64,000 nt of DNA from Takakia lepidozioides (taxonomy: Eukaryota; Plantae; Bryophyta): positions 5,146,001 through 5,210,000 of the forward strand of contig CM060733.1 in assembly GCA_030704615.1 (NCBI GenBank), in the 5' to 3' direction. Positions 1 through 64,000 of this stretch are shown here, in pieces. The stretch's first letter is position 1; each line of letters begins with the position of its first letter. A model generated the notes under the pieces. That model had not been told where the DNA came from and ran no database searches. It saw only the letters and a list, made by a program, of their open reading frames with translations. The translations under genes were made by a program, and so were the position numbers.

Positions 1-346
1 TTAGATGGGCTGCCATGTGGTTTTTTTCATTATTATAAAATGCATTATGCCACATGGCACAACGCGGTATGACGTGGCGTCTGACATATTTTTTATTTTT
101 TAAAATTATTTTTTAATCAATTGTGCCTCGCCACGTGAAGCGGTAGCGGCGATTGCAGTATGATATATATGACTACAGTGAGAGATATCACTTGGTTTAT
201 TTGACTGTAGTCATCTGGACCGTACCATCCTGTACTCATTGTATTGACTTGGTTTGCACGACTTACAGTCATAGAAGTCATATGTACCATTTATGACTGT
301 AGAATAGTCGTATATACAGTCATAAATACCGCGATCTATTGTAGTG
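1..346. mobile_element. Right end of a CACTA (En/Spm) DNA transposon; rest lies upstream of the window
   Basis: Ends in TTGTAGTG (reverse complement CACTACAA) at 339-346. Direct and inverted ATGACTGTA/TACAGTCAT subterminal repeats at ~165-325. Copia RT coding sequence starts immediately after 346. Confidence 0.7.
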
Positions 347-915
347 AACAGTGCAAAGGTTTAAGTCTTGGCTTGTAGCAAAAGGATAATTTACACAAAG
401 GGAGGGGATCGATTACACTGAGACATTTAGTCCCGTGGCAAAGTTCGACTCGATCAGAACGTCCATTCTGTCGATTGCAGCAGCCGAGGATCTCGAAATT
501 ACTCAATTTGATGTATGCACTGCATTTCTCTACGGTGAGATTGACGAGATCATATACATGGAGCAACCAATTGGTTTCCAAGGCCCAACGTCACCAACGA
601 AAGTTTGCAGACTGAGAAAAGCGATCTTGAAGCAGTCATCGCGAGTCTGGAACTAGAAGTTCGATGCAATCCTAAAGGATTTTGATCTGAAGGTATCTAC
701 AGCTGAATGTTGTATAATGTGAACAAGAGTGATCCCAAGCTGATTATGGCGGTCTGGGTAGACGATGGGATCGTCACTAGCAATGACATGCTTACACACA
801 TAAAAGGAGCGTTCAAGATTACTACAGGACTGGGAGAAATGTACGTGGGCCACTGTTCGAGACAAGATGAATCGAAGTCTCAGCATTGACCAGAACAGGT
901 ACATCGTACGGATTT
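347..915 (+). mobile_element. Degenerate Ty1/Copia reverse transcriptase fragment
   Basis: Translates to RFKSWLVAKG..TQREGIDYTETFSPVAK..QFDVCTAFLYGEIDEIIYMEQPIGF..LKQSSRVWN and WVDDGIV, the classic Copia RT motifs, with stops and frameshifts. Confidence 0.92.
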
Positions 916-2186
916 ACAATTGGACAGTTGATATAGGTAGATATTGAGGTTAGAAATCCAGCATGGAATTTTGTTTTCAACATTATTGATTATATTCAAA
1001 GCAATTCATGAGATCATGCACGACAGTCACTGAAAATTGTGCCAGTAACGCAGTTTTTGGTCCACCTTAGCCTGCATCTACCCTAACAGATAAACTAAAG
1101 TCATTGACAGGTGGGCCAGAGACATTCCGTATGAGCTCTATAGCGTCCACAACATGTATCTTTGGCTCAGAATTAGATGGACCCGCACCAAGAAATATGG
1201 AAGAGAGCTCGAGAGATCCTCCCCATCTAGCCTAGCCCGCTTCAAATGTCGCATCTCCGTTGTACCCAATAATTGGTAGATAAAGGTGAAATATTCTTTG
1301 GGTAGAAAAAGTTGGTGGAGATGGAGGCATGCTTGCGCAGCATGTTGGTTAGAAGGATGGCAAAAAATAAATAAATACTAATATTATTTATATTAGTATA
1401 TAACAAATATGTAGAATACACACTGCAAGCGAGGCCTGTTTTATTTATTTATGTTTTTTGAGAAAATATAAATTTGGTAGGAGAGGTGGAGCTGACAAAG
1501 GTTCTAAAGGGGGAAATGCAACTAGAGGTGTGCAATTTGGGATGTGAAAGTGATGATGCCCTTAGGTGCCGCATAATTGGACTTCCATTGACCCAGTTTA
1601 ACACCCAAATCACATTGTCGAGAGCCCAAGCCCCCATGCCTTTTTATATAAAAGAAGAACTAATCTAAATAGTAGGTGACCAGCCCTCATCGGGTCCACT
1701 GATTACATTATTCCTCATTATACATGAGCTGCTAGGGTGTCTAATCTTGTTGCTGTTGGCTGAAGACAAGGTAGCAACACCAAAATTAGGTTCCATTTGA
1801 GAAAAAAAAAAAGGTCCGCACTAACTTTCTCAACCACCACTTGTTTTTCATCCATGTAATGATCAGAAGAGCATCTGGCTCAAGACGAATCCATCCTTCC
1901 ACAGGATTGAACGTGTTGTGTACTCCCCTCATAGTGTGATGAATGATGATGTCATGGGCGCCGTTGCGAAGTGGGGATCTCGAAGAGTTCGGAATGACGA
2001 GACAATTCTGGGCACAAATTCCAAAAGATGCATAGTAGATGGCATTCAATGGTTAGTCAGTGGTGAGGGAAAGAGTGGGAAATGTCTATGTATTGATGAG
2101 GGATCAGAGCTTTTCACTTCAATCATGCTCCTTCACGCACTCCATTCTCTGTTCTTCAATTTTCTATTTAGGTTGCACACTCAGAC

Positions 2187-2648
2187 ATGGGCGTGGCCAA
2201 AGCCAATTTTATTCTTCTGGTGCTTGCTTTTCTCACATCCCAAACAACTGTGCGAGGCGACGCAAATGGTGAGTTTTCCATGCAGCCTCCAAGTGTTCTC
2301 TAGAGCACATCCTCTCTCGTAAGTCAGAACGGAAACTACAAATTGACAATGCAGAGCGACTACAATTTGGTGTTGTACCAGCCCAACAGAGGCAATAACC
2401 AAGCGCTATGGGCCTCCCAGACCAGTGGCAGAGGTAACAACTGCTATTTGATGATGCAGTCGGATGGAAACGTGGTCGTCTATGATGGATTCAGTAACAG
2501 TATGTGGGCATCTCAAACACAAAAGAGTGGCGGCTGTGATGTCTTTCCTACGCTGACCGCGTATACACTAAATATGCAGGATGATGGCAACCTTGTCTTG
2601 TACTGTGGGTCTTCTCCTCTCTGGTCCACTGGGACATATGGTCAATAG
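2187..2648 (+). pseudogene. Secreted GNA/bulb-type mannose-binding lectin with one in-frame TAG
   Basis: ATG at 2187 gives signal peptide MGVAKANFILLVLAFLTS. TAG at 2301-2303 is in frame. Three QxDxNxVxY motifs follow in the same frame (QSDYNLVLY, QSDGNVVVY, QDDGNLVLY), then LWST. Confidence 0.85.
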
Positions 2649-2885
2649 GCTGATACACTGAGCTCAATGTGAGACAATAGTATTGAAGGCAATCAGTTTT
2701 TGGTGGACCTGATACATGCAGAAGAAATATAAATTGGGTGTGAATGCATCTTATTATTAATAGTCTGCTTGGTATGATCTGCCTAAAAAATGTTAGTGAT
2801 ACAGAGAGTCCTTGAAAGATCTCATAAAATGTGCACATGAGCATAGATCATGTGGACCATTAAATACAATCACCTAGTTATGCAC

Positions 2886-4846
2886 ATGAATTGGAGCTGC
2901 CGGCAAACAGCAAGGTGCATCCGGTATTCCACGTATCCCTTTTGAAGCCTTACTTCAAAGATGAAGCGCGTCCGAATCGGCCTCAAGTGTTCCGTCCGCC
3001 ACCTGTGCTGTTGGATCATGAAAATGAACCTGAGTACGAGGTGGAGGCAGTGTTTAGGTCGAGGAGGTTCAAGAATCGAGAAATGGAGTATCTCGTGAAA
3101 TGGAAGGGCTATAATCATGTGGAGGCATCTTGGGTGCGTGCCTCAGAAATGGGGAACGCATCCGAGGCAGTTGCAGCTTTCGAAGGGCGACCTCAAAAGC
3201 GGAAGAAGCGTTGATGGGGACATCAACCTTGGAGCGTGGGGGAGGAAATGCAGGCTTAGCCCGGCTTAGCTAGCTCAGAAATCCGATTGCAAAAACTTGT
3301 ATTGTACAAATTTTGTTATAAATGAAATGGTTTCCAAATGTTGTGCGTCCTATTTTGTTTGGAATGGTGATGCATGGTATGGTTGGCTAGTGAGTAGAAT
3401 ACATGCTAAGCTTACAAAGTGGGAGAGGTAAATTGGATTAATCGTGTGTTTGTGTAGTGCCGAAATCGGGTGACTCCTACCCAAGGGGCAAAGAAACTTG
3501 CACCTTCGTTGGGAGTTCACGTGCTAGTGCGCACCTGGCGCGTGCGCGTCTTATAACTGCGCTACTGAGGGGGTTGTCTTGTAGTGCGGGTTAACGCGGA
3601 AGCCACATGCTTCCGTTCACGTACTATAATCGTGTAGCCTCGGGACGAAGTCGTAGTGCGGCTTTGGCGTGTTCCCGTATCTCAGGCCAGCATTCCAAGG
3701 CGGACCCAATTGTAGTGATTGGGGCGCACGGTTGGTTCAAGGTTATCTTCCTAGTCAAAAAGGGTTCAAGACGAACCTTTGCTCAAGGTGATCCCAAAAG
3801 CGACATCACGAGCGGTCACAAACAAATGTTGTTGTAGTAAGGCGATTCGATCCTCGGGGAGGATCGTTCCTTGGCCCTGAAGTAGGTCAAGAAGAGTGCA
3901 CTGGGAGGAGCTTGAGAGGCTCCACCCTTGGCCGGGACTTGGAGGAAGTCGGCAGAACTAGCTAGTGGAGAGTAAAGTCAAGTGGGGGTTTGGTTCTTAG
4001 CCATGGGACGCCATGGTGCGGAAACAAACTCCTTGATGTGGGACGCCACAACTTGGATGTTCGTTTCTACAAACTGGACAAGTCGATGAGGACATCGACT
4101 CCCAGTTGGTAGGGGTGTGTGTCGCAGCCCTTTGCCTCGAGGCAGGGGGTCGGGACGCAGGAGGGGCTGCTCCTGTGGTGGGGGCAGTGGCAGCGATAGG
4201 TACGGGGGGCTGAAGCACCCTTGAGTGCCTAAGGCACTCAAGGAGGGAGAGGCGCTCACTAGGTGGAGCCCCGCACACCGAGTTGCGGTGGGGGTGGCTC
4301 CACAAGGGGTGGTGGTAGCTTAGTGGGACTTAGTGGGGGTGGCATAGGACTCACCATGGGGGCGGAGACCTTGTGGTGGGAGTCGTGGGGAGTCTTGGGA
4401 CTCATCACGATCCAATGGGATCGTGGTGAGTGGGCCAAGACTCACCGCGACTCATCACCGGAATCGAGGGTTTTCGTGGTGGTTCGCCATAAAAGGGCAT
4501 GGTTGTTTGTGAAACCCCCGCGGACAGTCACAGAAGTAAATATAGGGGGAGTAGTAACCCCGAGAACGGTGCAAGCCCGTTGGTGACCAAAAACTAGTGA
4601 GTAAGCGTGCGAGCCGGAAAGCGACCAAGGTGTGGGGAGCTATTCCGGACTGCCATCGACCAAAGGGAATTTCCACTAGGCCCAAATTGGGAGAGGGTCT
4701 TGTGGAGGAGTAAAAGAGGACCGTTATGTCCCGGTGAGCAGCCGAAGCTCCGAGTTGGCCCGAGGGCCAGTTAGGGAGTTAGGCGCGCGCATCAGAGCGA
4801 GTATCTATGACTTGAAGGGGAGCTTACCGAAGTGAGGTGCGCGACA
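2886..4846 (+). mobile_element. 5'-truncated Ty3/Gypsy chromovirus copy (integrase tail, chromodomain, 3' UTR, 3' LTR 4120-4846); same family as 44566-51537
   Basis: ORF 2891-3214 ([26 protein letters not shown]) is nearly identical to the end of 48504-49907. LTR TGTCGC..GCGACA aligns to the LTRs at 44566 and 50814 with more divergence than those two show. Confidence 0.95.
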
Positions 4847-4914
4847 TAAACGGATGCATATATATGTGTGTGTGTATGTGTGTAACTTTCGTAGGATTTG
4901 GTGAATGATCGTGG

Positions 4915-6000
4915 TGTCATGGTTTTTGTCATGGTTAACTATAATTACGTACTTCTAGTTAATGAGGACATTTTGGATATTTATATTTATATTTTGTGTG
5001 TTGGGACTTCATTTCGTCTCATATGCCAGGTGAGGTGTTAAGCCTCACTTGGGACACGGGGGAGAGGTTTTCCCCTTGCAAGGGTTGAGGAGGCTCATCT
5101 TCTTGTAGTTGAGCCTCCATGATCATCTCTCACCTCCATAGCTCTAGGTATTGAGAGGGAGTGTGTTGAGGGCTTTGTAGGGTGGATTTCTTAAGCAAAG
5201 GTGCCATTGGCTTGACTTACTATGATAAAGTGGATTCCTGGTCTGGTACCCTGCTGCGATACCCTTCCCCTTTTCTCCAATTTGATTTATCTCTCTTCCT
5301 CCGGACATCTAAAGCTACTATAGACGCTAGTAGCAACAAAAGAACACTTGACAAGATGGTGAGAAGAAGACAACGTGCTGAAGAACATGAGCATTAACAA
5401 TCCTTTAGTCAGTCTTGTGTGTGTGGAAGCATGGATTCTAGGGTTTGAGAATCCATTCTATGCATTACAAAGTCGATGGTTTATGCCATGACAATCCTTG
5501 TAAAATCTTGTGACTCAACAGCTTTCTTCTCTAACTCTCCAACTCCTTGGTGCATGCAACATCCGAGAACCTTTCCTTGCAACCCCTTGCAAGCCTTGTG
5601 ATACACAAGCTAAATTCTCCTAGCTCTCAACCTCCTTAACATACAAGTGCAAAACTAATCCTTACACTCCGCACTCACAAGCATAATGAGATCTTCTTAT
5701 AGTGATAAGAGATGAGAAATGAGAGAAGTGGAAGACAATGAAAACTCTCTGAGCATAAACAATCTCTAGCAATCTAGAGTTAAACAAGTTCAAAGTATGG
5801 ATGTTGTGGAAGAGAAGCCAAAAAGCTATATAGGCTTGGGCTTTTGAAGACAACAAGGGCAAACACTTGGAGAGCACTAAGAAGCTCGAGAGGTTTTGAA
5901 AGTGAGCATGTGAAGAAATCTTCCAATCATGGTGGTCAAATTTTGGTAAGTTACTCTCCGTTGCATGTTTCACTAAATACTGCCTTATCTGCTCGATATA
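4915..6000 (+). mobile_element. LTR (~4915-5227) and adjacent internal sequence of a second, degenerate LTR retrotransposon family
   Basis: TGTCATGG..CTATGATA ends, followed by NNN-TGG. Clearly homologous to 53684-53970 (shared GGGACTTCATTT, CCTCACTTGGGAC, GCAAAGGTGCCATTGGCTTGACTTA). Right boundary is approximate. Confidence 0.65.
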
Positions 6001-6511
6001 CTTTGACGACTGACGTATTCCTTTCGAGTTTTTCCTCCTTGTCAACAATAGCTGTACAACTATATATATCAACCTATATCAATCTGGACTCTGAAATTGA
6101 ACAACTGTCTTGCTTATGCAATTCATGCTTTATGTCTTTTGGATGTTGAGGGCAACCAAATCAATGGCTTTACTGTGACAGTGAGTACTGTGGTAATGAC
6201 ATCAAATACGCCCCTAAATCACGATCTGGCAGTCCATTCGCGACAAACACCAACAACTATGTTGTTGGGCTTGAAGTGCCAAAATGATCTATACATCAAG
6301 TATGTTCCCAGCTCCCTTTCCTGACCAGCAATTGCACAAATTTCATGTAAATGTATCGCTTTAGACTACCCCTTCCTCTTAGCTGGTAACCACCCGGCAT
6401 AAGTTCGACATTTATAAATCTCGGTGCCTACTTCTCCATTGGAATAGTTATTCTTTTCTTTGGCCTCTAATATTTTGAATCGGTTTTGAATAGGAGAGTT
6501 AATTGGTGGGC

Positions 6512-6735
6512 TAGGGAATTCCAAAAAGGCCTTGATGTGAAATGCATCGCAATTCACTTGATCACCCCCTAAAAGTGCGCAATTCAATTGAATCACCCCC
6601 TTGCCAATTCGCAATTCAATTGAATCGTGTGCCGACAATTCAATTGAATTGCAAATTAGGGTTAGTTCAATTGAATTGCGCACTTTTAAGTGAATTGTGA
6701 TGCATTTCACATCGAGGCCTTTTTGGAATTCCCTA
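6512..6735. mobile_element. MITE-like foldback element with ~48-bp terminal inverted repeats
   Basis: TAGGGAATTCCAAAAAGGCC.. at 6512 and its reverse complement ending at 6735. Flanking direct repeat GGTGGGC at 6505-6511 and 6736-6742. Internal TTCAATTGAA palindromes. Confidence 0.85.
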
Positions 6736-7640
6736 GGTGGGCCCCTAACATTACATACGCAAAGAACACAATAATGTCTTGATTGTGGAGGCGAGAACAC
6801 ACAATCTGGATAGCCTGTATCAATGAAAATTCTAAATGGTAGGCATGTGCTTGGTCAAACCATTTTTTTCAGTATGAAAATGGAGAATGGTAGAAAATTT
6901 GGCGTAGCATTTTTGTTATAATCTTCATAATTAGACGGTCAAATCTCCTTATTTTCTTACAGCAGGTGCATGAAGTAGGTACGATCACTTTCGTATGGTT
7001 CATCCCATTGGATGTTTGTCAAATGAGAGATATACCCTCATCTATGAGGGTACGTCTGGTTTTGGACGGGCCCAAAAGAAACAGGCTAGTGGGGGTTAAT
7101 CGCAAGTATTGGTGCTAAGCATCAAAACCCTTGGCGTATGTTTTGGCATCTCGGCCGTAGATGCAATGCCGTTTCCAACGCCTCTGATTTTATCTAATAT
7201 TATGCCATCCAACGGTTGAGATTTGAAAATGTTACAACCCAAAGAGCCGTTTATAATAGTTATCATGGATGGACATGGATGAATGTTGGCCTTCTTTCAA
7301 AAGCGCGAGCTCTACCCGAGGTAAGGCGATGGAGGGGTGGTGCCCACGCAGCCTCCAATTCAGGCTTTCGTACCCTGCACTCCACCTTCTCTCTCTCGAG
7401 TATAAATTGGCTTCTCCTTTTTCTCGATCTGGCCTCCTGAAATTTACGCTTGCCAGCATGTGTTGACTATGGATTATGTACTACAGCTCGAGGATCTGTC
7501 TACCGTGATGTGCTTCTCTTGTCTCTGTAGATTCCAGATATGTCTCTCGTTTCCAGTGTGCAGTGTTTCTGAGTCTCTCAATTTCAACTCAACAACCAAT
7601 CGAGCTTTCCAGAGATTTCCGAAACTGCCATCTGCTGACG

Positions 7641-8891
7641 ATGACGAAGAGGGAGCGGAGATTGAGACTGGGGGATTCCGTGTCTGACACAATGGTTGAT
7701 GTAGAATCGGAGATGAGCATGAGCACAAGCGACCTATCCCCACAATTGTGGAGCACATTGCCAGAAGACTTGCTGGAAAGGGTTTTCCTTTTACTTCCTG
7801 TCCATAGGCTTTTTCGTGCGCGCTTGGTTTGCAGGAGGTGGAATTCCATCCTCGGCCCTGGCGATTACCTCCGCCAGCTTCAGATCAACGGCAATTTTCC
7901 ATCTCGAGCTTGCCAGCCAGCATGGTTCATTATGTGTGCAGATTACAATGTGGAGATGGTGTTTGCATACGATCCCACTGAAGAAAAGTGGCATAGTTTG
8001 AGACTCCCGGTTTTCCCTGCTTCTTCGACGCTCCTGGCATCAGCGGGCGGTATTCTTTGCTTTGGAGACCAGCCTGAGACTGACACTTTTGGGTTCTCAG
8101 AGCTTTTCGTTTGCAACCCTCTTCTGAGTTCCTGCCAAACCATTCGGCCGCCCACGAACGTGCGAACGAAATCCTCGATCTTCTCACACGTTGTTGGCAT
8201 GGTTGTGAATGAAGCTAGTCCATCAGCCTGCTTCACGATAGTGATGATTGTGCTCAATGATAATCAAAGCCTTGGTGAATGTAAGCTGACAACTCATGTT
8301 TTCAATTCGGCAACAGGGCTGTGGATGACGAAGTCCGCTGCTCTAGGGGGCGTTCCAAATGGTAGCCTGGGGAGCTCCTCCGTCTGTATCAAGGGTGTGC
8401 TGTACTGCATGGTCTCCTGGCCCCACCATGTGTTAGGATTTGATGTCGAAACAGGGTCATGGACAATCTTGGAGGCACACATTCCGGGGTCTACTTGGTG
8501 GGGTCAGTCCTATTTGACTGGACAGGCGGAGCGCCTTCTTTTGGTAGGAGAAGACATTTCTCCCGAGTATTTGGATTCCGGGGACTGGACCGATAGTATC
8601 TGTATCTGGGAACTTGACCAGTCTGACCTAAAGTGGATAGAAGTTGATCGGATGTGCCCCGATGCATGCCAGCGGCTCATTGGTAGTGATAAGACAGGAT
8701 ACTTCTCTTGCGCCGGACGTGACGATCTCATCTACTTTTTCTACAACGGGAGCAAGGAGGAGGTGCAAGTGCTGGCATACACTATATCTCAAAAATCGTG
8801 GAAATGGTTGCCGAAGTGTCCGACCATGACTGAAAACAATTTATTCCAGGGAGTGTTCTTTACACCCAGCGCCATGCCTACTTTTCTCTAG
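7641..8891 (+). CDS. F-box protein with C-terminal kelch/FBA-like beta-propeller (single coding exon)
   Basis: F-box LWSTLPEDLLERVFLLLPVHRLFRARLVCRRWNSI; AYDPTEEKW, LLASAGGILC, LFVCNPL, IWELD, AYTISQKSWKWLP; C-terminal FFTP. First ATG at 7641. Confidence 0.9.
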   Translation: MTKRERRLRLGDSVSDTMVDVESEMSMSTSDLSPQLWSTLPEDLLERVFLLLPVHRLFRARLVCRRWNSILGPGDYLRQLQINGNFPSRACQPAWFIMCADYNVEMVFAYDPTEEKWHSLRLPVFPASSTLLASAGGILCFGDQPETDTFGFSELFVCNPLLSSCQTIRPPTNVRTKSSIFSHVVGMVVNEASPSACFTIVMIVLNDNQSLGECKLTTHVFNSATGLWMTKSAALGGVPNGSLGSSSVCIKGVLYCMVSWPHHVLGFDVETGSWTILEAHIPGSTWWGQSYLTGQAERLLLVGEDISPEYLDSGDWTDSICIWELDQSDLKWIEVDRMCPDACQRLIGSDKTGYFSCAGRDDLIYFFYNGSKEEVQVLAYTISQKSWKWLPKCPTMTENNLFQGVFFTPSAMPTFL

Positions 8892-10776
8892 GTGCCCTTT
8901 GTCTGCTCTAAGTAGATGTGATGGGTATGATCTAAAATATAGCAGGGTCACAGGTCCTCTTGGGTTCAGCCACACCAGGGTATGGAACTCAGCCCCAGAG
9001 TGCCTTTGCTTTTGTGGGCAGACATTGCTTGAAGGACATTGTGTGCTGGTTTTAGGTTTTACATCATACTTATATGCATGACATTGAATGCAACAAGCTG
9101 CCTACCTTACCCATGGTTTTGGTTGTACTGCCAGTTGCCTTTCTGGGAAATAGGCAGCAGAGAAACGAAGCGGTGTGGGGGGCCACAGTCCCCAGTTGAA
9201 AAGTTGAAGTGCAAGGAATAGTTTCTGAACCCACAAGTTCAGGTATACTTCAATGCTGTCAAGACACTCATATGTGTTATTTGTTTATGCTGGCAAGGTA
9301 GGTAGAGCAATTTCGGGTGATCTAGGGGCCTAGATAGCAAGCCTTCAGATTCCTAAGTAGGGAACTCTCTATAGTTGTCAAAATCTTCAAATGCAGAATC
9401 CTTACAACTCTCTGCCCTTAAGTAGCCGTACGCCAGAACAAATGACCTTTTCCTTCCACACTAGTACACTTGACCCTTCCTGTAATGTTGAGAATGGCAC
9501 ATTATTTTCTGTGTAAGAACTAAGGCATTCTCTCTGTAAGATTGTAACAACTGGTAGGGAAGCAAATGCCTGCAAGGCTATGGCTTCGTCAGAAGATCCA
9601 TAATTTCAGTGCACTCCATGCGATAGCTTGATCTAAGCATAATCTGAAACAAATCAATCGTGAAAAATGTATGGAGTATCGTACTCACTCTCATCTACTG
9701 TTGCTTGCAGGTTGTCAGCACCATGTGCAAGACAGTGGGATTTATATTTCAGCAATCCTCTTGTCAGCATCAAGTTTGATGCTTATGTTGCCAAGGTTCA
9801 GAACCTGTCGGAAGGCAATTTATTGCCATACACGATGTTGAGTACACATTCTCTAGCTGTCCTCCTCCCTGGTGGGAGCAGACTATCCTGGCCCATCTGA
9901 GGTTACTGGGGGTGGCACCTGTGGGGGGAGACAAAGTGGGTGCTAGTCCAACTGGTAGAACACATTCCTGGCATTGGGGTTGAGCAGGGGAAGATGTGTG
10001 GGCAGGCAATTTCTATCTTGGCACTTTGTGCTGATCATTGTCTGGCTTAGGGGTTCCGCCTTTGCCTGTTCACATCATACCTTTTATGAACACAAGTGGT
10101 TTTCAAAGAGAGAGACACACACACTAGAGGAGAGTATTATATGATTGGGTGTATGGGCCCTCCTGGGTCTGACCTTTTTGCTGGCTTTCAGACTAATGGT
10201 GGTAAAGGCCTTCAATGAAATTCTGGAATATGAGAAGTACGCAGTCATTAAAAGGTGTTCTTGTATGTAGGCAAAAAGGCTTAAGAGAGTTGTAGTCCCT
10301 TGAGAAAACTCTTTCTGAGCCCCTCCCTCTCAAAACATGGAAGCCACTGGGATGTAATCAACAATAAACAGTCCCTTCTAAACTTGACACTTCTGAATCT
10401 TGACTTCCAATTACCCAGTTTGAAGCTGTCCGAAGAGCCAAACTGCCTCTCCACTTGGCAAAGAATAAGCACTATGATGGGAAATGAACATGAATGTGAG
10501 AAGCTTGAGCATTCAATAATCAGGAAATCACGGTATGCTATGCACCCTTCACTAGTTAGAGTGTGCTTGAGACATTTGTGTGATGAACCCAAGCCTCGAA
10601 CATGGCATTGTCAACTGGCAGTCCTTTTGAAATTGACAGAGACACATACATCTGAAAGGCAACCCAAGAGCAGCTTAAACACAGCAAGAAGAAGAGCGGC
10701 TCCTTCATTCTTTGAATATGTCACACGGAATTACCCCACTGATAAATAGTAAGACTATCGAGACACTCGCATAAGT

Positions 10777-10850
10777 GGCCTTTTAGCTCAGTTGGTTAGA
10801 GCGTCGTGCTAATAACGCGAAGGTCGCAGGTTCGAAACCTGCATGGGCCA
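10777..10850 (+). tRNA. trnI-AAU: tRNA-Ile (anticodon AAT)
   Basis: GGCCTTTTAGCTCAGTTGGTTAGAGCGTCGTGCTAATAACGCGAAGGTCGCAGGTTCGAAACCTGCATGGGCCA folds as a cloverleaf with A and B boxes. A T5 Pol III terminator follows at ~10858-10862. Confidence 0.97.
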
Positions 10851-12629
10851 TTCCTCGTTTTTGCTGCAGTCCTAATTCTTAATGGAGTTGTTTTCCTGTC
10901 CCTTTTTGGTACCGGGTGATACTTCATTCCGATTAGTTTATGAAGAGGAGTTTTTGGTTGAAGAACAGAAATCTCCTTGTGGAGTGGTGACCCTGCCTCG
11001 ATACAGCAGTGTGCTGATTTCTGTGCTTGGGAAGTTTTGATTCGGTCTTCCAATATACTAAATTAGAATCCTCGTCTCGCTCAAATGTGCAATGCAATGA
11101 ACAGTTTGAATCATGATGCGGCCATATTTGTGCCAGCAATGTCGCATTGCAAGTCAAACTTGTTAGGGCTTCAATGACACTTTTGGCAGGGGCGTGCATG
11201 CTTGAGAATAACAAGGGCTGACAGTCTAAAAGAGTTGCTCAAGTGAGAAATGGTGGAGAAAGCTTCGAAACTATTGTTTGGCACATTCTGAATGCGGCAC
11301 ATGGAAGAAGTTTCTATCAATTTCATCTGCTTTACTCGTGTACAACATGAAGGGGCCTTTTACGGATCCTCAGTTTTATAAGAAGCGTTATCCCGATTCA
11401 CAATACTCATGCAGAAAGTTTGGACGCAAGGGCAAAGACGGTGACTGCAACTTTTTCAGCATCTTCAAGGTGCTTGCTATCTTGAATGCTCTCTTTTTTA
11501 GATAATGAACTCAGAACTCGGAAATCCTCAAGAACCAGTACTCAAATCATCTTTTGACATGTTTCCTTCCCTCATGAAGACCTCAGGAAGATCTATAGTA
11601 CTCCAACGTTTAGCATTACACTGGAAGTCATGAACTACATCCACTAGATTAGCACCTCCTCCAACAGTTTTCAAGCTGATAGAACTATCCTGGAATCACC
11701 AATGCCGTCCAGGCTTCTGACAAGTGCTCGCCCACGCGGATGTCGTCAACTTTTATTCAAATGAGCGCGTCCAGTCAAAACAAATTCTCGTAGCGTCCGA
11801 GGTATGATCTCGCAGTACGTGTGTGTACACAGAAACAACCTCCATGATATCATGAATACATAACACAGCTTGTTTACGTACTGAGTGGTCATGTATCGGG
11901 ATATGTAGAAAACTTTGTCCGTAGAAAATCACACAAACACTGCTTGCAGCGATTCGTTCATGAGCATTGACCATGTGTTTAACTCGAGAATCAACCAGTC
12001 TCAATTTCGTTTTCAAGATATCCATGTCAAAAGAACATTTCTACCAGCAAGTTTCCACACGTATCCAGGTAGTAATTGTCCTGCACGGAGGCCACCAGTA
12101 CGTATGCCATGGTTTTGATGATTTTTGAGAAGTGGCTCCAATATCCTGCCAACGTCACACAAGTGCAAGAAGCAGTTATGAGCATGTAACATCATGGCTC
12201 AAGCTGGCAAACACTAATTACTCACAAGTGCTGCCTTCATATGTCAACCTGTAAAGCCTAAGTAGATCATTGACGGATATCAAATTCCTGGATCAATATC
12301 AAACGTGCAGGGACTAGCTGATCATTGATGAATTGGCCGACTCCTATTTTTTATCAGCGAAGACTCTTTATGCAAGCGTGGCTCTCTCCACTGCCTCCCC
12401 TGGAGCCTCTCGGTACCAATGCTAAAACACTTCACCTTGATCTTCAGATTTTTCTACTCTGTTAAATCGTGACATATCTGCCCTGGAGAACTTAAATGTC
12501 ACGTTCATCTTGATATGATTGCTGATCATGGGAGTATTTTGCATGTACCACTACATAAGGTTCAGGACTGCCAAAGAACTGCAAATGTTATATACTAAAA
12601 AGGAGTAAGCGCATAGCTACATTAGAATT

Positions 12630-13184
12630 TTACCGTGGTGCAGTAGTCGGTGGAGACTGAACCACAACAGGTTGTGGCACTTCCGTCGAGGAGAAACCCT
12701 CTGATGGTGGCGGTCTTCTAGGGTATAAATCTGCCCCTGACGACGTTGACAGTGACTGGTTCTCGGGCTCAGGCTGTAAGAGCGACACTGCTGATGGGCC
12801 ACAATCTGCCTGGTGCGATGGAATCCAGCCATTGTATACTTTCCACTGTACTCCACTAATCGGAGGCTTATAGGACGCTTCATAAATTGGTGGACCTGCT
12901 CGGTAAGGCGGAGAAGCTAGTCTGGTCAAAAGCGGGTCAGACTCCAGGGTTATATTGCAGGAAACTTCGTCAGAGCCACAGGTTGATTCATTTGCCCCAT
13001 TTGCTGGACTACTTTTCTCACCTGCAGGAACTTTCTTGACTGGCTTACTGGGAATTACTGATGGTTCCCACTGACCCTTCCTGTCCTTGCCGCATTCAGT
13101 GAAGAAGTAGTGCGCCACAAAAAAAAGCAGCGGGAATATAACCAGAAGAACGAGCGCCATCGCCAGTTGGGCTTCCCCGCCCAT
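12630..13184 (-). CDS. Uncharacterised small single-pass membrane protein with Pro/Ser-rich tail
   Basis: 184-aa ATG-initiated ORF. N-terminal hydrophobic helix ALVLLVIFPLLFFVAHYFF is followed by basic residues and a low-complexity Pro/Ser region. Confidence 0.6.
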   Translation of the reverse strand: MGGEAQLAMALVLLVIFPLLFFVAHYFFTECGKDRKGQWEPSVIPSKPVKKVPAGEKSSPANGANESTCGSDEVSCNITLESDPLLTRLASPPYRAGPPIYEASYKPPISGVQWKVYNGWIPSHQADCGPSAVSLLQPEPENQSLSTSSGADLYPRRPPPSEGFSSTEVPQPVVVQSPPTTAPR

Positions 13185-14800
13185 TTCTACGACGCAAACT
13201 CCCCCGCCTTCAATTCACCACAAATTTCTCTGGATCTAAAATATACTCTGAGCTTGGAATTTCCTGAGAGTCAAGCCCTAATTTGAGGACCGACAGAGAT
13301 GGATCATAGACAGAATGGTATCAGATGCAGAAAGACCACACCGCAGCGGACAACAGTACAGAAATTCTTTCCTAGAGAGCTCTTCGAATTTCATGGTACA
13401 GCATCTTCGGACAGGCTCTTCAGACAGAACTTCAAGAGTCCCCTCCGCCCTCTTTGGGGGAGGGGCAGAAGAGAAGGAACCTCACTATATGCGTGTGCTT
13501 CAGGCGAGATTTGTCGCCCTGGGAGAGATAGAGAGAAGGAGTTTGAGAGAGACAGGAAGAAGTGAAGAACCAGGTGATCTGCAGAGGCTTCACAGACTGT
13601 AAGCTTGCGTTCCATTTTGATGACCGACAATCCAATCCAGCCCTGCATGTGTCCGTTGAACTCAAATTCAAAACCGCAGAAAACGGTCCAGCTGAACGAG
13701 TTTCATCCATTGTGATCATCAGTGCAAACAATCTCGTTGTATGTTACACTCTAATAAGCTTAGATGTATAGAGTTCTTGAAAGTTGTTCATACTTTCGAT
13801 AGTTCTAATCATCAGAGGAGGATGTGTATTGATCGCTCATTACGTTGAAATAGTGAGAGGAGATGTAATCAAAATCTTGCTTCAGAAAACTTTGAAAGTC
13901 ACACTGAGCTTGACTCGAGTGATCTAGAGGTACTTAGAACAACATTTTGCAATTTGGCGGACGTCATTGTACATACTACAAAGTGGGATGGTGATAGATC
14001 GGACACAAGATGACATTGCAATCCTTGTGATTACCTTGTCATTATGCGTCACCTTTCTACCAGTTACTGCTACGAATCTCTGTATGATGCGAGCTGAATT
14101 GGCCGTATATGATCTTTCTCTTCTAGCTTCGAACTCTGACAATTAAATCTTGGTCAATGTCCTGCCATTGGAGCCTCATTGGAGCCCGGTACCGGTCGTC
14201 ATAGCCACCTGCAGTTGTTGGGTGGCTTGATGGGGCCACCAATCTGCCTGAAGCTGGTCGGATAGGTATTTAAGCCAGCTGAGTCAGGACCTTGAATCCA
14301 CAGCCGCCGTCGTCGAGCTCAGTTTCGCTCTCCTTGAGAACATTCGTGCTGGACAAGATCCAGAGTCGATCGGCGCGTCTAACTATTGTAGACTTGAGGC
14401 TCCTCTTCATCTTCCTGTAAGTTGCTCTCAAGCTCAGTATTTGTTGTTTTCCATACATGCAGGTCTTGTGTGACATACATGTGCCTCCACCACATGTGGC
14501 GTTTTGGTCGATTCTATTTTGTTTTTGTGATAGAAGGTCCATAGTCCAAAGGTCTACAGGTTGATAACAGTAAAATCCTCGACTTGGACTCTCCTACTTC
14601 TTGTGTGTGAGAAACTTGGCACCTCTTGCGCTCTTTTCTCGCGAGTTCAAATTCCTTAACACCATGAAGGAGTTTAATTCTCGATTTTGTCAGTGGCTTT
14701 GCATCAATTGAAGATGGTACCTACCTATTCTCCCAGAACGAGAGGGTGTTCATACATGCTGTCAGTCGTCTAAGCTGCATCTCACAGCAGAGTCCAGACA

Positions 14801-15364
14801 ATGTGTGCAGACATGGACACGTCGCGGGCTCAGAAATGGGTCGCCTTCGCAGTCCTGTGGTTAGCTACAGTTTTCCCATCTGCAGGTGCCAATGGACCTG
14901 CCGGAAAGCAAGCTCCCGTGACAAGCAAAGAGCGCCCGGTACTGAAGTTCTACGTTCATGACCTTGTACTCGAGAAAACAGACAGCAGTGCAGTAGTAGT
15001 CGCAGGGCCTGGAGGAAATGTCACTGCCCTCGGCATGGGTACCATTGTGGTGACGAACGACTTGGTCACCGATGAGCCGAGTCTCACCTCCAAAGCATTG
15101 GGAAGGTTTCAGGGCTTCTATACATTTAGCGCGGTGAATCCCCCAAGCTTGCAGTTGACGAACACTGTCGTTTTCCAGTCTGGGACGATCGCCTTGCAGG
15201 GCGATGACCAGATCTTACTGCCAGTGAGAGAGGTTGCAGTGGTGGGCGGAACCGGCGCTTTCCGTTGTGTGCAGGGATATGCGCTCTTGAGAACTTTCGG
15301 CCATCCAGAAGGTTACTCTGCCATCATTGAATTCGAAACACACCTCTTCTCCGGGGTATGCTAG
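14801..15364 (+). CDS. Dirigent (DIR) protein
   Basis: Signal-like N-terminus; dirigent motifs LKFYVHD, GTIVVTNDLVT, LGRFQGFY, REVAVVGGTGAFRCVQGYA. Single exon. Confidence 0.93.
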   Translation: MCADMDTSRAQKWVAFAVLWLATVFPSAGANGPAGKQAPVTSKERPVLKFYVHDLVLEKTDSSAVVVAGPGGNVTALGMGTIVVTNDLVTDEPSLTSKALGRFQGFYTFSAVNPPSLQLTNTVVFQSGTIALQGDDQILLPVREVAVVGGTGAFRCVQGYALLRTFGHPEGYSAIIEFETHLFSGVC

Positions 15365-17965
15365 TTGCAAGCTGCATGCATCATGGACCCACGTGACCTA
15401 CATCCATCTAGCTGAAATCTTCACACTGAGCTACATGCATACAAGTCTGCCTTACCAGGCCCTCGAGTCATTGCAGCTCTCATTTATATTGTTGCTCCTG
15501 CATCTTCCAGGATGAGAAGCACTTTCAAGGCTTCCGCACTCATCTTGTAACATATGTCTGCAGAGTTTACAGCTCCAACTAGGAATAAATGGTGCCCACT
15601 GGCAGATGAATAAGTTTCTCACATGTGCATCTGCCATGAAGAATAAGCCTCTGATCCCTTTGCTGTCTCTGTGCCCCTACCGTATACTGATCTCCTGGCA
15701 ACGCAGATGTCAGTGATTGAATGTTTGAAGGCAAGTTTGTCTTTTCAAGATATTGTACATACTTCGAACGTGAGTATAGCTCAATTCATCCGTTTAAATG
15801 TTCAAGTCCATCTAATTTAGCCCTTCTTTGAATGGACTGTCCAGAGATTCAAATCCCACTAAATGTAGTGGAATAGTTTGTTATAACTACCTACCCCTTC
15901 ATGTTGTCTGTCTACCCCTTCGTGCTCTTCTACCTTTTCATGTGGGCAGCCCACCTTTTCATGCTCTTCCTCTACCTCTTCAAATCTAGAGAGCCACATC
16001 CAAATGCATTAGGACCCATTGGACATCCTCGTCTCTTCCATACATGCTGAAGAATTGAGCATGGTCATAGAAAGAACTCGTCACGTACTTGAGGAAATGC
16101 AAAAGATCATTTCTAGAGAGATTCCTTGTCCAGTACCTGAAATATAACCGTGGATGCAGCGAAGTGTATGTTGCAGTTACTGCACTGCGTTGAGGACATC
16201 GATATCTTTTGGTCTGTAGCAAGTGATCATCCAGGTCCTAGGCTCCGGAACAGACTCAAGCCACTACACCGCTTCGTTCATGTAATACCAAAGATTCTTA
16301 CCGCTGTGCAGTGGATTGAATGCTCCTTTCTCCAAGAGCGTGCATCACACACTAGGAAGCCCATCATATTCTCCCCACAGTGGACACAGGTATTTCAGTC
16401 TTGCGATTAACATCCAGATGATCCATTGCTCGAAGAAGTTAGTGGTCCAACATTCTTGAAAGCGTTTGTAGATAGGATTCCATGTATCAATTGATCGAGT
16501 AAATTATGTTTCGTGAGTTCACAGTCATTGCCCTTAAGACTTCCTGGCCAGCCCGAGTTGGGTCATTGCAGCTGTTTCTCATATACCCGCTTCTGACATG
16601 GGATACTGCATGCATGCACCTTTACAACAAATTTAAAAGCATCGCAATTTTCAGTGCTCTCCCCTGTGCATCAACGTAGGATCAAAGTGCAGCCTTGTAC
16701 ATGTACATTGAAGTGGAATCAAATGAGTTTTACATGAACGACTATTCCAATCACCACTTGCGATGCTGCTAAAATCATGATCTCATCATGATTAGACCTC
16801 TGTTATAATGTATCTCTCTTTCCAATTTACATTCTCGAGATCTGTTGCAGGGTATGGAAACTGTTAGTTAAAGAAGCCATCACCAAACGTGTTGTACAGT
16901 AGATATCCTTCAGGACCATATTCTCATGTGCAATACCATTACATTCTGAACATTAGAGCCTGAGCCAGACGACTTCAGGGTCCGATTCTGATGCACACGA
17001 TGATCTGTAGTAGTGAGCTATCAACTGGTTGCTAAGAAATTTACACACGAATGTACCCAAGTTGGTGATGTCCAGCATGTCATGTTGATCATTCGACTTC
17101 ATTCATGTACTGGTCTTGATGTCAAGGAGCTTTAATAAGCAGATTTTAGTGCTCAACCATGTACGGTCCATTTCCCCTTCAATTACTGAAGCTTGGTGAG
17201 CACTAACCAACGTCGGCACGAATGGTGCATGCAGGCCCTGCACTTTTGGCACCCCTTCTCTCCCGGGAGGGGGTCGCTGTGGGTGTGCCTAAAGACGAGG
17301 TGTGGTTAGACCAAATCTGGGTTGTCCTCTTACCAGCATGCAGGGTTAATTAAATGGAACGCTTGGAGACTTCACTGAAAGCTCCTTCTTGCGTGGGGTT
17401 CCAGTAAAGAGCGCCAGGATTCCTAATACCCAAATCTTATGAGCGAGGCCTCAGGCCAATAAAGTGACCCTCACAGAATTTGTTTTGACCAGTTCGTGTG
17501 CTTGGTGGGTTTCCTCAATAAGGACCTTGAGTGGATCATAGGACATTAGTCCCTCTAGAGAGTAATCATGAGAGAGACTTCATGGTCTTGTCAAAGATTA
17601 ACAGTAAGTCTTTTAAGATATCATACCCTCAAACTGCTCGGTACGTTGACACAGTTCCTGCATCGGTAGAGCAAGAATTAAGCTTCTGCAGTCCAGCATA
17701 CCATCTTCTGGAGTATTGACTAGGTGAAACTAAAAAGCTTTCCAACTCATGTTGCAGGACTGACTTTAACAGCATTGATAATTGTATGACATGTATGACA
17801 GTCGTGGAGAATCCATAAAGCACAATCTTGAATCGAGCGCAAGCGATCTTGCTGTGCTGGGCTAGCTTGCGAAGCTTGGTGAGCCGAGGTATTGACATCA
17901 AGAATTTCTTCTGGCTTACAAAACAAGATTGAGTAAGGTAGTCCCGGAGGTTGTGAAGAAGAAGA

Positions 17966-20900
17966 ATGGTGCACCCACGGTTGAACGTCGGGGGTTCCAA
18001 GTATTGGTTGAGGGCAAGGAGTGGCAACCGAGGCGGCAGTAAGATCATTGTCTCCGTCGATTCTTTGTATAATATCTTCAAAGAGAACCGAGGGGCGACA
18101 AAGAGGGCTGAGCCAAGCAGCTCATCCAAAAATCTTGCAGCTACCCCAAACATACCTGCGCTCCGGAAGAGCGCCCGACTGTTTGAAAAGCGGGCAGCAC
18201 TGTTGCGCTGCACCCGGGGAGGCCCACAGTACTGGCTTCGCACCAGATCAAAGGGAAACAAGCGCTCACTCCTGGTCTCGGTGAAATCTCTTTATCCTTC
18301 TGGTAATGCTCCTTCCCTCCAGCAAAGTTATGGCATACATAGCCCTGGTATGCCACCAAGGCAGGAACTTCAAGATGTGATAAGCCAGATATCTTTGTTC
18401 ATTCACAAGCTCTTGTTATGCTCAAGATAATGCTAGAAAGGCTAGGAAACCGGTGAAGAGCGCTGGACAAGCACCGAGTGAAGATCACTCCATGGTGGTT
18501 TCAGCGTCGTTCATGTGAGGATTGTGGTGTGTTTCAGTCTGTTTGTGATCCATCCGAGAATCTTTTGTGCCCCATACGTACAGTTGTTAATGTGCAGGTG
18601 TTTTGGCCAAGCTTTGTCAAAGGAGAGGTCCTTCTTGCAACTCTCGTCTGGTTCCTCGCACTCTGAACACCTGCACTCACATATGCACTCTCAAAATACT
18701 GCTATGGAAAGCAGATTAGCAAACCCCAAAGTATGATCATCGTTGTGCTTACCTTAGAGATGTTCTTACACGGGTGACCTGAACGGTGGTGGTTAGGCTC
18801 AGCGAAAACGGGCTCCGAGAAGCAAGCTGGGAAAGGTGGACATGGCAGTTCCTCACGACAAATCCCGCGGAGAAAAAGTGCTCGATTGTTTGAGAAACGA
18901 GCAGCTTCTTTGTTGAGTTGTAGATCATGCAGGGCTGGCGGTGTTCGTCGGAAAATCTCGAAGTTCAAACGCAAGCGAAAGCACATCTGCTGGCTGTATA
19001 AGGGCACACCCTGGATGGGTGGATCTTACACCAAGATGTCCAGTGAGCTTGGGGACGACCGAAGAGCAAAAGGGGTCAAGTGCAATTGCGATTGTGAGTG
19101 CAAAGGTAAATTAGAAAATCCTCTGCCACACTGTTGTTTGCTTACTATCTCTGGAAGGGTCCTGTGGCTTGCGGATGTTGTTGATACTGGGGTTATGGTT
19201 TGTTTCTCCTTAGAATTTTGTATATGGGCTTCGAAGCACAGGAGGAAGGTACAGCAGAGATAATGACCCATAGGATCTAGCAGCAGTAAAGAAGTGGGAG
19301 AGTGTTATGAGCTGTCTAGATATAAGATGAGAGGCTTCTTGTCTATAGTTAGAAATCCAGACTGTAAACTGGTAGAACCCCAGAGAGGTATGTTACTGCA
19401 TGAAAAAATGTGTCTATCTTTTAAAGCGAAGTGTTACAGTTGCCAAATTGTAGTGATAATGTATTAGGACGCATGTGGTGATCAATGCACATACCAGAAC
19501 TGGGCAAAAGTGCGAGGTTCACAAGGAGCACACTCCTGATATCAACCAACAACAGGTTAGAAAGAGAAAAGTTAGTCAGACAACTGCCTGAATACAGCCT
19601 GGAGGTATGTTGTTACCCATTTCCACAAAGAGTGTTAGATTGGTGAAGAGAAACAGACTAGAGTCCGGGCACCATACTAACAGAGTTGCAATAGGATCAG
19701 AGCTAGCGCAAATCTGGTGTGCACCAGTGATTTCCTGTCTGTGGCTGAGAGCATTCCAGAAGCATCTACAGCTGTTTGGAAAGAGCGTAGCAGGTTGCCT
19801 TCTCCTCTCTTGCCACGAGAACGTGTTCTGGCGCTTTGTTACGTGCATTCTCAGGGGCCTCAACCTAAACCAGTGGGCTACTTTGTTAGATGGTGGTGCC
19901 CCTGTTGCTTCTTCTAGCAAGCGCGTCGACCAGCTGTGCAGGCCTGCCCTGCAACGATTGACTGAGCTGGGGGAAGAAGACTTGCTCCAGAGCATTCTTG
20001 AGAAGCTTCCTCCGGCTACTCTTCTACAGGCTGCCCGGGTACCCACCATGATTTAGATCAAAACTTATTGCACCTCATTGATGCCAAGCTATCACTTAAA
20101 GCTTTGTCCCCACTGCTGATGTAACATGGAAGGTTGGAGAATTTCTGAATGGATTTGGCCACTGGCAGGTATGTAGGTCATGGGCAAGGTTGTGTGAGTC
20201 AGCATTTAAAGAGGAGTGCAACCGCAAAGGATGGTCGCTGCCTCGGCTCCCTCGAGGGGCCACCCCTGCTTTTCCAGTTTGTGTCCTCAACCCACCATTA
20301 TTCATGCACTTCAATAACCCAGAAGAGAGATGCAACAAGTAGCATGATTGTCTAAGCTGTTTGTCCAACAGCTACCTTCAAAACCACAAAATTTCCCCCC
20401 AGGCCCCTTCCAGTCCTCTTCTCTATTTTTTTGCATCTGTTTGCTTTGCTTCTTGGCTTTCAAGTTTGGAGGACTAAGTGCAGAGGTTTTATTGGCTGCA
20501 CCCACACAAAAACCCTCACATTTCAAGACTCCTAGTGGTAGTGTAAAACAACCGTGAGTGGCTGGGCAATATAAAACCCCAATGCCATATACTCTGGCAG
20601 ACCAAACAAACCACAACACTACCAAAGAGTCAGTACCTACCAGGAATCATGCCCTTGAGAGTCATACATAGCCAAACATTCACAGGGAGCTGTCCATGAC
20701 CACCTTCTCTTTCTCCGCTTACCTCCATAAGGCACTCCATGTTCGTGCAACATTTGGGAATTCATGTGTTCTTTAGGTTCAGTGGTTCTACTGTGTTTCG
20801 TAGTGGAATTCTTCCTCTTTCTCTCTCTCTCAATTCCTAGACAGGAGTACTGGCTGACCTGCTGAATGAACTGGATGTGCCAGTGGCGGTCGTTGTACTA

Positions 20901-21102
20901 CAGGCACGCCTGCCGTGCGTGTGGGAAAGTGGGTGAGTTCTTTGTGAGGAAAACGCTGAATGGCAACTTCCAGTTTCTCTTGTGCGGGGGCTGCATTCGC
21001 CTCCCAGACGTCCGCGATCGCTTGGTGCAGTACTCCATTGATCTCTATGGAGTGACCGGGAAGCTCTTGGTGCCCAGCATCAACGTCCCCAGGGGTGCCT
21101 AG
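17966..21102 (+). CDS. Probable multi-exon F-box gene: basic repeated N-terminus, F-box, C-terminal CxxC..CxxC domain (5' exon structure uncertain)
   Basis: Exons 19855-20038, 20169-20276 and 20884-21102 join in frame through GT-AG sites to give LGEEDLLQSILEKLPPATLLQAARVCRSWARLC..FPWRSLYYRHACRACG..LLCGGC. Upstream ORFs at 17966 and ~18800-19105 carry a repeated RKSARLFEKRAA motif; their link to the F-box exons is inferred. Confidence 0.6.
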
Positions 21103-21289
21103 CTTCTTAGTTGCACAGTGTAATCATCGGATTCTCAAGGACAATGTAACAATCTCTAGAAGAGGAAACCTCACCATTTGCCTGCCGCATTGTACATAAT
21201 CCACTGCTCGATCCTGGAGCTCCAGGAGGGCTGGGAGCCCTTGCTTGGCATATGTAGAGCACACCCAATCCATGAAATTTGCTGTTACT

Positions 21290-21325
<36 letters not shown>
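21290..21325. repeat. (CT)n microsatellite
   Basis: CTCTCT run visible directly. Confidence 0.95.
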
Positions 21326-21327
<2 letters not shown>

Positions 21328-23026
21328 CCTTCTTCCATGGTATCTATCACAGGTCACAGATCAGTGTAGATGTAGAAATCTCACTAGACCCACACACAAT
21401 CCGCGGAGTAGTAAACAGAAATGTGATTGAAAGCTGTGAATTGTCAGCTGCTGTACATATTGGAGCTCAAATGCATTGCAATCCTCTCAGTCCTATCTCC
21501 ACACTCTCTTTTCGCCTCATCAAACCCTAAAACTCTGTAAACTCATGTTGATCGCAAGCATCTGCACAGTGAACCCAACGTCCCTTAGACGACCACGCTT
21601 CGTCAAATCAAAAATAAATAAATAATCTTTTTTTAAAGGGAAACACCTGGGAGAAATAATTGAATTCAGGATGGCCCTGGACGGCGCCGAGTTTTCATCA
21701 ATTTCGTATCTGTTCATCCAGTAAGTAAAGATGGTGACAGGATTTGAGCCCCGGTCGCCTGTATTGGAGCCTCTGTTTTTATTTCTGGCGAAATTTCGCA
21801 CTTTTTCGACCTCAAGAAATCAAATCGAATATTCTGTCGTAAATTCCCTATTTTCTCATGGATGAAATCGCCAAAATTCTCCAAAAAAACAAAATAAACT
21901 GAGGATGAATTCGCCTAACATGGATGATATACATGGATGAAAGTACAGAGGAGGATGATTCTGTCGAAATTTCGACGGATGAACAGAAAATATGTCTATT
22001 TCCTGCAAAACTCAGTAGCCGAATCTGTTATTTTCCGAATTTGAAACAAAAACACTGATTGGAGGGGGTTGAACTGGGTTGGTTACGGAAAGTAAAGTGC
22101 GAGTAGATGGCATGCGATGAGGGTCGTGGGATGTGTGAAAGGGAGGCAATTACGGGAATAATAAGCGAGAGAGAGGAGGGGGCAGGAAAGAGGGAGGCAC
22201 CGCTCCTTATCGTGTCTCTGTGAGGGACCACGTTTCCGAGAGGACTCCTGTCGGGGCGCTCTCTCGCCTGTCTATCTGTCTGGTGCAGAGAATTTCTGTG
22301 GGAAGTGGGGTTCTGTCAGGGGTTTCATCATGTTCTTTCTGCTGGTTTCTCTGTGTATGTCTTGAACTGATAGGCTTCGGCTTCGGCTCCCAGTGGCACC
22401 GTACTTTGGCATTTGTGATTGGCATCGGCGTAAGCTCCTTCCTCGCTCTGCTGCGAGTGAGGTGCTTGCTATCTTGTTTGAAATATTCAGCTCCCTTGCT
22501 TGGCTTGAAGAAGTCGTGTACTGGTCAGGTCTGGTCAGCGAAGCTTGCAATGTGTCCAGCTGGGGTTATTTCTCCTTCGTCGGCATGCGGTGATGCGGCA
22601 TATATACGGTTATCCTCCTTACAACTCGGCATCATTGACATGCTAGAGTGATATCAGGTCTGGTGTCCGACTCCAGTGGATTGGCTACTTTCAACTTGAG
22701 AAATAATTATTGGTAAAGATCACATTTTCCGAAGTCATACCCGATTTTGTCGTGAGTTGTATCGCTCGTTTTCCTTACACGAGAACTGATTCTCCCGTGC
22801 TAGGCTCCTCAACACGGTTCATTTAGTGAGTGTTAGATTAGGGTTTCTTGGCTGGTTGTACCCTAGCCGTGGTTTAAGGTACAAGATAAGTCTGGAGGAG
22901 TAGAGTGTCAGGGGCACAGGGTTTTTATTTCTCTGCAGTATCTTGCCCACTGTCATTTCGACCAAGCTGGTGGGTTCTCAGTATAAAGCTTGGCATTGGT
23001 CCAGAGGAGGCAGAGGAGTGGAAGCA

Positions 23027-39187
<16,161 letters not shown>

Positions 39188-40681
39188 CCTGTATTGGCTG
39201 TCATATTGTTTTGGAAGTGTAAGTAGTATACTGTGTCAAGGAGCCATGTGTAAATTCTTGCATATGATTCTCAGTGGGCTCCTTATTTTTACAGTGGCTG
39301 TTTTGCTAAAGCAAATCCACTGACAATTGTCAGCCAGTCTGTCATTGTTTGCATCCCAAACAATTGGCAAGTCTGCCTTTGTTGTGGCAACCTGTCTCTC
39401 AAGTCATAATTGGGTGCCTGCATAGTAGTGTGTATGGGCACAGCATTGATTGACTTAATGCAATTACCCTCAGTTACTCCCTGTGCTGTGCCAGAGGTCA
39501 ACAATTGGTTACTTTTGAGTAGCCTATTGAGTTAGGCGTTTGTTCTACAAGATGATTTTTAAAGCTAAAGAGTTGTTTAGACACCTAGAAATTGAGGGAT
39601 CATTGCTGGTTGTACTTTACCCAACTGTGGGACTCTTAAGATGTCATCAGAGAGAGCAATTCGAACAGAATGTATGTTGCCTGTGAGGCAATTGCAAGTA
39701 GGCCTGTACATAGGCCTAAGCTTTCGAGGGTGCCGATGGTTCGTCTTCCTTGTTTCCAGTCGTAGCTTTGTGTGTGTTTGTGATGTGGTAAAGAATAGAG
39801 GCATGAGTGCTGTCATTTCCACAGGTCTAGTGTAACATGTTTCTTCTAGCAAATCTTTGTAAAATTCGACCTCAAAACAACTCAATAAGGGAAAAAAAAT
39901 GAATTTTTCACCAAATCCTGACATCCTTGTTAGAGCTCGGAATGGAGGAGGTAACCACAATAACTCTCGACTACTTCATTGATAACCATTATCTTAATCT
40001 TACTTCCCCAACCTGGCTGCATCACACCTTTGACAGCCACTTTACATTCCTGGTTCTCTGAGAGACACCTACTTGTGCCTTCTGGCCACCTGCCTAGACA
40101 AGCAAGAAGGCAAGAGTCTACTCAGGGAAGCTGCTGTTTGAAACTAGTAGTGATCACACTTAATAATGTGGTGTAGAGTAGTATATAGTTCCCTATTGGT
40201 GGTAACCAAGCAAACAAAGACAACTTATTGCCGAGTACACAAACCGTTGAGGGTACAGCTCTGTACACTGAAGACCGGGAAAGGGGGCGGGGGAAGGGTG
40301 GCCGAGAAATAAGATCAAGACCTTGCAGCAGCGCGATCACTTTCAATATTGGCGTATGAGACATTGCGAGAACACTCCATGATGGTCTGCTCTGGCTGAG
40401 TTGTAAAAATCTCTTTAATAGTTGAGGACAACGGTTGGCAATGACTCCCTACTTAGAAAGCATGATCTCAGGACCTTTGTCTGCAGAGAGAAAATTCGGA
40501 TGGTTGTTTGATTATGGTGCTGCAACCTTTTGCTAGAGATGCATGGGACGATCTATGACCCTCTCTCGCTTCTTCTGCTACAGCAAACAATGACTTATGA
40601 ATCCATTTTCTTCCTCTCTCTCAGCAGGAGCTTCGATATTATACCAAAACAACAAACAGCCTGTCAGGCCAAAAGTGAGAC

Positions 40682-40801
40682 TTGCATGCAAGTTTCAACC
40701 CAATCATGACCAAACCGAATAACCACGGCGCGCTTCTCCTCAGCCAGAATGGCTTGGTCCACGGCCCATCCGGAATGCAAATGCGGCAACAAATACGACA
40801 T
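40682..40801 (-). pseudogene. DIM1: Orphan first exon of DIM1/YLS8 (U5 snRNP thioredoxin-like protein, TXNL4A)
   Basis: Minus strand reads MSYLLPHLHSGWAVDQAILAEEKRAVVIRFGHDWVETCMQ, then a GT donor. No intact second exon was found. Not in the ORF track because it is under 60 aa. Confidence 0.85.
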
Positions 40802-41269
40802 CTCCTCGACCCTCCTGAAATCCACACACAATCAAGTAGCCCAAACTCTTCCCTTGTTCAACACTCACTTTCCCCAGAACCCAACCCCTTCTCTCCCTTC
40901 TCACCTACCCTCTTTTCCCAACTTGACCCCTCCACACTTCTTGCTTACCCACCTTCCACAGCGACAATCTCACTAGACATGATCTTGAGCACTGCAAGCT
41001 CGTCTTGTCTTCCTCTCTCGCCTTCTGCGCTGCTGCGCCAGGAGGACGATGAGGGTTTGGCGGGCTTTACATATATAACGCTTAGGAAATAGGGCATACT
41101 GAGGTCGAATTCAGCCAGATATGATGGTCGCCACCAGTATCCAGGCGAAGAATCATATATAGAAGATTTGAAAGTTATGAGCTCTGCGATTGGAAAGTGG
41201 TTGACCTTCGGAACACGTTGCCAAGTGGAAGAGGTCCATGCGCTATCGATCTCGCGAGCATAAGTCTGG

Positions 41270-41443
41270 CATGCAGATTGCGACTTTGCCATGCTGCGCT
41301 TTGTATGGAGTAAGCAGCTCATGGGTAGCTCACAGATGTGACCTGTACCTCCATGCTCATGCAGATTGCGACTTTGCCATGCTGCGCTTTGTATGGAGTA
41401 AGCAGCTCACAGGTAGCTCACAGATGTGACCTGTACCTCCATG
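41270..41443. repeat. Tandem duplication, 88-bp unit x2
   Basis: CATGCAGATTGCGACTTTGCC..GTACCTCCATG at 41270 and 41358, nearly identical. Confidence 0.95.
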
Positions 41444-41636
41444 TTGTTGAGGCAGGCGGTGGGGAGTGTAGTATAGATTCATGAGGACGACGTCGCTCAT
41501 TCAATCACACTTCAGCTGGCAGCTTGTCTTGTGATCTCGGTCGACGCGTTCTGCCGCCCACCCTTCTGAGATTCAAGCAGTTAAATTATTTCTGTCTCCT
41601 CAGTCTCTGCGAATTGGTCCGACAAGTCAGTAGGCA

Positions 41637-41975
41637 ATGGAAACAAAGGCTTTATTAATGGCCATGTTCCTGTTCGCCACGGTTGTGGCGCTGCCTGTGA
41701 AGGCTATGCACATGTGCACCATTGAGAATAAGTCTCAAGTCGACTTCATGATTAATAAGGATATTTCATGTAAAGCGGGTGAGACCATTCTTATAGAGAT
41801 TGATGGTTTCTGCAGCTTCCATAACATGTTCTGGAACTCTGATGCCCATGCAGATTTCACGAAAATTCACCGCTGTACGATCCTGGATATGTATGATGGG
41901 CGCCACAGGCACCACCACCACTGCAAGTTCGTCGATGACGCTTTCAATCCCCCCAAGGTCCTTTTCGAACTGTGA
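41637..41975 (+). CDS. Small secreted Cys/His-rich protein of unknown function
   Basis: 112-aa ORF with signal peptide METKALLMAMFLFATVVALPVKA, five Cys and an HRHHHH tract; good ATG context (GCAATGG). Confidence 0.7.
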   Translation: METKALLMAMFLFATVVALPVKAMHMCTIENKSQVDFMINKDISCKAGETILIEIDGFCSFHNMFWNSDAHADFTKIHRCTILDMYDGRHRHHHHCKFVDDAFNPPKVLFEL

Positions 41976-43849
41976 AGGTGGGTCGATCCTCCAAACTACA
42001 TATTTGTCTTAAGCTGATTTCGAGCACACTGCCATCTTGCTCTATAACGAGGAGTCAACTGTTGTGCAGGGCACAGTGCAGGCTGCGATAGTGCACCATA
42101 ATTAATCTAACTCGGAAATATATCGTGAACTTGGTGCTATTATCATGTTATCTATTTCTGTCTTAAGTATGCCGTGGAAGTGAATGAAGCAATGACCCAA
42201 CGGATTTTCAGTAAGCTTCATTCACAAATCTTTGTTGAGCTTATCCTGTTCCTTTCTCTTCTTATGATCTGACAGGCCACAAGAACAAGCGGAATCCACG
42301 ACAACTTTGTGCAGGATTTCATGTACAGCCATCGACAGATACGGAGGTCGAGGTTGACTGCAAATTGAGACAGGTCCATACTGAATATGGATTGGTCAGT
42401 TAAGAGCTCATATATTCGACGGATGGGCAGTCAGGCAGCAGATCATAAACTTCAACTCCAGGATGTAGATCCACGGGTGTACATACATAGACTTTAAGCT
42501 CACTTCAGTGAGCACTTCTGGGGAAGATAGACAAATTCTAGGCAGTTTTTGTCGGTCAGACTCGCTAGAGTGCTTCGAAGTAGACAGCAGTCGACCTGTG
42601 CAGGTAGGTAGTAGCGACCAAACAACTCATGTACATATCGTTTTGTGCTAAATAATAAATTCTGGTGAGGTATGATCTCCTCGACTGCCATATAAAGGTC
42701 CAACTTCTCAGCGGACTACACAGAGAAGTGCAACAACTTGTCCGCGAGATCTGAACTGCGAAAGACTTCTGACTGTGCATAAGTCTTGAACTGAGATGCT
42801 TGATAGCCACATCTACATCGGAAACTGAACGGAAACTTGTATCAAGCTTTCTCAAGTCCTTCGACCAGCTCGATCTCTAGAGCTGTCTCTCTGCCGTAGC
42901 AGCACAATACTGGAGCCATGCTTGTTATCCTACTATGTCTGCAAGTATGATCCAGGTTTTAGAACCAGCTCTAATACACTGTCCCAGGCAGTTGATGATC
43001 TGCTAGTGGGAATGTGCTTGTGTGTTTCATACCATCCATTAATTAATTGTGCCGGCAACCTTCAAGTAGTTGGCGCGCGGGACTCCACGCAAGCAGGAAA
43101 ATACAACCCCGTTGGAAAACATTTATCCCATATCGTTTTCCCCAAACTTGATCGCATAGTAGTATATAATGCTACTCCTCTCTCATCTTTCTTCACAGTC
43201 GCGTGCTCAGCACATAGCGAACTATTCTTTCGCCTTTTACTAAAGGATACCGTGCGCGGGGCGCAAACAGCGACATACACCAAATTTTTGGCTGCCCCCT
43301 CCCGGGGCCCTCCAAATAAATCAAGAAGGACATTGTCCGGTCTCTACAAACGAGTATTTCTACTTTAGATGTTCAAAAAAATAACAAGCCGGTTCCATGT
43401 TTTAAGAGTGTACACAAAATTTTAAAATGTCGGTACTCAACAAACTCAACAGACGCAAGAGTTAGGATTTGCAGACGGTGATCTGCACCAACCCTGATTT
43501 TGACTGGCGGATTGTCGTATGGTATGTCTTCGTTTTCGCCTTGTACCCTGAACCCTTCATAGGACCTATAATATATGCAAGCTAAATAAATGCCAAAAGA
43601 AAAATTTAGAAGTACAAAAGAACTTGGTAGGGGGACAGACACAGTGTGCCACTTCAGTTGATATTGGCATGGAATTCTCTACACATGGTTGAGAAAGAGA
43701 GTTAGCACATCACAGGTAGCTATATAAAATATTCTATGTGTAAAATTATTGTACAAGGAAGAACAAGCTCATGTGAAATGTGATGGGACATACAGCTTGT
43801 TGTTAGGCGCTGGTAAAATGCAGAGAGAACATTCTGCTGCTCAGATGGA

Positions 43850-44565
43850 TCTCACCTGCCAGCTGCAGCAATATAGATGTTTGATAACAATTGTAAATTC
43901 AGTGGAGGAGGAGGTGTCATAGGGGTCATGCAAAACCAATGGCCAGCTTCTCACTGTGGTGGCAAAGAGAAAATTCTTTTTCCTCCTCCCCCACATCATG
44001 CAATACAAAGCATGTGTCAAGCACATACCCCACCTCCTTCATCTGCCCAGACAATCTTCTCAGGTCAGCATGGATTTCCTTAATTCTGGGATGCAACTTG
44101 TCATCTACAACGAAGATGTGCACCCTGTTGCCAACCTCAATGCAAAAGCGACCTGGCTCCTTTCTAATCCCTCTGACCTTAATTATTTTTCTCACCTTTG
44201 CAGTATCATCCCACCTGCCAGCTGCAGCATAGATGTTTGATAGCAACACATAAGTCGCGGCATCATGTTCATCCATTTGAGGATAGATGATGCCACATGT
44301 TCAGCCATCTCCACATTGCCATGGATTCGGCAGGCACCCAGCAAGGCCTTCCACACCACAACATCTGGATTGATCGACATTTTATTAATCAGGTCCACTG
44401 CCTTATCCAGTTGTCCCGCACGTCCAAGAAGGTTCACCATGCAGCCAAAGTGTTTTATTGTCGGAGTAACACCATGATTTTGACTCAGGGAATCGAAGTA
44501 GCGTCTTCCTTCATTCAGTAGGCCAGTGTGGCTGCATGCAGAGAGAACACATATAAAGGTGATAC
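43850..44565 (-). pseudogene. PLS-class PPR-E-DYW pseudogene, 3' part
   Basis: DSITFICVLSACSHTGL..HFGCMVNLLGRAG..WKALLGACRIHG..YVLLSNIYAAAGRW..KEPG..HPRIKEI..GYVLDT..HSEKLAIGF. Frameshift near 44275; DYW truncated after HSEKLA. Confidence 0.93.
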
Positions 44566-47500
44566 TGTCGCGGCCCTTTGCCTTGAGGGCAGGGGGTCGG
44601 GACACATGAGGGGCTGCCCCTGTGGTGGGGGCAGCGGCAGCGATAGGTATGGGGGGGCTGAAGCACCCTTGAGTGCCCAAGGCACTCAAGGAGGCGGAGG
44701 CGCTCACTAGGTGGAGCCCCGCACACCGGGTTGCGGTGGAGGTGGCTCCACAAGGGGTGGTGGTAGCTTAGTGGGACTTAGTGGGGGTGGCATAGGACTC
44801 ACCATGGGGTGGAGACCTCGAGGTGGGAGTCGTGGGGAGTCTTGGGACTCATCACGGTCCATTGGGGCCGCGGTGAGTGGGCCAAGACTCACCGCGACTC
44901 ACCACCGGGAGTCGAGGGTTTTCGTGGTGGTTCGCCATAAAATGGCATGGCTGGTTATGAATCCCCCGCGGACAGCTACAGAAGTAAATATAGGGAGTAG
45001 TAACCCCGAGAACGGTGCAAGCCCGTTGGCGACCAAAAACTAGTGAGTAAGCGAGCGAGCCGGAAAGCGACCAAAGAGTGGGGAGCTGTTCCGGACTGCC
45101 ATCTACCAAAGGGAATTCTCCTAGTCCCAAATAGGTGGAGGGTTTAGAGGGAAGCGGAAGGGGACCGTTATGTCCCGGTGAGCAGCCGAAACTCCAAGTT
45201 GGCCCGGCGGCCAGGTTGGGAGTCAGGCGCGCACATCAAAGCGAGTAACTATGACTTGAAGGGGAGTTTACCGAACTGAGGTGTGCGACACTTGGTATCA
45301 GAGCTTAGAGTTCAGTACGCAATCGTCCTTGGGATTGGCCTCATCATGGGGTCGGGCAAGCCGAAGCGAAAGCGGAACGGCCCAAAAGATGATGATCCCG
45401 GTGAGCCCGATGGGGGCGACGTGTCACCGAGGCGGCCGTTTGAGGAAGCGATTAATGTTTCCGAAAACGAGGCCGCTCAGGAGCGGGAGGAATCCGAGGA
45501 GTCGGAGCCCGAGGAATCTTTGAGAGCTCCGACAAACCAAGAGATGCCTCCCATGCCGGCAGCCTTTTGGGAAGGGTTGTTGGCGCAGTTTGGCGGGACG
45601 TTGAAAGACGTGTTGAAGGCGGCTAATGCCACTTCCACCAAGGCAAAGTTTAAGGTGAAGCCTAAGGAACTCGGCACCTTCGAGGGCGTTCGAAACCGGA
45701 AGGCACTCAACACCTGGCTCCTGGAGCTAGAGCAGTACTTCCGGGCGGCCAAGTTGAGTGACGAGGATCGGGTGGAAGTGGCTCCCACCTATTTGAGGGG
45801 CTATGCTCAACAATGGTGGCAGAAACGCCTTCACGACCGAGGCCCAAGCCCGGAAACCTTGAACTGGAGTGAGTTCAAGGAATTGATGAAGAGACAGTTT
45901 GTGCCCCTCAACGCATCCTGGCTTGCCCGGGACAAGATGAGGAATTTGAAGCAAACAGATGACATTCGGGGGTATGTCCAGGCTTTCAATGTGCTGTTGC
46001 TCGAAGTCGCGGACATGGCAGAACCAGAAATGGTCTTCAACTTTGTGGCGGGACTGGCCCCATGGGCTAGGCGGAAGTTGGAGGAGAAGCCACCCAAGAC
46101 TTTGAACGAGGCAATTGAGAGAGCTGAATGTTTCTCGGATGTCCCTAAGGGTGAGAGACAAGGCCGTACGGAGCTGAACCACAAGAAGACCCGGCGGGAA
46201 GGTGACTCCTCCCGACCGGAAAAGAAGTGGGATAGGCCACGCGGCGAAAATGGCACGTGGAAATCGAAGGGAGGTCCTTCACACGTCAAGGCGGCACCCG
46301 GTGCTTCGAAAGGAAAAGCGGGTGGAGCGAGTTATGGCGGACAGAAGGCGACCTTTGATGGAGTGTGTTTCAATTGCGGGGAGCCCGGGCACATGGCCAA
46401 GAAGTGCACGAAGCCCCGGCAATTGAACATGACTCGGGCGACCACGGAGCTGTCGGAAGATACCATCAGTCGCTTGGTGGAAGCGGTGGTCGCCAGGACT
46501 TGCAAGGTAGGCAAATTTTCTTGTGAGTTGTATCAGGAAACTGGCGCCTTACGAAAAGGGAGTCAGTTATTGTTCGTGGATGGGATAATATCCGGAACTA
46601 ATGTGTCGTTGTTGGTGGACACAGGAGCGTCGCACTCCTTCATGACGCCGGCGGCGGCGCGAAAGTTGGGACTCCCGACAAGTGACGTGGGGGCCTCTAT
46701 TGAGGTGCGCTCTGCCAAAGGAGAACCTCAGTTGGCGACAAGGTTGGCGTTTGATGTTCCTCTTCAACTGGGGAGTTGGGAGGGACGTGAGAACTTCACT
46801 ATCTGCGAGATCGATGGAGTGGATCTCATTTTGGGAATGACCTTTTTGAGCAAATCCGGAGCGGTCATAGATGGCCGCAAGAGAGTAGTCACGCTGCCAT
46901 GTGGGAATGGTGGCGAGGTTTTACGAGTGTCGGAAACGCCCAAATCCGTGGGAGGGCGAATAAACCTTCTATCAGCAAAGGAGTGGGCCGTGGAGGAGAC
47001 ACACGAGTCCCAGTTTTTGCTTTACATTAGAGAAGTGAAAGGAGAAGGCGATGGGGAGCCGAGCCCAGATTGGATCAAGGGGATTTTGGAGAAATACCAG
47101 GATGTGATGCCGGAGGATTTACCAAGCGGCTTGCCACCGCGAAGAGGAGTTGACCACAAAATTGAGGTGATACCGGGATCGGAACCGCCTGCCAAGGCGC
47201 CCTACCGGTTGAGCCACAAAGAGTTGGTCGAGCTGAAGACTCAGCTCAAAGATCTAATGTCAAAGGGGTACATCCGGCCGAGTAAGTCACCTTACGGAGC
47301 CCCGGTGCTATTTGCAGACAAGAAGGATGGGACGCTGCGGATGTGTGTCGATTACAGGGCTCTGAATAAGGTGACTATCAAAAACCGGTACCCTTTGCCA
47401 AGGATCGACGACCTCTTCGATCGGTTGGCAGGAGCGAAGTATTTCAGCCGGATCGACTTGCGCTCCGGCTATCACCAAATTCGGGTGGCGGAAGGAGATG

Positions 47501-50500
47501 AGGAGAAGACCGCGTGCAGGACAAGGTATGGTTCATATGAGTTCTTGGTGATGCCTTTTGGGCTCACCAATGCACCAGCGACATTTAGCACGCTGATGAA
47601 CAGCCTTTTCCAGGAGTGGTTGGATGACTTTGTGATCGTGTACATCGACGACATCTTGGTGTACTCGAAAACAAAGGAGGAGCACCTGGAGCACCTCAAA
47701 AGGGTGTTCCAAAAATTGCGAGAAGGGAAGCTGTATGCCAAAGCTTCAAAGTGCGAATTCGGGGTCACAAAAGTGGAGTTCTTGGGGCACGTGATTACAC
47801 AGGATGGGATCAAAATGGATGACAGAAAGGTGAGGGCGATCTTGGACTGGGAGCCTCCGACTTCGGTCCCGGGAGTGCGATCCTTCCTAGGACTCGCCTC
47901 CTATTACCGGAAGTATGTGAGAAATTTCGCCAAGATCGCGGGGCCGCTGTCGGACCTTCTGTGTAAATCCAAAGTCTGGGTATGGAACACATTTTGTGGC
48001 CAAGCTTTTGCTGAATTGAAGCAGCGGATGACGGAAGCTCCAGTCTTAAAAATCCCGGAGTTCGATCGTCCGTTTGAGATTCATACAGATGCATCGGACT
48101 TCGCAATTGGGGGTGTACTTATGCAAGATGGACGTCCAGTGGCTTACGAAAGTAAGAAACTGAATGAAGTGGAGCGACGGTGGCCGACGCACGAAAAAGA
48201 GATGAAGGCGGTGGTACATTGCCTTGAACTCTGGCGCCACTATGTTGGTTCCAACCCAGTGAAGGTGTTCACGGACAATGTCACGGTGAAGTATTTTGCC
48301 ACGCAGCCCAAGTTGTCCCCAAAACAACTTAGGTGGCAAGATACTTTGGCAGTGTTCGACGTGGATATCCAGTACAAACCGGGACGGGACAATGTGGTGG
48401 CCGATGCTTTAAGTAGAAAGCAGCAGCTCTTGTTGGTGTACAAGGGCGAGACGGCGCTCCAAAGGAAGATCCGGAAGGCTTGCCGGAAGGATGAGCTGGC
48501 AAAGTGCGTGATGCAAACTTGAGAATGGGGGTTAAATCGCAGTTCCACTTGCAAAACGGACTGCTCCGGTATAAGCAAAAACGTCTCTATGTGCCAAAGG
48601 GAGGGATCAGGGATAGTCTCTTGAGAGAATGCCATGATAGCCCGCTTGCGGGCCACGGTGGAGCCAAGCGCACTGCGGCACTCTTGAAGAAAGAGTATTT
48701 CTGGCCCAAACTGAGGGAGGAGGCAGAGGAGTATGTAAAGACATGCACCACATGCCAACAAAACCGGAGCGAGTATAAAAAGCAAGCGGGGCTGTTACAA
48801 CCCTTGCCGATTCCAGAGGGGACTTGGGAAAGCGTCTCGATGGATTTCATGACTGCTATGCCGCTGTCAAAAGGATTCGATGCAATCATGGTGGTGGTAG
48901 ATAGGTTCAGTAAAATGGCCCATTTCATCCCCACCAAGGAGACGGCAACTGCGCAGGAGACAGGGCGACTTTACTTCGCCCACGTCTTAAAGCATCATGG
49001 AGTCCCGAAGGATATTGTCTCGGACCGCGACCCAAAGTTTACGAGTAAATTCTGGAGAGCACTTTGGAAGAAGATGGGGACGAGGCTGAAGATGAGCACC
49101 GCCTTCCGACCTACGACGGACGGCCAAACGGAAAGAGTGAATTCCGTAGTGAAGCAATTCTTGCGGAATTACGTGTCGGCAGACCAATCAGACTGGATGG
49201 AACACTTAGACGCGGCAGAGTTCTGTTATAATAACACAGAACACTCCGCGACGGGAGTTTCCCCTTTTGTGTTGGTCTATGGAAAAGCACCTCTGGTGCC
49301 GACAAGTTGGGCCGCCCAGGACGTTGAGGAACCGGCAGTAGCGGCGGTACTGGAAGAACGCGAGCGTTTGTTGAAGCTCGCAAAGTACAACATTGCCAAA
49401 GCTAGGAAACGGTATGAAAGGCAGGCGAATCGGAAGCGGAGGGAAGTGAAGTTTGAGGCAGGCACAGAGGTCTGGTTGAACATCAAGAATTTTCGACTAC
49501 CTCCGGAAATGAGTCCGAAGTTCGTACCTCCGTATGCGGGTCCCTTTCGCATTCGGAGGGTTATGAATGAGGATGTGTATGAATTGGAGCTGCCAGCAAA
49601 CAGCAAGGTGCACCCAGTATTCCATGTCTCCCTTTTGAAGCCTTACTTCAAAGATGAAGCACGTCCGAATCGGCAGCAAGTGTTGCGTCCGCCACCTATG
49701 CTGTTGGATCATGAAAATGAACCCGAGTACGAGGTGGAGGCAATACTTAAGTCGAGGAGGTTCAAGAACCGAGAAACGGAGTATCTCGTCAAATGGAAGG
49801 GCTATCATCTTGTGGAGGCATCTTGGGTGCGTGCCTCAGAAATGGGAAACGCATCCGAGGCAGTTGCAGCGTTCGAAGGGCGACCTCAAAAGCGGAAGAA
49901 GCGTTGATGGGGACATCAACCTTGGAGCGTGGGGGAGGAAATGCATGCTTAGCCCGGTTTAGCTAGCTCAGGAATCCGATTGCAAAAACTTGTATTGTAC
50001 AAAAATTTGTGATAAAGGAAATGGGTTCCAAATATTGTGCGTCCTATTGTGTTTGGAATGGTGATGCATGGTGTGGTTGGCTGGTGTGTAGAATGCATGC
50101 TAGCTTACAAAAGTGGGAGAGGTAAATTGGGTTAATCGTGTGTTTGCGCAGTGCCGAAATCGGGTGACTCCCATCCAAGGGGCAAGGAAACTTGCGCCTT
50201 ATTTGGGAGTTCAAGTGCTAGTGCGCACCTGGCGCGTGCGCGTACTATAACTGCGCTACCGAGGGGGTTGCCTTGTAGTGCGGGCTAACGCGGAAGCTAC
50301 GTGCTTCCGTTCACGTACTATAATCGTGTAGCCTCGGGACGAAGTCGTAGTGCGGCTTCGGCGTGTTCCCGTACCTCAGGCCAGCATTCCAAGGCGGACC
50401 CAATTGTAGTGATTGGGGCGCACGGTTGGTTCAAGGTTATCTTCCTAGTCAAAGAGGGTTCCAGGTGAACCCTTGCTCAAGGTGATGCCAAAAGCGGCAT

Positions 50501-51537
50501 CATGAGCGATCGCAAGCAATGTTGTTGCAGTAAGGCGATTCGATCCTCGGGGAGGATCGTTCCTTGGCCTTGAAGTAGGCCAAGAAGAGTGCACTGGGAG
50601 GAGCTGGAGAGGCTCCACCCTTGGCCGGGACTTGGAGGAAGTCGGCCGAACTAGCTAGTGGAGAGTGGAGTCAAGTGTGGGGTTTGGTTCTTTGCCATGG
50701 GACGCCATGGTACGAAAACAAACTCCTTGATGTGGGACGCCACAACTTGGATGTTCGTTTCTACAAAATGGACAAGTCGATGAGGACATCGACTCCCTGT
50801 TGGTAGGGGTGTGTGTCGCGGCCCTTTGCCTTGAGGGCAGGGGGTCGGGACACATGAGGGGCTGCCCCTGTGGTGGGGGCAGCGGCAGCGATAGGTATGG
50901 GGGGGCTGAAGCACCCTTGAGTGCCCAAGGCACTCAAGGAGGCGGAGGCGCTCACTAGGTGGAGCCCCGCACACCGGGTTGCGGTGGAGGTGGCTCCACA
51001 AGGGTGGTGGTAGCTTAGTGGGACTTAGTGGGGGTGGCATAGGACTCACCATGGGGTGGAGACCTCGAGGTGGGAGTCGTGGGGAGTCTTGGGACTCATC
51101 ACGGTCCATTGGGGCCGCGGTGAGTGGGCCAAGACTCACCGCGACTCACCACCGGGAGTCGAGGGTTTTCGTGGTGGTTCGCCATAAAATGGCATGGCTG
51201 GTTATGAAACCCCCGCGGACAGCTACAGAAGTATATATAGGGAGTAGTAACCCCGAGAACGGTGCAAGCCCGTTGGTGACCAAAAACTAGTGAGTAAGCG
51301 AGCGAGCCGGAAAGCGACCAAAGAGTGGGGAGCTGTTCCGGACTGCCATCTACCAAAGGGAATTCTCCTAGTCCCAAATAGGTGGAGGGTTTAGAGGGAA
51401 GCGGAAGGGGACCGTTATGTCCCGGTGAGCAGCCGAAACTCCAAGTTGGCCCGGCGGCCAGGTTGGGAGTCAGGCGCGCGCATCAAAGCGAGTAACTATG
51501 ACTTGAAGGGGAGTTTACCGAACTGAGGTGTGCGACA
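44566..51537 (+). mobile_element. Full-length Ty3/Gypsy chromovirus, Galadriel-like; LTRs 44566-45290 and 50814-51537
   Basis: TGTCGC..GCGACA LTRs of 725 and 724 bp. TSD GATAC at 44561-44565 and 51538-51542. tRNA-iMet PBS TGGTATCAGAGC at 45293-45304; PPT before 50814. The clade call rests on recalled gag, RT and RNase H motifs. Confidence 0.97.
45346..49907 (+). CDS. Gag-Pol polyprotein (Gag, CCHC, PR, RT, RNase H, IN, chromodomain) with a 1-bp frameshift at ~48515
   Basis: [49 protein letters not shown] integrase core, chromodomain [15 protein letters not shown]. Adding one A to CAAAC (48514-48518) fuses the two ORFs. Confidence 0.95.
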
Positions 51538-51850
51538 GATACTGTCCGGCTTCAAGCTGTTCTTTTACATTCCTTCAAATAGTTGCAGGACCTCCCTATA
51601 ACAACCATGCTGTGGGCATATCCTGCGATCATTGCATTCCACGACACCACACTTCATTCAGTCACATTGTCAAATAATCCCTTTGCATCCTCAATGCACC
51701 CCTTCCCCCATCATTTGTTCATAGGTCTCCAAGTCCTCCATCCCACGCCCCTGCTGTGCCTATCCTACAAGCATGACGTTCCATGACACCACATCTCGTT
51801 TAGCCATATTGTTGAACACTCCCTCCGCATCCTCAATGCTCCCATATTGG
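51538..51850 (-). pseudogene. PPR pseudogene, 5' part (continuous with 43850-44565 across the TSD)
   Basis: YGSIEDAEGVFNNMAKRDVVSWNVML..VVSWNAMIAGYA..LKPDS joins SITF at the TSD. Contains stops and an internal deletion. Confidence 0.9.
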
Positions 51851-52689
51851 CGAGGGTAGCTACCGTGTGAGCAGCTCATGTGAGCACGCTCACGCTTTAA
51901 GTGGTAAACGTGAGCAGAATCCCTTAAGCGTGAGCAGATTGCAAGAGTGAGCAGATTAGTGAATGGGAGCCTACAACCGAGAGAAGAAGATGGCCTATTG
52001 CCGTGGACAAAAACTACACTGCACGGACGCAATCTCCACCCCATCCGACGGAAGAATCTTTGTTGGGTGACGACCATATGGTACGAATATACGATAAAAA
52101 GCTGTCGGGTGAATGGTTTTGAGATGAATGAAAAAAAGAATGGATGATTCAGATACGTATGTTTGTCTCTTGCTTAAGTGCATCAAGATGGAAGCTGGAC
52201 AGCAGGTGCACACTCATTGTCTTCTTGTTTTGGAGTCTGTAGAGCCTCTGTCAAGCTGTCTGCCGCACAAAGTATCTTCACATGCCCAGAAGTGCCAGAA
52301 GAGGCATTATGGACTCCTTCTCTTGATCCTCTTTCAGAAGCTGTGGTCATGGTTAAGGTGCCTGATTTTATCAACTGTGCCACTGCAGCTGCTGCCTTAA
52401 GTTGACCATCTACCCATGCAGGTTTATTGTAGCTATTGATCCACATGGAATCATAGGTCATCTGAAGCTTGAAGTCGGCCCTCTTGGATGAATCTGTCCA
52501 CCCACACACTATCCCTGCTCCTTCGGCTATCCATGCCTCTGCACAAATCATACATACATCCTTGTCTTGCTGCTATCAGCTAATAATGACAGCCTAGATT
52601 TGTTCTAGGAAACACCGAACTCAACTTACTCACTCTAGTTCCTATGCTCAATTGCATCTGCTACTCTCTGTAATCCAACAGGCATTCAC

Positions 52690-53200
52690 CACTAGAAGAG
52701 AAACTGGCTTTTTCCACGGCTTCTTCCACACTTTTTGCTGTGGAATCAGCCGCAATCCACACATGTCGTGGGTGTAAGAAACGACTAGTGCTTTCGGACA
52801 CCCCGTGGACGGCCTGGCTCTTGGGTGGCCATGTGGAAAAGTCCACGGGTGGCTTTTTTCACAGGGTGAATGGCTTTTTCCATGGGCGACGTGTGCTTTG
52901 GCGAACACCGCCACGTGGATCCTAAACGAACAAAGGGTGTGGACTTGTCCACACCTACGGGAAAATTATGCGACAGCCTGTCACCATGGCTTGACGACAT
53001 CTGGGCAACGGTTTGGGCTCCATGTGTATTTTTGTCAGGGCGACACGTGGCATATTTTGGAGCAACTCTTGGTGTGGATGTTGAGTATTTTACTACCTAT
53101 TTTGTAGGTCATTCCACATAATTGTCGAGAAGACCATTGCGGGTGTGAAATATACTACGGCCTACGTTGTAGGACATTCCACATAAATATGGAGGATACC
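52690..53200 (+). mobile_element. Left end of a CACTA-like transposon
   Basis: CACTAGAAGAGAAACTGG followed by dense TCCAC/GTGGA direct and inverted subterminal repeats. No matching right end was found. Confidence 0.55.
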
Positions 53201-53683
53201 ACAGTTCACCATAGGTTGTTTGTGGTCAGTATCACGATCTAAAGACACCTAAACACAATTCCAAAGCATCACGGCAACAACCTGCTCATGACATGAAGAA
53301 CTGACTAAGCATGGCCAGAACAACAGATAGAATGAGCAGATGCAACGATAATTCAAAATTACATAAGTGCTTTATTGCCCAAATACACTTCAGTCTGACA
53401 TCAAAGAGTCTAAGTTTAAGTTGAGTCTGAGATCAAAGATCCGAGTCTGAGTCTGAGGCAGAGGCCAGGCTGCGCAATGCAGCCCAGCACAAAGGTTCAG
53501 CCTAAAGCTCCAAAAACCGACATTTGTTTGTTTTCCAAGTTCCTGCATAAGATGCACCAACCAACATTGCATTGTGAGACACTCACTATACTCCAAAGCT
53601 ACCAGGGAAGGTCACTGAGCAACCTGCCAAGGCGGAAACACCTGAATCTGGACCCACACTATATCCCTGCTCTTTCAGCTATC

Positions 53684-56600
53684 TATCATGGTTTTGTTTG
53701 TGATTAGTTAGAAATAGTTATTTCTTACTAATTAGAACATTATACATTTATATTTTGTTGGCATTGGGACTTCATTTGGTTCCATGTGCCAAGTGGGGTG
53801 GCGAACCTCACTTGGGACGTGGACGTAGGCAGGCTCGTCTTCTTCTAGTTGAGCCTCCCGAGGCCTCTCTCGCCGCCATAGCTCTAGTTCTTGAGATGGA
53901 GAGTGGGTGAGGTCTGTATGGTGGAATCCTTTAGCAAAGGTGCCATTGGCTTGACTTATATAACATGATAGAGTGGTTTCTCCTCTTTCACCAACACTAG
54001 AAAAAAACCTGCTTACATCTATGAGTGCAAGGTGTTAGCATAGTTAGCACTTGTGTGTGGAAGAGAGCTTGGTAGATAGTTCTTAAGTTACAAGGTGTTG
54101 CAGGGTTTGCAAGAGGAAAGCCTTGTGGTGTTTATGTACAAGAGGAGGTCTTCAAAGAGAGCCCCATTGAAAAGTTTGAGAGCTTGTGAAGAAGCTCTTG
54201 TTCTGCAAGTGTTGCAGGGTTTGAGGAGTTCAAGAAGAGCTCAGGTGTTAAGGAAACAAGCGGTGCATGTGTGGAGCATGGTTTCAGCTTGTGGGAGTTT
54301 TCAACTTCAAGCTTAGGAGAGCTATGAGTGGAGGTAGACATCTGATTTCTCTTTGGGGCAGAATAATGTATTTGTAGAGCATGCTTTGAGTTGGGGTTTC
54401 AATCCCAAGCTTGGGAAGAGCATGTCTATGGAAGTGGCAAGTGCAGGGCTGGATTAGGAGCTCTAAGAGGTGCACTATGGCTATGGAAGGAAGCAATATG
54501 AGTGCATGCGATGGCTAGAAGTGGGCATGCCATAGAAAGCTCAATAGCTTGTTCTATGCTTGTTTCAAAAAGTTCTATAGAGAAAGAGAGCTTGTTGTGT
54601 GGCAAATAGCTTGCTCAGAGAGTTAGAGGCACTCTTGGTGGTCTATTGATGCTCAAGAGACCAAGAACAGCACCTCTGGTTGCTCCATAAAAGCCATAGC
54701 TCGTTGCAGCAATCGCAGAGGCAAAGTGGCGCAAACCCTAGCTTGGGAACGCTTGGGAACGCGTGTGAACTCCTTGGGAACTCGAGGGAACGCGTGAGAA
54801 CGCTTGGGAACTCCCTGGGAACTCGTGGGAACGTATAGGAACGCGTGGGAACATTGCCCCAGTGTTGGGAGCACCACCATTGTCCCATCGGATGAACTAT
54901 TGAGCCAGTGGATGACAATCGGCACTCCTTGATGAGAATCGGTTGCAGTGGATGAAATTACGCCAGTAGATGAAATCATGTCAGCAGATGAACTATCACG
55001 CTATCAGATGAAAAATCACGGCAACGGATGAAACTACGTCAGCGGACGAAATCGTGGCAGCGGATGAACTATCGTGCCATCGGATGAAAAATTGCGGTGA
55101 CGGATGAAACTCCGTCAGCGGATGAAATTGTGGCAGCGGATGAACTATCGTGCCATCGGATGATGAATCGTGGCGACGGATGAAACTGCGCCAGTGGATG
55201 AAATATCGCACCGGCGGATGAACAATCGTGGCGGATGAGAAATCGCGGTTTTGGATGAAATTTGGTCGGTGACGGATGAAAAATCGACTGACTGTGGATA
55301 TTTTTGGAGCCTTATGGGGGCTTGTTTGAGGACTATTTGGGGTCTATTGAGGCCAATATCTTACAAGTATTGGGCCTGCTTTGAGGACTATTTGGGGTCT
55401 ATTGAAGCCAATATCTTGCAGGCTTGTGGAGCCTGCTTGGGGCTGTTTGAAGGACTATTTGGGGTCCTTTGAGGCCAATGTTTTGCTAGCCTGTGGAGCC
55501 TTGTGAGGGCTGGTTGGAGGACGATTGGAGGTCCTTGAGGCCTATGGGGCAGACTTATGGAACTTTCTAAGAGCTCTTTGGTTGGAGTTCCTTGGAGGCC
55601 AATACTTGGCAGATTTGAGGAGCTTCTTAAGGGCTGTTGGAGGACTGTTGGAGGGCTGTTGGAGGTCCTTGGAGGCCAATACTTGGCAGATTTATGGAGC
55701 TTCTTAAGGGCTGTTTGGAGGACTCTTTGAGGTCCTTGGAGGTCATATTGGGCAGGCTTGTGGAGCCATTGTGAGGGCTGGTTGGAGACCTTGGAGGCCA
55801 CTAATTGGCGGGCGCCTAGGGCCTTTTGGTAGACTGTTTAGTGTCCAAGTTTGCGAACTTCTTGAACCTCGATGGGTCTATGTTATGGGCTGATTGAGGG
55901 CAGATTTCAGAAGTTCATGGCAATAATTTGAGGGCTCTTGAGAGTTATTTGAGAGGTTCTTTAAGGATAGTCTTATCTATTGCTTGAGCAAGAATGACTG
56001 TGAAGGTAGAGGGAGTAATGGGATGAGAGCATTATGGGCTTAGAGATTGTTTTAGCTTCCCTTCTCTATAGTCTTCCATCATTCTTGTAGGCCAAAACTT
56101 TTCCGTTAGCGGAGGCAGAGCTAGTTTGGATAGAGACTTGGTCATCTTGCAGGTTTATTGAAGCCGCAAGGAGATCGATTGATTTAAGCTGTGGGAGATG
56201 TTATTGTTTGAGTTTCTTGTGTTTTGATCCTCCTCCCACACATGCATGCTTGACTGTGCGCCATGCTAGTTTGGTTTGGATGCTTGCTTTTATAGGTGGT
56301 TGTGCCGGAAATATTGTGGCCGGCCAATCCTAGAGCGTGCGGTCGGTGGTGAGGCTGGGGTGATGACCATCATACCATCATTGTTTCTCTTATGGTGAGG
56401 CTGGGTTGATGACCAGCAGACCATAGGAGTGCCTGCGGTGGATGCAGGTGCAGGTGCAGGTTTAGAATAGGAACCTAGTATTCCAAACCATAAGCCGCAA
56501 CAGGTTCTCTACCCGGTTACCTTGTGGAAAATGGGCTTAGAGACAGGTTGATAGCCGGTTTGAGTGTGAGTTTACATCACGGAGGTGCCACCAGTTGCTG

Positions 56601-58350
56601 AGGAGAGTGCCGGTACGAGCACCAGCGATACTAGTGGGTATACCAGACAAGGTGTGCGGTTTAGGCCACCTTCACCTTCAGTGTCTTCTGAGAAAGGTTC
56701 AGACTCAGAGTTAGGAGGATTCTCGCCGTGGGTGCAAACCATTTCCGTGCCATTGTTGTTGGATACGATGGAGAAAATGTCTGGAGTTACCAAGGGGCCA
56801 TGTCGGTACTCGGGAGCTGTGGGCACCATCGAGCTTGATGATTTCATACAGGAGTTTGATAGTTGGTGTGATTTGCAGCAGATACGCAATCCACAACTGT
56901 TTACGCTTTTTATGGCGTGGAAGGGACTGTTCAGCACCTTGAGGGTCGCCTATGGATGACTACCATGAGTTTAGGCGGGGAATGAGGTGGAGATTTGAGG
57001 AGTGGCGACAATATTGGTCACCTAACTATATCTCCATCACTAGAGGCACAAGGGCAGCGGCGACACCAGCAGCTACACCAACATCCCCAACTGCAAGCAC
57101 TAGTAGTGGGACAAGTAAAGATGGAGCTTCAAAATCCACTCAAGCTTCTGCTGCAGCACTAGCACCTGTGCCTGTCTTTAACCCAGTTCTGGAGTTCTTC
57201 GAGGAGTTGAGGAGAAACTACTAGGGAATAAGGACAGAGAAATTGCGGAGCTTACAAGAGTTCCAGCACAAGCCTACTGAGAGTTTGAGGGAGGCATACA
57301 CGCGCATGAGGCGATTGATAAATGTAACCCAAGGGGTTACGGAAGCTCAAGCAGTCCAATTCTGGTATAGGATATTGGACAAGGAGCTGAGGAGAAGGGT
57401 GTAGGATGCAACTCTCCTACAAGTGGACCAACCCACCTTAGCAAACGTGTTTTTGCTGGTAGAGTAGATAGAGCCCAATATGGTGGAGGAGCGAGTGGTC
57501 ATGGTGGGGTTTGGTAAGGAGACACAACGAAGTGGGGCTCCTAGCCAACAACAACCACTACCCCAACGTGCTCAAGGCAACAAGGAGGCTCAGGCGAAGC
57601 CCAGGGGAAGGACAGAGAGGATCTCAATTGCAGAGGTCATTTCTTTCATTCTCAGGCCAACAACAGTCAGGTGTGACATGATGGGATTGTGGAGGACCCC
57701 ATGTTAAAAGAGATTGCCCGGAGAAAGACAAAGGGCCGGCACAGGCACAGCCTACACAACTACAGTGTAGGCATTGTGGCAAGTATGGGCATGAGGGGCC
57801 CATTGTTATGACTTGCATCCTGAGCTACGGCCAGGCCAGTTCTAAGGGAACAATGGTGGCCGAGAACGAGGCAATGTAGTCCAAAGAGATAGAGGAGGCA
57901 GAGGTCGCGGTGGAGGTCGTACCAAAACCAATGAGCACAAGGTCAAGGTCAAGGTCATGACCAAGGCATGGTGGATAGGCTTGCCCAGCTAGAGCAACGT
58001 CTTGCTACCATGGCCACTACTCATGTTGCGCCAGCTCCAAGGCCTGAGATTCAAGCCCCACCTGCACAACCTCCTATGCCTAGGGAAGACCAGATTGGTA
58101 TGGGCTTCATGTGTGGAGCCGCACTTACAGGACCATTGCATGTGGACTCTGCAGCTGCTGTTATTCGAGCAGCAGCGTGTGCTCCTGAGCCAAGAGGAGC
58201 AGATGTGGATCCACAAAGAGGGGAAGCAAATCGACAGACAAGGCTTCCACAGTCTTTCACATTGGCTGAGACAGTGCCAACTACGCCATCGATGGTACCC
58301 ACTCGCCCAAGTGTGTTAGAGGTAGAGCCACGAGTGCCGGTGGGAGGGGG
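53684..58350 (+). mobile_element. Degenerate LTR retrotransposon: LTR 53684-53970, long repeat-rich leader, decayed gag (~56730-58350)
   Basis: LTR homologous to 4915-5227. Gag-like segments (YSG..ELDDFIQEFDSWC, EFFEELRRNY..EKLRSLQEF..ESLREAYTRM, knuckle CRHCGKYGH) with many stops. Confidence 0.65.
54741..55805. repeat. Three adjacent tandem-repeat blocks
   Basis: 10-11-bp GGGAAC units (54741-54852), GGATGAA-core units of ~19-23 bp (54888-55283), and ~65-bp GGAGGCCAATA units (~55300-55805). Confidence 0.85.
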
Positions 58351-58737
58351 GTGCTATTCTGTGATCCCAGAGGCGTGAGCCTGTGAGCCCAGGAAACCGT
58401 GAGCCCAGCACAGGCTCACGCCACGTCAGCATGCATACAGGGCATATTTCCGCGGGTGTCACCTATTACCGCGGGTTGATCAGCCATTTCCAGGGAATGC
58501 AGACTGGAAGTGTTACATCCATTGTATCCATCATTTCTATCCATTGCATCCATTTAGACGTAAGACTGAGGAGGACTTGAAAGAAGTCCAAAAAGGTGTG
58601 ATAGCCCTGGAGGGTCAGTGGAAGCATGCGGACTCTTGCACAAGTGGACAAAAACCAATTTTGAACACAATGATGCAATGCACAAGTCCAACGAAGAGGA
58701 TATCTCCCAATTCTTTGCAAGCATCCACAGGTTGAAC

Positions 58738-59329
58738 TTACTCACAGGCAAAGTCATCATCCAGCTCCTTGTCGGAAGTCTCCCCTGTATCAATATCAGC
58801 GGGTAGGGCTTCGGAAGGACTTGAGAAGTGTGTCCACCCAAACCCATCAGGAGGTTCTTGTAAATCTCGGCATCCCCTTCAATCCCAAAGAGATGTCGCG
58901 CACTGGCCTTGCAAGCGTGGTACGAGGCACCTGCAGTGGAATACAATGAAGGAAATAGACATTGAAGACACATTTGGAACGGTGGGAAGAGCTTAAAGTG
59001 CAAGGTCAAACAAACCTCACGAAATGTGAATGTTGAAGAGACAAAACTGTGTCCATTAACAAATCCAGAACTCTGGCGTCTGTGTAGGTGCAGCACTCCA
59101 CAATCGTCTGAATGAAAGCCGGGCTCCTCTCCCTGGCCCCTTTCCAAGGAACCCCATTCCCCCTTCGCAAGCACACGTTGTTGTCCACGTAGTGGTGCAT
59201 GTCATCCGTGGGAGGATCTGTCCTCTCGTCTATGAACTTGCCCCCATGAGTGATGGCGAACTCCCTAATGACGGCTGGAGTCGTAGGTGGATGCACTCGG
59301 ACGAGACAAATAACTTCAAACAAACAAGT
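58738..59329 (-). pseudogene. Two spliced exons resembling the C-terminus (motif X, I and downstream) of a beta-class N4-C/N6-A DNA methyltransferase
   Basis: Exon 59329-~59047 (..PWKGARERSPAFIQTIVECCTYTDARVLDLLMDT) plus exon from 58930 (GASYHACKASARHLFGIEGDAEIYKNLL) match the pattern KP..L...LI...T..GD.VLDPF.G.G.T..A....GR..IG.E.D..Y. The donor is damaged or off by 1 nt, and no catalytic motif IV exon is present. Confidence 0.55.
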
Positions 59330-59371
59330 CTGCGAACAGGACATACACAAGGGACTAAGAAGCATGAATTC

Positions 59372-60300
59372 GAAGCTCAAACAGTGTGCGCCAACGCACA
59401 CTGTTTGAGCCCCCCTTCTCATTGTTTTTTTCATAATAAAATCGTCCAGACAGGGTAACTCTGTGAGGTTCATCCACACTAACTTGGCAGCTCAAACGGT
59501 GTGCGTCAACGCACATTGTTTGAGCCCCCCTTGTAATTGTTTCTTGAATGTGAAAATCGTGCACACAGTCGCCTCTCTCTAAGGTTCATTCCATCCCTTT
59601 TTGGAAGCTCAAACAGTGTGTGACATTGCACACTGTTTGAGCCCACACTTGACATTATTTTTTCATTTTAGAATCGACCACAAAGGTCATCTCTGTCAGG
59701 TTCAATTCACACTTATCTGGCAGCCCAAACAGTGTGCGTCAACACACACTGTTTGAGCCCCCTGATTTGCTTGTTTTTTGACATGAAAATTGTGCACCTA
59801 GGGCCAGTCTGGCAGGTTGAATCCACCTCAAAATGGAAGCTCAAATAGTGTGCGGCAACGCACACTGTTTGAGCCCCCTTGTCTGCTTGTTTTTTGTTGT
59901 GAAAATCGGGCACCTAGGGCCACTCTGGCAGGTTGAAACGAACCCTTATTGGAAGCTCAAACAGTGTGCGGCAACGCACACTGTTGAGCCCCCTCTCTTC
60001 TTGTTTTTCTATGTGAAATTGGGCCAAACAGGGCCAGTATGCATGCTCAAAACACCCATAGTTGGTAGCACGAAGAGTGTGCGGCAACGCACACTGTTTG
60101 TGCCCTCTTTTTGGCCCCCTCTCTGCCTGTTTTTTTTGTGGAAATGTGCCACATAGGGCCAAATATCATGTTCAAAACACCACTATTTGGAAGCTGAAAC
60201 ATTGTGCGGCAACGCACAGTATTTTCGGCCCCCACACTGCTTGTTTTCTGATGAGAAATTGGGCCACAGAGAGCCTATCTGCCATGCTCAAAACACCATC
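59372..60300. repeat. Array of eight ~116-bp tandem units, each with a 36-bp palindrome (16-bp arms, 4-nt loop)
   Basis: GCTCAAACAGTGTGCG-NCAA-CGCACACTGTTTGAGC at 59375, 59490, 59607, 59723, 59839, 59955, 60068 and 60193. Confidence 0.95.
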
Positions 60301-60350
60301 GTTTCATGCCTCTCTTATATCAATTTGAATGAACAACTCTTTAGGAGAAG

Positions 60351-62703
60351 ATGCAAAATGTGGCGGATGAGATCCCTTCGGGGCAGGGGAAGGAGATCAT
60401 TGTTGATGTGGACGATGAGTTTTATGAAAGCAAAGCTGCTGAGATGCTAGGGGGTTAGAAGGTAAACTCTCAGCTTGTGGTGCAAAGTATGCTTGCCCCA
60501 GGTGGGAGGTTGAAGATTCCCCTATGTAGGTTGGTTTCCATGCCCGTCGTTCGTCCACCCCTCATCAAGGACATCCTGAAGCTGGAGGCCGAGTTTGTTC
60601 ATGGGTATTTGGATGGATCCGAAGTCTTTTACGTTTCTACAAAGGATTCCAGAGGCAAAGAGCTCCTTGTGGATGAGTCAATTGTGGACTCATGGGATCC
60701 CATTTGGAGACAGGTGAACGAATCCTTCGAACTTCTTCCCTCCAGGAAACCTTCCACCCAAGCATTCTCAGGGAAGATGTTTCACATTTGGGATGGAAAC
60801 CACCTGTTGCTTGCATGGATGGCTGTCATTGGGAGGCTGCACTCACAGGAGGAAGAGTGGCATTACTCTGTTCGATCGATGGTGCTGGATTGTGACGGGA
60901 ACATGATGGGTCTTCTGACGACAATGAATGATGTGAACAGGTTGGTTTCTCATTCTACATGTTCCACCTGTGGTTCCGTGGTTCTTTGGTTCAAGTCCTC
61001 TGTTGACGGTCCTTGAATTTCATTCTGACTTTCACACATCATTCTACAGAGGGACGGAGACATCGCATGTCAAAACGAGTCTGGTTCACACATTGTACAG
61101 GATACAAAGGATCGGGCAGATGCCCTTGACCAACTTCAAGACCATCCTTTCAGCAGAGACGTACAAGAAGTGCGAAAGCTCCAAGACATCAGAAACGTGG
61201 TACTCGTTGACCCGTGAGGCTTTCATGGAGTATATGTACGCAGTGAGATACATCTTCCATCATCTGGCCTTTTGATATTCCTGCTTCCACATGTTTGTTT
61301 CTGTTTGTTTCCCTTGCCCTTGGGTTGATGCAACTCTCGTGCATTCCCTTGCAGCAAGACATTGCAGATGCAGGAGAGCGTGACAAATTGGAATACTACA
61401 GCTCTACCCCTGAGGAGAGAAGGACAGCAAAAGGTGTTGAGAGTCACATCCAGAAAGAGATGACCGCCACAAGAAGGACTATTATGAGTGCTTTTGTGAA
61501 ACAACTGAGAATTGCAGACCCAACCTTCGGACCAGAGTTCCTTCAAGAGGTGAAAAACCATTACAACAAGCCAGGCAAGCCGGAGATGGCCCAGGAGAAG
61601 TTACACAGGTTGTTTACTACCGTTGTGTCTTCAGAACAGAAGGTGAAGTGGCTACAGATATGGAACTCTGATCCCACTGTTAGGGATACCCACATGTTCC
61701 CCAGGCCGGAGAAAGAGAAGAAGACCCAGCGTGTCATTCCTGTCAGTGACAATGTGCTGGACACATGGCTTCACAAGGCCACTTACTGGAGCCAGGTATG
61801 ATGTCCTTTGCTGTGTCACTTTCTTTTCGCTTTTTCTGTCATTCTTTTTCCATGTTACATTGGTTGTGATTGTTTTTTTGTTCATTCTTGCTTCTGTATT
61901 GGTCTGCAGTTGGAGGAAAGGGCCCGGGCTGGCTGACTATGGGATCACCATGACAGAACCAAAGGTCTCCTTCCAAGCATACATGAGGAAATGGAGAGCC
62001 ACAGTGTGGCAGTCTTGTTTCTTCAGAGAGTTCAGCAAGGATGCTGGCATCAGTCGAACAAATGAGCTTGACCAGCAAGAGAAAGGAGAGGAAGCCTGGA
62101 AACGATGCCTTTACAGGTGCGAAATGGACTGTGCTTCTTTGTTTTGCATAGACACAATCTCCTCCATCCAACCTGTTTTTGGCTGGCTCATATGAGTTTC
62201 TAGTGGAGTGTAATGTGTCGCATACTCTTTTAGGGGGTCTTCGTGATGGGGTGGAAAAGCTGGGAGACAATATTTGCATTGCATAATGAGGTTGTCTTTG
62301 TTCCTGCAGGTATATAAAGTATGTTCTCATGGCAGAGAACTGCTTGGACAAACATCCTGATTTCGTGGACCTTTGGCTTGTCCCTGCTGGCAACCAGACC
62401 ATGTTTACTACGGGGATCTTGCATGACTGGGGCCCAGACCATCTCTCTGCTTGTGGTTGGTATTTGGATTGCCCTGCTTCAGAGACCCCAGCTCAGGAGG
62501 TGTCTTTGAGGAGAAAGAATGAGCGTATAGCAGCTACCGCCGCAGCAACCGACCTCGACATTCATGAGAGAAATTTGAGGACTCTTGCAGAAAAGGAGCC
62601 TCCCGCTCAGGATACACCGGGTAAAGGTAGAAAGGCAAAGGGAAAGGATGTTGCTGGTGGTGTGGGGAAAGGAAGGGGTAGGGGGAGGGGGGCACAAGGG
62701 TAG
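60351..62703 (+). pseudogene. Spliced gene with an N-terminal ParB/Sulfiredoxin-like domain, decayed; followed by an LTR insertion
   Basis: Exons 60351-60940, 61050-61242, 61355-61795, 61910-~62117 and 62310-~62700 with GT-AG junctions. IPLCRL..VRP..DILKLEAEF..GY..FHIWDGNHL fits the ParB/Srx DGxHR signature. TAG at 60456, frameshift near 61930, C-terminal GRGRG tract. Confidence 0.6.
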
Positions 62704-62782
62704 GTAGGTGGGTAGGGAAGTGTTGCAGATACTGGCCCTCTGGTGGTTGTCCAACAGACTCCACCGCATGGTAGGGGATCCG

Positions 62783-64000
62783 TATTAGGTGCCAGGAACG
62801 AAGATCGACCTGTCAACTAGTTTGGAATAACAAGAGACTGCTAGAATATCGCCGAACTGACAGTTGCAGGTAAAATGAAGCAGGCTCGCGTGCACGAAGA
62901 GATCCAAGACTAGGGATTTTTGAGGGGTGCTTGGAGATGGAAAGAGGGTTGAAGAGAGGATGATGGCGTACAGGCGTCTAGAGCAGATCTGCATCGACAG
63001 GAAAATCTGTATATAGCACGGCGTGGTGGCTGGGTGGACCGGAGGCTGTAGCCGGTGCTGTGCTTTTAGAGTGTAGGTTGAAGTTGGAATAGTTGACACT
63101 GGCCTTTGGTGCCTTGCAGCGGTAGGGACTGTGATTTCTCCTTTGTATAGAGAAATGATTTAGGCTTCATCAGGTGTTGATTTGAAGAGTGACAATGCAG
63201 ATTTGATTCTAGTTACTGTTTGGGACAAGAAAGATCTGCTTAAGGCTTGTGAATACACTTCCGTGAAGAACAGGGGTGAACGATCGTTGGACTGGTGTGG
63301 TCTCTGTTACGGTCTGAGTCAATGAACGGTGACTGGAATAAAAGAAGATGGTCACATGAGTCCATATTGACGTTGATTCAAGCAAGCAGATTTCTTGGGA
63401 TCTTGTGAAGCTGTGTCGGGCTATGACTGGCTGTGTAAAGCTGTGTCAGGCTGTGACTGGCTGTGCGAAGCTATGTCGGGTTGTGTCTGGCTGTGATAGA
63501 TTGTGATGGGCTGTGTAAAGCTGTGTCTAGCTGTGAGAGACTGTGACGAGCTGTCTAACCCCCTAAAGCCTGCTCCTGCCACCCCTAAGGCTCATGTTGG
63601 TCTCAGTCTGCGCAAAAAATTAAGGGTACCCCACAGAACCCGTAAAAGTGACTAAGTCCCAAGCAGCCCTCTAACATTACCCCTCCCCCTCTCAAAAAGC
63701 CGTGTCCTCACGGTTTACTGCTTGGGATCAGCAAACCTTTGTGAGCGAGCATCCTTCAGTCGGTGAGAGTCTCGTGAAGGACTCCGTGTGCGAGCCCGAG
63801 TCCTGTCACTGGCTGATGGAGATGATTGAGCACTACCTGGAAATGTCTGACCCTCCTTTGGCTGATAACGAGGTAACCTCTCAGGCATAGGAGATCCCCG
63901 TCGTTTCTTCTCTGCCATCTGAAGTGCATAGTCCTCTGCCATGTCAAAAGAGTCCTCTGAAGAAATAGTAGTATCAGAATCCTCGTCCCCCCTTAGGTGT
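62783..64000 (-). mobile_element. 3' LTR (~62783-63676), PPT and end of pol of a third LTR (Gypsy-like) element running off the window
   Basis: Minus strand reads stop TAA, CCGTGAGGACACGG, AGGGGGAGGGGTAA, then TGTTAG; LTR ends ..CTAATA. Contains ~10-bp GCTGTG tandem repeats at 63405-63556. Confidence 0.7.

Follow-up and report, generated by a model that had tools for sequence, protein, structure and literature searches.

An array of eight interrupted palindromes lies just upstream of a gene for a predicted ParB-fold protein in the 64,000-nucleotide stretch of Takakia lepidozioides DNA analysed here (the window; contig CM060733.1, positions 5,146,001 to 5,210,000). From sequence comparisons we consider it likely that the palindromes are element-specific binding sites for this protein, within a high-copy mobile element. 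The array is real and probably functional, and would belong, as a land-plant variant, to a proposed type of accessory system of transposons. The concept itself has already been published for algae (Bostrychia PAG3 and Ectocarpus Sola1-1).

Table 1. Location of the palindrome array and of the features around it in the window
Feature	Position	Strand	Remarks
Candidate element end	58370..58431	.	begins GAG; several GTGAGCC repeats; 13-bp-arm hairpin; abuts decayed gypsy gag
Two predicted exons with similarity to the C-terminal (SAM-binding) half of a beta-class amino-methyltransferase	58740..59335	-	opposite to the ParB exons
Probable rearrangement junction between the intron of the methyltransferase exon and unit 1	59359..59376	.	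5-bp direct repeat flanks 7-8 bp of filler; inferred
Tandem palindrome array, 8 units	59375..60300	.	repeat and arm-pattern searches
Spliced gene for ParB/Srx-fold protein, 5' and middle exons	60351..63400	+	3' limit approximate; cut by LTR element near 63400
LTR start and polypurine tract of a separate retrotransposon interrupting the element	63404..63700	-	left limit approximate; loose ends 63676-63677

Structure and conservation of the palindrome array

Each of the eight units is about 116 bp long and consists of a 36-bp interrupted palindrome followed by a spacer of about 80 bp. The palindromes have 16-bp arms and a 4-nt centre with the core CG-N4-CG, and start at positions 59375, 59490, 59607, 59723, 59839, 59955, 60068 and 60193. 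The unit spacings re-measured from these starts (115, 117, 116, 116, 116, 113 and 125 bp) are those given in the initial annotation. With up to three mismatches allowed, the 16-bp arm pattern matches 15 times in the 64-kb window, where 0.48 matches are expected, and 14 of these matches fall inside the array. Re-reading of the loops likewise returned GCAA for units 5-8, while units 1-4 carry CCAA, TCAA, ACAT and TCAA, respectively. The two CpGs of the CG-N4-CG centre are retained in 13 of 16 places, and the spacers of the array contain 7 CpGs compared to 29 expected.

The spacers are homologous among units (51-80% alike), unlike the unique, unrelated spacers of a CRISPR array. Spacer identity is highest between neighbouring units and drops the farther apart two units lie (r = -0.74 for identity against distance; permutation p = 0.0006), indicating that the array grew by local duplication.

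That the palindromes are better kept than the spacers, as had been claimed at first sight, is borne out by counts of letters off the column majority, which amount to 22 of 254 in the arms (9%) and 147 of 628 in the spacers (23%; Fisher p = 1.5e-7, for units that are not independent of one another). Even the best-conserved 32-column stretch of spacer is still 19% divergent, compared to 9% for the arms. The initial annotation had further described compensatory substitutions in the last two units. Both are present: in unit 7 a T-A pair is changed to A-T at arm position 3, and in unit 8 a C-G pair is changed to G-C at arm position 4, with a G-T pair next to it at position 3. Both units contain arm mismatches as well, and unit 8 has a bulge. 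Altogether 15 arm pairs are altered, comprising 2 Watson-Crick double changes, 8 G-T pairs, 4 broken pairs and 1 gap; at least two Watson-Crick double changes arise by chance with p ~0.03 (permutation). Thus, the compensatory changes exist, but at 2 of 15 altered pairs and this p value the support for compensation is thin.

A gene with a predicted ParB fold adjoins the array

An ATG about 50 bp past the end of the array, at position 60351, opens the spliced ParB-fold gene. Two contigs bridge position 60320 by at least 31 letters on each side (run X3, record 16; run X5, record 32), one of them including palindrome 8. A search with the first large exon returned 538 relatives at E <= 0.001, and a structure model built from 47 sequences reaches a pLDDT of 93. 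The first domain is predicted to adopt a ParB/sulfiredoxin fold, its top fold matches being Noc, ParB, KorB, PadC and sulfiredoxin, with modest scores (Foldseek best E 0.007 and none at E <= 0.001; VIA Z 7.9, rmsd 2.7, 92 aligned). In the model of a 672-aa relative the ParB fold is followed by a helical region, and KorB aligns to this model loosely, with both of its domains and over 195 of 201 residues (rmsd 8.1, Z 7.8); this hints at a possible helix-turn-helix DNA-binding domain beyond the ParB fold.

The nearest Atlas neighbours of the protein are DUF3723 clusters at 0.96, while Pfam returned nothing significant, and no DUF3723 match, for 12 window ORFs or 14 further proteins. A PDB sequence search gave a single match, to a ribosomal protein, which was judged spurious. 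Named relatives occur in Riccia and Adiantum, in line with a seed-free plant as the host, and 14 metagenome stretches encode a relative. The GxxR-like motif GNHR is found in 42 of 46 relatives; the window copy reads GNHL. It also has a stop at 60456-60458, at the first position of which nearly all contig depth reads C instead of T. As judged from its sequence, the window copy is a pseudogene.

Full-length relatives from Riccia have about 1200 aa and a C-terminus resembling PF01555 (E ~1e-5, just under the curated cut-off), with a DxPT-type motif (non-canonical DxPx) where DPPY is usual. The liverwort and fern relatives are ParB-amino-methyltransferase fusions. In the window, exons that resemble the C-terminal half of this methyltransferase, with moderate support, lie on the minus strand. 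Pairwise BLAST of the minus-strand exon with the fern protein P0079 gave E 4e-6, after which an earlier reading of this ORF as a hAT transposase was dropped. With two family profiles the minus-strand exons rank best of 1730 six-frame segments (E 0.0066 and 0.22); the second exon and the splice sites were read by eye. The exon has no usable Atlas match and none by word-based homology search, and no statistically supported trace of the methyltransferase's N-terminal half was found in the window. Since the relatives are single fusions, an inversion of the array and the 5' exons against the 3' exons is probable here, and its breakpoint would lie near 59361. After matching positions 59195-59361, one contig (run X5, record 27) continues with 44 unlike letters. 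Two contigs also diverge from the window at 58561, which suggests a deletion at this position.

Palindrome arrays at homologous loci

The ParB-fold protein has multi-copy matches in 7 of the 8 plant genomes aligned. From the 21 matches listed we compared four loci (L003-L006), two of which come from the same species, leaving three distinct loci from three plant families, each with 1.5 kb of flank. The downstream exon order of L003-L006 is the same as in the window, and a palindrome array is found upstream of the homologous gene in all three distinct loci (L003, L005 and L006). The 1.5 kb upstream contain 7 hairpins in the window, 2 in L003, 4 in L005 and 5 in L006, whereas the 1.5 kb downstream contain 0, 0, 1 and 0, respectively; shuffled sequences average 0.1-0.5 hairpins with a maximum of 2.

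None of these palindromes resembles that of the window in sequence, although the CG-N4-CG centre is common to three of the four arrays. L003 contains two perfect copies with 10-bp arms, 222 bp apart, and two degenerate copies. In L006 six copies are spaced 188-206 bp apart, with a 14-bp core that is invariant in 6 of 6 units and spacers that are 26-65% alike; two arm variants alternate, each still symmetric. The six units of L005 are 111-124 bp apart and have long variable centres, more hairpin-like in appearance than fixed protein sites. At the DNA level, nothing close to a copy of the array turned up in 20 aligned genomes, the matches being about 30-50 bp long and mostly located at the protein motif. 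A pattern scan of viral contigs gave two single palindromes (L001 and L002), which are probably due to chance.

Two side observations concern these loci. Odd and even units of L006 cluster by spacer and arm type, forming a higher-order dimer of about 390 bp, and the spacing of about 195 bp is close to the nucleosome repeat length. In L005 a short ORF and plant-type 5' UTR motifs precede the array on the same strand.

Across loci, as far as these sequences extend, position and symmetry are conserved, in contrast to sequence, loop and spacing. Such a pattern is hard to reconcile with a neutral satellite, with a GNRA RNA motif or with helical phasing, and favours family-specific sites read by an element-encoded dimer. 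The initial annotation had pointed to a GNRA-type loop and to a 116-bp period of about 11 helical turns, but GCAA is confined to 4 of the 8 units here and replaced by GGAC and GTGC in relatives, whose spacings (188-206, 209-285 and 111-124 bp) do not keep to such a period.

Proposed binding sites for the ParB-fold protein and alternative explanations

The dyad symmetry had been attributed to selection, with dimeric-protein sites as one of the options, an idea in line both with the conservation of arms over spacers and with the unrelated arrays upstream of the homologous gene. Selection thus probably acts on the palindromes as sites for a dimeric protein. We propose that a dimer of the ParB-fold protein would recognise the two-fold symmetric palindrome as ParB does parS and load on the element as a clamp, and that methylation by the fused amino-methyltransferase domain would serve to mark or shield the DNA of the element itself, probably keeping the element expressed or mobile. 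Tandem duplication would multiply the sites, selection on the arms would retain them while the spacers drift, and from family to family the protein would change along with its site. In a more far-reaching version, possible but tentative, moss, liverwort and fern DNA transposons would carry a self-contained module that reads and writes in the manner of bacteria. A nucleotide-gated clamp of the ParB type, loaded at family-specific palindrome arrays, would spread along the element, deposit N4-methylcytosine or N6-methyladenine and protect the element from silencing, with site and protein co-evolving by family.

Alternatively, the palindromes may serve a transposase or a host dimeric factor at the promoter of the element, the ParB-fold gene being merely the nearest cargo. 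The array does occupy the 5' region of the gene, and transposases often use repeated subterminal motifs, which counts for transposase sites. We nevertheless regard this as unlikely, as the candidate terminus bears a different motif and the palindrome sequence differs between families, which is easier to reconcile with a partner encoded by the element than with a conserved host factor; moreover, in the available text on the published algal cases the pairing with a ParB-fold gene recurs across transposon superfamilies.

It is also improbable that the units act as RNA or single-stranded DNA hairpins, be it in a 5' UTR or intron, as sources of small RNAs or as recombination-prone cruciforms. The strong folding of the array (z -8.4), the GCAA loops of four units and the variable centres of L005 would fit hairpins, as would the excess of G-T (7) over A-C (2) among single changes read on the plus strand, which is not significant (p = 0.18). 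Against this, the arm sequence itself is conserved beyond pairing, Watson-Crick compensation is rare among the altered pairs, and loops vary between units and families; an Rfam search gave two weak matches, both far below gathering scores.

Finally, a neutral transposon-internal satellite in which template switching or intra-strand conversion maintains the symmetry of the arms is a reading to which we give little credence and which is already weakened: similarity falls along the array as in ordinary unequal exchange and template switching could yield the two double changes, but conversion keeps symmetry within a unit and not identity between units amid near-random spacers (L006), and the same position of the arrays in three other families is left without explanation.

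Comparison with known systems

In bacterial ParB-parS systems the CTPase ParB recognises parS and slides in a CTP-dependent manner, with a ParA partner on a prokaryotic replicon; to our knowledge such clamps are regarded as prokaryotic. Binding of the palindromes by the ParB-fold protein would share with ParB-parS and Noc-NBS the ParB/Srx fold, a GxxR-like motif in most relatives and clustered palindromic sites by the gene. It differs in the plant nuclear intron-containing gene, the longer interrupted palindromes, the fused methyltransferase and the lack of an evident segregation role; no ParA-like ORF was noted in the window. The initial annotation had likened the array to parS or REP sequences and had considered a replication origin. 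As the window is plant nuclear DNA, the array is not a bacterial parS, REP or origin. It forms one cluster in 64 kb, unlike REP sequences, which are bacterial, intergenic and dispersed genome-wide, while the likeness to parS is apt by analogy in that the next gene has a predicted ParB fold.

The closest descriptions come from algae. In Plavaka (EnSpm-type) transposons of the red alga Bostrychia, tandem inverted repeats lie beside the ParB-like gene PAG3, for which self-binding and self-modification have been proposed without experiments (bioRxiv 10.1101/2025.02.11.637652, available text). By description, PAG3 is similar as a transposon accessory gene with an N-terminal ParB-like domain and an adjoining array, but according to the same text its fusion partner is a putative 2OG-oxygenase, and a separate gene (PAG2) encodes the methylase. 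In the brown alga Ectocarpus, an accessory gene of the DNA transposon Sola1-1_Ec32 encodes a ParB-like protein of ~1100 aa fused to an N4C/N6A methyltransferase, which has been proposed, again without experiments, to bind and modify its own element (PMC12477816, available text). It shares the type of fusion with the relatives of the window protein, and the mobile-element setting. The string 'palindrom' is absent from the main text of that paper, and the window differs in having no transposase that we could see.

A tested precedent for tandemly multiplied, family-specific targets of an element-encoded protein is the anti-silencing system VANDAL/VANC of Arabidopsis, whose target motifs become more numerous as tandem repeats form in non-coding DNA (PMC5735166, available text). 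According to this source VANC carries DUF1985/DUF287, recognises short non-palindromic motifs and causes loss of 5mC; neither domain has a Pfam match in the 12 window ORFs or the relatives. Fungal Starships, which are tyrosine-recombinase elements, contain DUF3723 genes as conserved cargo of unknown function, and ParB is unmentioned in the main texts of the two sources (PMC9156397; 10.1101/2025.02.28.640899). The likeness lies in the Atlas clusters and in the role as mobile-element cargo, but Starships are fungal and Pfam matches to DUF3723 are lacking here. In the available text of Iyer et al. (PMC4738411), fusions of ParB-HTH with a methylase are described for chlorophytes and chytrids but this plant family is not covered, and that of PMC8885841 describes N4C methylases that are unfused or linked to a chromodomain. 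A land-plant report of such a system was not found in the literature searched, i.e. main texts including few subscription papers.

The window copy itself is dead. With its four palindrome families, the land-plant version would offer naturally occurring cognate and non-cognate pairs on which the model of self-binding and self-modification from the two algal genome papers could be tested. Should the model hold, VANC would no longer be the sole kind of anti-silencing system of transposons, this being the second, and sequence-targeted epigenetic tools might be derived from it.

Genomic setting of the element

Motif recognition in translations identified F-box, FtsH-like and PPR-like genes, a LINE and gypsy elements, marking the window as plant nuclear DNA, and every one of the 30 bins of 56-64 kb is covered by contigs from DNA runs of the host organism. 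That the region is highly repeated is clear from run X1, in which 29,712 records give a summed depth of ~100,000 across the element, a value that is not a copy number, compared to ~55-90 for several single contigs. Run X7, presumed to be RNA, has no contigs over 59204-61339, which carries no weight as to expression. At the candidate end contig depth rises about fivefold over the preceding bin. The mobile element around the array is decayed and present in high copy, and is probably a DNA transposon of the cut-and-paste type. Neither the window nor the 1.5-kb flanks of the homologous loci compared showed a transposase, and no second element end or target-site duplication was seen in the window; in the Sola superfamily a DDD transposase is accompanied by terminal inverted repeats and a 4-bp target duplication. 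A Helitron 3' end consists of a hairpin and then CTRR followed by T, and was rejected for the hairpin at 58370, where CTRR followed by T is missing. A Replitron was unsupported, as no Rep gene was seen (compared with the available text of PMC10288648).

Other repeats were noted in passing. A decayed gypsy-type gag with a zinc knuckle (56430-58378, plus strand) ends at the candidate terminus and is preceded by tandem-repeat-rich DNA (54744-55797). A Ty3/gypsy element (44566-51537), whose gag-pol ORFs are long and whose direct repeats of 725 bp are 99% alike, lies inside a PPR-like gene; a 92% relative of the element's 3' part is located at 2886-4846. A LINE with endonuclease and reverse transcriptase (28525-32331, minus strand; 963-aa ORF) has a 141-bp tandem repeat in its first ORF. 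Repeat copies at 53686-53980 and 4917-5237 are 70% alike and possibly represent an LTR end, and a MITE-like, self-inverted element of 226 bp with an internal 32-bp repeat is located at 6511-6736.
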